From Candidatus Bathyarchaeia archaeon (GTDB taxonomy: Archaea; Thermoproteota; Bathyarchaeia; 40CM-2-53-6), in the NCBI GenBank assembly GCA_050013255.1, contig JBEKFP010000002.1, forward strand, positions 32,001 through 96,000: 64,000 nt of DNA. The letters run 5' to 3'. This document shows, in pieces, positions 1 through 64,000 of this stretch. The notes below the pieces were generated by a model. It ran no database searches and had not been told where the DNA came from. It saw only the letters and a list, made by a program, of their open reading frames with translations. The translations under genes and the position numbers were made by a program. Position 1 is the first letter of the stretch, and each line of letters begins with the position of its first letter.

Positions 1-2
1 CT

Positions 3-458
3 GAGCAAACGGCATCCAGCCTAATAGCCGCAAACCTACTTTCGTCGAGTTCCTGGCCCCATATGCCGCTCTTTCTGGAGCTTTTGGGTGACCTGAGCTT
101 ACGTACGGTTCCGGCTGGACATGTGCTAGTATTGACTCAAGTTGCTTTCGCGGCTGAGGTGGGAGCTTTGATAACCTTCCTGAATATTCTACCAGTCTGG
201 CAACTTGACGGTGGTCACATCGCGCGTGCCACTTTTGGAAACCAAGGCCATAAATTCACTGCGCTCGTAGGCTTCGGAGTTCTGTTCCTGGCCGGTTACT
301 GGGGCTTTGCACTTCTCCTACTCGTCTTCATGTTCATAAGCCGCCGCCCCCTCGAAGGCGTTGAACCTCTAGATGACGTATCCCCACTTTCGAAGACAAG
401 AAAAGCATTGTTTGCCCTAGCTCTGGGTATGCTCGTCCTCTCATTCGTAATCCTCTAA
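3..458 (+). CDS. Site-2 protease (M50 family) membrane metalloprotease, C-terminal part (runs off the window start)
   Basis: NILPVWQLDGGHI matches the M50 NxxPxxxLDG motif; hydrophobic; frame is open back to position 3. Confidence 0.85.
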   Translation, partial: EQTASSLIAANLLSSSSWPHMPLFLELLGDLSLRTVPAGHVLVLTQVAFAAEVGALITFLNILPVWQLDGGHIARATFGNQGHKFTALVGFGVLFLAGYWGFALLLLVFMFISRRPLEGVEPLDDVSPLSKTRKALFALALGMLVLSFVIL

Positions 459-483
459 ACGGCTAAAGCGACCGGGAAAACGC

Positions 484-1203
484 TTGCGTGCCGACCTTAA
501 AATCAAACTCCTCGAGCTAACGAGGGATGGTCGCGTAGTTTCCTTAGATGAATTGGCACGTGAGTTGCAAGCAGCGCCGGCCACTCTAATCTCGCAAGCC
601 GAGGATTTGCGTAGCAAAGGCCTAGCTAATTATCATCATGCAAGATTCGATCTCGATACACGCCAACGCATTATGTTGGCTGAAGAACTAATCCATGCTG
701 GTCGCGACCCTCAGAAGGTTTCGCGTTTATTGGAGTGGCAAGAGTTTGAAGATTTCGCAGTTCTTGCCTTTGAAGACAATGGCTTTAGTGTCGTCAAACA
801 TCTCGTCTTCAAGTCCAGATCTGGTCGGAGAGAAATTGACCTTCTCCCTTGGAACGATACTTTTCTTTTTGCAGTCGATTGTAAGCATTGGCTGCGTGGT
901 CTTTCCACGTCACGAATGAGTGCGGCAGTTCGCGCCCAAGTTGAACGATCTGAGGCTTTAGCGGGAAAACCCGAGTTACTCGTCAAATTCGGGGTCACGC
1001 ACCATGACCGGCGGCGTATTGTTCCCATGATATTCACATTGGGCGACCCGCGCCAGACATTTGTTGATGAAGTTCCAGTGGTATCTGTTTTGAAGCTGAT
1101 GAGTTTCTTGCATGGAGTCTCTCCTGTCGACGAAAGCTTCCGAAGTTTTCCGGTAAAGGGTCTAGGCATGGCCTCCCTAATCCAAGGGCAACCGAAGCCC
1201 TAA
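484..1203 (+). CDS. PD-(D/E)xK restriction-endonuclease-like (Mrr/NERD-like) protein with N-terminal winged HTH
   Basis: WQEFE...REIDLL...AVDCKHW; N-terminal SLDELARELQ HTH-like segment. Confidence 0.7.
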   Translation: MRADLKIKLLELTRDGRVVSLDELARELQAAPATLISQAEDLRSKGLANYHHARFDLDTRQRIMLAEELIHAGRDPQKVSRLLEWQEFEDFAVLAFEDNGFSVVKHLVFKSRSGRREIDLLPWNDTFLFAVDCKHWLRGLSTSRMSAAVRAQVERSEALAGKPELLVKFGVTHHDRRRIVPMIFTLGDPRQTFVDEVPVVSVLKLMSFLHGVSPVDESFRSFPVKGLGMASLIQGQPKP

Positions 1204-1233
1204 TCTCATCGGAGTGGCACAACGGCGGCAACC

Positions 1234-1890
1234 TTGAGCGATGTGCACCAAAGGCTCCAGCAGTTGACGACTGCGCTGCTTAGCGGAAAGACGGAAGAGA
1301 CCAGACAAAGCACAAACGCCGCGTTAGCCGTAGGTAGCACCGCCAACGAGGTACTCGACACTTTAGTTGACGCCGTGAACATAATCATCGGCCTACACGA
1401 GGTCGGGGAGTACGATAAGGATAGGGTGACTGCCGCAGAAGGCGCTCTCAACTCCTGCCTTCAGACTATCGAAGACCGGCTAGCGATAGCTGAGAAGAAG
1501 TTCAACATCAAAGCAACAACAGGCCCAGTCGGCCTGAAGGCCGGAAACTTGCTCTCATTGGCAGTATCTGCATCTCTCAGGGCCATTGGTTTTCGTTCCG
1601 TAAACTTAGGAAAAAGCCAGACGCCCCTGGAGATTCTCCGAAACTCCGAGGAACTCGGAGCTGATTTGGTGGTGCCCCTACTGTCGGGGGAACGAGTTGA
1701 AGAACAACTCCAAAACTTTATGGAGGCTCTTGAACGCGGAGGGTTCAAGACGAAGTTCGAAGTAATCCCAGTAGCCCCAGGCTTGCCTGAAACCGTTGAA
1801 ACTTCAATTACCCTCGCAAGGAATTCGGGCGAGGCAATTAGCAAGGCAACTGAATGGGCGCTGAGACGAAGTAAGAGCACGAATAAGTGA
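1234..1890 (+). CDS. Degenerate corrinoid (B12-binding) protein homolog lacking DxHxxG
   Basis: Helical cap-like N-terminus, then LRAIGFRSVNLGKSQTPLEIL...GADLV resembling MtbC/MetH B12 domains. Confidence 0.55.
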   Translation: MSDVHQRLQQLTTALLSGKTEETRQSTNAALAVGSTANEVLDTLVDAVNIIIGLHEVGEYDKDRVTAAEGALNSCLQTIEDRLAIAEKKFNIKATTGPVGLKAGNLLSLAVSASLRAIGFRSVNLGKSQTPLEILRNSEELGADLVVPLLSGERVEEQLQNFMEALERGGFKTKFEVIPVAPGLPETVETSITLARNSGEAISKATEWALRRSKSTNK

Positions 1891-1911
1891 AGGACTAAAT
1901 GCAGCGGCGCT

Positions 1912-2445
1912 TTAGGCCTTCCAGATTCCGTCCATCGCGGAGAATGCTAGGTCTCCAATTTCCGGAATCAAATGGTCTGCCACGAGTATCAGAAAGGCAA
2001 CAGCAAACACTCCAAGTATAAGCCCTGTTGGATAGTGGGCGAGCGACCAGGGCAAAATTCCATTGTAGAGTAACCATATCTCCAAGGCGATTCTGCCTAG
2101 GTTAGTGAAGTAAACACTCACAGCGACTATTCCGAAAGCCGTCAATCTCTTCTTGATTGCAACCTTAGGCATCGCAACAATGATTCCCAAGAAAACAGTG
2201 ATCACTTGGACCCCGGTGCACATTCGCTGGATCTCGAATTCATTCAGGAAAACCCGATTGCCCTCATACCAAACGGTTGCCTTAATCCCAATTAACCTCA
2301 TCAGAATGGCCGAATGTTCAGCTGTCAGCTTTTCGTAAAAGAAATAGTTAGGTAAGTAATACAGCGTGAGCGCGATAGCCGAGGTTATCCCGAGAACGCG
2401 CAGAATCTCGATGGCTTTCTGGCGATGCAAGGGCTTCAATCTCAT
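1912..2445 (-). CDS. Archaeosortase/exosortase family transpeptidase, Cys-type
   Basis: Multi-TM; QRMCTG (Cys), TNLGRI (Arg), LAHY (His) triad; adjacent to a PEF-CTERM gene. Confidence 0.85.
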   Translation of the reverse strand: MRLKPLHRQKAIEILRVLGITSAIALTLYYLPNYFFYEKLTAEHSAILMRLIGIKATVWYEGNRVFLNEFEIQRMCTGVQVITVFLGIIVAMPKVAIKKRLTAFGIVAVSVYFTNLGRIALEIWLLYNGILPWSLAHYPTGLILGVFAVAFLILVADHLIPEIGDLAFSAMDGIWKA

Positions 2446-2642
2446 CCCTTACCATTCCTCATGCGGCACATAATGAAACTTGCCTGCATTTCGATTACCG
2501 GCGCCCCAACCACATGCTTGCCCTAAGGAGATATTTCGGCGGAGAATCATGCAGGAACCAAACAAATTCAATGGTTTGTTCATTTGCAAATCGCCGCGTA
2601 AGACGCAGAACTGGAGTGACGCAAGGCAGATTGCGGGCCTTG

Positions 2643-3113
2643 CTAACGCTTCTTTCTTGTGCGCCTCATGGCCAACAGAGCAGCTGAAAGCGCAACGACT
2701 GCAATTACCGAGATCATGCCTGAAGGGAATTCGGGTACTGGCACGTGTGATTGTTCAAGGTAGAAGTTTATAGTACTTGCAGAACCTGCCGAAACGGTTA
2801 CAGCACTGCTGTAAGGCTTGTAACCTGGTTCCACGACCGTAACATTGTAGTTGCCGGCGGGTACGAACATGTCGTAATAGCCGCCTGAACCCGAATATGC
2901 TAACAATCTGTAATGGCCATTGTCCGCGGTGACGGTGGCCCAAGCAACCGGTTGAAGCTGGTCAAACATATCAAAACCGAGCACATAGCCCGTTATCGCG
3001 CCTCCGCCACCGTAATATTGATCAGTACGAGACTGGGCGAAAGCGAACTTAGAGCCAAGAAGCATCAATGCGACAATGGCTATCGTCCACAGGATATATC
3101 GCATAGGCTTCAT
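2643..3113 (-). CDS. Small secreted PEF-CTERM protein (one carboxypeptidase-regulatory-like beta-sandwich)
   Basis: Signal peptide; C-terminus VPVPEF + TM + RRTRKKR. Confidence 0.85.
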   Translation of the reverse strand: MKPMRYILWTIAIVALMLLGSKFAFAQSRTDQYYGGGGAITGYVLGFDMFDQLQPVAWATVTADNGHYRLLAYSGSGGYYDMFVPAGNYNVTVVEPGYKPYSSAVTVSAGSASTINFYLEQSHVPVPEFPSGMISVIAVVALSAALLAMRRTRKKR

Positions 3114-3300
3114 TTCGGGTCATTAGAATGATTCATGCAAGTTCCAATAAACGTTTTGCACTAACCCAAGTCGTCGGAAGATAGGTGCACACGAATGAAG
3201 CAATAGTCCAAACAATTGATGCATTGACATTTAACGGGAGAAGTGGGGAAGGTACATGCGATTGCGCGAGCAAGCCTAAGATTCCCCAAGGCAACCCACG

Positions 3301-5595
3301 ATGAGATTCAGAAGCTTAGCGCTCAGCATGATATTTGCCGCATTGCTCGCGGGCAGCGTTTCGGCTGCGGCTGGACAGGTTGTGTTTGTTACCATACCGC
3401 AACCCCATGTCTCAGTTCCGAATCAGATAATTGATTTCTACGCTGGGGGAACGAGTGAGGGTTACACGCTCCGAGTTTCACCGCAAGGGGGCACTCTTTC
3501 AATAAATGATTACCTCACGATGGGTCTAATGCCGTGGGGATACGCTACCGCCCAATGGACTACCGGGCGAGAATACATCATTTTCCTAGTCAATGTTACA
3601 CAAACAAACTTCAGAATCGGTTTCCTTTACTTGACGAATTCTACCGACGAGGCATTTATTTTGCGTTTGTTCGATTATGGCAGCGAGAACGTCAACCTAT
3701 GGACTTTCCAAGGAGCTCAACACGTCTATAACCGTACTGTCTCCACATCCTCAATTCAACTACCAAAATTACACATGCCCCAACCCGCAACGATTACGAA
3801 TGACATCTCCGCTCTCGGACCTCAACTCTACCTCACCACGAAAGGGGGACTCCTACTGAATGGCACAACATCCCTCAACATCCTCCCCGTCATGAACCAA
3901 CTCTTCCAGAACCCCACTGACTATAATGAGGTCTGGTCGCTCCTCGCTGATGAAATTGGTAACTACTACTTTGCAATTCTATACATGCGGAACAACGACC
4001 CTTCACACGTCATCATCGAGCATCAACTAAGATTGAATGATTACAGAAGATTGGATGGACGAACCGTCGATGCACATTGGCAGAAGGGGTCATTCGAAAA
4101 TCATGCCATCGTGAGGATGCCGATGCCCAATGTGACTGTGAATGTTGACGGCTTTCCGTTCCAAACAAACAACAACGGTCTAGTTTCTGTCGCCATTCCC
4201 AACGGAATCGTGACCGTCGAGGTTCCGGACGCGATCTTGAATTCGGCTAACTCAGAACTACACTTTGCAGGGTGGAATAAGTTCGGTTCATCAAACCCGC
4301 TCAAGATACGGGTAAATTCAACATTAGATGTCACCGCCAAATACGAATCTGACTATCCGCTGGTTGTGAGCAGCGCCTACGGAACTCCTCAAGGTTCTGG
4401 TTGGTACCCGCAAGGCGCAAACGCAACCTTTTCGGTTGAGAATGAAATGGATTATGGTAATAGTACGAGAAGAGTCTTCGAGCAGTGGGTAGGCGACTCA
4501 ACCTCCACGGACCATCAAGCTTGGATTATTCTCAACGCGCCCAAGAACGTTGTAGCGGTTTGGAAGACTCAATATACGGTAACCCTCGGGACCCTTGGGC
4601 TGCCCCCCGATGCAAGCGCTGTCGCCCTGGTGGGCGATTCCCTGGTCACGCTTAACGGGACCTCGCCGTACTCATTATGGGTAGACGCAAACCATCCGTT
4701 GCCAATCTCGGTTCGGAGCACCCAAATTCTTGACTCCAGCGGTAATTACTCTTTCCAGGAAATTCGCGTTGACAACCAAACGTACACGGGGGTTCTAGAG
4801 GTGGCCAAGCCGATTGACGTTTCCCTAGTATTTACTCCGGCCCCTAAGCAAAGTGCAAGTCTCAGCCTTCAAGTCATGCCATCGGTTGCCGTTTCTGGAA
4901 TTCCATTGTCCATTGCCGGCTCAGTTAACGCACCGACAGCCGAACCGACAACTGTCGTAATCTCTTACAGTTCAGGGGACAGCGGCTGGCAACAGATCGC
5001 AAATCTACCAATCGCTCAAAACGGCGAGTTTGCTTACACCTGGCAAGCAACCGCCCCAGGAAACTATTCTATCAAAGCGTTCTGGTCGGGTAACTCAAAG
5101 TATTCTTCAACCTCTCAAATCGTGGGAGTCAGAGTTGTCAATTCCGTTCCAATGATAGCTGGATCTGATCTGTTTAATCAAATCCTGCAAAATGGGTTAG
5201 CAGCGGCAAGAAGTATCCCATATTTAGGTACCCTTGTCAGGTTCACCGCGACCTTGATGACGTTGGGTTATGTACTGGCCTCGTTCGTCATCCCAGGCGG
5301 GGCCCCTATCATCGGATACTTCATCGGAAGTATCTTCGTCGGGTTCATCCTCGTCTTCCCGTTCAGCGCTGCAGTCGTACTAGTTAGGGCCGCGAGGACA
5401 AAGCGCAGACCAAGTTTGCTATGGCTCACGCCGCTACTAGTCATCTGGTTATCATCCTTGGCATTAGTGCTCTTGAGTCCAGCGCTCTCTCCCGCGCACC
5501 CTCTGCTTGTAGCATCACAAATATTGTTAGTGCTTAGCAACGTGTTTGCGATTCCTATGCTTGCATCTTTCCGACTTGCCAAACTAGTTGTTTGA
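3301..5595 (+). CDS. Large exported membrane protein with GSGWY-type beta repeat, Ig-like domain and C-terminal multi-TM bundle
   Basis: Signal peptide, many N-x-S/T sequons, YGTPQGSGWY repeat, about 4 C-terminal TM segments. Confidence 0.75.
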   Translation: MRFRSLALSMIFAALLAGSVSAAAGQVVFVTIPQPHVSVPNQIIDFYAGGTSEGYTLRVSPQGGTLSINDYLTMGLMPWGYATAQWTTGREYIIFLVNVTQTNFRIGFLYLTNSTDEAFILRLFDYGSENVNLWTFQGAQHVYNRTVSTSSIQLPKLHMPQPATITNDISALGPQLYLTTKGGLLLNGTTSLNILPVMNQLFQNPTDYNEVWSLLADEIGNYYFAILYMRNNDPSHVIIEHQLRLNDYRRLDGRTVDAHWQKGSFENHAIVRMPMPNVTVNVDGFPFQTNNNGLVSVAIPNGIVTVEVPDAILNSANSELHFAGWNKFGSSNPLKIRVNSTLDVTAKYESDYPLVVSSAYGTPQGSGWYPQGANATFSVENEMDYGNSTRRVFEQWVGDSTSTDHQAWIILNAPKNVVAVWKTQYTVTLGTLGLPPDASAVALVGDSLVTLNGTSPYSLWVDANHPLPISVRSTQILDSSGNYSFQEIRVDNQTYTGVLEVAKPIDVSLVFTPAPKQSASLSLQVMPSVAVSGIPLSIAGSVNAPTAEPTTVVISYSSGDSGWQQIANLPIAQNGEFAYTWQATAPGNYSIKAFWSGNSKYSSTSQIVGVRVVNSVPMIAGSDLFNQILQNGLAAARSIPYLGTLVRFTATLMTLGYVLASFVIPGGAPIIGYFIGSIFVGFILVFPFSAAVVLVRAARTKRRPSLLWLTPLLVIWLSSLALVLLSPALSPAHPLLVASQILLVLSNVFAIPMLASFRLAKLVV

Positions 5596-5756
5596 CGATA
5601 GTCTGAAATCTTTCAGAATTAGCGAGCGAAGAGTAACGTTGTATGATTGTTGTTAATCCAAATGATTCTGCGGTATTGAGCGTGCACTGCTACGTGCAGC
5701 TAAACACTTTATGAATTCAGAGAGAACGGGACTGTAAAGCTTCGGTCGACGAGATT

Positions 5757-8678
5757 ATGGTCGCAGAGAATGAAAGAAGAGTTACGATACTCGCTCTTCT
5801 CTTCTTCGCATTAATTGCCACTCCAAACCTATCGTCGACGGTATTCGCGCAAAGCAGTCAGCCAATTATGGCGTTCGAACCTTCTATGAATTCAACGATC
5901 CCAAGCCCGGCGATGCCGCTGCCAAGTCCAACCAAGGGCTATACCCCTCAACCCGCACCTGTTTCCGGAATCATACGGGTTCTAATGATTGCAGCTGCTT
6001 TCTCAGATATTCCAAATCGGACAAGCATTGCCGTGTTGAAGCAGGAATTCTTCGGGACCCTATCCACGTACTATCATGAAGTATCACTTGGGACCCTCAC
6101 AATTCAGGGCGACGCGTATGGGTGGTACAAGCTTCCTTACCCTGAATCTCATTATGGGATGGACTGCCAAGCAATTGACGATGCTGACTGTAGCGGAGCA
6201 GACCAGTCGTGGCAGGTCGCAAATGACGCTGCCCTTCTAGCCCAGAAGGATGTTAACTTCCAAAATTACGATTATTTCGTCTTCATCCACTCAGGGGTTG
6301 GTGAAGAATCGAGCGGTGTGAAAAACGATGTATGGTCGGTTACCTACCTTGGCGGAGTCTGGGTTAGAACCAATTCGAGAACTCTTAGCAAATTCAACAT
6401 TGACCCGGAACTTGAGGCCGCGGGTGCCGTACCTAACGGGGTTTGGTGTCATGAATTCGGCCACAACTTAGGCTTACCTGACCTATACAACACCAGCAAT
6501 GGCCGAACAATTCTTGGTCCCTGGGAGCTAATGGACAAGGGATTGTGGAATGGAGACCCAGCGGGATCAAGCCCGGCCCATATGTCCGCTTGGCCTAAAC
6601 TTCAGCTCGGGTTTGTCAGCGGATCACAACTTGCAATGGCAAACGTTGGAGTGACGAGCACTTTCACCGTTGATCCCACTGAAGTGCCTTCGAGTAACGT
6701 GCATGTTATCGAGATACCTTTGACGAACACACTCAACCCTAGCCAATACTACTTGGTTGAAGTAAGATCCATGAGAGGCTTCGACTCGGCTTTACCTGCC
6801 GGAGGAGTTCTGATCACCTACGTAGATAATACAGCAATCATAGGTAGGGTGCATGTTATCGATGGTCATCCGAGCGTTCCTAGTTTAGAGGATGCTGTTT
6901 GGGATATTGGCCAAACCTTCACTGACAGTCACAACAACGTCGCTGTAACTGTGGCTGCAAAAGTCGGAAATTCTTACCAAGTGATTGTGAATCGGGGTAG
7001 CTCTCAACAACCTCCACCGCCACAACCGCCAAATCAGAACACAACCTATATCGACTTAGGAATAACTGGCATCAATGCTCAACCCCAAGTAATTACCAGC
7101 CCCAACACAACCGTGACCGTTACCGTCCAAATAACCAACTCAGGAACTCAAGGAGCAACCAATGTTCCCGTAGAGGTTGACTTAGATGGGCAGCTCTACA
7201 CTAACACAGAAATCAGTGCCGCCGCAGGTTCTGCAACTCAAACCTCCTTCACTTGGACCTCAGCTCTCGGAAGCCACGCATTCAAAATAACCATTGATCC
7301 AAACAACACAATTAACGATACCAATAGAGCAAACAACGTCGCCGACTTCACGCTCAACGTCGGCCCAGTCCTCACGATTAACGTTCCGGCCAATGTAACC
7401 TCCGCCGGAAGCATCTGGGTCATGATAAACGGCGTGAAGTACAACTTGACTTCAGGCCAATTGCAAGTCAGCGTTCCCAACGGGACTGTAACGGTACAAG
7501 TGCAGCCAGCAGTCAACACTTCCACAGGGGTCCGACAATTATTCGGCGGCTGGGCTGATGGGAACCTAACGAATCCAAGGCAGATTGTTGTTACGTCAAA
7601 TACCGTACTGCAAGCCGTTTACGCGACCCAATACTTGCTGTCCATAAACCAGAATGGCGGAACTACGACTCCCAGCGGGTGGTACTTCCCAGGTACAGCG
7701 GTTCAGGTCAATGCCGCGAATCCGTCAAACGTGACTGCTAACGCCTCGAGGCTGATATTTGCCGGGTGGAACGGTGACCTTAACTCAACTTCAACTTCCG
7801 TGACGGTGAACATGTCCAAACCCATCACGTTGACAGCAGGCTGGACGAAGCAATACTACGTCACAATAATCTCCCCGGCCGGGTCGCCAACGGGGAGTGG
7901 CTGGTATAATGCCGGCAATATTGCTACGGTGGCCGTTCAATCAACCGTCCAATATGCGAACGGGACCAGACAAGTCTTTACAGGCTGGAACTCAACCTCA
8001 CTAGGTAACAATCCTACTGCGCAAATTTACGTTAACGCTCCGACGACGCTGCAGGCCTCGTGGAAGACACAATACGCTGTAATCATTCAGTCCGAATATG
8101 GAACCCCACTCGGTTCAGGTTGGTATGATGTGGGTTCAACTGTACCAGTCTCTATACAAACCCAGGTGGATTACGGAAATGCAACGCGCAGGTCATTCGC
8201 TAGTTGGACAGGAGATTATTCTGGGACATTTCCCAACGTAACTTTGCGAGCAGACACGCCAAAAACATTAACGGCAAACTGGAACACGGAATACTTGGTC
8301 ATCTTCAAGGTCGCCGGTCTGTCAAACTCAACAATCGTCAAACTCAACCTAAACAATGCATACTATGACCTCTCAATGAATGGTAACCTTCAAGCTTGGT
8401 ACCGGAAAGGCACAATGATCAGCCCAACACTCAACCAAACGATCGTTGATGGGTTTTCAGTTCACCAGTTCTCGGGCTGGCGAAACGCAACAGGTGGCGC
8501 CATCGAAGGACCCACTACAATTAACTCTCCCGAAACCTTCGTAGCATCATATTCAAACTCACTAACTCTGCCCCCCATACCTGGTTTCCCAACCGAAAGT
8601 ACAATCCTAGGAATCCTAATCGGATCTCTAGTGTTGGCGACCTTGCGAAGACGAAGGCCTCGAAAGTCGACCCACTGA
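5757..8678 (+). CDS. M6 (immune inhibitor A-like) metalloprotease with CARDB-like domain, GSGWY repeats and PGF-CTERM-like anchor
   Basis: HEFGHNLGLPDLY zinc motif, GPWELMDKG, IDPNNTINDTNRANN (CARDB-like), C-terminal IPGF + TM + RRRR. Confidence 0.85.
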   Translation: MVAENERRVTILALLFFALIATPNLSSTVFAQSSQPIMAFEPSMNSTIPSPAMPLPSPTKGYTPQPAPVSGIIRVLMIAAAFSDIPNRTSIAVLKQEFFGTLSTYYHEVSLGTLTIQGDAYGWYKLPYPESHYGMDCQAIDDADCSGADQSWQVANDAALLAQKDVNFQNYDYFVFIHSGVGEESSGVKNDVWSVTYLGGVWVRTNSRTLSKFNIDPELEAAGAVPNGVWCHEFGHNLGLPDLYNTSNGRTILGPWELMDKGLWNGDPAGSSPAHMSAWPKLQLGFVSGSQLAMANVGVTSTFTVDPTEVPSSNVHVIEIPLTNTLNPSQYYLVEVRSMRGFDSALPAGGVLITYVDNTAIIGRVHVIDGHPSVPSLEDAVWDIGQTFTDSHNNVAVTVAAKVGNSYQVIVNRGSSQQPPPPQPPNQNTTYIDLGITGINAQPQVITSPNTTVTVTVQITNSGTQGATNVPVEVDLDGQLYTNTEISAAAGSATQTSFTWTSALGSHAFKITIDPNNTINDTNRANNVADFTLNVGPVLTINVPANVTSAGSIWVMINGVKYNLTSGQLQVSVPNGTVTVQVQPAVNTSTGVRQLFGGWADGNLTNPRQIVVTSNTVLQAVYATQYLLSINQNGGTTTPSGWYFPGTAVQVNAANPSNVTANASRLIFAGWNGDLNSTSTSVTVNMSKPITLTAGWTKQYYVTIISPAGSPTGSGWYNAGNIATVAVQSTVQYANGTRQVFTGWNSTSLGNNPTAQIYVNAPTTLQASWKTQYAVIIQSEYGTPLGSGWYDVGSTVPVSIQTQVDYGNATRRSFASWTGDYSGTFPNVTLRADTPKTLTANWNTEYLVIFKVAGLSNSTIVKLNLNNAYYDLSMNGNLQAWYRKGTMISPTLNQTIVDGFSVHQFSGWRNATGGAIEGPTTINSPETFVASYSNSLTLPPIPGFPTESTILGILIGSLVLATLRRRRPRKSTH

Positions 8679-8755
8679 CCTCTTCGCAACTGGGCACATG
8701 CTGAAGACGAATGATTAGCATTCTGGAACGTGGAAAAGCGGTTCAAGTTCCCATG

Positions 8756-10948
8756 TTAGGCATCTGACAAAGCTGCTGGTTTACTTCGTGTGAGAAAGAC
8801 GATGCCCTTACCTTGCTGGACTTGGAAGCGAGTCCAGCGGTCGATATAGGGCCTATCTCTTAGCTTCTTGATCCTTAACCGCCTTCGTTGTCCGCTGCCA
8901 GATTCCTGAAGTTCTGTCTCAATAACACAATCAGAGGATTCCTCGAGCTTCGTCAGATCCGCCTTCTCAATTCCCGTCCCCACGGTTACGCAGAATTTTC
9001 CGCCGTTTGCCTTCACCTTCGCGGCGACGGATTGGAGGAAATTTACCAAGTAATCAATCCGCAAAGCAGTGATTAGGGGATTTAATGAATCGAAATAGAC
9101 ATCCGCTCCCGGTCCGGCAAGCTCTAAGCATTTCGTGATTTTCAAACTCAAATTAGTCAAGTCTGTATGTGAGGAAACCGAAAACTCTTCCTTCGACAAA
9201 CCTCCACCGACAGCAGAATAGGCGTCGATAAAGATGAGTTTGTCACCCCGCAAGTTGCCTTCTTCCGTTACTCCAAGCCTTAACATGTTCTCACGAGTTT
9301 TGTGAGGGTATTCGGTGTTGGTTATGTAGATTGATTTGCCAAGCGCCAAATGTTCGGCGGCGAGGGAATTTAGGAGAACGCTTTTCCCGGAACCAGAGTT
9401 GCCTGATATCATTATGAAACATGTCTCGGGTAGGCCTCCTTGTGTAAGCTGCGTGAAGTAGCCGAAACTCCTTGGGTAGAGCTTGCCGCGCCTCCTTCGG
9501 ACCAGTACAACGGACGCTAAGGATAGAATTGCAATAGCGCCTATCAGTGAAATTGTTCGATGTGGAAATGGAACCGTTAGAACGGTGGGATCATTTGTCC
9601 GCACATTCAATGGGAATTGATAGGTGACAAGAAAATAATCCACGCGAACGGTGTAGTTCCCTGCCGGAATCGTTTTAAACCTGGCAACTCCGTTTACCCC
9701 GGTGAGCACTTCTTGAACTGCTCCTTTCTGATACAAAGTGACGCCCGCCAGAGGCACCGGGACGGGCAACGGCAATCCACCCATTATTATTCGGATGGTT
9801 GGATCAAAGACCTGGAGTTGTAGGCGAAGCTGCTGCTGAAGCGTTGCGTTCACGACATCGATGCGAAAAAGTGTCTGGGTTCCAAGCCAACCAATTGTCA
9901 GATCGAGTGGACCAACCACTTGTGTGGAGGGCAACGATAATGTGCCCCAACCTGATGCATTCGTCATTGCATTCCAATTCGCGTCCGTTCCCAAACTTAC
10001 TTTCAAAGTTGCATTGTTGAGGAACGTGCCATCTGAGCCAACGACTTCAACGGCGAGGGGATAAAACGGACTTATCCAAAGATGGTCCGTGAATGAGTAA
10101 CTGCCGCCGGAGAGATCGCGCAACAACAATGCAACTTGCCATTCGCCCTGACTCAATCTTGATGTAACTGACAGTTGGCTTGAGTAGTCAGTGTTGTTCT
10201 CAGCGTTGATGGCAAAGTCAATGTTCGATCCGTTCGGAGCTGTTAACTCAAATGAACGGGAGAGGAAACGGTAGACGCCGATTGCGTCCCTAACCTCTGC
10301 TTGAATTCTGACAACTTGGCCGCCTGTTGAGTCCGCTTGAAAGACTTTGCCGAAACTCGGTTGGCCTTCGAAGTGTAGGACTGCAGAGGTCGGAGCCACG
10401 GTTTGAATCTTTAGGCCCGTTGGTGTTCCCCCATCATCCCACACCAAGAGTGCTGGGCCCGTGCCTGATGTTTGGTTAGCGTTAATGTGAAGAACTATGG
10501 CTGAGCCTTCTTGGAATTTGTAATCAGCCAATCCTCCTACGCCAAGCGTCACGGGGGTAGCCATGGTGGTTAGGCGGAGTTGGGTGTCAACTCTCGCGCC
10601 GGGAACTACCGTCTCGGTTCCTTCCTTCGAGAGTTCTGTGACTTGGGCTGCAACATTTCCGAAGAAAGCGCCGCTCGCACGAAGGTATAATGTGAACGTG
10701 ATGGATGTCTGAATTTCTAAACTCTCACCAAGGACTGGGCTAAGCGTGAAAGTTAGGCCTTTGCTCAGGTCAGCCGCCTTCTGCCCAGTCCATTGTGGCA
10801 GCGCGTTCAAAATCGCGGAAGAGCCGTAAGAATGTGCATACAAAACTAAGTACTGTGGGGGAGCCTGCGCGCTCGCAATAGGTCCCATCAGGAATGGCAA
10901 TAGTATGAAGATAATGAGCAATCGAGCGGTCCGCAATAGAAAGCCCAA
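8756..10948 (-). CDS. Single-pass membrane protein: large extracellular domain fused to a cytoplasmic KaiC/RAD55-like ATPase
   Basis: Signal peptide; TM followed by RRRRGK; Walker A GNSGSGKS; Walker B VYFDS; RIKKLR. Confidence 0.8.
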   Translation of the reverse strand: MGFLLRTARLLIIFILLPFLMGPIASAQAPPQYLVLYAHSYGSSAILNALPQWTGQKAADLSKGLTFTLSPVLGESLEIQTSITFTLYLRASGAFFGNVAAQVTELSKEGTETVVPGARVDTQLRLTTMATPVTLGVGGLADYKFQEGSAIVLHINANQTSGTGPALLVWDDGGTPTGLKIQTVAPTSAVLHFEGQPSFGKVFQADSTGGQVVRIQAEVRDAIGVYRFLSRSFELTAPNGSNIDFAINAENNTDYSSQLSVTSRLSQGEWQVALLLRDLSGGSYSFTDHLWISPFYPLAVEVVGSDGTFLNNATLKVSLGTDANWNAMTNASGWGTLSLPSTQVVGPLDLTIGWLGTQTLFRIDVVNATLQQQLRLQLQVFDPTIRIIMGGLPLPVPVPLAGVTLYQKGAVQEVLTGVNGVARFKTIPAGNYTVRVDYFLVTYQFPLNVRTNDPTVLTVPFPHRTISLIGAIAILSLASVVLVRRRRGKLYPRSFGYFTQLTQGGLPETCFIMISGNSGSGKSVLLNSLAAEHLALGKSIYITNTEYPHKTRENMLRLGVTEEGNLRGDKLIFIDAYSAVGGGLSKEEFSVSSHTDLTNLSLKITKCLELAGPGADVYFDSLNPLITALRIDYLVNFLQSVAAKVKANGGKFCVTVGTGIEKADLTKLEESSDCVIETELQESGSGQRRRLRIKKLRDRPYIDRWTRFQVQQGKGIVFLTRSKPAALSDA

Positions 10949-11110
10949 TTCGTGGTATACGAACGTGCCAATTTAGGATTGTCTTCGATTCATCCCCTCG
11001 AAAAGGGATCGCGGTTTTCTGGCGCTTTTTCATGCGTTTGTGGTAAATCCATTGAATTCTTGGGGCAGATTTGACATTTTGGCTGATATGTCGGTGTCCG
11101 AGTCGTCCGC

Positions 11111-11117
11111 TTATATA
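11111..11117 (+). promoter_or_regulatory. Putative TATA box of the 1473-aa surface protein gene
   Basis: TTATATA about 75 nt upstream of the TTG start; purine-rich AGGGAGA before the start. Confidence 0.45.
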
Positions 11118-11189
11118 GCTTCAAGCCGGTCTAGCTGAATTTTGTATGCGTATGTAATGCGCATAACATAATTAGGGAGAAAATGAAAA

Positions 11190-14100
11190 TTGCATAAGAA
11201 ATTAGCTGCAGCGCTAACAATTACTATATTCGTTATTAGCACGCTAGCAATTGTAGGCCCAGTCCAAGCGCACTTTACGCTTGGCAACCTAACTGGAACC
11301 TACAGGTATCACGCTAATGATTTCGACCCGCACGTGGCCGGACCAATCGGTTATGTCTGGCCAGGCGGAGGCCAAAACGGATACCAAGGAGCACTAAACT
11401 TTGCCTCATCCTCGCAGGCTCCAGGTTATCAATCACCATACCCGGGCGGTAACCCGGTTGGTGCGCCGAGCAATTCTTGGTACCAGCTTGAGAGCGACGC
11501 ATACGCGCCGTTCGGAGCAGTACTAACAGGCTCGACGGGTGACCTGGTCTTTGCGATGAACGCCACATGCACACCAGAGCTCTGGAATACTCCCGCAACT
11601 TGTGCCACTCAAGGTGGTACACGACCCGACAACGGAGTAACCCAGTCGGAAATCGAACCAACGCTCAACACGAATGAAGGATGGGATACATGGATGATCC
11701 TAATCCCACCCGAATTCACTGTTCCAGGAGCAGCAGCACTTGATTCCTCACAAATCACGTCTACACTCTCAAACAGCTACGACAATTACCTCGTTGCCAA
11801 ACTATCACCAAACGACAGATACGCGCCAGGTTGGACGCTGGTCGCCATCGGTGTTGATGCGGCAGTGAATCCAAGCTACAACCACCAGTTCATCAACTTC
11901 ACGACTGCTGGTGAATGGTACTACGCCAGAATCAACGGCGTAACCGCACCAACGATCGCTGGAAGATACTTCTTCAAAATGATGCTCTACAGCACATGGG
12001 CCAACAACAACCGGTATGGCGTCGGCCCAAGTCTGGTTGCAGATCCAGGGACCTTTGCACCATTTGAGCAACCCGACGTCTGGGTTCCACCACAAAACTG
12101 GCCAGTAATGCTCGTCAAAGGTGAAGTTGACCCAGCAATCATAACCGGAACACTCCGGTACGCTGGATACAACGCATCCCTCTACGGGCTACCAATCGAG
12201 GAAGCGGGCAAAGTGTGGGCGAAGATGACTACTCGTCTGGACCCATACACAGGGGCTCAACGCCCCGACTTGCCGACGGTTGATGCACAAGCCTACGTGA
12301 ACGCAACGGCGACCGGCCACTATGAAGTGGAAGGTCTCGCGCCGGGCATTTACGACTTGTACGCGTCCGCGGCGGGTTACCCGCAAACTCTCTGTGCTAG
12401 CGGCATAACGATTCTGAAGGGTCAATCCCTTCACTTCGACTGCTACTTACAACCAGGCCCAGTAATACACGGAGACGTGTTCACGAAGCACCAATTCGGT
12501 GATGAGCCATGGCCAGGAAACGCGACGACCGGATCGTACGTAAAGATTGAACTTTATGACGCCCCGACACTCGCTAACATTCCTGACCCAAGTGCTAACC
12601 TAGTCTCATGGTCACCACTACCATGCGTAGCGGGAGGCCAAGAGAAATACTACGGACGCCGAGCAGCCGGACTCTGTGGTGACCCACGCAATGGAGGCGC
12701 AATCGCGTTTCCATGGCATGAGTACAGCACAGACCAGAACGTCATTACCCAAACTGGCTTCCCAGTGCCATTCGTATGTATCAACCAAGCAGCAACAAAC
12801 TGTGCGCCAGGATATGGGAACGGCTACACGCGCGACGTAGCAATCACCGATGTATCCGGCAGCACACTGTTGGCGTCTGACCCGCAAGGAGTCGGACCCC
12901 CACAGAAATGGTTCGTTGCAGGCGGAACCACAACTCCATTCCACTACGAATTCGGCCTCAAGGGTGAATACGGTGCCCCAAGGGACCTCACCGGTGAAGT
13001 ACCGGAGGTCTACGCAACTTGGGTCAACGGCCTAACCCCGGGAAGATACTATGTACGTGCATGGGTCTTCCGTTATGTGCAAACAGCCTTGGACGGTTCA
13101 ACCTTCCAAGAATATTCGTTTGACATAACGCCAAACGAGTGGGCTGGAGACGTCACATTGCCACTTGACCTACGCTTGAGCAGTTGGATCAACAAGACCG
13201 TCTACTTCCACAACACAGTAAACACAATTCAGACTGGTCCAATTACGACGGGTGCAGGATACATTTGGGGTAACCTAGTAGGTGCCGACGGGAACGTTTA
13301 CGCCCATAACGTCACCAACCTAGGCTACGATGACCTGTACTACTCGTGTGCGTACGACACATATGCGTACGACACGGGAGGCGGAGTCTTCAACGGTTAC
13401 ACGAGCGCGTACACAGGCGTGGTATACCAGGGCTCAGGAGAGACTGGTGCACCTAGCACAGCATGCCCAGGCGACGCTAACCACCTGAACAGGGCACACA
13501 CCAATGCTGATTCACTTGCCTCTGGAAAGGCAGCAATCCAATTCTGGGGCTTCAACGACACTTGGGGCGGAGAGGACTACGGTATTCCGTCAGGAACCTA
13601 CACCCCGAACATTGGAGTCAACGGATACTACGACCAAAGCCCACAGGAGCAAGTATCAGTGACACTAAGCGGAAACCCAACCAGCATCAGCGACCACCTA
13701 TTCCGAGCCCCAGGCTTCAACGTGACCGTAACCAGCATTGACTGGGAACGACCACGTGTCAGCCGACCGTGGGTTTGGGGTGGATGCCAAGATGCAGGAG
13801 GGTTTGACGGAGCATTACAAGGATTCCAAACAGGATTTTTCGGACCAAAAGCCGTTTGCGCAGGGTCCGAGATTGATGTCGGATTCTACCCAGTAGTGAA
13901 CGGCACAGCTGGTGGACTCGCCGATTACCTCGGCGACGAACCAAGCTTCCTTCCACCCTCAATAGCGTTCGGTCTGACCGGACTCTACCAGGGCGGATAC
14001 AGCACTAACGAGATTCCATGCCCATTCCAAGGAACTGGCGTTCCGGACAACTCCACGTGCGCGGAAGCGGACGGGGGTGGACGAAACGTCCTTGGCGGGA

Positions 14101-15611
14101 TCAGTGGAGCAACAAGCCTTGCTCACGATGCGTTCTTCGGCCAATCCGGACGCTACGCCTTCGTAGGTGGATACACCTCAGGCTCGTACGGTTGGTTGAG
14201 AGCTACGACGCTCTGGAAGAACAGCATGTTCACCTGTGCGATAGTCTGTTGGCCATCGCACTTCAGTGAAGGCCAATACAACCTCAGAGCCTACACGTAC
14301 GGATACGTGCAGGACAAAGACTTCACAGCGTACGCGTTGAACGGGCAGGTCGCTGACATGAAGATCAACCTGTTGATCGGTGTCAACGTAACGCTCGATG
14401 TACTCTTCAAGAAGGAGAGCATCATAACCGGTACGCTGAACAACATGTCCGCCAGGGTACGCCTATTCGACGACTCAGGTCAACTAGTCGCGACATGGAT
14501 GTCCTCTGAAGGCGTGTACGTAACCAACTCTACAACGGCCCCAGCAAACGAGGCAATAGCGGCAAACGGAGTTCTCACCCCCAACGCGGGAACAAGCCCG
14601 TTCGTTGACGGGAACGGGAACTACGAACCCAATGCACTCTACCCATTCATAATGCAATCTCCTATCGGTGCGGGATTCCTAGCTCCACTGTGCAACCCGA
14701 CCAGCAACTGCCAGGGCCTACAACAACCATCATCGGGCCTAAAGGCCTACAACTACCTGCCAGGAAACATAACGCTACTTCATGTCCTAATGGCTGGTCT
14801 GCCACAGCAGCCGCCAGGAGGAAAGGGCATTTCAGGCGTATACTACAGCGACCCAGTCTTCACACCCTCCGCATGCGACTTTGAAATCGACTGCTACCCA
14901 GGTGCCTACGGAATGTACCCATTCGCTAACTCAGGCATCCTCGGAGCGCCTGACTACACGGGCGGATGGACTGCTGAAGTAGACTTCACAAACTGGTATG
15001 CCAACAACACGGCTGGCGGAGTTCCACACTACTATCCGCCGGTTCAAGGCTTACTGATGGGTGAATCGTACCACATCATCCCAGGAACCACAGCAACATC
15101 CGGTATCAGCTTCACAGAAGACGCCGCAACTGGTCCGACCTTCGTGGGCCACACAATGGCTCCGAACCACTTAGGACCATACTCACAACAAGGTGTTTGG
15201 CAGATCAGCAACGCTCACCTAAGCGGTGAGGCTAGTGCAGTCTTTGAAGTCGACTTGAACGGGCTAGTATCAGGTAACGCTCTAGCGTTCACGTGGAGTA
15301 ACGAGTTCCGGCCTTTGAGCTGGGGCTTAGTTAACGTCGTGGGCGCGAACGGTGCGTCGTGGAACTTCTACACCTACGACGGCATCTACGAAGTGTACCT
15401 GCCACCGGGCACGTACAAGTTCACCATAAGCTCACCAGGCTACGCGGCTCAAACCTTCTCCGTAGTGGTCTCACCAGGCCAGTCCGGGGTAGGCCAGAAC
15501 ATGTACCTGGAACAGAGCAACATTCCAGTCCCAGAGTTCAGTGCAATCGGCATAGTAGCATTTTCAGCGCTTGCAGCTTCGTTATACTTACTACGACGCA
15601 GACGCCGCTAA
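11190..15611 (+). CDS. 1473-aa PEF-CTERM surface glycoprotein, candidate major S-layer/envelope protein
   Basis: Signal peptide; C-terminal IPVPEF + TM + RRRRR; Gly/Thr/Tyr/Cys-rich; visibly biased codons (AAC, TAC, TTC, CCA); followed by a pyrimidine terminator. Confidence 0.8.
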   Translation: MHKKLAAALTITIFVISTLAIVGPVQAHFTLGNLTGTYRYHANDFDPHVAGPIGYVWPGGGQNGYQGALNFASSSQAPGYQSPYPGGNPVGAPSNSWYQLESDAYAPFGAVLTGSTGDLVFAMNATCTPELWNTPATCATQGGTRPDNGVTQSEIEPTLNTNEGWDTWMILIPPEFTVPGAAALDSSQITSTLSNSYDNYLVAKLSPNDRYAPGWTLVAIGVDAAVNPSYNHQFINFTTAGEWYYARINGVTAPTIAGRYFFKMMLYSTWANNNRYGVGPSLVADPGTFAPFEQPDVWVPPQNWPVMLVKGEVDPAIITGTLRYAGYNASLYGLPIEEAGKVWAKMTTRLDPYTGAQRPDLPTVDAQAYVNATATGHYEVEGLAPGIYDLYASAAGYPQTLCASGITILKGQSLHFDCYLQPGPVIHGDVFTKHQFGDEPWPGNATTGSYVKIELYDAPTLANIPDPSANLVSWSPLPCVAGGQEKYYGRRAAGLCGDPRNGGAIAFPWHEYSTDQNVITQTGFPVPFVCINQAATNCAPGYGNGYTRDVAITDVSGSTLLASDPQGVGPPQKWFVAGGTTTPFHYEFGLKGEYGAPRDLTGEVPEVYATWVNGLTPGRYYVRAWVFRYVQTALDGSTFQEYSFDITPNEWAGDVTLPLDLRLSSWINKTVYFHNTVNTIQTGPITTGAGYIWGNLVGADGNVYAHNVTNLGYDDLYYSCAYDTYAYDTGGGVFNGYTSAYTGVVYQGSGETGAPSTACPGDANHLNRAHTNADSLASGKAAIQFWGFNDTWGGEDYGIPSGTYTPNIGVNGYYDQSPQEQVSVTLSGNPTSISDHLFRAPGFNVTVTSIDWERPRVSRPWVWGGCQDAGGFDGALQGFQTGFFGPKAVCAGSEIDVGFYPVVNGTAGGLADYLGDEPSFLPPSIAFGLTGLYQGGYSTNEIPCPFQGTGVPDNSTCAEADGGGRNVLGGISGATSLAHDAFFGQSGRYAFVGGYTSGSYGWLRATTLWKNSMFTCAIVCWPSHFSEGQYNLRAYTYGYVQDKDFTAYALNGQVADMKINLLIGVNVTLDVLFKKESIITGTLNNMSARVRLFDDSGQLVATWMSSEGVYVTNSTTAPANEAIAANGVLTPNAGTSPFVDGNGNYEPNALYPFIMQSPIGAGFLAPLCNPTSNCQGLQQPSSGLKAYNYLPGNITLLHVLMAGLPQQPPGGKGISGVYYSDPVFTPSACDFEIDCYPGAYGMYPFANSGILGAPDYTGGWTAEVDFTNWYANNTAGGVPHYYPPVQGLLMGESYHIIPGTTATSGISFTEDAATGPTFVGHTMAPNHLGPYSQQGVWQISNAHLSGEASAVFEVDLNGLVSGNALAFTWSNEFRPLSWGLVNVVGANGASWNFYTYDGIYEVYLPPGTYKFTISSPGYAAQTFSVVVSPGQSGVGQNMYLEQSNIPVPEFSAIGIVAFSALAASLYLLRRRRR

Positions 15612-15631
15612 GGCGGATGCGCACGTAGCAA

Positions 15632-15654
15632 CTCCCTTCCCCTTTTTTCTTCTC
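15632..15654 (+). terminator. Archaeal oligo-pyrimidine terminator
   Basis: CTCCCTTCCCCTTTTTTCTTCTC 20 nt after the stop codon. Confidence 0.6.
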
Positions 15655-15795
15655 AAAATCCGTAAGACGACAGTCTATACCACACTCACGGCAGCCATGC
15701 TTACGTGTGGTTTGGGGGTCGAAATTTCCGAGTCATCAGCAACTAAATAATATGGGCCAAGATAACGTTGCAAAGCGGCGCTGGGTGTAAAGAAA

Positions 15796-16545
15796 TTGGA
15801 TAGAGTTGCAACAGGCATCAAGGGGCTTGATGAAGTTCTCAATGGGGGCTTTCCAAAAGCCAGAACGATACTCGTAGTCGGAAGCCCGGGCTCTGGAAAG
15901 ACGACCTTCGCCATACAATTCCTCGTTGGTGGAGCGAAGGCAGGTGAGCCGGGCCTATATGTAGCTCTTGATGAGAAACCCGAACGGATCAAAGTTAACC
16001 TCTCTTCGTTCGGGTGGGACCTGGATTCATTAGAGAACGCAGGGAAACTTACGTTCATCGACGCGACCCAACTGAAACGTCCAGGGCACAGATTTAACCA
16101 ACCGTCTATGGAACCGGAAAACCCGGTAGGCCTAACTCTCCCGGAACTGACGCTCGGGTCGTTAGTTCGAACGGTGAGGCGAGTGGCCGCGGAGGAAGGC
16201 ACACAGAGGATCATTGTTGACCCTATAACCTCCCTCATGCTTCGCTACCCGGAGGAAGCAAAGCGCAGGCGTGCGCTGTTGCTGTTCTTCGACGCACTGG
16301 AATCCACTGGATGCTCATGCATCGTAACAACCGAGCTCAGAACAACTATGCTCGCCCGCCGGTTTCAAATCGAAGAGTACCTCTCGCAAGGCGTTGTACT
16401 ACTTCACACAATGGTGCACGAAGGAAACGTAATCCGGGGGTTACAGGTAGAGAAGATGCGCGGGATAAGTCACGATTCGCAGCTTCGCCCATATCAAATT
16501 GGTTCAACGGGAATAGAGGTATTTCCAAAGGACCGCGTTTTCTAG
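15796..16545 (+). CDS. Soluble single-domain KaiC/RAD55 family ATPase
   Basis: TGIKGLDEVLNGG, GSPGSGKT, IIVDP, VEKMRG. Confidence 0.9.
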   Translation: MDRVATGIKGLDEVLNGGFPKARTILVVGSPGSGKTTFAIQFLVGGAKAGEPGLYVALDEKPERIKVNLSSFGWDLDSLENAGKLTFIDATQLKRPGHRFNQPSMEPENPVGLTLPELTLGSLVRTVRRVAAEEGTQRIIVDPITSLMLRYPEEAKRRRALLLFFDALESTGCSCIVTTELRTTMLARRFQIEEYLSQGVVLLHTMVHEGNVIRGLQVEKMRGISHDSQLRPYQIGSTGIEVFPKDRVF

Positions 16546-16555
16546 GTACCCGAGA

Positions 16556-17692
16556 ATGTCAGATAGGGTGAGGCTGCTTCTAAGTCGCCTAGTGAATACT
16601 CTGCAGTCTGTCAGCGGGCGAGACGTCCTGCTGATCCTCGCTGCAACGCCGATCATATTTCTCTTCATCATTGCACCGCAAACATTTGAGTTGAGCTGGG
16701 CGGGGTTCGGCCAACTCGGAAGAGGCGGGCTCTTCATAATCCTATTCTTCCTAGGCCTAGATCTTCTAGATTTCAAGAAAGACAAGATACAGTGGACTAT
16801 GAGGCGAAAGCTCGAAGGCGCCATAATAGTCGCAATCGGCGTATTCTACTTTGTCCAGGTCGGGGTAAGTCAGGCAGCATACTCCAAAGAAGCCGTGGGC
16901 GCGCTGGCACTTGGATTAACCCAGGGCCATATTGACTTTGGTTTAATTCTTGAGGATGGGCTTACAAATTTCCTATATGCCTTAGGGCGAGTGCTCGGAG
17001 CGTCGGGCGACTATAGCAACAGCTTCTTGATGGCAACAGACTTCATCGCTGACACGATCTATATTGCACTCTTATCGATAATCCTCTTCGCTGCAAGTGC
17101 AATTCGACGGATCGCCACGCCCCTCTTGTTCGGCCTGGGAATGTTGTTCTTCTATCTTCTTGATGCCATCCTACCATATGGCTCAATTGGCCCCTTACAG
17201 TTTTGGGCAAACTTCATCGTTGCGGGCGTCGCCCTTCTCGCCAAGGTTTTCGGCCTTCCAATTTACGGGTTCACGAATCATCTGACAATAGCTGGGCTAC
17301 ACGGTTACTACCGCTTGGTTGTCTATTGGCCGAGCGTTGGCGTACAGAGCATCCTGATTTACTCCGTGGTAATGATCGTGATTGCGGCAAAATTGCAGGC
17401 GCCCAGAATCCGAAAGATAATTTACGCAGTCGTGGGGGTCGTGGTTACGGTGTTTCTGAATGTGGTCAGGGTCTTCTCAATCGCCTACTACGGCTATGCC
17501 TATGCCACTAGCGGCCAGCAACTTGACGCCTTCCACAATACGGTTGGCGAAGTGCTTTTCCTATTTTGGATCGTAGCATATCTTTTCTTGATAATTGAAA
17601 TTGAAAACAGATTAACCCGACCCCGTCGTGTCCCCAGAAAACGTAAGAAAAGTGTGCCGAGAAGGATTAGAACTCGCAAGTTGGCAAAGTAA
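16556..17692 (+). CDS. Archaeosortase, Ser-type (thaumarchaeosortase-like)
   Basis: Multi-TM; VYWPSVGVQS (Ser at the nucleophile position), FLNVVRV (Arg), AFHNTVGE (His). Confidence 0.8.
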   Translation: MSDRVRLLLSRLVNTLQSVSGRDVLLILAATPIIFLFIIAPQTFELSWAGFGQLGRGGLFIILFFLGLDLLDFKKDKIQWTMRRKLEGAIIVAIGVFYFVQVGVSQAAYSKEAVGALALGLTQGHIDFGLILEDGLTNFLYALGRVLGASGDYSNSFLMATDFIADTIYIALLSIILFAASAIRRIATPLLFGLGMLFFYLLDAILPYGSIGPLQFWANFIVAGVALLAKVFGLPIYGFTNHLTIAGLHGYYRLVVYWPSVGVQSILIYSVVMIVIAAKLQAPRIRKIIYAVVGVVVTVFLNVVRVFSIAYYGYAYATSGQQLDAFHNTVGEVLFLFWIVAYLFLIIEIENRLTRPRRVPRKRKKSVPRRIRTRKLAK

Positions 17693-17694
17693 CT

Positions 17695-18405
17695 ATGCTA
17701 AGCCGGAAAACCCTGGGCCTGTTACTCCTAGTAGCCATAACGACATCAGCCTTGGCCACTTCCTATTTCTTCGCGGCCGCTGAAGTGGGGTCGGATTGGC
17801 ACGAGGAGCCGGTTAGGGTCATTATCCAGTCAACATCAGACTGGGGGCGCATTCTGTTCGATGACCTGAACGGCACTAACTCGAACGGTCTCGGAATTAA
17901 GAGCGTTCTTGGCAGTGGTTGGACGACGGGTCAGGATTTCAACGACGTTCTACAAACGGGCAGGAAGCTTGCATGGCCTGACCAAGTTTACGGACAGATA
18001 GAGCTCCGGCACGGGGACTTGGTAGAATTCTTCAAGGGCTTGAACGATTTTCATTACACGCAGATCTACGCTGACCTCGTCCTAAACGTTGACGCATCTC
18101 TCCCGCAGGTGTACGTGTGGTTAATGGGTGGAGGAAATGGAACCACTACCTTCGAAATAACAAGCCCAGCGACCGGCGGGACAATCTGGCAAGACATCAT
18201 TGTTGGTAATACGGTCACACAGCAAGTACGGCGGGTGATGTCCTCGCTGCCCTTCCTTCACCCGGGACGCACTGAAAGCCTGGTGGTAATTGATTGGCTA
18301 GGCATTGTCGTCGCGGTCATAATCATAATGAACTTTCCAGTCCTCGAATTGATTTACCGGCGGATCAGGCAGGCTCGTAGGGTTTCGGGGAGAAATCGGA
18401 AGTGA
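17695..18405 (+). CDS. Exported protein with C-terminal TM anchor, unknown function
   Basis: Signal peptide, C-terminal TM and basic tail; starts 2 nt after the sortase stop. Confidence 0.7.
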   Translation: MLSRKTLGLLLLVAITTSALATSYFFAAAEVGSDWHEEPVRVIIQSTSDWGRILFDDLNGTNSNGLGIKSVLGSGWTTGQDFNDVLQTGRKLAWPDQVYGQIELRHGDLVEFFKGLNDFHYTQIYADLVLNVDASLPQVYVWLMGGGNGTTTFEITSPATGGTIWQDIIVGNTVTQQVRRVMSSLPFLHPGRTESLVVIDWLGIVVAVIIIMNFPVLELIYRRIRQARRVSGRNRK

Positions 18406-18420
18406 GGATGCAATCGAAAA

Positions 18421-19674
18421 GTGAGCCATTTCACTCGCGTTAGGTACGAGTCGTTCATTCTAAGGCTTTCATTTCTCTTCGTTGGACAATTCTCTCTCTA
18501 CGAGGGGTTTCAAGATTGGAATCGCGGAAGGGCTGATATTCACCCAGAGGTTGCCCTTGCAACTTTGCTCATCTACGCCGTCTCGCTCTTCATAATTGCA
18601 CTGTCTCTGATGCCAGATGCAACGGTCTTCAAGCTCAAAGATTTCGCGCTCGTGCCGCTTGTACTAGCAACGATTACCAGTGTTTACGTAGTCGCAGAAA
18701 TTGCGTACAAGGGGTCCTATAGAACCGATGTGTTAGCCTTCAGCCAGTACGCAGCCATCTTAGTGACCAAGGGCCTTAACCCGTACACTCAAGACTTGAC
18801 GCCTGCCCTGTCCATGTTCGCCGTTCAGCCTTCAGACCTCACCCCCTTGGGCACAGGAAATTACCTAGCCACGTTCCAATATCCAGCCCTTCACTTTCTC
18901 GTCTTTGTTCCATTCGTCTTGATGGGCTTGAAAGACATGAGGTGGGTTCTGGTGATGTTTGAGTTAGGCATCATAGCCCTCCTGTACGTCAAATGCCCCG
19001 AAAACCTCAGGCCGATGCTGATCCTACCACTCTACGCAGGCTCAGACTTGATGATCAACTTTACCGCCTCGAGCGTATCTGACATGCTCTGGGTGCTTCC
19101 CCTAGTCTTGGTGGCATTCACAATAGACAAGAAACCAAAGCTATCAGGTGTCCTTTACGGTATTGCATGTGCGATAAAACAGCCGCCTTGGCTTCTCGCT
19201 CCGTTCATCATGATCTATTTGGTTCGAACGCAGCACACAAATGGGGCACGCAGGAAGCTAAAGAGAGTCGTAGAGTTCATTGGACCAGCGTTGGCCTTGT
19301 TCTTCCTTGTGAATTTGCCATTCGCATTCGGTGACGCACTCGGTTGGCTTCGGAACGTAGTCACGCCTGTCACCTCAGACCTAGTCATATTAAGTCAAGG
19401 GCCAGCTGTACTTTCGCAAGTGGGATTAATCGACGTAGGAAGAGCGTTCTACTCAGTATTGACTATTGGTGTGCTGGTCGTACTCGTCACGAACTACTAC
19501 ATCTACTTTAAACAACTGAGATACGTTGTTTGGATACTTCCAGGCGTTATTCTCTGGTTTTCATACCGCGCGCTAACAAGCTACGTAATCTACTGGATCC
19601 CACTCATGCTCGTCTCACTAATCTTATGGTACAATTCAGCCAGCAACCACGACAGCAGAAGGCGTCCGACTTGA
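18421..19674 (+). CDS. GT-C fold glycosyltransferase (GT87/PIG-M-like)
   Basis: Polytopic; YRTD...GLNPY...FQYP loop; AIKQPPW. Confidence 0.65.
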   Translation: MSHFTRVRYESFILRLSFLFVGQFSLYEGFQDWNRGRADIHPEVALATLLIYAVSLFIIALSLMPDATVFKLKDFALVPLVLATITSVYVVAEIAYKGSYRTDVLAFSQYAAILVTKGLNPYTQDLTPALSMFAVQPSDLTPLGTGNYLATFQYPALHFLVFVPFVLMGLKDMRWVLVMFELGIIALLYVKCPENLRPMLILPLYAGSDLMINFTASSVSDMLWVLPLVLVAFTIDKKPKLSGVLYGIACAIKQPPWLLAPFIMIYLVRTQHTNGARRKLKRVVEFIGPALALFFLVNLPFAFGDALGWLRNVVTPVTSDLVILSQGPAVLSQVGLIDVGRAFYSVLTIGVLVVLVTNYYIYFKQLRYVVWILPGVILWFSYRALTSYVIYWIPLMLVSLILWYNSASNHDSRRRPT

Positions 19675-20444
19675 AGGCCCGCCACATTCGCAGGTACTTT
19701 GCAACAGTGTCTGTGAGCATTCTCATATTGGTAGCAGCATTCGCCTTTGCGAATCTGCAAGGCACCTATTCCGCCCCGCCACCAATACTTGACCCAAACT
19801 TCAAACTCTGGGCCGATAGTTCCACGGGCCATCAGCTGATGGTATGGGGTCGCGAGTCCGTTAAAGGCTCATTCGATCGAGTGGCCCTAAACGAAACTGT
19901 AGCCAATGGTAGAAACGCAGTTGAACTGGGCGTCTTTCAAAGCGGCGAAGGGTCTGGGTGGGTGTACGAAGCGCTTACGCAGACCTTAGACGGAGGGCGC
20001 TTATCCGCGCTCTTCGGCTCGACCGTCGGACTATGGTTTATGAAAGAGCCTTGTCATTGTGACGATGATCCCTTCAACAGAACCGCAGTAACCCTCGTCG
20101 TAGAAGTCAATGACGGAACCCACACAATTAGCATTCTTTTCTCAGACAAGTTTACTGGAACTCTTACCATGCTGAATCACAGGATCGAGTTTAGGTCGAC
20201 CCCGTCGGGAACTTGGATATTCGAGGAGTTCAATTTCGCTAAAGAATACGCATCAGCTCACTGGCTCCTTCCCAACAGCTTAACCTTCAGGATTATTTTC
20301 GGAGTTGCGGAGGACTCCTCGGGCTGGCACTACGCATACCTAGATAGAATAACGATCACCAGCAACTATCTTCACACATCCCAGGGCACAATCTCGAGTC
20401 TGATACTCGTTCCCGCAACATTGACCTCTCGAAATTCTGACTAA
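19671..20444 (+). CDS. Exported beta-rich protein, unknown function
   Basis: TTG overlapping the upstream stop (TTGA); signal/TM SVSILILVAAFAFA. Confidence 0.6.
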   Translation: MKARHIRRYFATVSVSILILVAAFAFANLQGTYSAPPPILDPNFKLWADSSTGHQLMVWGRESVKGSFDRVALNETVANGRNAVELGVFQSGEGSGWVYEALTQTLDGGRLSALFGSTVGLWFMKEPCHCDDDPFNRTAVTLVVEVNDGTHTISILFSDKFTGTLTMLNHRIEFRSTPSGTWIFEEFNFAKEYASAHWLLPNSLTFRIIFGVAEDSSGWHYAYLDRITITSNYLHTSQGTISSLILVPATLTSRNSD

Positions 20445-20474
20445 AGACTTAAGCGTAGCCAAAGAAAACGCGGC

Positions 20475-21119
20475 ATGTGTATTGCTATGAACAGAAGAGA
20501 GACGAGGGTTGGACATGGCGATCTAGATTCAGAACATCTTCGATCAATGTATGGAACAAAAGGCCGATCAATACCAGTCATGAACGTGCTCTCCGTAATC
20601 TTCGGGATTTTGGCGATTAGTGTGCTTGCGACTTACTCCATCAGCCTTAACGCACCGTACATCATCGGAGAGAACTTGGTCAATGCTGAGGTCAATCTGG
20701 TTCTCTTCCAGTTCAAACCAATCACTCTGTTCACATACTTTTTCTTTCTATCCTTCGCGTTCGGGTTGAACTCACCAATATCGAAGCGGAGACTTCTGAG
20801 CATTGGGGACCAGTTGTTTGAATCGCTTTACGTAATCTCTTGGTTCTTCGTAATGCTAAGTGGATTTGAAGTCCTATATCACATCGTTCTCTGGTCCGCG
20901 GGATTATCAGTTCAAGGGTTACAGAACCCTGATATTATTGTGAACTGGTGGCCAGCTAACCCGTACGCGATAAATGTGGTGTTCGCCGCGAAGTTGGTGG
21001 TGTTAATCTTCGCAATCTCATGCTTCTCCGTCGACTACTTACGACGGGTTCGGACGACACGAGAGAAAGTCCGAGAGAGGCTGATGTCCTCCCATGAGCG
21101 AATGGGCTTCAAGAGCTGA
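20475..21119 (+). CDS. Membrane protein with about 4 TM segments, unknown function (true start probably later)
   Basis: Hydrophobic segments; LFQFKPITL and GFEVLYH motifs. Confidence 0.6.
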   Translation: MCIAMNRRETRVGHGDLDSEHLRSMYGTKGRSIPVMNVLSVIFGILAISVLATYSISLNAPYIIGENLVNAEVNLVLFQFKPITLFTYFFFLSFAFGLNSPISKRRLLSIGDQLFESLYVISWFFVMLSGFEVLYHIVLWSAGLSVQGLQNPDIIVNWWPANPYAINVVFAAKLVVLIFAISCFSVDYLRRVRTTREKVRERLMSSHERMGFKS

Positions 21120-22381
21120 AGTAGGTTCCACAAAATCAAGAGTGAAAAAGCTATCCCAGTAGCATAGACGGGGACCATAAGGTACCCTGCAGTCTGAATT
21201 TGCCTCCAAACGATGTCCGCCTGAAAATAGAGGTCATAGAAATACGGACTGGCCCATAAGATTGGGATTGCGAAATAGTAGAATGCGGAACGCAAGAATA
21301 TGAATATGAAAGGCGCAGCCCACAGCCTATAGTCGCATTTCTTGCATAATAGAATCAAAGGAAAAATCGCGACCAAGAATTGCTCATTCATGATTTTTCC
21401 GAAAAGAAAACTCATTAACATCACCGCCAACACTGCTTCGAGTAACGGGAGCCTTCGTCCGTACTTCAGAATAACGTATGCAACACCAATGATTGTAGCC
21501 GCGCTTGCGACTGTTGAGAGCAAAACATCAAAGATGACGTCAGGGACGTTCCAGATGAAATTATAGAGGTTAACGCCTCCCATGACTCGTAGGCCTTGGA
21601 AGACAACAACAACATTCCAGAACGCGGATGGGCTAACTATGAAATAGTATGCTACTGGGATGAGGGTAAAGGAAAAGCCCAGCAAAAATTCGCCGAGTTC
21701 CTTCCACCTACCTAATAATCGGTACACATAGAGCGGTGCCAGCACCGCGGTATACAGTTTCACTAGGCTCACGCCATACGTCAGGCCGGCCAGGAAATAC
21801 GATTGCTTTGAAAAGGTGAGATAACTGAGAAGCAGAAATATCGCCACAATAGCATCAAACATTCCCCACACCACGGAGATGAAGATCACATAGGGGCAGA
21901 ACGCGTAAATCTCAGCCTTTCGAAAATCAAGCCTAGCCAAAACGTAAACTACTGCGACATCAGCGATTACGATCGGAATTTTCAGCATGAAAATAGCTAG
22001 CAATGCCCAAGGGTAAATCAGAACGGGCAAACTTGGGGCGTGTCCGCCGATGATAACTAGCGAAGGCCCAGCCACGAGCGTGAAGAGCCAGTAGAATGGA
22101 ACAAACAAATAGATGAGTAGAGGATGATAGGCGTAACCTTCGAAAAACACAGGCAGCCCCGAGGCGTGTTGCATCAGTAGAGTCTGCTGATAGACGAAGT
22201 TGTAGACGTTTCCGCCGCTAAGAACGATTCGACTTGATTCATAAATTGTGCCCAAGTCGCCGGAATGCATGAAGAAAGGCGCTATCGCCAATCTAACTGC
22301 GAGAGCGGCGAGAACGAGCCTTATTCTTCTTTCCATGCTTTTCAACCAACAGCAGATAAAGGCATACGGCGGCAATCGCAA
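21035..22381 (-). CDS. GT-C fold glycosyltransferase (GT87/PIG-M-like)
   Basis: RLAIAPFFMHSGD, YAYHP, LKIPIVIAD, FCPYVIFISVVWGMFD, VKLY, MNEQF. Confidence 0.7.
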   Translation of the reverse strand: MRLPPYAFICCWLKSMERRIRLVLAALAVRLAIAPFFMHSGDLGTIYESSRIVLSGGNVYNFVYQQTLLMQHASGLPVFFEGYAYHPLLIYLFVPFYWLFTLVAGPSLVIIGGHAPSLPVLIYPWALLAIFMLKIPIVIADVAVVYVLARLDFRKAEIYAFCPYVIFISVVWGMFDAIVAIFLLLSYLTFSKQSYFLAGLTYGVSLVKLYTAVLAPLYVYRLLGRWKELGEFLLGFSFTLIPVAYYFIVSPSAFWNVVVVFQGLRVMGGVNLYNFIWNVPDVIFDVLLSTVASAATIIGVAYVILKYGRRLPLLEAVLAVMLMSFLFGKIMNEQFLVAIFPLILLCKKCDYRLWAAPFIFIFLRSAFYYFAIPILWASPYFYDLYFQADIVWRQIQTAGYLMVPVYATGIAFSLLILWNLLQLLKPIRSWEDISLSRTFSRVVRTRRK

Positions 22382-23135
22382 CTATTGGCAAGACATATGG
22401 GAGGTCAGTATAATTCCAAGTTGGAAAAGGCTGCTGGTTACTTCCAACCGACCCTGAGACCGCAAATTCCATTTCGCTGTTGACGTAATCTACTGTAATT
22501 CTATTGAAACCGTTCTCAAAAGGCCAGACCTCAATCTGGGACGGGACGCGAGACATCTTAACTGAGCCGCTTCCGGTTACGCCGGAGGATTGGTCGAGAA
22601 AAGTGAGGTCTAAGTTTTGAGAAATTGGGAGCACCGTAGGCTTGGGCGCCGTTGTGACATTTACTCCATTGACTGAGGTAAACACCCACTTCCACATTTC
22701 GATGTGGACTGCGATTTCCTTGTTTGCAACGATTTTAACTGAGACATAATCTCTTGTGGGCACCTCCACAAATTTGTGAATAACCAAGCCATGGCCGGTG
22801 TAGGTTACATCCAGAGCCTTGGGAGAAGTGCCAATCGACACGTTGAAGTCGTTAAACAAATTGTAACCGTTCACATAGCTCGTCCAGTCGCTGAACTCAA
22901 TCAGGCTGATTCGTTCGTTTGGAACCAAGGACGGGTTTATGTGAATATTCGGTTTGCTGCTCCCATCGTAAGGGTCATTAAACAAAACAAAGTAGCTTGG
23001 GCTCTGGAAGGCATAAGCGCCAAGGCCATACCCTAACCAACGACTTTGAGCAATGAAGGTCTGGTGAATCAAGGGTATGAAGCTGAGCGCGACAACGTAT
23101 AGGACGAAAAATGTTGTTAGACGTCGCAGCTTCAA
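22293..23135 (-). CDS. Exported protein with N- and C-terminal TM segments
   Basis: Two hydrophobic ends with a basic tail; upstream of and overlapping the GT-C gene. Confidence 0.6.
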   Translation of the reverse strand: MKLRRLTTFFVLYVVALSFIPLIHQTFIAQSRWLGYGLGAYAFQSPSYFVLFNDPYDGSSKPNIHINPSLVPNERISLIEFSDWTSYVNGYNLFNDFNVSIGTSPKALDVTYTGHGLVIHKFVEVPTRDYVSVKIVANKEIAVHIEMWKWVFTSVNGVNVTTAPKPTVLPISQNLDLTFLDQSSGVTGSGSVKMSRVPSQIEVWPFENGFNRITVDYVNSEMEFAVSGSVGSNQQPFPTWNYTDLPYVLPIVAIAAVCLYLLLVEKHGKKNKARSRRSRS

Positions 23136-23300
23136 AGAAAAACCAATTGCTCCTTACATTTCACTTTCTTGCAGGAAGCATTCAACTCATAGCTAGCCAA
23201 ATGAATATTTGACCTGCACCGACGTTTTTCACGTGCTTGAGTCGACTATTATAGAGTTTCTATGGATGGCTAGCCATTCTGTGAGAGTTGCCTAGGGCGG

Positions 23301-26162
23301 TTATGTGGGCCTACTCCGTCTCTTCTCCGAGTATTGGCGATTATCTTCTGCACGGGTTCTGTGGATAGGACTGAGGTTCCAAAGAACAGTGAGCCCAAAG
23401 AGGAATGATCCAAAAAGTAAGAGAGCAATGTTCGTTCCCACCGATTCGTAACTCGGGAATGGAACCCACTCCGCCTGTATGGTTTTCGGCGAATTTGCAC
23501 TTAGGAGAATTCTAGCGTCGCTACTGTTCACATCGCCCCGCCATTGTGCGAATATTACTTTTGATTCGTTGGCTACCGGAGGCTCGACCGATGCGGCCGC
23601 TGTACTATTTTCGTCGTACCACCCGGATCCTGATGGCGTCCCGTATGCCGAGGTTACGTTGACAAAGTATTGTATTCGGTAATTGGCAAGTATGCTAGTG
23701 TCATTGTGAAGGGTGATCAGTCTTGTTGCATCAGTGCTGCCATCCTCCCAACCTGTAAAGACCACTCTCGTTTGCGAAGTTAGGTAGGTCACGGGTTCGA
23801 CTTGGACGGTGTGCGGTCCCTGTTTGGTTTCTAGATAAATGCTACCTGTGTCTGGAATTTTGAATTCACTTCCGTCGAATGCGAATGAGGTGCCTGGAAC
23901 GGTTGATGCGACTGTGACCTTGATTGTGTCGAGGACCTTCGTGTTTGTCAGGAGAGGGCCGGCAAGCAGTTTCCAACCGTCCCCTGGCTCTGTTACTATG
24001 ATGATGGCGAGGGGAAGTTTAGTTGAATTGGGCGGAGGCAAGAAAGCGAGAAGCAGCACGTGGGGGCCGCTTCTGGCAAGAAAGACTTGGCTACCTTCGA
24101 TCTCTCCTCGCTGAGTGTTGAAGGCAATTACTTGCGCCGTTCCTGTCGCATGATTGTCGTTTGAGAGCACAACTCTTACCATCACAATCGTAGCTGTGGA
24201 TACCTCGGTGGGCGCGGTTGCTGACGTTAGGTCAAGGCCAGGGGCCACAGGCGCTGATGTATTTTCAGCCGCGTGCGTGATCACCTCTAGGTCCTTATCG
24301 GTAAATTGGAGCGCCTTCACGTTGCTAACGAAGTTTACCAGAATTCCCTCAGCTTGCGTATCGTACACCCCCGTCTCATACACCGTCCATACCTCGTGGC
24401 CCATCTCCTCGATTACCTGGAAGTTCTTGTGGAGGTAGGACGAATTATGCCAGCCGTCTTTCGGAGCGTCCAAGAAGAACTCATACCCCGTGCTGACATA
24501 CGCCGGTGTTTCTATACTTCCCCCGTAAAGAACCAACAGACTCGCTTTCATTCGATACGCACTCTTCGATACGAGGTCGGACAACTTCGGTGTAATGAGC
24601 ACAAGTCCATCTGGGCTCACCCATTCCTCGGGAGCGCGTATGGAAACTTCCATAGCTGCAACCTGAGCCCCCGTAGAGTAACCTACAAGAAACGTGTGAG
24701 CATATCCTTGCTTTCTGATCCAATCATGGACATCACCAATGATTCTGGAATCCATCCGGTATGGCTCTTGATAGATCGTGCGATTTGACTCGGGGCTATA
24801 GTATTCGTATGAGCCTTTCTGAAGCGCGATTAGGCAGTAGTATGTAGTCAGGTGTTGAATGAACTTGATTGTCCCGAAGGACTCGTACTCGAAGGGGTTA
24901 ATCATGTAGGAATAGTAACCTATCTCTTGTTCATCCGTTGTCCCGCCGCCAAGCCAGATTAGGCAAGTATCGCTAGCAGTATTGTTCCAATAGTACCAAG
25001 AAGCGTCACCGATCTTTACAATCGACCTTACCGGCTGGTTTGGAAGTTGGGCGTGCGTCGAGGGAATCCGAATCAGAAGTAGGATCAAGATTGTTGCGAC
25101 CAGTATCAATCTTGCCCACTGTTGGACACGGTGGGGTGGTAGTCGTGGGGCACGCCCCCTGAGATTGCGGCGAATCGCTCTGATGAGTAGGATCAAACTA
25201 CCAAGCATTAGAGCGCTGAATATGACGAGTGAGACTGTTGCTGTTCGTGAAGGTACCCAACGCGCCTGCACGTTCTTCGGCCCATCCATGACTACTGATG
25301 CGAGCGCGTCGCTGGAGCCAATGTCACCTGACCAACCTGCGAATCTATAGGCCCCCACCAGTAGCTCCAACCAATCCAAGCTGCTGGAAGCTGGGACGAC
25401 AGTGAAGCTCGGATTCGAACCTGCGGGATACCATCCTTGACCGGCACTTAGGCCATGCTCAGATTTCACCGAAAGGTAGTATTCCGTGCGGTACAGAGCC
25501 GTTAGGTTCGCGGTATTGCTGATTACGAGCAAACGTGGATTGGAGGCGACGCCGTCACTCCAACCAACGAACACAAAGCGTTCACCAGTTTCACCAGGGA
25601 TCAATTGCGTCGCGGCTAGGCGATGAACGCCCGGTGTGACTGAGAGATTAATGGGACCGGCAGCATTTACAGGGTATGTGATGCCATCCAAACCGATCGA
25701 TGAAGGTGGACCTGAAGAAGCTAATGTTAAGGCAGCAGCATTGGACACGTCGACCTTGAAAGAGCTTGAACCTTCGAGCGGGTCCTGGTACCATGCGTTC
25801 TGCCACCAGATTCTCGTAATCGCAAGGAGGTGCCATTCGGTCGTCTCGGCGGGGGCTGTCAAATTGAATGCGAAAGTCATTGGCCCTGTGTCGCGCAGAG
25901 GAATCGATATGCTCTGTACGATGACTCCACTCTCAACATCCCAAATGCCCATGTCCACTCCGACTTTATCTGAATAGTCAGCAACAACGGTCACTAGAAA
26001 AACTGTGCCCGATAGAACGTGGCGAGGGTAATTCATGGAGGTGATCTTAGCTATCGGTGGGGACGCGTAAACGTAGCCTAATTGAAGAGATGCAGAAAGG
26101 ATCAGAGCTCCAATGGCTGCAACTATCATCAGCGATTTCTTGTGAGGCACGCGGATCCGCAC
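23301..26162 (-). CDS. 953-aa membrane-anchored surface protein with alpha/beta-hydrolase domain and GSGWY-type repeats
   Basis: LVGYSTGA nucleophile elbow, MGHEVW His; YGTPSGSGWY repeat; internal TM pair; C-terminal TM. Confidence 0.7.
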   Translation of the reverse strand: MRIRVPHKKSLMIVAAIGALILSASLQLGYVYASPPIAKITSMNYPRHVLSGTVFLVTVVADYSDKVGVDMGIWDVESGVIVQSISIPLRDTGPMTFAFNLTAPAETTEWHLLAITRIWWQNAWYQDPLEGSSSFKVDVSNAAALTLASSGPPSSIGLDGITYPVNAAGPINLSVTPGVHRLAATQLIPGETGERFVFVGWSDGVASNPRLLVISNTANLTALYRTEYYLSVKSEHGLSAGQGWYPAGSNPSFTVVPASSSLDWLELLVGAYRFAGWSGDIGSSDALASVVMDGPKNVQARWVPSRTATVSLVIFSALMLGSLILLIRAIRRNLRGRAPRLPPHRVQQWARLILVATILILLLIRIPSTHAQLPNQPVRSIVKIGDASWYYWNNTASDTCLIWLGGGTTDEQEIGYYSYMINPFEYESFGTIKFIQHLTTYYCLIALQKGSYEYYSPESNRTIYQEPYRMDSRIIGDVHDWIRKQGYAHTFLVGYSTGAQVAAMEVSIRAPEEWVSPDGLVLITPKLSDLVSKSAYRMKASLLVLYGGSIETPAYVSTGYEFFLDAPKDGWHNSSYLHKNFQVIEEMGHEVWTVYETGVYDTQAEGILVNFVSNVKALQFTDKDLEVITHAAENTSAPVAPGLDLTSATAPTEVSTATIVMVRVVLSNDNHATGTAQVIAFNTQRGEIEGSQVFLARSGPHVLLLAFLPPPNSTKLPLAIIIVTEPGDGWKLLAGPLLTNTKVLDTIKVTVASTVPGTSFAFDGSEFKIPDTGSIYLETKQGPHTVQVEPVTYLTSQTRVVFTGWEDGSTDATRLITLHNDTSILANYRIQYFVNVTSAYGTPSGSGWYDENSTAAASVEPPVANESKVIFAQWRGDVNSSDARILLSANSPKTIQAEWVPFPSYESVGTNIALLLFGSFLFGLTVLWNLSPIHRTRAEDNRQYSEKRRSRPT

Positions 26163-26342
26163 CTGGGATATCTGAGCTCAGGTGTGGTGTATTCAAAGCC
26201 ACCGCAACTTGAACGCTGGTAACGCTTCTTTTCGGTCGTATTAGAATGGACCGAGGAGCTTGTTTCGGACGGAATGCTTGGTCTGCCCAAGATGGAGAAT
26301 CTTTAGAAAGTTTCTAAAGATAGATGTGGTCGACTTGGCGCT

Positions 26343-27650
26343 ATGGCTCCTGCATCGTGGCGGTATGCGTTCCGTGGCTTCTGGGAACTCGCCCACCGCG
26401 ACAGTGCGTTCAAAATAATCCTTCTTGTCGCCACAACTCTCTGGGTTTATTCATCAATCTTGAAGCTACCCTTTGTGCAGCCAAGCAACTATAGCGACGT
26501 AGGCTGGCTGTGGATTCGAGACGTATACCAGGGACACCATAATCTACAGATACCTTACGTGCAGTACGAGCTTGAATACCCGCAGGTTATCGGTTTTCTC
26601 ATTTTTCTCGGTCAGGCAATATCCACATACTTTCCAGTAGTGGTCGACCAGTATAACACATTCGTCGTAGCGGAATCCGTTCTACAATATCCGTTCATGA
26701 TTGGAACACTCTTCAACCTGTACATGTTGTGTGGTAAGCTCCGGCTGAACCGGAATCGGTTGTACCTCTACGCGCTTTCAACCCTCACCTTCGTCATCTA
26801 TGGGTTCTACAACTGGGATTTCGTAGTGGCTTATTTTGTCAGCCTGACGATTTGGCTGTACCTCGACAAGAGGTTTGACGCAAGTGCACTAACTCTAACA
26901 GCAGCTGTTCTGACGAAGTTTATTCCAGGCATAATGTACTTTGCAATGGTCGCCGGGCTTCCGAACAATAAGGCTCGACTAAGGTTCACAGCAATTGCTG
27001 CGGGAACCTGGATCCTCGCGAACGCACCTTTCGCGGCCCTCAATTTCAGCGTCTGGATTAAGCTGTTCATAGGATACTCTGGGCCCAATCATCAGTTACA
27101 GAACACTTGGATTTCATGGGTCATAACTACAGCAGGCCTTGGCGACATAGTCTCAGGCGCAAGATACGGACAGATTCTGAGTTTCATAATTATCGGGTAC
27201 TTGATCATGCGGGCCGTGGTCAGCAGGAAGACACCTCTGGAAAAAATCCTTCTCTCATGGTACGCATGGTACGGAGCAATCTACCTGTTTGACCCTCAGA
27301 TGTTCATCCAGCTCTTTCCCATTGTAATCTTAACTCCGAACCTCAATTTCCTCTTCTACAGAATTGCGGATGTACTGAACGGATTCATAATCCTGTTCTA
27401 CTTCATCGGTGGTGGTCATCCCGGATTTCCAAGATACGTAACTGACCAGCTCACACCGTTTGGGCTGGTCAACATGTCAGCCGCGTTCCGGCAACTCATA
27501 TTTCTAGGAGCCTATTTCGTCTGCTTTAACCCGAAGTTACAGAAAAGGCTGAAACGCATGGCGGGAGCTCTGGCCGCGCCTGTTTGGGAGCTGGGCTTTC
27601 TCTTAGAAAAATTCACCTCCGGCTTGCTTGAACCGTTGACGAAGGCTTAG
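26343..27650 (+). CDS. GT-C fold glycosyltransferase, GT87 (DUF2029)-like
   Basis: NYSD...IPY...LEYP loop, YNWD, LTKFIP, FDPQM; polytopic. Confidence 0.75.
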   Translation: MAPASWRYAFRGFWELAHRDSAFKIILLVATTLWVYSSILKLPFVQPSNYSDVGWLWIRDVYQGHHNLQIPYVQYELEYPQVIGFLIFLGQAISTYFPVVVDQYNTFVVAESVLQYPFMIGTLFNLYMLCGKLRLNRNRLYLYALSTLTFVIYGFYNWDFVVAYFVSLTIWLYLDKRFDASALTLTAAVLTKFIPGIMYFAMVAGLPNNKARLRFTAIAAGTWILANAPFAALNFSVWIKLFIGYSGPNHQLQNTWISWVITTAGLGDIVSGARYGQILSFIIIGYLIMRAVVSRKTPLEKILLSWYAWYGAIYLFDPQMFIQLFPIVILTPNLNFLFYRIADVLNGFIILFYFIGGGHPGFPRYVTDQLTPFGLVNMSAAFRQLIFLGAYFVCFNPKLQKRLKRMAGALAAPVWELGFLLEKFTSGLLEPLTKA

Positions 27651-28374
27651 CTTGCGAACTCAGCTTAACGAGGTCCGCGAGCATTTTGAACGATTGGCTG
27701 CCCAATTTCAGCTTTGACTTCCCGATCACCCTGTCCCTGAATACGATTGGAATCTCGGTTGTCCTATACCCTTTCCAGTACGCCTTAACGATGAACTCCA
27801 TGAAAAACGAATTTCCCTGCGACTCCGTTTTAACTTCCCATACTGCTTCCCGTCGAATGGCACGCAAGGCTGTGGTGAAGTCGTGTACCGGTACACGTGA
27901 TAGCAGGACTATGAAGATGTTTCCCAGCCTACTGGCAATACTCTTCTTCAAGGTTTGGAATGATTTCACTTCATACTGGCCGCCCTTAATGTATCGTGAG
28001 CCGACGACCAAGTCATACCCCTCTCTGATTTTTGCGACGAAACGAGGTATGTCGTACGGGTTGTGAGAGAAGTCAGTATCCATCCCTACGATGATGCCGC
28101 CCTTGGCGAATCTGTAACCGTCAGCATGGGCGGAGCCGGGTCCCATCTTTCTGCGGCGCCAGAGTAATCGAACATTCCCATATTTCCTGCCTAGCTTCCT
28201 CACCAAGTCAGAAGTACCATCAGGCGAGTTGTCGTCTACTACAACAATCTCTCCCCGAATCTTACTACGCTTCAAAATACCTTCAATAATTGGAATCAGC
28301 TTAGACACATTTTCGCGCTCATTGTAAGTTGAAAGGACTACTGAAACCAGCCCTCTTCGCGTTCGGGCGTGCAT
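27613..28374 (-). CDS. Polyprenol/dolichol-phosphate mannose synthase-like GT2 (DPM1-like)
   Basis: TYNERENV, VVDDNSPDGT, MDTDFSHNP, VGSRYIKGG, EIPIVFRDR..GKSKL. Confidence 0.85.
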   Translation of the reverse strand: MHARTRRGLVSVVLSTYNERENVSKLIPIIEGILKRSKIRGEIVVVDDNSPDGTSDLVRKLGRKYGNVRLLWRRRKMGPGSAHADGYRFAKGGIIVGMDTDFSHNPYDIPRFVAKIREGYDLVVGSRYIKGGQYEVKSFQTLKKSIASRLGNIFIVLLSRVPVHDFTTALRAIRREAVWEVKTESQGNSFFMEFIVKAYWKGYRTTEIPIVFRDRVIGKSKLKLGSQSFKMLADLVKLSSQAKPSSTVQASRR

Positions 28375-28474
28375 TAATCATCCAGCCACAATGGTGATTA
28401 GGCCTGCTTTCTACCTTTATCGATTAAATCCCAACGGCTAGATGATTAGCAGAACGGAGGCTCTCTGTAGGTCC

Positions 28475-29428
28475 ATGAAGGTGCTTGTAACTGGTGGAGC
28501 TGGGTTCATTGGGAGCCATCTTGTAGAAGCTTTACTGGCGCATGGCGACGATGTTGTCGCACTGGACAACCTCAGTAGCGGTAGTTTGGATAACCTGCGC
28601 GAGTCGTCAAGCAAACCTGGCTTCAATTTTGTCGAGGCAGACCTGAAGAACTTTGGCGGATGGAATGAAGTCTTGGATGGAGTGAAACTGGTTTATCATT
28701 TCGCCGCCAATCCTGAGGTAAATGTCGGCGAAACCAACCCCGCCGTGCATTACCAGGAGAATCTTTTCGCAACATTCATGTTGCTGGAAGCGCTTCGCAA
28801 GAGCAAGGGTGCAAAGCACATCGTGTTTGCCTCCACTTCCACAGTGTACGGCGAAGCGTCTAAACTACCCACCCCTGAATCCTACGGGCCACTTTTGCCC
28901 ATCTCTACGTACGGTGCATCCAAGCTAGGCTGCGAGGTTCTCCTCAGCTCATACTCATATACGCATGGGATGCGCGCTCTAATCTTACGCCTTGGCAACT
29001 GCGTCGGTTCACGAGCAAGACACGGCGTCGTAGTGGATTTTATAAAAAAGCTGAAAGCGGATGCCACCGCATTAGAGATCCTAGGCGACGGAACCCAGAA
29101 AAAATCCTACCTCCACATCGAAGACCTCCTCGACGCGGCCGGGTTCATTAGGGATCGTTTCTTATCCTCTGAACAACGTGTCGACGTCTACAACCTCAGT
29201 TCGGCGGACCAAATCACCGTCAAACGCATCGCTGAAATTGTCGCCCAACAAATGGGCCTGCATGGAGTAAAGATGAATTTTACAGGGGGCGTCGACGGCG
29301 GGAGGGGATGGTTAGGGGACGTCAAACAAATGCACCTCTCCATCGGAAAACTGCGAAGGCTGGGTTGGACTCCGAAACTCAACAGCGAAGCCGCAGTACG
29401 GAGGGCGGCGAAGGAGCTCTTGGCCTAG
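28475..29428 (+). CDS. NAD-dependent UDP-glucose 4-epimerase family protein
   Basis: VLVTGGAGFIGSH, STSTVYG, YGASK, GWLGDV. Confidence 0.9.
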   Translation: MKVLVTGGAGFIGSHLVEALLAHGDDVVALDNLSSGSLDNLRESSSKPGFNFVEADLKNFGGWNEVLDGVKLVYHFAANPEVNVGETNPAVHYQENLFATFMLLEALRKSKGAKHIVFASTSTVYGEASKLPTPESYGPLLPISTYGASKLGCEVLLSSYSYTHGMRALILRLGNCVGSRARHGVVVDFIKKLKADATALEILGDGTQKKSYLHIEDLLDAAGFIRDRFLSSEQRVDVYNLSSADQITVKRIAEIVAQQMGLHGVKMNFTGGVDGGRGWLGDVKQMHLSIGKLRRLGWTPKLNSEAAVRRAAKELLA

Positions 29429-30159
29429 TGTCTAGACCGCAGAAATCCCAACTTATCATTACCCTCCCAGTCTACAGAGACGTAGCGTTCCTTGAGAAGA
29501 CAGCTGACGCCCTCCAAGAGATCACGCCCTCTATCTCGAAGGATTTCATCCTCTTGATCGCCGAAGACGGGTCCAACTCTTCAGAAATAGTTGAGAGACT
29601 CCGAACGAAATACCCAAACATCATCTACTTTCAAAATGATCGCAGATTGGGTAGGGGGAAGGCACTGCGGGAGGCTTGGAAGAAAGTCCGAGGCAACATT
29701 TACGCCTATATCGACGTGGACCAGGCGACAGATGTCACGAGACTAAATGCATATGCGAACCTAATCAATCTACAAGGGGACTTTGACCTCGTTACTGGGT
29801 CACGGTATATTGCAGCGTCGGTAACAGCGCGCCCTTGGCTTCGAAGAACCGCATCAATTGCATACAACTGGTGGGTTCGAATGATGTTCCGGACCGGGGT
29901 TCACGACCACCAATGCGGATTCAAGTCCTTCTCACGTGAATTAGTTGAACGACTGGCCATTGAGGCCAAGAGCGATTCTTGGTTCTGGGATACAGAGGTT
30001 ATCGTTCTCGCTAGGAAATTAGGGTTTAAAGTAAAGGAAATACCGATCTACTGGACCGAGAAAAAGGGGCGAAGAACGCCCGTCAAACGTCTACTAAAGG
30101 ACATATGGCTTCATGGAATCGGGATGCTGGGCCTGTTTTACAGGATCTGGCTCTGTTAA
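29428..30159 (+). CDS. GT2 dolichyl-phosphate glycosyltransferase (AglD/Alg5-like); last 3 codons replaced by the mobile-element insertion
   Basis: IAEDGS, GRGKA, YIDVD, TGSRY, DHQCGFK, WFWDTE; the empty site would read ...FYRIYIA*. Confidence 0.85.
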   Translation: MSRPQKSQLIITLPVYRDVAFLEKTADALQEITPSISKDFILLIAEDGSNSSEIVERLRTKYPNIIYFQNDRRLGRGKALREAWKKVRGNIYAYIDVDQATDVTRLNAYANLINLQGDFDLVTGSRYIAASVTARPWLRRTASIAYNWWVRMMFRTGVHDHQCGFKSFSRELVERLAIEAKSDSWFWDTEVIVLARKLGFKVKEIPIYWTEKKGRRTPVKRLLKDIWLHGIGMLGLFYRIWLC

Positions 30160-30205
30160 CTTGTCGGCGGACGTCGTTTAGTTTCATCCTCCTGTCAACG
30201 CTTTA

Positions 30206-31420
30206 TTGTTCAGCCGAAAGAGGCCAGTCGTCGACACAACCTTGCTTGCGGTCAAGGCGGTTCAGCAAAACTATACGCCGAACAGCCAGCTACTCGCCTT
30301 GCTTGAACAGTTCCGGCAAATGGTCAACGACTCCATTAGAATCGGACTCGCCGAGAACGTTACCAGCCTCAAGTCACTCTCCACCAAAGCTTACAATCAA
30401 CTTGCAACCTACGATGTCATGAGTTACTACAAACTCTGCGCAATCAGCAAAGCCACAGGCATCCTCAAGAACTACAGGAAAACGGAACGAAGAGGTAAAC
30501 GGGTCAGCAGGCCCTACGCCCGAAGACCGCAACTCACAACATGCTACGGATTCAAAATAAGCAGCGGAAACCTCCTACTGCCCATCAAGCCGAGGAGCAA
30601 TATCAGAATCCCCCTAAATCGTCATACGTTGCAGGTTCTTTCCGAGACTCGCCTAACGGCTCGATCGGTCACCCTCACCGCGAGCACAATTACCGTGGCC
30701 TACTCGAAAGATGTCCCAACTTTGGAACCGAGCGGATTCATGGCTATAGATAGGAACCTTGACAACGTGACAATAGCCGACTCAAACGGCTCAATCACGC
30801 GGCATAACCTATCAGAGGCTACGGAAATCAAGGCCATGTACCGTGAAGTGAAATCCCATCTGAACCGTAACGATTCCCGCGTAAAGCAGAGAGTCTACGC
30901 AAAGTACGGTATGAGGCAGCGTAATCGCGTGAGGCAACTTCTCCACCTAACCTCGAAACAAATTATCACAGAAGCTAAGAGTAGTAAGTCGGCGATTGTG
31001 ATGGAACGACTGACAGGAATACGCAAACTCTACAGGAAAGAGAATGGACAGGGTCGTAATTATCACGCAAGGATGAACGGTTGGAGCTTCGCGGAGCTGC
31101 AAAGGCAGGTTGAGTATAAGGCTAGATGGGAGGGCTTGCCTGTAATCTACGTGAACCCGTATGGTACTTCAGTGAAGTGTTCGATATGTGGGTTAAGAAT
31201 GAAACCCGAAGAGAACCGAACATTGAAGTGCCGTTCTTGCGGATTCACGGTAGACCGTGACGTGAATGCTGCTAGGAATATTCTAGCGGCTGGTATGAGA
31301 GCCCTGAGGTTCGGGGCCGTCGCGCCTGCAAGTGAAGCAATGGTACAAGAACCCCAGCGTAGGGTAATCTTGAAAGTCGATGCAGACGAGTTGACCGACC
31401 GGCATCCGCCGACAAGTTAA
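30206..31420 (+). CDS. tnpB: RNA-guided endonuclease TnpB
   Basis: RuvC-I AIDRN, RuvC-II IVMERL, WSFAELQRQVEYKA, YTS-like GTSVKCSIC...CRSC zinc finger, RuvC-III DRDVNAARNIL. Confidence 0.95.
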   Translation: MFSRKRPVVDTTLLAVKAVQQNYTPNSQLLALLEQFRQMVNDSIRIGLAENVTSLKSLSTKAYNQLATYDVMSYYKLCAISKATGILKNYRKTERRGKRVSRPYARRPQLTTCYGFKISSGNLLLPIKPRSNIRIPLNRHTLQVLSETRLTARSVTLTASTITVAYSKDVPTLEPSGFMAIDRNLDNVTIADSNGSITRHNLSEATEIKAMYREVKSHLNRNDSRVKQRVYAKYGMRQRNRVRQLLHLTSKQIITEAKSSKSAIVMERLTGIRKLYRKENGQGRNYHARMNGWSFAELQRQVEYKARWEGLPVIYVNPYGTSVKCSICGLRMKPEENRTLKCRSCGFTVDRDVNAARNILAAGMRALRFGAVAPASEAMVQEPQRRVILKVDADELTDRHPPTS

Positions 31421-31427
31421 CAGAACC
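31295..31427 (+). ncRNA. Putative omega-RNA scaffold overlapping the tnpB 3' end (guide would be the flank from 31428)
   Basis: Position typical of TnpB omega-RNA; conserved second copy at 51405-51527 with a compensatory base-pair change; 5' boundary approximate. Confidence 0.7.
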
Positions 31428-31503
31428 CAGGATCTACATAGCCTAGCACGGCTACATGACGTTTAAACTTCCATTCAGTCAGACATATTCGGGCTGAGTT
31501 CAG

Positions 31504-33159
31504 TTGACACCAGTGACGGAGCTAAGGGAAATCGCTCTAGGCAAACTGGAGGAGCTGGCTCCGGCGTCTCAAAGGGTAGCCATCTGCGAATATGGGCCCT
31601 CAGTCTATGCAAGACCAGGCTCGTACAAGGGTCAAGACGTTATGGTTGTATGCGAAAACTACGCAAATGGGCTGCGAGCCCATCTTAGGGTTATCGAAGG
31701 GCATGAAATTAGGTTCCTAATAGCCGATCGGGATCTGCTAGAGTCAGATATCAAAAGGGGGACGCTCGGTGATTTCATCACCGAGAAATTCCTGTACCCC
31801 CATCGCCCACTAGCGAATAGCGAATACGTCGAAAAAATAAGCACCCAAGCTAAGACGCGCGTCGTGAAGGAAGAAACCCGAGACCTCGTCGTGGAGTACG
31901 GTGAAATGTGCCGCGGCTTGGTTGCGAAACCGGAGTTCTTCGGCATTTCGCGAATGAGGAAGCGAGCACGCGTTTTCATGCCCAGCATGGCTGATTATCT
32001 CAGGCTCCTAGAGCCCTCAGTTCGCAAGCATAACATAGTGATAATTCAAGAATCTTTCAGAGCCGCAATTTCATCGATGAAGGGCGATGTGGTGGAACTT
32101 GAGGGTGACCACGTTGCGTTCCAGGACAACGCTATCGACCGATGGTTGAAGGACAGAGCCTCGGAGCAGGCAGTGAACATACTCCGACAGAGCCAAAGGG
32201 CATTCTACTCCTACCTCACGAAGGGGCGTTCGATTTACCTTAGCCTAGATCTCCTTGCCCGCGAACTCAGCGAGCCCATAAGGGTAGGAATCGATCCAGC
32301 ACTGATGGGAACGAAACCCGAGAACCCGAAAGATTACCTCTCCCTACGAACCTCCGAAGGCTTCACTTCCTTCAATGAGACGGCATCCTTAGAGGACATT
32401 GCATCAAAACTGCGCCCCGGACGTCCAATAACAATTTCGCCATTGGCCGGCGTTCTTAACGAAGTCTTCCTCGTGACGGCTGGAAAGGAGCAATTTGTTG
32501 CAAAGAAGTTCACGGACTGGCATGGGTTCAAGTGGTTCACGCTCAACCTTGTATCATTTGGCAGCAAAGTGTTTGCTGTATCAGGAAAGACAAGAATGAC
32601 CAACGAATATGGGATCAATCGCTACCTAGCCAAGAAAGGGTTGAAAGTTCCACAGATAATTCACGTGAACCTTAGGCAGCGAATCTTGGTTGAAAAATAC
32701 GTGGTTGGGACTGGATTAAGCGATTTCGTAACGTCAGCCGTTAATCAGAGCACATTGGCCGAGGGCCAATGTCGACTTGCCGAATCGCTTGGCGAGACAT
32801 TGGCAAGGATTCACGATGTGGGGGTTTCAGTCGGGGATGCTAAGCCGGAGAACTTTGTCGCAAGTGAGGGTGAAATCTTCACCGTCGACTTGGAGCAAGC
32901 AGGTAAACGCGGCGACTACGCATGGGATATAGCTGAACTGCTCTTCTACTCTGGACATTATAGCGCAAGTCAGATTCCCACACGCGGACTTAGCATGCTT
33001 GTTGAAGCATTCATAGAGGGGTACTTGCGGAAGGGTCGTCCTGCGGAATTGAGACGGGCTACCGGGGTCAGATACGTGAAGGCGTTCTCTTTCTGGACTC
33101 CAGCGCCGGTCATACTTGAGATATTGAGAACTCTTCACGAGGCCAGTCGGGGAGAATGA
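31504..33159 (+). CDS. Fusion of a degenerate nucleotidyltransferase-like domain and a RIO/Kdo/Bud32-like kinase
   Basis: N-terminal YGPSV...DVMVV; C-terminal VAKK, IHDVGVSVGDAKPENF, DLEQ. Confidence 0.7.
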   Translation: MTPVTELREIALGKLEELAPASQRVAICEYGPSVYARPGSYKGQDVMVVCENYANGLRAHLRVIEGHEIRFLIADRDLLESDIKRGTLGDFITEKFLYPHRPLANSEYVEKISTQAKTRVVKEETRDLVVEYGEMCRGLVAKPEFFGISRMRKRARVFMPSMADYLRLLEPSVRKHNIVIIQESFRAAISSMKGDVVELEGDHVAFQDNAIDRWLKDRASEQAVNILRQSQRAFYSYLTKGRSIYLSLDLLARELSEPIRVGIDPALMGTKPENPKDYLSLRTSEGFTSFNETASLEDIASKLRPGRPITISPLAGVLNEVFLVTAGKEQFVAKKFTDWHGFKWFTLNLVSFGSKVFAVSGKTRMTNEYGINRYLAKKGLKVPQIIHVNLRQRILVEKYVVGTGLSDFVTSAVNQSTLAEGQCRLAESLGETLARIHDVGVSVGDAKPENFVASEGEIFTVDLEQAGKRGDYAWDIAELLFYSGHYSASQIPTRGLSMLVEAFIEGYLRKGRPAELRRATGVRYVKAFSFWTPAPVILEILRTLHEASRGE

Positions 33160-33788
33160 ATCGTAACATTCGATTAGTAATTTTCGATTTGGACGGGACC
33201 CTAACCCCCGTGGAAAGCTTGTGGCGGTACCTTCACGAAGCCTTTGGTACCTGGGAACAAGGGAAGATAGCCGCCCTCAAGTACAGCCGCGGCGAAATAT
33301 CCTACAAGCAGTGGGCTGAGAGTGATGCTGGATACTGGGCGGGAGTTTCGCTTTCAAGGGTCACCAGGATGCTCGAGGAGATACCGTATCGAAGGGGAGC
33401 GAGGGAGGTCTTTGCGGAGCTTAAGCGTCGGCAAGTAAAGACCGCCATTGTTAGCGCGGGGTTGTCACTCCTAACAAATAAGGTGGCAGAGGAACTTGAA
33501 GCCGACGCCGCGGTTTCAAATGAACTTGAGACCAGAGAAGGTTGGTTGACGGGTGGAATCAGAGTGCGAGTCGCGGTCAACAATAAGCGAGAAATCATTG
33601 AACAAGTCGCTGCCTCACTTCAGATTGCCCTTCAAGAAGTCGCCCTCGTGGGTGACCAAGCTTTCGATCTATCGCATTCAGAGTGCTTGAGAATCGCATT
33701 TAAACCGAAAAATGACATCGCAAGGCGCCAGGCTGACTTTGTTGTGGAAGATGACGACCTCACCCAAATTCTTCAATACCTTATCTAG
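33156..33788 (+). CDS. HAD-superfamily phosphatase (phosphoserine phosphatase-like)
   Basis: FDLDGTL, IVSAG, VGDQAFD. Confidence 0.85.
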   Translation: MNRNIRLVIFDLDGTLTPVESLWRYLHEAFGTWEQGKIAALKYSRGEISYKQWAESDAGYWAGVSLSRVTRMLEEIPYRRGAREVFAELKRRQVKTAIVSAGLSLLTNKVAEELEADAAVSNELETREGWLTGGIRVRVAVNNKREIIEQVAASLQIALQEVALVGDQAFDLSHSECLRIAFKPKNDIARRQADFVVEDDDLTQILQYLI

Positions 33789-33835
33789 CGTGCCCGGTTA
33801 GAGAATGCAGATAAGCATAATCGAGGATCCGGTCA

Positions 33836-34276
33836 TTGCCTTCACACGAGGAGTCTTTCAACTGCGGTGGGTTGGTGGGGTCCATCAACCTCTACAATGA
33901 CCGGATGGTTATCAATAGCAAGGAGTGGGGTGTCTCCAAGTCTTATCAACTTCCCATTAAGCGAATAAGGTCAGTTGTGGTTGAGCGCAAGAGTGTAATA
34001 CCTTTCGCCACACTCACAGTAATCGCGGCGGCTACAATACTATTGGCGAGATACAATGCGCTTTGGTTTTTGGTTAATCTGACACCCCAAAACGCACAAA
34101 CCATAAGCTCATACGCACTCCTCGTTTCCGTAGTCAGCGCGATTCCGACGTTGATCCGTATAATATTCGTTAGTGTTTCTATTACTTGGGATGGCAATCC
34201 CAGATCATTCCGCGTGGGCTTCGTCCCACTCCGCCGCGGGAAGCGTTTAGCCCAGAAGTTTCAAGAATTGTCGTAG
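33836..34276 (+). CDS. Hypothetical 2-TM membrane protein
   Basis: Two hydrophobic segments; operon position. Confidence 0.55.
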   Translation: MPSHEESFNCGGLVGSINLYNDRMVINSKEWGVSKSYQLPIKRIRSVVVERKSVIPFATLTVIAAATILLARYNALWFLVNLTPQNAQTISSYALLVSVVSAIPTLIRIIFVSVSITWDGNPRSFRVGFVPLRRGKRLAQKFQELS

Positions 34277-34295
34277 TGGAGCTGAGTTAATCGAT

Positions 34296-35069
34296 TTGGG
34301 TAGCATGATCACGGAGGGTTCATTGGTTCTCCTATATTTCGATGTGAAGCGTCAATGGCTCATACGCATCAATGGGGCGAGGCAATTTCATACGCACAAA
34401 GGATATGTTGCCTTAGCGGATCTTGTGGAACGGCCGTTTGGGACTGCGTTGAAAAGTTCGCTCGGCCATACGTTTTGGGCCCTGAAACCTACCACTTATG
34501 ATTTCATAATGCATAGCGCAAGGAAGACGCAGATAATGTACCCTAAGGATATCGGCCTAGTCATTCTCAAACTAGCGCTTTCCCCTGGGTTGAACGTTCT
34601 GGAAATAGGAACCGGCAGTGGTGCCATGACACTGGCGGCAGCGATGGCGGTGAAACCAGCCGGTCATGTTCATACGTACGAGGCACGCGCTGAATTCATG
34701 GAAGTTGCTGAACGAAACCTCAAGAGGGCAGCTGTCTCAGAATACGTGACCATTCATAATGCTGATGCTAGTACAGGCATCGAAGGTTCGGATTTCGACG
34801 CAGCCATAATTGACGTAGGCGACCCATGGCCCTTGATTCCACATGTACACAAAGCTCTATCCGGTGGCTCACCCGTGGTCTCCTTCAGCCCTACCTTCAA
34901 CCAAGTTGAGAAGACCACTGAAGTCTTCGGGAAGGAAGGGTTCGTGAACATTCAGACCATTGAGTGCTTCATTCGCGAAATAAGGGCGGATACCGGCAAA
35001 ACCAGGCCTGCAACAATCATGGTCGGCCACACGGGCTACATGACTTTCGCCCAAAAATGCAACCCGTAG
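34296..35069 (+). CDS. trmI: tRNA (adenine-N1)-methyltransferase
   Basis: FHTHKG, RKTQIMYPKD, LEIGTGSGAMT, DVGDPW, VGHTGYM. Confidence 0.92.
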   Translation: MGSMITEGSLVLLYFDVKRQWLIRINGARQFHTHKGYVALADLVERPFGTALKSSLGHTFWALKPTTYDFIMHSARKTQIMYPKDIGLVILKLALSPGLNVLEIGTGSGAMTLAAAMAVKPAGHVHTYEARAEFMEVAERNLKRAAVSEYVTIHNADASTGIEGSDFDAAIIDVGDPWPLIPHVHKALSGGSPVVSFSPTFNQVEKTTEVFGKEGFVNIQTIECFIREIRADTGKTRPATIMVGHTGYMTFAQKCNP

Positions 35070-35153
35070 TCTGCAAGTAGTTTCTTTTCAAATTCTCGTA
35101 TCGGATAACATATTGGCTGGGTGGACATTAATACAATACATTAATGGTCGGGG

Positions 35154-36503
35154 GTGGGTTGTTTGGGTCAACGTCTTGTTCCTGCCCTCAAGATGCGGAC
35201 TTGGATGCTTCTAGTCATTCTGACAGTTGTTCTGCTGCCGCCTAACGTTGCTTCTGGATTAGCGACTGCCCGCGGCGAGTCATACTTGCTCGTTGGCGGA
35301 CAGAATGGAGGCTGGTTCCAGAGCGGACAGACGCCTAGGCTTTACAAAATCATGCTCTCAGACTTTTCAGTGAGTAAATTGACCCCGGTTTCAAGTGAAG
35401 GCACGGTATGGACGGGTGGTTGGAATGGTTCACAATGGTTAGTCTCAGGATGGGGAGTCGACCCCGGAGCTACGGGATCTGATCCATACCTGTACCTATA
35501 CGATGGGCAGAAGCAAGTTGTTGGTGGCTCCTTGAATCAATTCGCGTCGGAAGCATCTTGGCACGGAGGAGACGTCTTTGCGGTCAGCTACAATGGGCAT
35601 GAATGGCTGCTCTCAGGTTTGGGTTCTGGTTCGTTAGGCGAAGGTCGGCAACCATCTAACCATATGGCATTGGGGTTGTTCGACGGCTACCACTTCACTG
35701 ACTTATCCTCCGAGGTCCCTAACCAGTGGGATGCGATACTGTATGCGAATGCTTGGAACGGCCACTATTGGCTTGTGGGTGGGGGATGGGAGGGTAATGA
35801 TGGAGAGCTCTATCGCTTTGACGGGATGAACTTCACTGACCTGTCGTTCCAACTGGAGTCCGTAATGCACCAGTTTCATTCGGTTCAAGCAATTCAGTGG
35901 AACGGGGACTACTGGCTCGTTGGTGGAGTAGGCTTCCTGGTCAAGTATGATGGACAGAAGTTCACTGATCTGACGCCTGGACTGAACGCCGCGATCAGCG
36001 CCCGACACGTGCGGAACCTTAGCTCGTGCTGCAATGCTGTCAACGCCCTCGAGTGGAACGGGGCCTCATGGCAAATAGGTGGAGGTGCACCCATCAGCGT
36101 CACGGAACCGGGTACTGTATGGATCGTGAACTATGACGGGGCAAAATTCACCGACCTTACTCCGCTTATCCAATCCTACATTGCGAACCCTTCACAAAGC
36201 TCGAGCATACTCACCATTACCTATTCGGACGCCTCTTGGTTTTATGGAGGATACGCAGACGGCAAGGGTATCTTACTCTCCTATGCGAACCATACGATGG
36301 CCGATCTCTCCTATTTGATCGGCGATGAGATGAGCACAGTAAACTGGGTGGGCGGATGGCCCAAGGCATCTAACGAAAGTTCGATCCGAGATTTTGAAAT
36401 CTATGCTGCTTCCATCATCGTGGTTGTAGCTGCCGCGCTAACGATTAGGTTAATGCGCAAAAAACACTTCAGTTCTTATCGCATATACAAAGAGTCCCAG
36501 TAA
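35154..36503 (+). CDS. Secreted repeat (beta-propeller-like) protein with C-terminal TM anchor
   Basis: Repeated WNGxxWLVGG ... YDGxxFTDL units; signal peptide; C-terminal TM. Confidence 0.75.
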   Translation: MGCLGQRLVPALKMRTWMLLVILTVVLLPPNVASGLATARGESYLLVGGQNGGWFQSGQTPRLYKIMLSDFSVSKLTPVSSEGTVWTGGWNGSQWLVSGWGVDPGATGSDPYLYLYDGQKQVVGGSLNQFASEASWHGGDVFAVSYNGHEWLLSGLGSGSLGEGRQPSNHMALGLFDGYHFTDLSSEVPNQWDAILYANAWNGHYWLVGGGWEGNDGELYRFDGMNFTDLSFQLESVMHQFHSVQAIQWNGDYWLVGGVGFLVKYDGQKFTDLTPGLNAAISARHVRNLSSCCNAVNALEWNGASWQIGGGAPISVTEPGTVWIVNYDGAKFTDLTPLIQSYIANPSQSSSILTITYSDASWFYGGYADGKGILLSYANHTMADLSYLIGDEMSTVNWVGGWPKASNESSIRDFEIYAASIIVVVAAALTIRLMRKKHFSSYRIYKESQ

Positions 36504-36658
36504 TACATTGAGCAACGTCTGACTTGCTAATCCGGTTGATCTGGGTGATACTCCCCTTTTCTGGTGCAGCTCCGCCGAGAACCCTGCAGCCTATCGCCAC
36601 AAAGAGTAGCTGCGAATTCCAAAGCCATGAAGGCTGTTTCGTTGTAGTCAGCGGGAGT

Positions 36659-37045
36659 TCAATTCGAACTTCTGGCTTTTTCGATTAGTTCGAGCCAGTT
36701 TCCGTCCGGGTCTTTTATGAACGCAATCTTGGAAGATGATCCACTTAGCGAAAAGGGTTCCATTGCGATGGTGACTCCGTTCGCTTTGAGCTCGTCTACA
36801 GCCTTTCTCACATCGTTAACTGCTAAGGCTATGTGGTCGAAATTGTCGCCTTCAACCAAATTCTTCTTGTCCCGCCAGCGTGTAAGTTCTATGGCAGCGC
36901 CGCTCTCGTCCTGCAAAAAAGCTATTTCAGCATTGTTCTGCCTGACCTCCCGACGGCTCACAAGTCTGAGTCCGATGAAATGGGTGTAGAACTCGATGGA
37001 CTTGTCAAGGTCAGATACGTTTAGGCAGGTGTGGAGAATCTTCAC
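36659..37045 (-). CDS. VOC family glyoxalase I / lactoylglutathione lyase-like protein
   Basis: LHTCLNVSDLDKSIEFY, IELT, FDHIA, FIKDPDGNWLELIE. Confidence 0.9.
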   Translation of the reverse strand: MKILHTCLNVSDLDKSIEFYTHFIGLRLVSRREVRQNNAEIAFLQDESGAAIELTRWRDKKNLVEGDNFDHIALAVNDVRKAVDELKANGVTIAMEPFSLSGSSSKIAFIKDPDGNWLELIEKARSSN

Positions 37046-37114
37046 TGAAATCGCTCGCTGCGTAGGCTGACTTGAAGAAAGATAATGGAGACAAAAGATG
37101 GGGTTGCTGGTGGC

Positions 37115-38368
37115 TTAGACCCAGCCACGCAGTTTCACAGCGTCGGCGACTCGTTTGACGGCTACCATGTATGCTGCGGCTCTCATGTGCACTTTTTCTT
37201 TCTTTGACATTTCGTAAACATCCTTGAAAGCCTTGGTCATGTGGGCATCGAGTTGCTTGTGGACATCTTCGAGGGCCCAGAAGTAGTTGTATGTGCCTTG
37301 AACTTGCTCAAAGTATGAAACAGTGACTCCGCCCGCGTTTGCTAGAAAGTCAGGAAGAACGAGGACGCCGTTCTTGTGAAGAACCTCATCTGAGTCGGGT
37401 GTGGTGGGGCCGTTGGCGAGTTCGCAAAGTATCTTTGGCTTGATCTTATTGCAGTTCTTCGCGGTGATGACGTTCTCCAAGGCCGCTGGGATTAGGACGT
37501 CGACCTGCAGCTCCAATAGCTCGTCGTTTGAGACTGGTTTAGTGCCTGGGAATCCAGCTACCTTCCCCGTCTTCTCTTTGTGGGCGACCAACGCTACTGG
37601 GTCAATACCCTTCTCGCTGTAAACGCCTCCCTGTGAATCGCTTGCAGCTAAGAGCTTAAGGCCTAGGATTTCTGCGCCAAGAGTTGCAGCGAATTGGCCA
37701 GCGTTGCCAAATCCTTGAATCGCCATGGTCGCTCCGCGTGTGTTCATTCCTATGGCCTTTGCTGCTTCACGCATGCAGTAAACTCCGCCCCTAGCTGTGG
37801 CGTCTCCTCTACCCTGCGATCCACCAAGCGCGATTGGTTTCCCCGTGATGACGGAGGGGCTGTTCATTCTCACAATCGTTTCATACTCATCCATCATCCA
37901 AGCCATAATCTGCGGGTCAGTGTACACGTCTGGCGCTGGGACATCTTTGAAAGCCCCAAGTTCCGACGCTACACATCTAATATACGCTCTCGCCAACCGT
38001 TCCTTTTCAGACGCAGAGAGCTTCTTCGGGTCAACAGTTACGCCACCCTTTCCGCCACCCAGAGGGATGTCCATCATGGCGGTCTTCCAAGTCATCCAGG
38101 CAGCCAAAGCTCTTACAGTGTCTATCGTTTCTGCTGGGTGCCATCTTAGGCCCCCCTTACATGGCCCCCGGGCATTGTTGTATTGAACCCGGTAGGCGCG
38201 TAAAACTTGAACAGCCCCATTATCCATTTTCAGAGGAATCGTATACACGAATTCTCTCATCGGCCACTTCAGGAACTCGCCCATTGCTTTGTCCAATCCG
38301 AGTCTCTTCGCGGCCATTTCCAGCTCTCTTTGAGCTATCTTGAAGGGGTTAAGTTCTTCTGTCATCAT
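37115..38368 (-). CDS. gdhA: Glutamate dehydrogenase
   Basis: [43 protein letters not shown]; start placed at MMTEELNPF. Confidence 0.95.
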
Positions 38369-38541
38369 TATCTCGCCTTTTAGTCGAGCTGCCGCAAGGC
38401 TACGCCCATTATGTAAATGCTCCGGGGAACTTTCAGGAGAAATAATGAATGGCAAAGTCACCGGCATGATTTCGGCGGATTCGCGGTAGGTGTTGAAGAA
38501 CGTAGGAGTATTTATTTGCCGATACGGCAAGTGCGCGTAGC

Positions 38542-38760
38542 TTGAGGTGCGTACCGTTGGTGGAGCAAGAGCCAGGGAAGAAACGTAGTTTTCGTGATGC
38601 TCTGTTGGTGCTGGTCGCCGCAGCCCTAATTATGTCACCGAGCTACCTCAGCCTTGCTCTGCTTCACCGGTTGAAACTTGATATTTCTCTCGTAGCCGTA
38701 ATGGCGCTAGCGCTCTTCCTAGTCGGTGCTTTCTTGCTGGTTAAGGTAGTAAAGGAATAA
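38542..38760 (+). CDS. Small 2-TM membrane protein
   Basis: Two hydrophobic helices; fills the intergenic gap. Confidence 0.5.
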
Positions 38761-38771
38761 GATCGCTCGGC

Positions 38772-39569
38772 CTACGAGTAGGGCCTGAGAACGAAATTCG
38801 TATAGATCGTAAGGGCAAGCGACACGAAGAACAAGGCGGCCCAGTAACGTTTGTTCCAATAGTAAACTTTCCGTCCATCAAAAACTGAGAACGGGATCAT
38901 GTTAAACAGGGCGAGAAACGCGTTGATGCCAGCGCCGAACAAGATCGGGAGGTACACGAATGATTGCTGAAGAACCGGAAGAAGCGTGAGAAGCGCCAAA
39001 GTAATTATCACGTTTACACCGGGCCCCGCGATGGCGGTGCGGCCGATACGGTCTTTCTCAGCGAACCCTGAGATCATGACCGCCCCAGGCGCGATGAATT
39101 TTATGGGAGAGACAATGGAAAGGGCTGTCAAAATTACGCCAGTTGTATATACTCGAAACTCAGCCCAAAGCCCGTACCCTTGGGCTACATACTTGTGAGC
39201 GAGCTCATGAAGTATGAAACCCATTGAGAAAATTAAGGCTGCCAGTATCAACCCCGGTAGCGTGAATGCGTTCCCGACGATAAAGGAAACGCCTGCCGCG
39301 GTCACCAAGGCTGTACCCACCGCCAAATGACGCAACTCAGTCCGGCTGAAACGGAGGCCACGCAAGCTAGGTGAAAGAAGCATGCTCCGCCCCCCAGCTG
39401 CGACTTGCATTGGTGGAGCGTTCGTCCTAGCAGACCTGACGGCCTTCATACGCCATGTTTCACTGCACTCGTGATTTTCCGGCAATCTGTGGCTGGGGCA
39501 ATAGTAGTGCTCGCAGTAATTGCATTTGAAGGGAAGGTCGGCTTCAACCCCACACCTCTCACATCTCAA
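38772..39569 (-). CDS. AN1-type zinc finger fused to an M50 site-2 protease
   Basis: CERC...LPFKCNYCEHYYCPSHRLPENHEC; HELAH; FNMIPFSVFDG. Confidence 0.88.
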   Translation of the reverse strand: MRCERCGVEADLPFKCNYCEHYYCPSHRLPENHECSETWRMKAVRSARTNAPPMQVAAGGRSMLLSPSLRGLRFSRTELRHLAVGTALVTAAGVSFIVGNAFTLPGLILAALIFSMGFILHELAHKYVAQGYGLWAEFRVYTTGVILTALSIVSPIKFIAPGAVMISGFAEKDRIGRTAIAGPGVNVIITLALLTLLPVLQQSFVYLPILFGAGINAFLALFNMIPFSVFDGRKVYYWNKRYWAALFFVSLALTIYTNFVLRPYS

Positions 39570-39648
39570 ACAACGAGGCGCCCCGGAACAGGCAAATATC
39601 TGCCCACCCTTACTTTTAATGTTGGTACCCCAATATACCTTGGGATTA

Positions 39649-39828
39649 ATGTTGCCAAAATGCGCAACGTGCGGAAAAGAACTTCCTAAACTGGAAAAGT
39701 GTCAGTATTGCGGGGAGATGTTCTGCGAGGAAGATTACCCGAAACATATGGCGTGGGAGCGGCGGCATGCAGGCCTAGCTGAGGAGGAGGGAAAGTTCTG
39801 GAGGAAAAGGAGAGAAGCTCCCGACTGA
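39649..39828 (+). CDS. Small AN1-like zinc-finger protein
   Basis: MLPKCATCGK...KCQYCGEMFCEEDYPKH. Confidence 0.6.
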   Translation: MLPKCATCGKELPKLEKCQYCGEMFCEEDYPKHMAWERRHAGLAEEEGKFWRKRREAPD

Positions 39829-39887
39829 GAGTCCAGTAATTCGGCAGGTTTTTCTAGACACACACCAATGCTAAACCTGACTCGTTC

Positions 39888-40103
39888 ATGTCCAAGTATA
39901 TGAAACAAGCGGAGAAAGTTACGATCCCGAAGCATAGACATTGCGGCGTCTGTTCAACGCCAATCGAAATGGACAGGGAGTTCTGTGGGCCAATTTGTGA
40001 GGATCAATTCAAACGGTCGGAAAGAAAGAGAAAGTACACTTTCATCATTGTCCTCATGATGTTTCCAATTCTGTTCTTTGTACTCACACTGTTCCGCAAA
40101 TAG
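39888..40103 (+). CDS. DUF2116-like Zn-ribbon membrane protein
   Basis: HRHCGVCSTPI...FCGPIC followed by a C-terminal TM. Confidence 0.75.
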   Translation: MSKYMKQAEKVTIPKHRHCGVCSTPIEMDREFCGPICEDQFKRSERKRKYTFIIVLMMFPILFFVLTLFRK

Positions 40104-40323
40104 AAATCGCACCAGTAATGAACGGCGGGACTCTTCCCGGCCCCAGGCGGGCCGCTAATCATCAGCGCATAGCGAATTTCGAGCACGAAAAATCGTGATC
40201 AAACCACGCGATTGTTCCCTGGAAATATATACGCGGAACACAACTGTTCCGAAGCAATGTCAACCTACAGTGCAACCAATACTGTTAAATGCAAATCAGC
40301 TAGCCAAGGCAGTCTGAGAAAAT

Positions 40324-42051
40324 TTGTCGCAAAAGAAACTATTCGTAAGAAAAGCAACAGGGCTTGTCAGAGAAATCGGTCCGCTAACTGCAATGATCAT
40401 CATCTTAGCCAACGTCATGGGCCTCGGCTGGCAGAAACGTGTCTTCCAGTTCACTGGGGCTGCCCCACTACCAGAGAACCTCTGGGTTGCTGGCATTCCA
40501 CCAATGGTCATGGCTTTCCTGATCGGTGGAATCATCATTATCCTCTCAGTTCTATCCTTCTCGATTCTGATCGCGGCTATGCCTCGGTCAGGAGGAGGGT
40601 ACGTTGTCATCTCTAGGCTTGTCAGTCCAATCTGGGCGTTCGTCGGCTCATGGTTCGAATTTCTCAGCATTGCGTGGTCCTTCGGGATCATCGCAGTGGC
40701 TGTGTTCGAAGGCATCTACTTCATTTTCGGGCCCATAGTCGGCATAACGGCGGCTGGAGTCAACGACGTGTACCTATTCGGTGGAGGCGTCCTATTAGTC
40801 GTCCTCTTCACGGCCATTGGATCCCTAGGGGTGAGAATGGCGGGATACCTTCTGCAGGTGATGTTCTGGATTCCGGCGATTTTGACCGTCTACGTGCTCT
40901 TCTTGCTAGCAAGTTCGCTGTCGAACCCGAGTGCTTTGCAAGCTGGAATCACGTCGTTAGCTGCGGCGAACGGAATAACGGGAGTCACAGCCGACACCTA
41001 CGTGAAAGGTGCACTCACACAAGGAATGGATGCAGCAAATGTGGGTAACTACTGGTCGGCCGTATCAACCGCCATGATCGGAGCCTACTTTGCTTACATT
41101 GGATATGCAGCATCGACATTCGTCGCAGGCGAAGTGAAGGAAGCAAACAAGAGCCTACCGAAAGTTCTGCTTCTATCCTCAGTGATTATCATGGTCGCAT
41201 ACATGGTCGTTTCAGGTCTCGGAGCATACGCGACCGCGGCGCTGGGTCGGACAACATTGCCAAACGGTAACACCTGGTCATTCTTCGAAGCCTACTCCTA
41301 CCTATCGTATGGTAAAGGAAACTTAGCAAAGGCTGGCGTTCCCGCCATCAAAGCATGGACGACGACCGTCGCCGCTATGACTGGAATCGGTCTAAACCTT
41401 AGCTCACTCAACTGGCTGCTATTCATATTCGGCATACTATGGGTAGCAAACGACATTCCGCCATTCATCCTAACCGCCTCAAGAATTCTCTTCGCTATGG
41501 CATTCGACAGGGTTCTACCAGGGTCACTCGCAAACGTGAACGAGCGATTCCACTCACCCGTCAACGCAACGATTGTAACTGGAGTCTTCGGCATGCTAGG
41601 ATGCTTCTCAGAATCCGGCGTAATATCTAACGGTGGTACATGGAACCCAGGCGGAGCCCTGGGCGGTGCGCTTAACGGCATATTCAGCATAGGCGTCTCA
41701 AGCACGGACCTATTCGACGCAGTTTTCTTCACACTGTTCGCTTTAGCACTGATCATGTTGCCATTGCGCAAGAAGGAGATCTATGAGACAGCACCATTCA
41801 AGATCGGCGGTAAAACAGGGATGATGGTTATTGGCGTCTTAGGTGTCGGAGCTAACCTAGCATTGGACTGGATGATACTCACCGCACCGCAAGACAGCTA
41901 CAACATCCTTGCACCAACATCTGACAACTGGTTCGCAATCGGCTTCACCGTGCTACTTGGCCTAGTGGGCGCGGGTATGTACGCCTACTATAAGTACGGT
42001 AAGAAAGACGTCGACTACTCCACTATCTTCGCAGAAATCCCACCAGAATAG
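40324..42051 (+). CDS. APC family amino acid permease
   Basis: LFVRKATGLVRE, MPRSGGGY, AGEVK, SRILFAMAFDRVLP. Confidence 0.9.
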   Translation: MSQKKLFVRKATGLVREIGPLTAMIIILANVMGLGWQKRVFQFTGAAPLPENLWVAGIPPMVMAFLIGGIIIILSVLSFSILIAAMPRSGGGYVVISRLVSPIWAFVGSWFEFLSIAWSFGIIAVAVFEGIYFIFGPIVGITAAGVNDVYLFGGGVLLVVLFTAIGSLGVRMAGYLLQVMFWIPAILTVYVLFLLASSLSNPSALQAGITSLAAANGITGVTADTYVKGALTQGMDAANVGNYWSAVSTAMIGAYFAYIGYAASTFVAGEVKEANKSLPKVLLLSSVIIMVAYMVVSGLGAYATAALGRTTLPNGNTWSFFEAYSYLSYGKGNLAKAGVPAIKAWTTTVAAMTGIGLNLSSLNWLLFIFGILWVANDIPPFILTASRILFAMAFDRVLPGSLANVNERFHSPVNATIVTGVFGMLGCFSESGVISNGGTWNPGGALGGALNGIFSIGVSSTDLFDAVFFTLFALALIMLPLRKKEIYETAPFKIGGKTGMMVIGVLGVGANLALDWMILTAPQDSYNILAPTSDNWFAIGFTVLLGLVGAGMYAYYKYGKKDVDYSTIFAEIPPE

Positions 42052-42061
42052 GCAAGCCCCA

Positions 42062-42101
42062 CTCCCTTTTTTCTTTTTTCTTTCTTTTCCTCTTTCCTTT
42101 C
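42062..42101 (+). terminator. Archaeal oligo-pyrimidine terminator
   Basis: About 40-nt pure C/T tract right after the APC stop. Confidence 0.7.
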
Positions 42102-42117
42102 GGCATTCGCGTAATAG

Positions 42118-42279
42118 CTACGCTGCATCCTCTCCTATTCCCGGGCCACTTTCTGAGAGCGGGACAAGAATTCTACTGCACCTAGAACATTTTATCGTTT
42201 CAACTTCTTGAGGGATGAGTTTACCCAGCTTCATAACGGCCGCGGAGTCATCGTGGCCAATGAAGAAGCAAATCAGCAT
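42118..42279 (-). CDS. Small CxxxGH...CxxC zinc-binding protein (53 aa)
   Basis: MLICFFIGHDD...KCSRCSR; same motif as the 53581-53730 ORF. Confidence 0.45.
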   Translation of the reverse strand: MLICFFIGHDDSAAVMKLGKLIPQEVETIKCSRCSRILVPLSESGPGIGEDAA

Positions 42280-42360
42280 CTTGAAAGGACGCCACGAAAC
42301 CATTGCTATACCACAGCTTTCGGCATCGACGCTTACCAACGTAAATCCTGAGAACAAAGG

Positions 42361-43041
42361 TTGAAGATAAATGAGGCCTGCGCAACACAGGAAACCAGAG
42401 AAGAGGATACGGCACAGGGCCAATTATGCAGTGTATGGAGGGTCGGGTTGCAATTGAGGCGTGACGCTATCTTGTTGAGAGCCGGCTATGCGACTGCCGT
42501 GGCCTTGGGTGCTGGAACCTACTTGATTGGCTTAGGATTAACGGCCACGGTGGGAGTGGTTGTTGCCGCGGTTCTACTGACTCGCAGTGCCATATACCTC
42601 CACTACGAACGCTACCTCGCCTTCAGGAGCTTCGAGGATTTCGCATCTGGCAAGATACGGCACGAATGCATTGCATGCGGCGCCTCTTGCCATTTGAAAG
42701 TTAATCTTGGAAAAGACGATGTGGAAAGGCTACTAAGATACGCAAAGGAGAACGGTATTCAGGACACAATTATCGAGACACATGGGAAAAACTACTGGTT
42801 GAAAAGAAAACGATCAGGCGCATGCGTCTTCCTGACCTACGTAGATAACCTGCCTCGCTGCTCAATTTACACAATACGGCCCACCGCTTGCAGGCTTTAC
42901 CCCTTGATACCTTCAGGAGCACGGCTGAAGGTTGACCCCCTATGCCCCGGCTTGAGCAAGGATCGTGGGCACACTTTCAAGGAACATCTCATAATCCAGG
43001 AAGTTGGCTCATACGTAAGGAAGGTAATAGGTAAAATCTAG
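42361..43041 (+). CDS. YkgJ-like cysteine-cluster (Fe-S/Zn) protein with N-terminal TM (true start probably later)
   Basis: CIACGASC, GACVFL, CSIYTIRPTACRLYP, CPG. Confidence 0.75.
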   Translation: MKINEACATQETREEDTAQGQLCSVWRVGLQLRRDAILLRAGYATAVALGAGTYLIGLGLTATVGVVVAAVLLTRSAIYLHYERYLAFRSFEDFASGKIRHECIACGASCHLKVNLGKDDVERLLRYAKENGIQDTIIETHGKNYWLKRKRSGACVFLTYVDNLPRCSIYTIRPTACRLYPLIPSGARLKVDPLCPGLSKDRGHTFKEHLIIQEVGSYVRKVIGKI

Positions 43042-43117
43042 CCTTAAGATGGTCTGACGTTTTTCGCTCAAAGGTATATTTGCAGGAACGAAGCAGTAGC
43101 CGCCGGGGACGGACCGT

Positions 43118-44095
43118 TTGACGCGTAGCTCAAGAATTCAAGTTTCCAGAATCGCCGTCTACTGGGCTGTCCTAACCTTTGCACTTGCGCTGTTTTGGTC
43201 AGTGTTACTTAACATGCTGCAATTGACGGGGATTGGACCCGCCGCAAGCCTCGCCGTTCCCGCTGCCCTCGGAGGCATCCTGGCCGTCTACATATACTTC
43301 TTCCGTGTACAGCAAACGCTCGAATACGATGACAATGGATATTCAATAAGTAAGGGTAGGAAAGAGGGGCAGAAACATTCATGGTCCGAACTTAGGGAAT
43401 GTTCAGTCATTCGAGACAGTTATGGGCGACACAAAGTGCGTGTCTATGTTGAAAGAGATGGACAGCATTTCGATATAGATTCCAAGGCGTCTGGTGTAGA
43501 CCCGTTCACCCTCAGGGACTACATCCTAGGTCGCATCAAAGCCAAAGAAGCTAGCACTTCTGAACCAGACGTGTTTGATGGCCTTGAGCGGGAGATTCAG
43601 CGCGGCCGAGCAAATTGGATTGCTGATCTTAGCGAGACATTCAGATTCTATCAGGTCTCAGGCGACATCTTTCCGGTGATGGCTCGGGGGAGCACACGCC
43701 CGAAGGGTTTTCTCCTTTCCCGGTTCGTAGCCGTTACGCTAATGCCGAATTACGAAGTCGCACTATACGCCCATGAGGTCGGTGACTCGGAAGGCGCGAA
43801 AACCCGGGTCACGCGCCTGGTCCGTGTTATCGAGAACCTTCGTGACGAGAAGAACATCAAGTGGTCTTGGCTGCTGCTCTTCAACGATGGAGCGCCACCA
43901 TCCTCGGTCGCTAGTTTCATCGAGGAATTCGGCAACAAAGACGTAGGGATAGGCTGTATAGACACCAGCACAGGCCGCATAACAATTAGCAAGAATCAGT
44001 TGGGCGTTAGCCTTGCGAAGCAGATGAGGCTAAACCAACTAATCAGAGACTTGAAGAAACGCCGTGCTCGGCGCCAAACAATCCAAGCCGGCTAG
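43118..44095 (+). CDS. Hypothetical protein, 2 N-terminal TM plus soluble domains
   Basis: Long ORF with N-terminal hydrophobic segments. Confidence 0.6.
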   Translation: MTRSSRIQVSRIAVYWAVLTFALALFWSVLLNMLQLTGIGPAASLAVPAALGGILAVYIYFFRVQQTLEYDDNGYSISKGRKEGQKHSWSELRECSVIRDSYGRHKVRVYVERDGQHFDIDSKASGVDPFTLRDYILGRIKAKEASTSEPDVFDGLEREIQRGRANWIADLSETFRFYQVSGDIFPVMARGSTRPKGFLLSRFVAVTLMPNYEVALYAHEVGDSEGAKTRVTRLVRVIENLRDEKNIKWSWLLLFNDGAPPSSVASFIEEFGNKDVGIGCIDTSTGRITISKNQLGVSLAKQMRLNQLIRDLKKRRARRQTIQAG

Positions 44096-45051
44096 CCTTC
44101 GACGCGCTGCAGTCGCTTTATTTTCTCGCCGTCCATCTCGATCAGGTAAGCGCTCAAAATGCCCTCCGTATATTCCGATCCAGGGTTCATGCACTGCGTT
44201 CGACCAATCTTCATCCATCCCCTACATTCGTGGATGTGGCCATGCAACCCAAGCAAGGGTTGGTATTTCTCAATTATGGCACGAACAGATTTTGAACCGA
44301 CTGGTATGTACACGGGCCGTCCACCTTCCATAACCGGCCGGAAATCTTTGTCAAGTTTGGGCGCGTTGTCGATTTGAGATTCGAAGGGAGGACAGTGCAA
44401 GCAGAATAGTGAATTCTTCACGTTCTTGACTTGGGAAACTGTCTTCTCGAGCTTCGACATTAGCTCCTCTTCAGAGCATTCACGCGGGCTATTCCAGGGA
44501 GTCGGGTTCGACCATCCGACACAGGCCGCTTCGTGCTCGCCGTCGAGGGATACAGCGGATTCCTCAGCGAAGGTACAGTACGGGCTGTTCTTGATTACAT
44601 CGTCAAGTTCGAACTTGTCATCGTTGCCAGGATGAATCAGAACCTTGACATCCTTAAGGTCACCAGTGAGCTTCTTCGGGATGAGGTTGAGCCATTCTTT
44701 CAAAGTCTCGCATTCAAGTTTTGCAAATATGTCCTCCACCTTATCTTGGGGGGCCAATTGTAGTTCTTCGAACTGTTTTTCGTCGCATACATAGGGTATG
44801 TAACAGTGTTCTCTAACCTGTTTCTTGAAATTCTCCAGTTCTCCGGCCGGAACGATGTGGGTCTTGTCCATGAAATCAGCCTTGTAGGTTCCGTCCCCTT
44901 GAAGAACTATAGGCGTGAGAACTTTACCAGTGAGGTCTCCGCCCATTATCAACCAGTTTGCTTTGAAAATTTTCGCTGAGTTTAGGAATTTTCGCCAGAC
45001 TTGTTCGTTACCGTGAAAGTCGGATGCGAATACGATCCTTACAGTTGCCAA
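44092..45051 (-). CDS. Calcineurin-like metallophosphoesterase
   Basis: SDFHG, GGDLTG, PGNDD, HCPP, GLHGHIHE, NPGSEY. Confidence 0.9.
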   Translation of the reverse strand: MATVRIVFASDFHGNEQVWRKFLNSAKIFKANWLIMGGDLTGKVLTPIVLQGDGTYKADFMDKTHIVPAGELENFKKQVREHCYIPYVCDEKQFEELQLAPQDKVEDIFAKLECETLKEWLNLIPKKLTGDLKDVKVLIHPGNDDKFELDDVIKNSPYCTFAEESAVSLDGEHEAACVGWSNPTPWNSPRECSEEELMSKLEKTVSQVKNVKNSLFCLHCPPFESQIDNAPKLDKDFRPVMEGGRPVYIPVGSKSVRAIIEKYQPLLGLHGHIHECRGWMKIGRTQCMNPGSEYTEGILSAYLIEMDGEKIKRLQRVEG

Positions 45052-45118
45052 AGAGAACCGGCATTTTAAGGGCTTAGGCTCAGTATTTCAACTTTGGCTG
45101 TGTATGCCGTAATTGGCA

Positions 45119-45910
45119 CTAGTCGCGTTGAACTTCCTCTACCACGTTGTACCATTTGACGGATGGCCCAACTTTGGCACGTAACTTCCATTGAAGCGTC
45201 TTGGGCTGCTTCTCGACCCTGTCCTGGAGCTTATCGATCCGCTCCAACACAATCGCTTTGTCCTGTTTAGTCAAGGGTTCGTATTTTTCCAGAAATTCTC
45301 TTATTTTGCCGCAGTTCACTGAAACTGTGTAGTTGAAGCCCCACTCATTCGCCAGAACTTTAGCGATGTAATCAGCGTTAATCTCTTCCTTGTCGCCTTT
45401 TCCAAGGTCATGCTCTATAAGGAGTATTATCGCGTCTTGGATATCCTTCTCGTTCGTTTGGACGATCTGAAGCTTTTGAAGCAGAAGCTCAGCTAGGGGA
45501 ACTGTTGGCGTGTCCAACTCCAACCGGTCCTTGTAGTCTATTACGTGGCACATCTCAAGTTTGTCCAAGAAAACGTCGATGGCCTTGTTTCCTTCCTTAT
45601 CGTTGAAAATCTGTCTGTGCCTTCCGGTGGCGCCTGTGAGCATGAGCGAGATGTACGGCTCATATCCCAAGTCGACGAAAAGGCTCTTGGTGAGCGGGCG
45701 AAACTTGCTGTAGGTAACGAAATCCATGTCGTGCTTTGGGACCCGTTTGAGCTTTTCGTACAAGTCCTTATGGGCTGGACAGTGCATTCGTATTGCTGCG
45801 CCGCCCAATATTCTCAGAGGGATCTTTCTATCATCAGCTTCGGAAATTATGCGCCGAATTTCTTTCTCAAAATCATTAAAGGTTGCGAATTCACCCAAAC
45901 CGTACCTCAA
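45119..45910 (-). CDS. Nucleotidyltransferase-fold hypothetical protein
   Basis: LRILGGAAIRMH...HDMDF; IDVFLD; LLQKLQI...KD..D. Confidence 0.65.
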   Translation of the reverse strand: MRYGLGEFATFNDFEKEIRRIISEADDRKIPLRILGGAAIRMHCPAHKDLYEKLKRVPKHDMDFVTYSKFRPLTKSLFVDLGYEPYISLMLTGATGRHRQIFNDKEGNKAIDVFLDKLEMCHVIDYKDRLELDTPTVPLAELLLQKLQIVQTNEKDIQDAIILLIEHDLGKGDKEEINADYIAKVLANEWGFNYTVSVNCGKIREFLEKYEPLTKQDKAIVLERIDKLQDRVEKQPKTLQWKLRAKVGPSVKWYNVVEEVQRD

Positions 45911-46263
45911 CCTGAACTAAGTCACATTTGTTGTTTCATGAACTGCGGTTTGTGTTTCCACATACCACATGGAGAAGATACCATCAACCGCTATTAAGTT
46001 CATCTACGCACCCCCATAAACTAGTCCGGCAGGCCACACGATTTCTGGCGCTCCTCCAGATATTTTTTTGTGCAAGTTTTGTTAACATCCGATTGTAAAT
46101 CGTTCCGAAAATTTCAGGGACTCCCTTAACGGTTCACGGTTGTATTGTGTTGATGGATTGTCGAGCAGGCACGCATCTTCAACGCAAAACGCAAGGTCTA
46201 GAGGCTCGAACCTTAATTTGACAGGCAGTATGACATCTACTTGTTTTCGTCTCTTGAGGTTAC

Positions 46264-47076
46264 TTGGAAGTGTCCGTTGAGAAACAGAAAGCCCTCACAC
46301 TGTCGTTGACTAGTAGAGTTCTCTCAGAAAATTTGCTGACGAATTACCTATGGGTAATCCCGCTAGGAGCAGGATTCGTCGCTTGGGAACTGGTTACAAG
46401 GCTCAACCTCGTTCCACAAGCAAACCTGCCAACCTTCTCAGGCGTGCTAGGTGTTTTCTTCTTGTCCATTCAAGAGCCGTCGTTCCTGCTTCGCATCGCG
46501 CATAGTTTCCTGACTTTGAGTTGTGGTTTGATGCTAGCCTTCGCGACGGCTTTGCCGATTGCCTTCGTTGCAGGGAGCAAGAACAAATTTGACTTAACGT
46601 TTACGCCGCTAATAATGCTCTTCGGAGCTTTGCCCGACCTATCCTTCCTCCCGCTTTTGGTGCTCTGGTTCGGCGCGGGAAGTGTTGCAGCTATCATAAT
46701 GGCCTCCTTGGCCGGCTTCTTTCCCATATATTTCACCGTGAGAGACGGAACGAGAAATATCCCAAGGGAACTGTTCGAGGTTACATCCGTCTTCAAATCG
46801 AACCGGCTCTCGACCTTTACGAAGATGGTTCTCCCAGCCATATCGCCACATATGTTCAGCGGTCTTAGGCTCGCCTACGATTTCGGTTGGGAAATAATAA
46901 TCGCTATTGAGATTGCGACAAGAGCTGCGGGCGTAGGTAGTTTCATCGAAGGGTCCGTGAGCGGCGGTTCACTCGAAAGCGGGTTCGCGGCGATTCTGGC
47001 GATAGCCCTCGTTGCTGTGGTAGTTGACAGGGTGTTTTTCGGATCATTGGAGTCTTGGGCCAAGAGGTGGGTTTAA
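46264..47076 (+). CDS. ABC transporter permease (nitrate/sulfonate/taurine type)
   Basis: LPLLVLWFG, FFPIY, VLPAISP..FSGLRL. Confidence 0.85.
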   Translation: MEVSVEKQKALTLSLTSRVLSENLLTNYLWVIPLGAGFVAWELVTRLNLVPQANLPTFSGVLGVFFLSIQEPSFLLRIAHSFLTLSCGLMLAFATALPIAFVAGSKNKFDLTFTPLIMLFGALPDLSFLPLLVLWFGAGSVAAIIMASLAGFFPIYFTVRDGTRNIPRELFEVTSVFKSNRLSTFTKMVLPAISPHMFSGLRLAYDFGWEIIIAIEIATRAAGVGSFIEGSVSGGSLESGFAAILAIALVAVVVDRVFFGSLESWAKRWV

Positions 47077-47987
47077 TGGGGCCGCATGTCGAACTGGAGA
47101 ACGTTAGCAAATTCTATGAAGCGCGTGATAAGACGCACGCGCTCCATGAGGTTAGTTTCGGAATCGACCGCGGCGAATTTGTCAGTATAGTTGGTCCGAG
47201 CGGTTGCGGTAAGTCCACTTTGCTCAAGATCATGGCTGGGATTGATGCCCCAACATCAGGGGAGGTTCGTTTTCAAGGCGGCCCAGTTCGGGGCCCGCAT
47301 GATAAGATTAGCATGGTCTTTCAGGGCTTCGGGCTCTTCCCGTGGAGGACGGTCCTGGAGAATGTCGAATACGGTTTGGAAATGCGCAAAGCGCCGAAGC
47401 CGGACCGTCGAGCCCGTTCCAGGGAATACATAGAGATGGTTGGGCTATCGGGATACGAACACATGTACCCTAAGCAACTCTCTGGGGGGATGAGACAGAG
47501 GGTCGGCATCGCGCGTGCCCTGGCCGTGGAACCTGAAGTAGTCCTCATGGACGAAGCGTTCAGCGCAATCGACGAAGTAACCGCGGATGTTCTACGCGAG
47601 GAAGTTGCCGACATACACAAGGACACTGGAAAAACCTTCGTCCTCGTTACACACAACCTCTCAGAAGCCATTGAACTCGCAGACAAAGTCGTTGTGCTAT
47701 CCTCTCGCCCAGCAAAGGTGAAAAAGATCTTGCCCATCTCGCTTGAACGACCGCGAGATAGGACGCATTCCCTATTCGTCCACATGCACCACGACATACT
47801 ACACTTACTAAAAGAAGAACTGGAGAACACGTTGATTCGACACAAACTGAGAGAAATCAGGGAAGTTCAGTCGCTGCATGACATGGAAGCGCCGAAGAAG
47901 GAGACGCCCGCTCAAGAACACTCAGAGTGTGTCCCGGTAGCTTCATCGCCGACCAAAGCTAATGCACTTCGCGAAGAAACGATTTAA
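47076..47987 (+). CDS. ABC transporter ATP-binding protein (TauB/SsuB type)
   Basis: GPSGCGKST, LFPWRTV, LSGGMRQR, LMDEAF, VTH. Confidence 0.92.
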   Translation: MGPHVELENVSKFYEARDKTHALHEVSFGIDRGEFVSIVGPSGCGKSTLLKIMAGIDAPTSGEVRFQGGPVRGPHDKISMVFQGFGLFPWRTVLENVEYGLEMRKAPKPDRRARSREYIEMVGLSGYEHMYPKQLSGGMRQRVGIARALAVEPEVVLMDEAFSAIDEVTADVLREEVADIHKDTGKTFVLVTHNLSEAIELADKVVVLSSRPAKVKKILPISLERPRDRTHSLFVHMHHDILHLLKEELENTLIRHKLREIREVQSLHDMEAPKKETPAQEHSECVPVASSPTKANALREETI

Positions 47988-48660
47988 CTCGGACCCCGTG
48001 CTTAGACCATTCAACTAAACTACGAAACTTGGAGTAGGCAACAAAACCGCGTGCAACCCATGCGTTTGATTTTCTAGATGAGTGCGATTAAGGCCACGAC
48101 CCAAGTCCGCCGAGCCTGGCGGAAGTTGGTCTAATGAGACAGTTGTTTTGACAGTATGGTGAAGATTATGAAGGCCAATAAAATTAGGCCGACAGTTATG
48201 CCGATACGGTTTGGATGCTTTTTCAGGTGGTCTATTATACCCAATTTTTGTCACGCCGGTGAATTGGTGGATGGGTCTTAACCCTTTCTGTTGGGTGGCA
48301 ACGCTGGGGAAATTGCACGTTAAAACTTAGGCCTGGGGGTGACGGCTGAGAATTAAGGTGGCCTCCCGGTAAAGAAAGACCCGCAAGGGAAGGCGCAGCA
48401 ACTGCCCGAGCCCTTCTGGGATCTCCACCCGTAAGGTAGTTCATTGTTTTGGTAGCGCGGTCAATAACTAAAACCTGAAAAGTCAGCGGCGGGGCCCAAG
48501 GGTCACAAGGAAACCTAGTTTGAAGATGCTTCATCTCATTTACGATTCTGGTCCAACCAACTTAAGGCTCGCAGTTCGGGATGCATGTCGCAAGCAGCAA
48601 GACATTGTTTCGGACCTCAAGTAAGGTAACGGATGAAATCTGATTCAAGGAGCGCCCGTC

Positions 48661-50037
48661 TTGAGTAAAGTGGAAGCATCTCCTTCCCCGAACGGAGAGC
48701 TCGAAACCAAGAAACTGAGCAAGTTTCAGGCGCTCGCGGCATTCTCGCCTGATGCTCTAGCTTCAATTGGCTACGCTGACCAGGAGATCTACCTTGGGTT
48801 GGTGATCGCTGGGAGTATAGGGCTAATGTACGCCCTTCCAATCGCGTTTGCGATTACAGGCCTGCTCGCAATATTGGCTCTTTCGTATTACCAAATTATC
48901 CAGAAATATCCAAGCGGCGGAGGTTCCTATGAAGTTGCCCGAAAAACATTGGGCACTGTACCGGGCTTGGTGGCTGCGGCTGCTCTAATTGTCAACTACT
49001 TGCTGAACGTTGCAGTGAGTCTGACAACAGGCGTGGACGCTATTGCATCGGCTTTCCCCCAGCTGTGGCCACACAGAGTAATCCTGTCGCTCATGTTTCT
49101 GGTGGCGATAACACTCCTAAACTTGAGGGGGATGCGTGAAAGCGGGATTGTGATGGCCATCCCCGTCTACATTTTTCTTTTCGCTTACTTGCCCATGCTA
49201 GGTTATGGTGGTCTGCGCCTATCCCTAAGCGGCCCTGCGCCACTTGCCGTTATTGCTCCACGAGCCATTCAGCCTCTAACCATAGCCCTGTTGTTGCATG
49301 CCTTCTCAACTGGATGCACCGCTATGACGGGAGTGGAAGCGATTAGCAACGGCGTCCCATCTTTCCGCTCCCCCGAAACTAAGAACGCTGGCCAGACAAT
49401 GATCGTTATGGCGCTCTTGATGGGGACGTTGTTCCTCGGCAGCATTGGACTCATTCAATCTCTAGCAATAATCGCTGGTCCACAAGAGACGATACTGTCC
49501 GCGTTAGCGCGCTATCTGCTAGGCAGCGGTCCCGCATACTTGATCATCCAAGCCAGCACCACCATAATTCTAACTGTGGGAGCAAATACGAGTTTTGCGG
49601 GCCTGCCCCGGCTCATGAGCGTTATGGCAGGCGATGGCTACCTCCCTAAGCAACTTACTAAGTTGAGTTCGCGTTCAGTTCATTCCAACGGAATCCTGCT
49701 TCTGGCAGGCTCAGCTGCGGTGTTAATTGTATTTTTCTCTGGTAGCAGTCACGCGTTGGTTCCACTGTTTGCTGTGGGGGTTTTTTTGGCTTGGACACTA
49801 TCGCAGACTGGAATGGTGATACATTGGCGGCGCGAACGAAGCAAAAGATGGGGGTTCAAGGCGTTGCTGAACGCTACAGGTGCTCTCGCGACAGGGGTAA
49901 CGTTCGTCATCGTGGGTGCGAGCAAGTTCTTGGACGGAGCCTGGATTGCTATTCTCCTAATCCCCATAATGGTGGCTATCTTTCTCCAAGTTCACAGCCG
50001 CCAGGGGGAGAGGCTCAAGGACACCGTAAGCCTCTGA
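48661..50037 (+). CDS. YdaO/KimA-like APC-superfamily (K+) transporter lacking the C-terminal cytoplasmic domain
   Basis: FSPDALASIGY, YPSGGGSY, GCTAMTGVEAISNGVP, ANTSFAGLPRL, LVPLFAVGVF. Confidence 0.85.
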   Translation: MSKVEASPSPNGELETKKLSKFQALAAFSPDALASIGYADQEIYLGLVIAGSIGLMYALPIAFAITGLLAILALSYYQIIQKYPSGGGSYEVARKTLGTVPGLVAAAALIVNYLLNVAVSLTTGVDAIASAFPQLWPHRVILSLMFLVAITLLNLRGMRESGIVMAIPVYIFLFAYLPMLGYGGLRLSLSGPAPLAVIAPRAIQPLTIALLLHAFSTGCTAMTGVEAISNGVPSFRSPETKNAGQTMIVMALLMGTLFLGSIGLIQSLAIIAGPQETILSALARYLLGSGPAYLIIQASTTIILTVGANTSFAGLPRLMSVMAGDGYLPKQLTKLSSRSVHSNGILLLAGSAAVLIVFFSGSSHALVPLFAVGVFLAWTLSQTGMVIHWRRERSKRWGFKALLNATGALATGVTFVIVGASKFLDGAWIAILLIPIMVAIFLQVHSRQGERLKDTVSL

Positions 50038-50168
50038 ATGCAAGTTGACCTCGAAGTGCATCACATCGCTTCATGACCGCTGCTGCCAGGTCGGAAAATC
50101 GATCTGAGCCATTCCGAATCCTAAGCTTGGGGAAATCATCATTCAGGGGTTAAGCCATCGAGAAAGGC

Positions 50169-50801
50169 TTGAAAGTTGACTATTTCACATCAAAATCCCA
50201 AATAACAATGGTCCATACTCGTATTCTTAGCGATCGTAGAATGGTCCTGTTCAAGACGACCCTGATCGGCGTATGTATCCTAGTCGCTGGCATGCTGCTG
50301 CTAACAACACTTGGGTCGTACGTGACGGTTGAGGTGCAGCAGGTGCAACACCGCGATGTTGAACCGCACGCCGAATTTCTCGTAGGAGACGTGGCGGACA
50401 GAACCTATACCCTACCAGCCAATGTAGCCGCCTCAGGGTCTGTCGATGTAACCCAGGCACCGACAAACGCGTCCGGTGACATTAGGTTCATGGTTTTTGA
50501 CGACAACGACTACCAGAAGTGGAATTCCGGCCAGCAATCAAACTTCCTGTTCTCAGCCGATAACCAAGGCAAATTCATTTTCAACTTCACAACCACCAAC
50601 ACTGGAGTCTACCATTTTGTCTTTGACAATCGGGCTTCACTGTTCAAGAAGTACATAGTTCTCTCGGTCGGTTACAGCGAGGTCACAATTAGCCACGTTC
50701 CTGACCCACGCGTACCCACCATCGGGTGGGCATTGGCGGTGGTCGGGGGAATCCTTCTAGTTTATGGGTTGGCGAGGAAACCGCCCATTCCATGGGGCTA
50801 G
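50169..50801 (+). CDS. Membrane protein with emp24/GOLD-like extracellular beta-sandwich
   Basis: N- and C-terminal TM; DIRFMVFD...GVYHFVFDN. Confidence 0.65.
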   Translation: MKVDYFTSKSQITMVHTRILSDRRMVLFKTTLIGVCILVAGMLLLTTLGSYVTVEVQQVQHRDVEPHAEFLVGDVADRTYTLPANVAASGSVDVTQAPTNASGDIRFMVFDDNDYQKWNSGQQSNFLFSADNQGKFIFNFTTTNTGVYHFVFDNRASLFKKYIVLSVGYSEVTISHVPDPRVPTIGWALAVVGGILLVYGLARKPPIPWG

Positions 50802-50979
50802 GAGTTCTGTTACCCCTTCGTTTGCTGTATTATTTTCAGTGACCTCACTGCTTAATTCTGGGTTCGACGTCAGCTTGCTTAGTCATCAGTTGATGAAGCC
50901 TCGTCAAAGGCGATATGCGGGTTCTAATACCCGAATTAGCCGACGGGGCCGATGGTGAGGTAGGGAGTTGCCTGACCAA

Positions 50980-51309
50980 TTAAGACCACGTCACTTCAAA
51001 TCTTTTGGCTATCTCTTCTCCAAAACGTAGTTCGAGATAGTAAAGAACGTTACAGAGCTTACAACGAACCTCCAAGTCGTGCGTTCTTCTTCTGCCAGTC
51101 GCTATTGCGTGAAGAAAGTCGTACCCGCGCAAATTATGACTCTCCCTTCTCCCGCCTCCACTGCGATGGTTGATTTCCAAAACGCGTGAATCGTCACAAC
51201 CGCAGTTCACACATTTTGGCCCGCCCAATTTGTCGAGTGCTCGCCTTCTGATGTTTGCGCCATATTCAATCTGATACAGCCGTTGTCTTTCTGGGTCTTT
51301 GTATGGCAT
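50980..51309 (-). CDS. Small HNH (beta-beta-alpha-Me) endonuclease-like protein
   Basis: MPYKDPE start; CVNCG...LEINHRSGGG...LEVRCKLCN. Confidence 0.75.
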   Translation of the reverse strand: MPYKDPERQRLYQIEYGANIRRRALDKLGGPKCVNCGCDDSRVLEINHRSGGGRRESHNLRGYDFLHAIATGRRRTHDLEVRCKLCNVLYYLELRFGEEIAKRFEVTWS

Positions 51310-51404
51310 GGTGGTCTTTCATTAGAGTTGAAGTTGACACTAAAAGTTTTATGCAGTGTAAAACCCTGACATGCAAACGGTCTAACTGATCCAGTGAATG
51401 CTGG

Positions 51405-51527
51405 ATGAGAGCCGTGAGGTTCGGGGCCGTCGCGTCTGCAGGTGAAGCGATGGTACAGGAACCCCAGACTGATGGCAATCCTGAAAGTCGATGCAGATGA
51501 GTTACCAAACGACAAGGTAACAGAACC
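51405..51527 (+). ncRNA. Stand-alone omega-RNA scaffold copy (guide would start GGGCTAGGCAAC)
   Basis: Closely similar to 31295-31427 without a tnpB ORF; compensatory CAGGA/TCCTG pairing. Confidence 0.7.
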
Positions 51528-51579
51528 GGGCTAGGCAACTTCAAATAGAGTTGCACTGTAAGCCGTTCTCGGTTTCATA

Positions 51580-51906
51580 ATGAGCGGGCTTACCAAGAAG
51601 ATTGTGGTCGCTGACCATAGGTTATGCGCAATCCTTGGCGTGAAGGAAGGTGAGCTGGTAAGCTACGCGCAACTATCTAAAGGCCTCCACAAGTACATCA
51701 AAGATAACGACCTGAAAAACCCTCAACGCGCACACCCTTCAACCCCAACTAGCACGCCTACCCTTGTAGCCACCGAACCAACTTTACCGGCGACCCGTTC
51801 GACCGTTCTCCCTGCAATCTCCGCGGACATCAAGAAGTGCAAGGATTGCGGCGCCGAAATTCCAGCCGAGGCCACTTTCTGCGATCTTTGCGGCGTAAAG
51901 CAATAG
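51580..51906 (+). CDS. SWIB/MDM2-like domain plus C-terminal zinc ribbon
   Basis: LCAILG....VSYAQLSKGLHKYIKDNDLKNP; Pro/Thr linker; CKDCG...FCDLCG. Confidence 0.65.
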   Translation: MSGLTKKIVVADHRLCAILGVKEGELVSYAQLSKGLHKYIKDNDLKNPQRAHPSTPTSTPTLVATEPTLPATRSTVLPAISADIKKCKDCGAEIPAEATFCDLCGVKQ

Positions 51907-52015
51907 TTGTCCTTTCACGTGATGTTGCACTGCAATTGAACGACTGTAATGTCAGCTTAAATACGATGAAAATCCGGCTAGCATACTTTTAACCCTCGCA
52001 GGCGGAGGATTCGAT

Positions 52016-53584
52016 ATGGGAACTGAAAAAGTAGGAATCATAGGGTACGGCACATACATCCCCCTACAACGCATCCAAAGCGAGCTCATAGTTCGGGCCC
52101 GTGAGAAGAAACGTGAAGACCTGCCCCAGTTCCTGGACAAAGTAAGAAACGGTTTGTTGCTGAAGGATAAGTCCATCGCAGGGATAAGTGAAGATTCGAT
52201 AACAATCGCCACCGAAGCGGCTTTGAACGCCGTAGAGATGGCGGGGGTTGATCCCGCCGAAATTGAAACCGTCGCAGTTGGTTCAGAATCAAAACCTTAC
52301 GCAGTCGGTACGATCGCTAGGCATGTCGCATCTTTCATAGGCCTAGGTAACCGCGTCTACATTGCAGACCTTGAAGGCGCATGCAACTCGGGGATGCAAT
52401 CAACTGCTTTCGTTGAAAGCCAAATTCTCAGTGGAAGGATACGGTACGGATTGGCCATCGGAACAGATGTCGCCCAAGCGCCAGTCGGCGACCCGTTAGA
52501 ATACGCGTGTGGGGCTGGCGCCGGAGCTTTTCTCCTTGGAAGAGATAGCCCGGTGGCAACAATTGTTGACACCGCAGCCTATTCGAGTTTAACGTTGGAT
52601 TTCTGGAGAAGAGATGGAGCCACAGTTCCAAGCCACTTCGGCCGTACAACCGTCGAAGCTTACATCAAACATGTCATCGGAGCCATCGAAGGCCTCCTGG
52701 TGAAACACCCCGAGGTTTCCCTCATGGATTTCGATTACATCACGTTCCACCAACCATCCGGTTACATGCCCATGAAAACCTGCAAGACTCTAGCCCAAGA
52801 CCAAATCCCCATCCTAGACAACCCGGAGCTGGAAGAGAGAATACGGCTGACGCCTCAATTCATTGAGGAGAAGATAAAACCGTGGCTGCGCGTCCTCGAC
52901 ACTGGAAACACATACGCCGCGGCTACTTTGATAGCCACATGCGACATACTTGACCATGCGAAACCGGGCGAAAATGTGCTCGCAGTTTCATACGGATCGG
53001 GCGCTTATACGATAGCCACTTGGATGCACGTGGAAGACAAACTCCTCGAACGAAGGGGCCGAGTCCCCACAGTGAGGGATTATGTGAACAGACGCAGGGA
53101 CATTAGCTTAGAGGCGTATCAGAGGCTGCTGAGATACAAGCGTGGTTCTGTCAGGGCGAAACTGGAAGTCCCAAGGATAATAGCTGAGATTGAACCCTAC
53201 AACGGGAAAACTCTGACCTACACATTATGCAACGGTTGCCAACGAGTATTCTATCCAGAAAGAGACCGATGCCTGGAATTTGACTGTAAAGGGCCCGTGG
53301 AACAGCACACTCTAACAGTCAACGCGCGAGTAATCTCGGTCCAAAGGCCGACTGTTAGGGAACGTCTGATGTCAAACTTCGACGTCCTGAAAGGAGGGAA
53401 AGTGTTGATAGTTGATGCGAGCCCTAACCAAGTTCAGCCGGGAATGGAGCTTGAGAGCCTCATCAGGCGAATAGACAGCGAGGGAAGATCTGGCCTCATA
53501 ATATACGGGCCGGTCTACAGGCCAGTATTCAGGACCAAAGCGCTCCTTCAGCGTGCTGAACCCACGCCAGTCGTCGCGCGCTAG
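52016..53584 (+). CDS. Archaeal-type HMG-CoA synthase fused to a DUF35 (Zn-ribbon/OB) domain
   Basis: VGSESKPYAV, ADLEGACNSG, DFWRR, FHQP, GNTY, SYGSGA; C-terminal CNGCQRVFYP.R..C...C and GLIIYG. Confidence 0.88.
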   Translation: MGTEKVGIIGYGTYIPLQRIQSELIVRAREKKREDLPQFLDKVRNGLLLKDKSIAGISEDSITIATEAALNAVEMAGVDPAEIETVAVGSESKPYAVGTIARHVASFIGLGNRVYIADLEGACNSGMQSTAFVESQILSGRIRYGLAIGTDVAQAPVGDPLEYACGAGAGAFLLGRDSPVATIVDTAAYSSLTLDFWRRDGATVPSHFGRTTVEAYIKHVIGAIEGLLVKHPEVSLMDFDYITFHQPSGYMPMKTCKTLAQDQIPILDNPELEERIRLTPQFIEEKIKPWLRVLDTGNTYAAATLIATCDILDHAKPGENVLAVSYGSGAYTIATWMHVEDKLLERRGRVPTVRDYVNRRRDISLEAYQRLLRYKRGSVRAKLEVPRIIAEIEPYNGKTLTYTLCNGCQRVFYPERDRCLEFDCKGPVEQHTLTVNARVISVQRPTVRERLMSNFDVLKGGKVLIVDASPNQVQPGMELESLIRRIDSEGRSGLIIYGPVYRPVFRTKALLQRAEPTPVVAR

Positions 53585-53730
53585 TTAACTACTAGGCTCG
53601 GATGCACGGTTCCGCAGTTACGACAGTACTGGGCATCTTCAACCTCGAAGAAGTCTCCGTCGTCACGTATGACGAATGTGTCTCGGAATCGATGCCCGAT
53701 AATCTTGCAGACCATACTCAAGTTAATCAC
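53581..53730 (-). CDS. Small CxxxGH...CxxC zinc-binding protein (49 aa; below the ORF-track cutoff)
   Basis: Manual translation MINLSMVCKIIGHRFRDTFVIRDDGDFFEVEDAQYCRNCGTVHPSLVVN*. Confidence 0.55.
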   Translation of the reverse strand: MINLSMVCKIIGHRFRDTFVIRDDGDFFEVEDAQYCRNCGTVHPSLVVN

Positions 53731-53864
53731 TGAGACCGAATAATGTCGCATAATATATGAATGTTCCGTTTATGGAACATATATGTATCAGAACTCGACA
53801 TAACGAGTTTCATAAGACTCCCCGCATTTAGCCACACATTCATCAAGGCAAGGAGGGGCCCAAT

Positions 53865-55742
53865 TTCTGCGGTATAGCCGGCTTCGCCGGCCTCAACGAT
53901 GAAACCCTCCTCAAACGGATGATTGAAATCATTCACCATCGCGGACCCGATGATACAGGATTCTACGTCGACTCGAATGTTGGGTTAGCAAATGCCCGCC
54001 TGAGCATCATAGACATCGAAGGCGGCCACCAACCGATTCAAAACGAGGATGGAACAGTCCACGTCACATACAATGGAGAAATTTACAATTACCGCCAGCT
54101 TCGCCAGGAATTGGAAGTGCAGGGGCACAGCTTTCGCACTAAATCGGACACTGAAGTCATAGTTCATGGCTACGAGCAATATGGCGAGGGTTTCGTCAAG
54201 AAACTCAACGGAATGTTCGCCATTGCCCTCTGGGATTCAAAGCAAAGGAAATTGATTCTCGCACGCGATCGAATGGGAATAAAACCACTCCACTACACGA
54301 TCCGAAAAGACACGCTACTCTTCGCGTCAGAGATCAAAGCAATCCTCCAATCACCCACTAACAGAACAGTGAACCTAGAATCCCTCCACAACGTACTCAA
54401 CCTAGGATACATACCTGGAAAAGGCACTCTCATAGAAGAAATATCAAAACTCCCACCATCAAGCTTTCTTGTATTCCAAAACGGAACAGCTAGAATCGAG
54501 ACGTACTGGCATATTCCATTACTCGACCCAACCGCAGATGAAGACAAGCTAGTTAGCAAGCTTCAATCGGCGCTTGATGAATCAATCCGTGACCAACTCG
54601 TAGCCGATGTACCAGTGGGTTGCTTTCTAAGTGGCGGATTGGACACTTCAACGATAGTCGCTTACGCCTCAAAGGCCTCCAGCCAGCCTTTGAAGACATT
54701 TTGCATGGGCTTCGGTGAAGAGACCGACGAGTTTCAAGATGCACGATTCATTGCCGAGCGCTTCGGCACCGACCACCACGAGCTAACCGTGGATAGCTCC
54801 CAAGCCATGAAATTGTACCCGAAAATGATCTGGCACATGGAGGCGCCGAAATACAACCTCTACCCATGGTTCGTATGTGAACTCGTCCGAAAATACGTGA
54901 CGGTATGCCTCAGCGGGAACGGAGGCGACGAAGTTTTCGGCGGATACTACGCTAGATACCAGAACGCGCTTCGAATTCAGAGACTCACCAAGAACCCCAT
55001 CTCCTCTATACTCAAAATTCCCGGAAGCATGTTTCAAGATATCCCGCAGAACATGAAAGCTAAGAACCGGCTACGAGTCATGAAATCACTTGGAGACAAC
55101 GCCTCCGAATATCTAATCCTGGCAGGAGTGCTTCCTGATGCATTCAACAACGAATTATTCAGAATTGGAGGACATCCCGTCGCGGACGTGAAGAAGCAAT
55201 ATGCCCCTTTCTTCGAAAAATGTAATTTCATTCAAGGATTAATGAATGCCGAACTGAGGACGAAGCTTGTTGAGGATCTTCTTTCCGTTGACGACACGAT
55301 GAGCATGGCGCACTCACTTGAACTCAGAGTTCCACTCCTAGACAACCGAATCGTGGACCTGATGGCAACTGTTCCTTGGCAGATGAAGTATCAATCCGGT
55401 ACGCATGGGAAACTCTTGCTCAGAAAAGCGATAAGGGGAATTCTGCCTGAAGAGAGCCTTCGCAAGCCGAAATGGGGTTTCAGCGTGAATGTGCAAGCGT
55501 GGTTCCGAGGGGAGGTTGGCGAATTAGTCCGACAGATTCTACCGGACTCAGAGGTCATTCAAGAATACTTCCGGGCGGATAGAGTTCGGAAACTCATCGC
55601 GAGCACAACAAATTCCGACCGAGACAGGCGTCAACAAGTGCTTCTGTGGCAACTCCTCGGCTTTCACCTATGGCATAGAATATTCATAGACAGCGATAGG
55701 GTGGGCGCTGCCAGCCTTGGGGCCGAGGCGTTGGTGGCCTAA
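53865..55742 (+). CDS. asnB: Asparagine synthase (glutamine-hydrolysing)-like amidotransferase; expected start codon reads TTC
   Basis: CGIAG at 53868, HRGPD, RLSIID, NGEIYN, RDRMGIKPL, LSGGLDTS, SLELRVPLLD. Confidence 0.88.
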   Translation, partial: FCGIAGFAGLNDETLLKRMIEIIHHRGPDDTGFYVDSNVGLANARLSIIDIEGGHQPIQNEDGTVHVTYNGEIYNYRQLRQELEVQGHSFRTKSDTEVIVHGYEQYGEGFVKKLNGMFAIALWDSKQRKLILARDRMGIKPLHYTIRKDTLLFASEIKAILQSPTNRTVNLESLHNVLNLGYIPGKGTLIEEISKLPPSSFLVFQNGTARIETYWHIPLLDPTADEDKLVSKLQSALDESIRDQLVADVPVGCFLSGGLDTSTIVAYASKASSQPLKTFCMGFGEETDEFQDARFIAERFGTDHHELTVDSSQAMKLYPKMIWHMEAPKYNLYPWFVCELVRKYVTVCLSGNGGDEVFGGYYARYQNALRIQRLTKNPISSILKIPGSMFQDIPQNMKAKNRLRVMKSLGDNASEYLILAGVLPDAFNNELFRIGGHPVADVKKQYAPFFEKCNFIQGLMNAELRTKLVEDLLSVDDTMSMAHSLELRVPLLDNRIVDLMATVPWQMKYQSGTHGKLLLRKAIRGILPEESLRKPKWGFSVNVQAWFRGEVGELVRQILPDSEVIQEYFRADRVRKLIASTTNSDRDRRQQVLLWQLLGFHLWHRIFIDSDRVGAASLGAEALVA

Positions 55743-55745
55743 CCG

Positions 55746-56594
55746 TTGAGTTACCGGGCGGTAGTAGTAGCGAGAAACGCTGCCCCACACCTCAAGCGAA
55801 CACTGGACTCCTTGCTCAACCAGACCTTGAAACCGGAAGGAATAGTGATTGTTGATGATGGGTCCACTGACTCGACCCCTGACATTCTTCGGGGTTACGA
55901 GCGCGAACACCACGCAACGGTGAAGGTGATAACTCGGCCGGATAACGGCTACGACATTCGCCGCGTCCCATCGAACATAAACCTCGCCTGGAAATCCATG
56001 AGTGCGTCCGGCTTAGCATCCGACTTTCTCATGATAAGTGGCGACGACTGCTTCTATCCACCACATTACGCTGAGTCCCTACTAGCGAAAATGCACACAG
56101 ATCTGAGAACAGTGGTCGCAAGCGGACGCCCATCGACGAGCACATCACTCTCCCGTGAACATTCACCATCGGGGAGCGGGCGAATGATTAACGCGCAGTT
56201 TTGGCGTGATGTGGGTGGTAGATACCCACTCATAGCGGGTTGGGAGAGTTGGCTCTTGTACATGGCTTCCTTGAATGGATTGAAAGCATCCTTATTCGGT
56301 GACCTAGTGTTCGAGCACTCTCAGCCCCGCGGCGCAAAACACCAATTCATCTATTGGGGGGCGGCAATGCAGACATTAGGATACCATCCACTCTACGCCA
56401 TGGGAAGAATCGCCAAGAACGCGCTAACCACAACAGTGGGCACGAAGGGGTCGATCAACATGCTTCGAGGATACTTGCGGGCGGTCTTGGGGTCGGATGA
56501 CCCATTTGTTTCGCCTTTCGACCCAGTACTGCGACAGTTTGTGTGCCGGGAACAAGCCCAGAGAATTGCTCGGGTTGTTATGTCGATCCTCTGA
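55746..56594 (+). CDS. Glycosyltransferase family 2
   Basis: ARNAA, VDDGSTDST, ISGDD. Confidence 0.8.
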   Translation: MSYRAVVVARNAAPHLKRTLDSLLNQTLKPEGIVIVDDGSTDSTPDILRGYEREHHATVKVITRPDNGYDIRRVPSNINLAWKSMSASGLASDFLMISGDDCFYPPHYAESLLAKMHTDLRTVVASGRPSTSTSLSREHSPSGSGRMINAQFWRDVGGRYPLIAGWESWLLYMASLNGLKASLFGDLVFEHSQPRGAKHQFIYWGAAMQTLGYHPLYAMGRIAKNALTTTVGTKGSINMLRGYLRAVLGSDDPFVSPFDPVLRQFVCREQAQRIARVVMSIL

Positions 56595-56601
56595 AAGGTG
56601 C

Positions 56602-58275
56602 TCACTGAACGAACTTGTTTACTATGGGCATTTTCCAGCCCAAGCCAAAGGCTTTCTTCGTTATCTTGATTGACGGCGCAGCTTGATGCCGCTTGTATTC
56701 CGCACCCCTGATTCGGCGTACTGTGTCCTCCACAACATTCTGGGGGAACCCTTTCTGAATCAGCTCTGCCCTGGACAGGCGGTTCTCAATCACCTCATCG
56801 ACGAGTGGCGAGACGACGGGATAGTCGAATGGGTCGAATTGATCAGGCCGCAATTCAGCTGAAGGAATCTTGCTAAAACAATTCTCCGGAATGACCGACT
56901 TCGCTACCTTCTTGTTGTAGTATCGAGCGAGGGCGTAAACCTCCATTTTGCTTACGTCACCGATTACCTCGAGGCCACCGCTCATATCCCCGTAGAGGGT
57001 TGCGTATCCTAGGGCCAACTCGGTTTTGTTGCCTGTTGCAAGGACCAGGCCGCCGAATTTGTTCGATAATGCCATCAGTATGTTCCCTCGTATACGGGAT
57101 TGGAGGTTCTCCTCTGCCACGTCTGCGGGGCGTCCTTTGAAGTGCGGCGTTAGCTGGTTCAGGTATGCGGTGAAGATTGGCTCTATGGGGATGGAGAGAT
57201 ACTTAGTGCCTAGATTCTCTGACAAGAGCTGTGCATCGCTCTTGCTGTGGTCGCTTGAATAACGTGAAGGCATCGAAACCCCTGTCACGTTCTCATTTCC
57301 AAGCGCAGAAGCCGCGATCACAGCGACTAGTGATGAATCGATTCCACCACTGAGGCCCACGAGTGCGTGTTTGAAGCCTGTTTTCCTAAAATAATCCTTC
57401 ACGCCGAGAACGAGGGCGTCGAACATCGCCTGATCTTGATTCGACGTGGGCTCTGGAACTTCGTGTGCACCGAACCCATTCGAATCGACGTCTACAATAA
57501 TCAAATCCTCCTCGAACTGTTTACCTATTCCGATTAGCCGACCTTTCGCGTCTACGGCGATGCTTTCGCCATCGAAGATCAGCTCATCTTGCCCTCCAAC
57601 CTGGTTGACGTAGAAGATTGGCACGTTAAGCCGAGCCGCTTTTCTCTTCAGGATTCGCAAACGAATGTCGCGGATTTTGTTGTGGAATGGGGAAGCGTTG
57701 AGGTTCACAATTAGGCGGGCGCCCTGTTCGCCCAGGGCGTCAACAACCTTCACGCCGTAGCCTACTTCTTCATCCCAAATGTCTTCGCATATGGATGTGC
57801 CAAGTGAAACCTTCTGCCCTTCAATCTCCACGGTCATGGGTTTGTTTACGAGGGCGGAGGTGAAGTATCGCTGTTCATCAAATACATCGTAGGTTGGGAG
57901 AAGTGTCTTGTAGACTATGCCCCTTACGCTACCTCGACTGATGATTGCGGCTGCGTTGAATAGGTTGACGTCATCGTAATCGACAAATCCGACAACCGCC
58001 GTGATCGGCCCGATTTCTTTGGCGAGGTCAAGGACATGTTGTTTGTTTAGTCGAACGAACTCATCCTGTTCAGGCTTGCGATCGCCCGCGGGCGGCCGAG
58101 TCTCACGAGGGGGTAGCAGGTCGAGTGGCGGATAGCCGGTAATGGCCATTTCGGGAAAGGCTACGAGGTCAGCTTTGGCTTGCTCAGCCTTGCGAGCGTA
58201 TTCTAGGATTAGTCGTGCATTACCATCCAAGTCACCGACGGTTGGGTTGATTTGCGCCATTGCGATGCGCGGCAA
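56602..58275 (-). CDS. nadE: Glutamine-dependent NAD+ synthetase
   Basis: QINPTVGD, FPE, ICEDIW nitrilase domain; GLSGGIDS, ENLQSRIRG, TGNKTE, PSAELRPDQ. Confidence 0.95.
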   Translation of the reverse strand: MPRIAMAQINPTVGDLDGNARLILEYARKAEQAKADLVAFPEMAITGYPPLDLLPPRETRPPAGDRKPEQDEFVRLNKQHVLDLAKEIGPITAVVGFVDYDDVNLFNAAAIISRGSVRGIVYKTLLPTYDVFDEQRYFTSALVNKPMTVEIEGQKVSLGTSICEDIWDEEVGYGVKVVDALGEQGARLIVNLNASPFHNKIRDIRLRILKRKAARLNVPIFYVNQVGGQDELIFDGESIAVDAKGRLIGIGKQFEEDLIIVDVDSNGFGAHEVPEPTSNQDQAMFDALVLGVKDYFRKTGFKHALVGLSGGIDSSLVAVIAASALGNENVTGVSMPSRYSSDHSKSDAQLLSENLGTKYLSIPIEPIFTAYLNQLTPHFKGRPADVAEENLQSRIRGNILMALSNKFGGLVLATGNKTELALGYATLYGDMSGGLEVIGDVSKMEVYALARYYNKKVAKSVIPENCFSKIPSAELRPDQFDPFDYPVVSPLVDEVIENRLSRAELIQKGFPQNVVEDTVRRIRGAEYKRHQAAPSIKITKKAFGLGWKMPIVNKFVQ

Positions 58276-58445
58276 ATGATATCAATGCGACTAAGCGGGT
58301 TTGGAAACAAAAAGGCTTTGCAGTATTGACTTTTCGAAGTCAAGAAGAGATTTGGACGTTCCCTGACTTTAGCGTACGCCCGAACCGTTTGAAGGGGGGG
58401 GAGGTGTCGCCTGTTTAGGAGCAAACTATGTTACCTGATCTAATT

Positions 58446-59276
58446 TTACTCGTACAGCTGATCCAACGCCTTCCGGAATGTGGAAGCGAATTCGGTTGGT
58501 TCTCGTTCCTTCGGAACATCTTTCATAGTATGCCCGTTGAATGTGACTTGCAACCCGCACAGTAATGCCTCGTGAACCATTCTTGGCAGGCCGTCTTCTG
58601 TGGTCATGCGAATCAACCTCTTGTGGCGCCTGTACAGCGCTGGCATTTGGGAGCGTTCAACGAATGGGATGACTCCGAGGTTCGGTAATTGGATCGTATA
58701 GTTTGCTGGGTGGGCAACATTCCCGATTATGGTGATCTTTTCCTCTGGGTGAGCCTTCGCATATTCGATAATCCATGATAAGCGGTAGATTTTCTCGTTT
58801 GCTTCGCCGCTCGGACAATAATACAGCACATCCCGGTCGGGAGTAACTTGCAGAAGCTTCCCCCGCTTGAATGCCTCAGTGGCAATAGGGAACGGCAATA
58901 CCAACCCTTTCTGTCCTATCATTTCCTCAAGATGGGGCGAAACGTAGAACAACAGGTCGCAGTGCCGGAGGACGTACCTCCAGTACCGTTGCCTCCAGGA
59001 AGACAGCTCGCGTTTAACCCAATACGCGTCGCTGCCCACAAAATGAACGATCGTTTTCCTTCCGAGCAGTTTGGCGGCCAGAATGTAGCGGCTACACGTC
59101 TGGAGGTAGATCCCATAGACAACGCCGCACCTCAATATTTTCCTAAGGCTGGGGATCTTGACTTGGTCGGTCCATTCGGCGTCGATTCCGTTGGACCGGA
59201 GAACTTCAGCTACCATGTCGGCGTTAGGTGAGCCTGCACCAACTGCTAAAATCCTGGGTCGTTTCTCGGTCCTCAT
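58446..59276 (-). CDS. Glycosyltransferase (GT-B-like)
   Basis: VHFVGSDA, DGLPRMVHEALLCG; within a GT operon. Confidence 0.65.
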   Translation of the reverse strand: MRTEKRPRILAVGAGSPNADMVAEVLRSNGIDAEWTDQVKIPSLRKILRCGVVYGIYLQTCSRYILAAKLLGRKTIVHFVGSDAYWVKRELSSWRQRYWRYVLRHCDLLFYVSPHLEEMIGQKGLVLPFPIATEAFKRGKLLQVTPDRDVLYYCPSGEANEKIYRLSWIIEYAKAHPEEKITIIGNVAHPANYTIQLPNLGVIPFVERSQMPALYRRHKRLIRMTTEDGLPRMVHEALLCGLQVTFNGHTMKDVPKEREPTEFASTFRKALDQLYE

Positions 59277-60388
59277 AATTGCTGTCTCCTAGCGGCCCTT
59301 TCAGCCTCGTCGATGATCAAGCGTTCGACCTGTGGAGCTATCGTCGCCCACCCGAAGTTTTCAGAGACCCACTTACGCCCCTCTGTTCCCAAACGCTCAG
59401 CCAGTTTTGCGTCTTCTATAAGACTCCGTATACGGTGGACCCATTCGTCTATGTTCTGATTATCAATGCTCCACCCTGTGAGTCCATCGGATATGATCTC
59501 GGGTACTCCTCCCACTCGGCTTCCTAAGACTGGTTTTCGCATGAGTGACGCTTCCAATACGGTTGTGGGACAGCAGTCCAAGTTTGAGGCCAACACGTAC
59601 AAGTCTGAGCTGGCCAGAAGCCGCCTGACACCCTCAGGATGGCCGATGCCTGAAAGGAAATGCACGTTCTTAAATTGGCCGAGGCTTTTCTCGACAAGAG
59701 GAAAGTAGCTTTGCCTAATGTCCTCTCCTGACGAGACATAGAAATTGACTTCTGGTAACTTTGAGATCACCGTTCCGAAGTTCAGTAACCCCAAGGTCTT
59801 TTCGTAAACGGTGTGATTTTGAATAATCGCCACAGCCGGATGCTTCAGTTCTATTCCAGGTGTGGGGAAGAATTCCGCTGGGTCAACGCCCTGGTACACC
59901 ACCTCCGTGGGCTTCGAGGGGAGATGCCTGCGGACCTCACTTTGCAACCACCTGCATATCGGCGTGACCCTGTCAGCGAGACCAACTCCAAGGAGACTAC
60001 TAGCGTAGAGCGGAAATCCTAACAGTTTCGATTTTACGCGTGACCGTTTTCCCCATTCAAAGAATTCCCTCCAAAGGTCTCCTCTTAAGTGAACAATTAT
60101 CGGAATCTTACGCTGGGGGGCCAACTGCGAGAGTTTCAAATGGAAAGCGTAGAGCGGGCTATCAGTATAGACTACGTCTGGGTTGAATTTCGCTAGAGCT
60201 TTCCGTGTGTCGCTGTCACCCAACATGCTTTCGAACACATTCCATAATCCGCTACCTTGGGGGCCCGCACGTGTTCTTGGGTAGGAAGGGGCCACGACTT
60301 CCGTCTCGAGTGACCCAGAGAAGTGCTGTATCATGCTTAGGAAGAAATCACGCTTAACTGGGGCCGCAACGAATGAGACTCGAACCAA
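59273..60388 (-). CDS. Glycosyltransferase family 4
   Basis: VYQGVD, DCCPTTVLEASLMRKPVLGSRVGGVPEII. Confidence 0.85.
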   Translation of the reverse strand: MVRVSFVAAPVKRDFFLSMIQHFSGSLETEVVAPSYPRTRAGPQGSGLWNVFESMLGDSDTRKALAKFNPDVVYTDSPLYAFHLKLSQLAPQRKIPIIVHLRGDLWREFFEWGKRSRVKSKLLGFPLYASSLLGVGLADRVTPICRWLQSEVRRHLPSKPTEVVYQGVDPAEFFPTPGIELKHPAVAIIQNHTVYEKTLGLLNFGTVISKLPEVNFYVSSGEDIRQSYFPLVEKSLGQFKNVHFLSGIGHPEGVRRLLASSDLYVLASNLDCCPTTVLEASLMRKPVLGSRVGGVPEIISDGLTGWSIDNQNIDEWVHRIRSLIEDAKLAERLGTEGRKWVSENFGWATIAPQVERLIIDEAERAARRQQL

Positions 60389-60397
60389 TTCTAAGCC

Positions 60398-61912
60398 CTA
60401 CGTAGTCTTCTCTAGTAGTACGTAATCGTTGCGCTCCATTACTTGCTTGAATTCGGGTAATTCAATGGCGTCGGTGGGAACTGCCCTCCTGTCTACCAAG
60501 ACGAAGTTTATGGCGTATTCTTGGGTGAGATTTTTCAAGGGAACAGTGAGAATAGGGAAAAAGGCTGCGAGCTTTCCATAATTCTGTGCGCTCATGGTAT
60601 AGAATACTTTCTTCCCAGTGAAGTAGGGGACGGCGTATGTGTGAGAGGAAGGTAGGCAGATGACCCCGTCCTTCTTTGAACTTTTCAAGTAATCAAAGAT
60701 GTCTTTGAGAAGCGCTTGGTCGTCAGTCCTGCTACGTTCCCTAATACGCGTCCAACCCCTAGCGTTTTGAACTAGTGACAATAAGAATGCAACACCCATT
60801 ACAATTAGCTTCCAGTAGGAAAATTGTTGCCAGACGAACAGAGCGCACACAAGCGCCGAAGGAAATGCGTTGTAGTCCAGAAACTGCGTTCTTCCCGGAT
60901 AGTGACCCAAGAAACGCAGGTGTGTGGCTGCATAGTAGAACACGAGCGTTAGGACAGACCATTGGAAGGTCGTCCATTCCCACGATCCTCTAATGCCGAC
61001 AAGAGGCAACAGGAGGGCAACAAGTGCGAATGGGTTGAACGGGTTCAACTCAAGAAGCCAGTAAATTGGGTTTGCGCGCTTAGTTTGTTGCCAGACCCGC
61101 CTTATGGATAGGGCTGAACCCTGCTCTTGCCTTCCGGTTTCGATTCGTCTTCCGCTACCGTCTGTGATCCTATGGCCTAGAACTGGCGAACCGTACTCCT
61201 TGTAATGCTTCAGCCAGAACTTGTTAATGCCGAGTTGACCACGCAATACCTTCAGGTAAAATCCGCCCGAAAAAATCAATGCTCCGAGAACGGCAGCGAT
61301 GAAAGCTACCGCAGGCAGGATGGACCAGCTTAGAATGGTGAAAGAAACTGAGAGTAACAGCAAGACCTCTGATGCGAACTTGTGGGAAAGGAGGACTAGA
61401 ATTCCACCGATGACCATGAAGGGCATGAAAAGGAGGTTATGAGTAGATTGATAGAGCACGAAACTTAGCAGCGTGACATTGAACAATACCATCCCGAAAA
61501 TTCTGGTGCTCAGGATTAAGCTTTCTTCCAAAACCACAGGCGTGAATGAATAGACTATCCCTGCGACTGAGCCAAGGAAGATGTCCCCCGTAAGGATGTA
61601 GCCCGAAAGGCATAGGAGGCTGGCATTAACGCTGTCCATTATTGGGTTAATGAGCCAGTTGTATTTCCTTAGCCACGACAAAGGAAAGAGCGAAAGAAAA
61701 TAGAAGAAAAATGGCGGGTAGTCGTGTTCTCCGGGAAGGAGAAAATATTTTGAGACACCGTTGTACCCTCCTCCCTGCTTCAATAGGTCGACGACAAGTA
61801 GAATTGCCCAGGTGTCATGCCCGATTAGCGGTTTCCCAATTCTGGGAAGAGCCCTCAGAGCAAAGCAGAGGAGCCCAACACCGAACAAAACCGCGGGCAC
61901 GGTGAAGTCCAA
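60398..61912 (-). CDS. Polytopic GT-C-like membrane protein
   Basis: GHDTW...DYPPFF loop, YSFTP, many TMs, soluble C-terminal domain. Confidence 0.55.
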   Translation of the reverse strand: MDFTVPAVLFGVGLLCFALRALPRIGKPLIGHDTWAILLVVDLLKQGGGYNGVSKYFLLPGEHDYPPFFFYFLSLFPLSWLRKYNWLINPIMDSVNASLLCLSGYILTGDIFLGSVAGIVYSFTPVVLEESLILSTRIFGMVLFNVTLLSFVLYQSTHNLLFMPFMVIGGILVLLSHKFASEVLLLLSVSFTILSWSILPAVAFIAAVLGALIFSGGFYLKVLRGQLGINKFWLKHYKEYGSPVLGHRITDGSGRRIETGRQEQGSALSIRRVWQQTKRANPIYWLLELNPFNPFALVALLLPLVGIRGSWEWTTFQWSVLTLVFYYAATHLRFLGHYPGRTQFLDYNAFPSALVCALFVWQQFSYWKLIVMGVAFLLSLVQNARGWTRIRERSRTDDQALLKDIFDYLKSSKKDGVICLPSSHTYAVPYFTGKKVFYTMSAQNYGKLAAFFPILTVPLKNLTQEYAINFVLVDRRAVPTDAIELPEFKQVMERNDYVLLEKTT

Positions 61913-61982
61913 GACTAATCCTTGGTCCCGACAGCATCAAATCTGTTCATGTCATGTCGCATTGGTAAGGGCGATTGGGATT

Positions 61983-63167
61983 TCATTTGGTCAATTCCTC
62001 ATACACGGCTTCATATTTCCTGCACGCGGCCTCAAGCGAGAAGTTGCTCCGAATGTATGCCTGCGCGTTTCGGCCTATTTGTTCCCTGAGCTTCCTATCG
62101 GAAAGCAATTTCACGAGGGCGTTCGAAATGTCCTGAGCGTTCCCCGGCCGGACAAGGGCTATATTCTCCCAGTTTTTCAGCCTGAGGTTCATGAAGTTGT
62201 CTTCTTTCGCGGACGATAGGACCGCTTTTCCCGCCGCCATGGCTTCAAGGCTAGCCAATCCTATGCCCAAGCCTGTGTCGAGGTCGTGCCCCTCCACATC
62301 GCTCGCCCCTATGTAGGAAGGTATCATTGCATAATCGACTCTTCCGCAAAAGATCACTGATTTCTCGAGCTCCAGTTTCCTAACCAGTTCAAGGGGGCTA
62401 TTGTCATACAACGGCCCGACGACCAACAATCTTACAGCCGGAAACTCTTGCAAGACAGAGGGTAGAGCGTTTAGGAGCCCATTAGCGGTCCGAAGGTTTG
62501 ACATAGTTCCTAGCGAAAGGACGGCCGGATCCTCAGGACCTAGGCCGAATTGACGCCTTATGGCATCACCTGATACGTTCTGGAAACGTTCCAGATCAAC
62601 GCCGACCGGAATAAATTTGATTGCGTGGTCACTGGGGTTGTACCGATCTTTCATGTAATCGTGCATCAATTTGTCCATGGCTATGAGTTTGTTGACCCTA
62701 CGGGCCACAAGTTGTTTGATTAGCGTTTTATCCACCAAGCGAAAGAAAGTGTCGTACATGAATTGAGTGTGCTCCATCCTAGTGCCTATTGTGAGCACAA
62801 TAGGCAGACGCATGATTTTCGCTGCTAGAACGCACAGGAATGTTAAATCAAAGAACTGCCCAAACATCTGTACGACTTCAACTTTCTCTCTCATCAAAAT
62901 GCGTGCAACATGCCAGAAATTCCCGGGCATGAGATTGCTGTAGAGGTCAGCCTTATGCAATATCTCAAGTTTTGGGTACCTAACCGACCTGAGCCGATAG
63001 ACCGTCATTCCATCTAACTTCTCAGTGCTCGGTGGCCCACCGATGCTGGAGGTGATTACCGTTAGCTTGTGCCCGGTTTCGGAAAGTTTCCGCGCGAGGA
63101 GGTACGCTGCTCTGGCAGTTCCACTAACGTGTGGAGGAAAGAAAGTGTTGACTACGCAAATGTTCAT
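61983..63167 (-). CDS. Glycosyltransferase family 4
   Basis: FFPPHVSG, IPVGVD, LEAMAAGKAV. Confidence 0.88.
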   Translation of the reverse strand: MNICVVNTFFPPHVSGTARAAYLLARKLSETGHKLTVITSSIGGPPSTEKLDGMTVYRLRSVRYPKLEILHKADLYSNLMPGNFWHVARILMREKVEVVQMFGQFFDLTFLCVLAAKIMRLPIVLTIGTRMEHTQFMYDTFFRLVDKTLIKQLVARRVNKLIAMDKLMHDYMKDRYNPSDHAIKFIPVGVDLERFQNVSGDAIRRQFGLGPEDPAVLSLGTMSNLRTANGLLNALPSVLQEFPAVRLLVVGPLYDNSPLELVRKLELEKSVIFCGRVDYAMIPSYIGASDVEGHDLDTGLGIGLASLEAMAAGKAVLSSAKEDNFMNLRLKNWENIALVRPGNAQDISNALVKLLSDRKLREQIGRNAQAYIRSNFSLEAACRKYEAVYEELTK

Positions 63168-63265
63168 GTCGCGACGCCAGGTATTTTTCAGCTATCCACC
63201 AACAGTCTGATACAAAGCTCACCATGTTCTCGGTGGGAAGAGTGCTGTCATGTGTTCTCCTCGCT

Positions 63266-64000
63266 CTAATATTCCAATTGTCCGGTTAGAACTTTGAAAA
63301 CCGACACTTGTTCGTTCTGGTAGAGCTGGTCGTATTGCCCTTGGTCTTTAATCGTGGTCAGGAGGAGCGTATCCATTGAAAGAGTGTTGAGTGGAGGAAA
63401 ACCATTCGTTCTTGCCACATCCAAGTTTACCTTTCTGATTCCCGTGATGAGGTAGATTGGCTCAGGGGGTTCCCCTTGAAGTTTCAGTTGGATTCTGGTC
63501 AAGTTGCCAGTGTGCAGGTCTGGATATACGATGAAGGCGTATAGTGTCACATTCTGTCCGGAAACTGTCACATTTTGGATGCCCATGATCGTTCGCTCAG
63601 CCGCGATTGCTTCGTACGTCAGGATTGGTTCCTCAACACCAACCGCAAGCACAAGCGCGTCCTGCGGCGAGTTATGCCTAACGTAGTCAAACGCATAGTA
63701 CTCTTGGTCGGTCATAGTCTTGTAGTAGTGGCTATCCAGGATTCCCAGCCCGCCAGCAGTTGGTGCCTTGTAATAGTTTAACGCGCTAAGGTTCGCGACG
63801 CACAGCGAAATAATCACCAACACTGTAAGAACCCTTACGATGGCTTTGTATGAAATTGGTTTAGGCCTTGCTGCCATGTTCGTTTGTAAATAGTCTAAGC
63901 CAACCACTATGGCATAGGCCGCTAGGATAGCGATTGGCATAGCAAGCCAGCTAAACATGTAGACGCTACTATCCCCAGCGCCAGCGAAACCTACGTTGTA
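63266..64000 (-). CDS. Membrane protein, C-terminal part (runs off the window end), possibly GT-C-like
   Basis: Frame open to position 64000; TMs followed by EYYAFDYVR..SP.DA.V soluble tail. Confidence 0.55.
   Translation of the reverse strand, partial: YNVGFAGAGDSSVYMFSWLAMPIAILAAYAIVVGLDYLQTNMAARPKPISYKAIVRVLTVLVIISLCVANLSALNYYKAPTAGGLGILDSHYYKTMTDQEYYAFDYVRHNSPQDALVLAVGVEEPILTYEAIAAERTIMGIQNVTVSGQNVTLYAFIVYPDLHTGNLTRIQLKLQGEPPEPIYLITGIRKVNLDVARTNGFPPLNTLSMDTLLLTTIKDQGQYDQLYQNEQVSVFKVLTGQLEY

Follow-up and report, generated by a model that had tools for sequence, protein, structure and literature searches.

TnpB usually resides in elements of the IS607 type or of the IS200/IS605 type, including the IS1341 group. 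IS607 elements have a serine recombinase, neither terminal inverted repeats (TIRs) nor a target-site duplication (TSD), and a GG target. IS200/IS605 elements also lack TIRs and TSDs, and their fixed target of 4-5 nt is set by TnpA. For the IS200/IS605 member ISDra2 a scaffold of 116 nt with a pseudoknot has been described, and cleavage needs about 12 TAM-proximal matches (PMC10097598). Gene drive by TnpB in the absence of TnpA has been demonstrated for IS605 (PMC11870625; PMC13565253). Association of TnpB with DDE transposases, which the sequence-only reading of the present locus had expected from surveys, is indeed published and includes mobilisation in trans: TnpB branches DDE-1 to DDE-6 were described in 2023 with TnpB between inverted repeats and its 3' end less than 250 bp from the transposon end, together with solo TnpBs with matching ends, for which movement in trans was proposed; the DDE partner given there is IS630 (Altae-Tran, PMC10691335). 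According to a 2026 review, prokaryotic OMEGA systems are rarely paired with DDE transposons, the partners being ISL2, IS630 and IS1031, because their rigid layout of TAM and guide is ill-suited to enzymes that make TSDs (PMC13565253). Fanzor1 and Fanzor2 are likewise RNA-guided nucleases within TIR/TSD transposons, in this case eukaryotic DDE transposons, in which the TAM includes the 5' TSD and the scaffold includes the 3' TSD, the pseudoknot having been lost in Fanzor1 (PMC13565253). The broad ISfinder IS6 family contains long members with N-terminal zinc fingers (Varani 2021, PMC7986276; Harmer and Hall 2019, PMC6807381). TnpB does not occur in the text of the IS6 review (PMC7986276), nor is IS6 mentioned in the text of PMC13565253 or PMC10691335.

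The 64,000-nucleotide stretch of Bathyarchaeia DNA analysed here (the window) contains a tnpB element with TIRs and an 8-bp TSD (Table 1). The sequence-only reading had described an intact tnpB between 23-bp inverted repeats, flanked by an exact 8-bp duplication, and had proposed that excision restores the end of the upstream GT2 gene. All of this was reproduced: the repeats agree at 22 of 23 positions, CAGGATCT is identical on both flanks, and in silico removal of the element together with one repeat yields the GT2 end FYRIYIA*, while the filled allele, unchanged in length, ends in FYRIWLC*. The empty site that this history implies was found in a congeneric genome (G042, L270), with 90% identity across the junction and a single 8-mer region, and the GT2 site is also empty in two more distant genomes (G044 and G046). 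The window DNA is present in peat and wetland metagenomes, and its closest named relatives are Bathyarchaeia MAGs. Contigs of four peat/wetland metagenome DNA runs span the element and both junctions, and no joint skipping the element is listed in them; in one run (X12) reduced depth over the element is a hint, and only a hint, at a mixed population. On the downstream side, a 551-aa ORF (window 31504-33159) has a C-terminal Bud32-like kinase domain that scores below the family cut-offs and an N-terminal part without annotation.

Table 1. Features of the tnpB element and its insertion site (window coordinates)
Feature	Position	Strand	Remarks
Host GT2 glycosyltransferase ORF	29308..30159	+	only the last three residues replaced, YIA* -> WLC*
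TTTA directly 5' of left TSD, candidate TAM	30137..30140	+	family consensus W-T-R
8-bp TSD, left copy	30141..30148	+	
IS6-like-ended tnpB element	30149-31427		1279 bp; tnpB is the sole gene
Left TIR, IS6-like	30149..30171	+	
tnpB, 392 aa	30242..31420 (open from 30206)	+	RuvC D170/E255/D340, C4 zinc finger
omega-RNA scaffold, conserved core	31301..31427	+	about 127 nt; covarying helices
Candidate pseudoknot	31308-31312 with 31423-31427		loop can pair with the last five bases
Right TIR, also 3' end of omega-RNA scaffold	31405..31427	-	
8-bp TSD, right copy; first 8 nt (seed) of predicted guide	31428..31435	+	guide role predicted by analogy with ISDra2 layout (PMC10097598)
Predicted 16-nt guide	31428..31443	+	at <=1 mismatch the sole genome match is its own site, behind GAACC and not TR

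The tnpB ORF lies above the cut-off of the NCBIfam guided_TnpB model NF040570 (131.8 versus 100 bits) and matches Pfam PF07282, and the motifs AIDRN, VMERL, CSIC/CRSC and DRDVNAA, which contain the RuvC D/E/D residues and the C4 finger, could all be located. The TTG at 30242 is more likely to be the start than 30206, as close homologs have 388 aa and cover the 392-aa form fully. The stop codon is situated inside the right TIR. By strict motif patterns, a full ORF with all three RuvC motifs is present in 28/43 copies. A sigma-70 promoter scan, which does not apply to an archaeon, gave no match.

The window family shares with ISDra2, the IS200/IS605 elements and the IS1341 group an intact RuvC domain, an omega-RNA that overlaps both the end of tnpB and the right terminus of the element, a scaffold of about 120 nt, a guide predicted to be drawn from the 3' flank, and standalone omega-RNA copies. 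The transcript itself is predicted, its fold being shown by strong covariation: among 58 sequences 97.9% of the cells of the core are paired, as compared to 23-37% in slid controls, and 19 of 30 pairs show a compensatory change. One of the helices uses bases within the right TIR, so that the proposed double role of this TIR as the 3' end of the omega-RNA scaffold holds in the covarying fold. The loop GGUUC can form five pairs with the terminal GAACC, with 100% of the cells paired, three G-U-compatible single changes and no compensatory change, which makes a terminal pseudoknot of the scaffold likely; the pseudoknot of ISDra2 is at the same place (PMC10097598). A search of Rfam revealed no family for the omega-RNA, and a match to mir-190 with an E value of 0.38 was discarded as noise.

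How widespread is this arrangement? Searches of the family, of metagenomes and of the phylum yielded 120 distinct homologous loci, which are related and not independent, so that results are given as counts and significance would be overstated. The same right end is found at 115 of the 120 loci. At the 111 evaluable loci the TSD is perfect in 44 cases and has one mismatch in 6 and two mismatches in 4; 41 loci have none and 16 no clear left end. Since 50 of the 111 have the same ends and a TSD with 0-1 mismatch, the duplication and the ends of the window element are not a matter of chance, and other copies, as anticipated, carry the same TIRs and 8-bp TSDs and not hairpin ends of the IS605 type. 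The 41 copies devoid of a TSD, among them one apparent chimera of near-identical copies (L203 versus L342), fit replicative cointegrate-forming transposition, but also age or mis-assembly. The tnpB elements are 1.23-1.34 kb long. The right-end consensus among 43 insertions is G at position 1 (43/43), position 2 (42/43) and position 7 (43/43), whereas the left ends are more degenerate, with G as first base in 30/43; the better conservation of the right end, evident over the first four bases, is expected if this end serves two roles, as TIR and as RNA. Copies that are 92-94% identical are found at unrelated sites, most of them with their own perfect TSD, and these include the second tnpB element of the host genome (G000, C1:854024-855281), which has 59% protein identity to the window copy and a TSD of 7/8. 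The host genome also contains several MITEs of about 350-380 bp with the same ends; three of them have a perfect 8-bp TSD and carry the omega-RNA region without any ORF. In a quick IQ-TREE phylogeny of 78 rows, one clade (SH-aLRT 96) unites 63 TnpBs, each of them from an element with the IS6-type right end, and stands apart from outgroup TnpBs of 30-35% identity without TIR or TSD. Counts of end labels on this tree carry no weight here, since the loose label misassigned L048, L319, L320 and L322 and some stray second matches. No viral contig among those searched matched the exact TIR.

Several further elements were observed in the course of this survey. In the omega-RNA MITEs (L005:205-560, L006:213-570, L007:231-580, L008 and L009) about 170 nt located 5' of the core can be aligned to the part of tnpB that encodes the zinc finger; the reading frame is lost, the stretch is conserved among the MITEs and it contains a near-perfect 14-nt palindrome. 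At L006:2204-2230 (G000 C2:479453) there is a lone TIR nearly identical to that of the window element, for which no partner end was found. The window itself harbors at 50795-51535 (L304:104-828) an element of 725 bp that has ends of this type, a perfect 8-bp TSD, TR 5' of its left TSD and the omega-RNA core at its right end, in which a 109-aa opposite-strand ORF with CxxC and HNH-like motifs replaces tnpB. Finally, a distant TnpB of 28% identity (L048, G035:C2:55411-59409) lies between other inverted ends that start with AGGC, with a flanking repeat of 7/8, and is possibly a second, independent pairing of TnpB with DDE elements in the same family.

Which enzyme moves the element? Neither the Y1 transposase (PF01797) nor the serine recombinase (PF00239) was found by profile searches in the host genome, a MAG that is 100% complete by markers and 8.6% contaminated. 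Membership in IS200/IS605 (including the IS1341 group) and in IS607 is ruled out by these two results, respectively, together with the TIRs and the 8-bp TSD. Instead, the host genome encodes two full IS6-type DDE transposases (PF13610) of 376 and 416 aa with SWIM and Zn-ribbon domains, which reside in elements of 3.7 and 3.1 kb with GG-N-N-N-TGT ends and perfect 8-bp TSDs. Their ends are identical to the right TIR of the window element at only 13-14 of 20 positions. However, an exact 20-bp TIR search retrieved from another genome a 4462-bp autonomous element (L289) with an IS6-like transposase and a perfect TSD, both ends of which are identical to the window TIR over 20/20 bp, and thus an IS6-like transposase bounded by the same ends, as had been sought, does exist. 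Moreover, 80 transposase-bearing units share the end consensus with the tnpB elements, while tnpB and a transposase were found together in none of 129 TSD-bounded units; at L190 and L337 they occur as separate neighboring elements. The window element, too, encodes no transposase, as stated at the outset. Given the autonomous L289 with the same TIR, the shared end consensus and the lack of any unit combining both genes, the best reading is that the window element is very probably moved in trans by an IS6-like transposase encoded elsewhere. The earlier proposal of DDE-driven mobilisation in trans is supported by IS6-like elements with related ends and 8-bp TSDs, though the putative helpers in the host genome match at only 13-14/20. 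PF13610 is mostly absent (2/22) from genomes of the sister genus (g2) with 9-15 tnpB matches, which speaks against mobilisation in trans unless it occurs in episodes or the helper is missing from the assemblies.

The assignment to IS6 is valid in a restricted sense. With the broad IS6 family the window family and its helpers share the GG start, G at position 7, the 8-bp TSD, the DDE_Tnp_IS240 domain and MITEs (criteria of PMC6807381), but the helper elements differ from IS6 by the SWIM and Zn-ribbon domains, by transposases of 375-416 aa and by a size of 2-7 kb in most cases; they carry passengers, and several are often stacked at a single site. The helper-type transposases score below the cut-off of the NCBIfam IS6 model NF033587 (102-115 versus 125 bits). 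The ends called IS6-type in the sequence-only reading keep that name for their GG start, G7 and TSD length, and for the transposases the term IS6-like applies with the broad meaning of ISfinder and not with that of strict IS6/IS26. The latter, an IS of about 0.8 kb with a single H-HTH plus DDE transposase of 220-250 aa, was rejected for the window element, which has no transposase and the helper of which is longer and below the model cut-off.

The IS6-like elements show some features of their own. SWIM/Zn-ribbon IS6-like cargo transposons form head-to-tail stacks at L303 (G000 C1:180900-185700) and also at L122, L138, L145 and L146, with the same 8-mer between neighbors; stacking involves 35 of 80 units, and G046 has insertions at the G000 site, too. 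Comparison of two 99% identical contigs (L337:5491-7597 versus L338) revealed in one of them an IS6-like element of 2.1 kb that carries DUF3800 cargo and is flanked by an 8-bp TSD, a recent insertion polymorphism 0.3 kb from a tnpB element. At 35 of 70 transposase-element sites (L091-L160 and L346-L424), one side consists of the TSD, 5 nt and TTTAW, resembling an archaeal BRE/TATA promoter, which makes promoter-side targeting, independent of transposase orientation, probable for these elements.

The tnpB elements are found at a different kind of site, marked by a one-sided motif that the sequence-only reading had not noted. Directly 5' of the left TSD, position -2 is T in 42/43 insertions and position -1 is A or G in 41/43, and the dinucleotide TR occurs there in 40/43 as compared to 12/43 on the right side and a background of 10.5%. 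The bias is seen in all three identity bands (11/13, 16/17 and 13/13) and in 4/4 omega-RNA elements without tnpB. W at position -3 is symmetric (36/43 and 38/43) and looks like the transposase's own preference. An explanation of TR through stop codons was rejected, as all four bases are about equally frequent at the first TSD position (A11 C10 G10 T12). Since TR occupies the very position required of a TAM for a guide that starts with the 3' TSD, it is probably the TAM of this family, and would lie outside the TSD. In contrast to IS200/IS605 with its fixed target, the window family combines TIRs with a variable 8-bp TSD and W-T-R only, and in contrast to the DDE-borne Fanzors the TAM appears outside the variable TSD, the guide seed would be supplied by the 3' TSD and a pseudoknot is likely to have been retained. 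The predicted guides of the host-genome elements have no second site with <=1 mismatch in the genome, and no regulatory target was found for them.

Taken together, the element appears to be a non-autonomous transposon in which IS6-like ends enclose an OMEGA module, and it is reasonably likely, if far from certain, that it is moved in trans and then kept or spread by homing, the TR bias arising from selection after insertion. In such a scheme, an IS6-like SWIM/Zn-ribbon/DDE transposase encoded elsewhere would insert the element and generate the 8-bp TSD, a step for which the inference is strong. A transcript running through the right end would then give rise to the omega-RNA, with the scaffold ending in the TIR and the guide consisting of the 3' TSD and the downstream flank. 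For cleavage TnpB would presumably depend on a short TAM, W-T-R, that adjoins the target on its 5' side. In an empty allele TAM and full target are together and would be cut, while the filled allele would be safe: at its left junction the TAM is followed by no more than 8 matching bases, which should escape cutting since ISDra2 TnpB needs about 12, and at its right junction the complete match is preceded by GAACC. If the filled allele survives or serves as repair template, the insertion would be kept and spread as in homing or gene drive, so that insertions beside TR in the right orientation would be those seen as MAG consensus, and the mild T/W preference of the transposase at -2 and -3 would often supply TR sites. 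A difficulty for this model is that a TATA-like site, with a WTAAR box at a distance of 5 nt to the TSD, is found at half of the transposase-element sites (35/70) but only 3/43 tnpB elements; such different site types under one enzyme can be explained only through selection after insertion.

Could the helper transposase alone, as an asymmetric subclade, make the one-sided TR at insertion, with the TAM having co-evolved as in IS605 or TnpB being a passenger? Asymmetric targeting is conceivable for these enzymes, as half of their sites have the WTAAR box on one side, with T common on that side at -2 (24/33) and -3 (20/33), and the MITEs with perfect TSDs show TR too. Nevertheless, the host flanks next to transposase elements show TR in only 29 of 111 cases, without any fixed base at -1, L289 with its identical TIR has neither TR nor the WTAAR box, and the motif tracks the orientation of the omega-RNA despite near-identical ends. 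Against a mere passenger speak seven same-site tnpB pairs from different genomes with a shared right flank, the dN/dS values of which (0.16-0.28, at dS 0.10-0.94) indicate that tnpB is under purifying selection. Insertion bias made by the transposase alone is therefore unlikely. If the same-site insertions were inherited, the nuclease would have stayed functional at its site, an outcome expected under homing or gene drive.

The inheritance assumption behind the dN/dS values is weakened by one such pair (L023/L204), in which the perfect TSDs differ at the same base in both copies, suggesting two separate insertions at one base position, and this leaves room for guided insertion. It could be imagined that a TnpB RNP docks at TAM sites, whether or not the guide matches, and there attracts the IS6-like transposase, which would insert at TAM+1 to +8 in fixed orientation, as a minimal CAST-like system. 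Concordant TSDs are what two insertions at one position would leave, the orientation-specific T at -2 and R at -1 are near-absolute, and tnpB elements differ in their type of insertion site from the transposase elements that share their ends. Cas12k, a known transposon-guiding protein, is nuclease-dead. The RuvC triad of the window family, unlike that of Cas12k, is intact in most copies by the strict patterns given above, tnpB and transposase are never joined in cis in the 129 TSD-bounded units, the concordant TSDs are a single pair, and selection after insertion explains the bias without any new interaction, which leaves guided insertion a quite improbable explanation. If it were true, the family would represent a nuclease-active two-component forerunner of RNA-guided transposition that overrides the promoter-side targeting of the transposase. 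That the ends are IS6-like relics, the element now spreading only by homing and horizontal transfer or being moved by another DDE family, would agree with the many tnpB-rich genomes without an IS6-type transposase match, the degenerate left ends and the low protein identity of the two host-genome copies, but is very improbable, as homing cannot create new TSD-flanked sites such as those of the 92-94% identical copies, the end consensus and TSD length match those of SWIM-IS6-like elements, and one such element is polymorphic beside a tnpB element (L337/L338).

What does this locus add to the homing and trans-mobilisation already described for TnpB? DDE-linked, trans-mobilised TnpB is known, and the window clade may be one of the six branches DDE-1 to DDE-6 of PMC10691335; the inverted repeats and the position of the 3' end are shared, but tnpB and DDE transposase within one element were found in none of the 129 units, and PMC10691335 gives no TSD or TAM geometry. 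The IS6-like partner, in place of IS630, ISL2 or IS1031, and the geometry of TAM and TSD are apparently new: no paper describing TnpB with IS6-like ends or this layout was found in a search that covered mainly open-access literature.

To the problem that a rigid TAM and guide layout poses for enzymes that make TSDs, the window family would offer a simple solution, with a minimal TAM outside the duplication, the duplication as guide seed, and TAM and target split in the filled allele. It makes exact predictions, namely the TAM W-T-R, a guide starting at base 1 of the TSD, a 127-nt scaffold and a named helper transposase. If active, the 392-aa nuclease with its 2-3 base TAM would be useful as a compact editor. 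Moreover, the family allows a test of TnpB as homing or gene-drive agent for an element that is possibly never excised cleanly.

Follow-up and report, generated by a model that had tools for sequence, protein, structure and literature searches.

Why does a short transposable element of a Bathyarchaeia archaeon from a peat setting carry a nuclease gene in the midst of a guide-type RNA? The element occupies positions 50803-51527 of the window, i.e., the whole stretch of 64,000 nucleotides analysed here. A preliminary description had placed the HNH gene beside an RNA of ~170 nt and divergent from it. Five cassette-free MITEs of the same genome revealed another arrangement, in which the HNH cassette sits antisense inside an RNA of ~270 nt. 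The features are as follows.

50792-50794, plus strand: triplet ATG 5′ of the duplication, a target-preference or TAM-like motif (on the basis of T at -2 and a purine at -1 in bounded elements)
50795-50802, plus strand: left copy of the 8-bp target duplication, containing the stop codon of the upstream gene
50803-51527: the element, 725 bp, with imperfect inverted repeats and an exact 8-bp duplication
50803-50819, plus strand: left terminal inverted repeat, IS6-type
50852-50855, plus strand: TATA-like box, the predicted RNA promoter
50881-50979, plus strand: 5′ arm of the RNA (omega-RNA-like 5′ domain), with a mean identity of 76% to type A MITEs
50980-51355, minus strand: HNH cassette of 376 bp (promoter, leader and ORF), missing from MITEs with contiguous arms and found at the same position in L001/L048-L051/L071 and L154
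50980-51309, minus strand: gene for a 109-aa zinc-finger HNH-type nuclease of a mostly viral family
51340-51347, minus strand: putative TATA-like box for HNH transcription, 31 nt before the ATG
51356-51527, plus strand: 3′ arm of the RNA, the final ~125 nt of which are common to tnpB elements
51511-51527, plus strand: right terminal inverted repeat
51528-51547, plus strand: right duplication (51528-51535) and flank, the predicted guide, a role assigned from known TnpB biology
30149-31427, plus strand: sister element with an intact tnpB (ORF 30206-31420), the same ends and an 8-bp duplication, a candidate TnpB donor in trans

Is this copy a genuine insertion? The 725-bp unit with related terminal inverted repeats stands as first described; 11 of the first 12 bases of the repeats agree, and the 40-nt arms are 70% complementary. 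The exact 8-bp duplication (50795-50802 and 51528-51535) was confirmed, too. Contigs of three of four peat metagenomes have the empty site with a single copy of the 8-mer, seen as a joint from 50794 to 51528 over eight shared letters. Thus, the insertion is real and absent from close relatives, and the window copy has transposed recently. The closest relative that bears a name is a Bathyarchaeota MAG. The stop codon of the upstream gene was kept intact and its protein unchanged. The predicted guide matches the empty site only. A second joint in peat contigs (50923 to 51427) was considered as a cassette-free allele of the locus and rejected; it most likely comes from other MITE copies. Both elements of the window are inserted at the extreme end of a gene (50169-50801 and 29308-30159), the first leaving the protein unchanged. 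Directly downstream of the HNH-bearing element is a 108-aa gene (51580-51906) that has a zinc ribbon and weakly matches SWIB/MDM2.

The matches of the five cassette-free MITEs to the element fall into two blocks (79-177 and 553-702 in element coordinates), which are contiguous in the short elements and 376 bp apart in the window element. Thus, 50980-51355 is an insert, and the HNH gene interrupts the RNA, which is spread over 50881-51527 here. In 14 cassette-free copies, 27 of the 73 predicted pairs change on both sides, a count reached by none of 500 shuffles, although relatedness of the copies inflates such tests. The predicted helices pair at 97% (27-42% in slid controls), and the cassette lies in the internal loop that helix 6 of the consensus closes. 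The TATA-like box at 50852-50855 stands 26-29 nt before the conserved 5′ border of the RNA, of which it is the predicted promoter; its positions have an A+T fraction of 0.9-1.0 among 14 type A elements. A scan for sigma-70 promoters and terminators gave nothing above chance, with a model not suited to archaea. A group I intron, an IStron or any other known RNA family was rejected as the identity of the RNA, since an Rfam search with the element and four cassette-free copies gave no match, to a group I ribozyme core or otherwise.

What kind of RNA is it? In nine tnpB genes with the same ends, the fraction of same codons, ~0.42 at first, climbs to 0.73 once 270 nt remain to the right end, and this constrained 3′ end of tnpB equals the MITE RNA core in length. 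The match between the right end of the window element and the 3′ end of the tnpB element, noted earlier, was confirmed at 81% identity over 140 nt. Almost the entire length of type B MITEs matches their own tnpB class, and the 5′ part of type A resembles tnpB only weakly. With an HMM restricted to the type A 5′ domain, no match to tnpB ends was found, and only the full RNA model extends into the 5′ part. I read the ~270-nt RNA as a predicted omega-RNA of TnpB. Given that processed omega-RNAs span 79 to 466 nt (PMC10278001), maturation could yield a shorter form, and the 3′ arm might still function by itself. It is doubtful that the window copy still makes a working guide, since its RNA is split. 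Single-sequence folding gave no long-range helix across the cassette, with or without it, and is uninformative on how the split RNA folds.

The right end had also been read as consistent with a deletion of tnpB. The 10-mer at 51394-51403 indeed equals 31262-31271. However, it forms the loop of a hairpin that covaries and occurs in nearly every type A MITE, and thus is no mark of a deletion in the window copy; a remote origin in the DVNA codons of tnpB is possible. Rather than a fresh deletion product, the element is a member of a large pre-existing family. The RNA defines widespread tnpB-less MITEs of ~355 bp (about 350-360 bp), five more of which are in the same genome, four of them with recognisable left ends and duplications. 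In 40 of the 105 genomes of the order, the RNA model has matches, up to 19 per genome (tnpB elements included). Two patterns of the RNA were searched in viral contigs, and neither was found.

The tnpB elements themselves form a large family in Bathyarchaeia, with IS6-type ends, 8-bp duplications and at least two RNA classes. Its members are the window element at 30149-31427, G000:C1:854024-855281, and loci L029-L034, L044-L047 and L162-L209. The genome has a second tnpB element, and the two intact tnpB genes share the ends and the 3′ part of the RNA. Some further copies are worth recording. The type A MITEs L006 and L027 share an extra hairpin of ~27 nt with a T-rich tail inside the RNA, and L006 has lost the neighbouring stem. 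An orphan right-end fragment of 50 bp (G000:C1:844049-844099, L008) was found without a partner end. At G000:C2:477462-479477 (L002), a MITE and an unpaired inverted repeat bracket small toxin-antitoxin-like genes (AbrB-like and protease-like).

Which transposase moves these elements? The ends fit the IS6 family as defined in PMC7986276, with short inverted repeats, a GG tip and a cTGTt motif, although the left tip of the window element is AG. In G313, a PF13610 IS6 transposase lies between perfect repeats that match the MITE-family ends at 16 of 17 positions. The window genome has two long IS6 transposase ORFs, and one element end (G000:C2) matches the window element at 15 of 17 positions. 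An IS4/IS5-type transposase (PF01609) was considered as the mover and rejected, none being present in the window genome. Two IS6 elements of ~3.1 kb with extra genes (G000:C1:182371-185509 and G000:C2:559197-562268) encode SWIM-finger-type transposases as in L137; the former has an exact 8-bp duplication and TTG outside its left end. No copy with both tnpB and a transposase was found among the tnpB-family elements surveyed.

All 27 bounded elements have T at -2 of the duplication, and 26 of the 27 have a purine at -1 (the xTR motif), while the mirror position on the other side of the duplication is weakly biased. The strict motif looks like a TAM of TnpB, but the transposase may set it, since the tnpB-less IS6 element in G000 also has TTG there. 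The preliminary description saw a satellite that borrows both transposase and TnpB in trans. That part has gained genomic support from IS6 transposases with matching ends, two intact tnpB genes, covariation in tnpB-less copies and the xTR motif; the part in which the window copy itself guides TnpB has become doubtful. I suppose that IS6-family transposases would mobilise in trans both the tnpB elements and the ~355-bp MITEs, which consist of ends, promoter and the ~270-nt omega-RNA. The MITE RNA would be kept folded because TnpB from elsewhere uses it to cut the empty site of the MITE. The ends, duplications, covariation and target motif were observed; binding and cutting by TnpB are presumed from them.

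These MITEs have counterparts in other systems. IS6-family MITEs of 227-336 bp with a GG..CTGT terminal motif and an 8-bp direct repeat are known (PMC7986276). The present ones share the motif, repeat and size class, but also encode a guide-type RNA that covaries, and their target motif is strict and lies on one side only. PATE-like IS200/IS605 elements carry an omega-RNA without tnpB (bioRxiv 10.1101/2023.03.14.532601); they, too, are protein-free, keep their ends and guide scaffold and are expected to use TnpB and transposase in trans. In contrast to their hairpin ends, the MITEs here have IS6-type inverted repeats and the 8-bp duplication, with which the guide would start, and an HNH insert is undescribed in PATE-like elements. 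TnpB is also found with DDE transposases and inverted repeats (branches DDE-1 to -6, PMC10691335; ISL2, IS630 and IS1031, PMC13565253), where tnpB likewise lies between inverted repeats and solo copies are mobilised in trans. However, the main texts of PMC10691335 and PMC13565253 do not name IS6 and describe neither RNA-only MITEs nor HNH inserts, and tnpB was never found here in one element with an IS6 transposase.

What is the inserted gene? The 109-aa ORF with the CxxC..NH..CxxCN motif (50980-51309, minus strand) and the AT-rich stretch at 51340-51353 are as first reported. The ORF is stand-alone, with its own start and stop. The left junction of the cassette falls exactly at the stop codon and the other edge just past the TATA-like box, an 8-mer also present in a homologous cassette, there 24 nt upstream of the ATG. 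The gene is under strong purifying selection, with a dN/dS of ~0.06 against its closest homologs (dS being saturated); the absence of such selection would have counted against the preliminary description. The protein belongs to a family of more than 2,000 representatives. H48, N87 and C33/36/83/86 are kept in 150-153 of 153 relatives, and Asn replaces Asp before the His in 148 of the 153. Atlas features assign 0.96 to viral clusters, and 31% are with PF01844. A Pfam search of the protein gave no match, and the match to the PHROG HNH profile is weak (E=0.001). The structure model (pLDDT 92.6) has a basic N-terminal helix, and its best PDB match, Gme HNH 4h9d, is weak (E=0.023, Z=4.0, rmsd 4.4 over 72 residues). 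Since 109 aa leave no separate DNA-binding domain, a long target is doubtful. The cassette contains no partner or immunity gene.

Is this a single accident? The earlier description had allowed for a one-off capture, which is not borne out. L001, L048-L051 and L071, representing one orthologous locus at another genomic site, have a 73-76% identical HNH inserted at the same nucleotide and in the same orientation (type D/B). In a third RNA subtype (L154), the P0010 HNH (49% identical) is also antisense, its left junction agreeing to within ~3 nt, while the P0061 HNH (43% identical) is antisense in the loop of a 3′ hairpin, a different site (L151). These two are the only ones inside this RNA among the 11 distant relatives looked up. 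The other nine showed no RNA (eight scanned, one judged by gene context; some contigs are short), being free-standing genes mostly in phage-like gene runs and operons. Among the HNH-family matches in 401 genomes, three of 18 are inside such elements. A 12-mer search for further junctions gave mostly chance matches and no new carrier. L151 and L154 are on short metagenome contigs, and their third RNA subtype has a shortened 5′ domain. L151 adjoins a GC-rich gene resembling glutamyl-tRNA synthetase, so the family may extend beyond Bathyarchaeia.

Such recurrence could suggest that the HNH protein is coupled to the RNA, as had been speculated. It would bind the scaffold or the TnpB particle and act as a second nuclease tethered by RNA, an extant half-way stage from a free HNH gene to an IscB-like system and a parallel, on a small scale, to the origin of IscB. 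The linkage to the same RNA has indeed recurred over a long time (43-76% protein identity), and the basic N-terminal helix would suit such binding. Nevertheless, nearly all copies of the RNA lack an HNH gene and most sampled family members lack the RNA, while the cassette runs antisense to the RNA that it splits. The protein has neither RuvC nor an RNA-binding lobe. In addition, three of 35 conserved RNA positions beside the cassette have changed in the window element (median 0), and 13-18 of 51 conserved left-arm positions have changed in the D/B carriers, where the subtype explains part of the change. This drift argues against tight coupling, which I regard as improbable. IscB of HEARO elements, a protein of ~400-500 aa with an omega-RNA, has its HNH domain inserted in a RuvC protein. 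Both systems combine an HNH domain and an omega-RNA in one transposon, but the HNH here is a separate small gene inside the RNA gene and is not fused to RuvC.

Does the nuclease rather serve the element? In L014, the body of tnpB has given way to a distant HNH, which lies in the sense orientation and is fused to the tnpB tail. The L014 protein has weak Endonuclease VII-like matches. An HNH standing in for tnpB, the recent transposition of the window copy and KolobokP as a proposed precedent (PMC13565253) would all fit a role in the spread of the element, in place of or alongside TnpB, by nicking ends or hairpin DNA and stimulating recombination or IS6-type replicative transposition. However, carriers are single-copy while cassette-free MITEs are multi-copy, ends are decayed in the carriers L001-L071, L151 and L154, and a protein-guided nuclease cannot follow changing empty sites (PMC13565253). 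Thus, a helper of this kind is unlikely, if somewhat less so than the RNA-bound nuclease.

The same L014 junction brings up the main rival to a homing gene, namely that the HNH is ordinary cargo. It would have been captured once in a tolerant loop, spread between subtypes by ordinary repeat recombination and kept for some other benefit to the element or host, as an addiction, anti-viral or repair nuclease. Other small genes have indeed been captured, replacing or interrupting elements: protease-like in L038, HicB-like in L202 and AbrB-like in L252, the last at a contig end and ~15 nt from the HNH insertion site. Three cargo genes (HNH at L014:1790, protease-like at L038:~1510 and HicB-like in L202, G236:C27) all join the right end at one position ~95 nt from the tip, which may be a hotspot of capture; the L014 HNH thus shares its junction with non-nuclease cargo. 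Moreover, cassette-free copies coexist with the carrier, and the D/B carriers have a decayed left end yet an intact ORF. On the other hand, the only genes seen with an arm of the RNA on either side are HNH genes (four loci, two sites), the cassette joins the RNA precisely at the stop codon, and it has no partner or immunity gene.

How did the cassette move? The window arms are type A on both sides (76-81% against 47-58% to type B), and the sister of the element is the cassette-free L027 (86%, support 99/97), while the other carriers group with types B and D. A single clade of carriers was rejected (p-AU 3e-5; 4e-6 and 9e-5 on the 5′ part). Thus, the cassette has moved between copies. Gain by transfer seems simpler than loss, for type A would otherwise have had to excise the cassette exactly on several occasions. 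To the left of the cassette, ~14 nt agree with subtypes D/C at 100%, whereas their identity to type A averages 78% and is 92% at best. In the L001-type element, the subtype changes ~40 nt to the right of the cassette, and L001 and L048 are identical over 630 columns and ~13% different from 16 nt left of the stop. Such clustered switches, the pattern expected of co-conversion (PMC2988022), are suggestive only of conversion tracts, as they involve few bases and metagenome contigs that are possibly chimeric; they would fit homing better than ordinary cargo. Several independent HNH captures were considered as well, and the protein tree cannot tell them from one ancient capture; a single resident lineage, as the cargo explanation has it, is neither shown nor rejected (p-AU 0.89).

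The reading that I favour gives the HNH gene an even chance of being a homing-type endonuclease gene that parasitises omega-RNA MITEs, which in turn depend on an IS6 transposase and a TnpB supplied in trans; three selfish layers would be nested in one another. The HNH gene, derived from a virus and equipped with its own promoter, came to lie antisense where the RNA is unpaired, like homing genes in intron loops. The HNH would then cleave one or both strands of cassette-free MITE copies close to the conserved site of insertion, and gene conversion would copy the cassette in. The transposase would take the loaded MITE copy to new sites, as happened recently in the window. The anatomy, recurrence, lateral movement and purifying selection were seen directly; the HNH as the cause of the movement, like every enzymatic step, is inferred from them. 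A fixed insertion site with cassette-plus and cassette-minus alleles and the many cassette-free targets (40 of the 105 genomes of the order, as above) speak for homing. Against it, carriers are rare: one of the six MITEs in the window genome, none of 59 further element ends and three of the 18 family matches in the 401 genomes. An efficient homing enzyme should have converted the neighbours. The capture of AbrB-, HicB- and protease-like genes also counts against homing, and MITE copies can recombine without any HNH. Taken together, ordinary cargo is a possible explanation to which I give rather less than even odds.

Homing endonuclease genes are known in peripheral loops of group I introns, antisense ones included (PMC3679873), and free-standing phage HNH genes of the Mob type take part in collaborative homing (PMC2988022). 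In the present case, too, a structured RNA has an antisense nuclease gene in one of its loops, some copies lack the gene, the flanks show possible signs of co-conversion, and phage-like relatives stand free. However, the host RNA is no splicing intron but the predicted guide scaffold of TnpB within a transposable MITE, the targets would be paralogs scattered over one genome, and the protein has only 109 aa. A search of the main texts in an open-access library found no paper on HNH genes inside omega-RNAs or on IS6-ended TnpB MITEs.

If the homing reading is true, a protein-guided homing gene has invaded the guide RNA of an RNA-guided homing system, a nesting of which no description was found in the papers searched. 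What emerges from the survey is a TnpB system of Bathyarchaeia with IS6 ends and a large RNA-only MITE family. The predicted RNA boundary (~270 nt), the xTR target motif and the natural insertion-tolerant loops are useful for guide engineering. On the homing reading, the locus would finally show a route of HNH genes into OMEGA transposons, the step that must have preceded IscB and Cas9.
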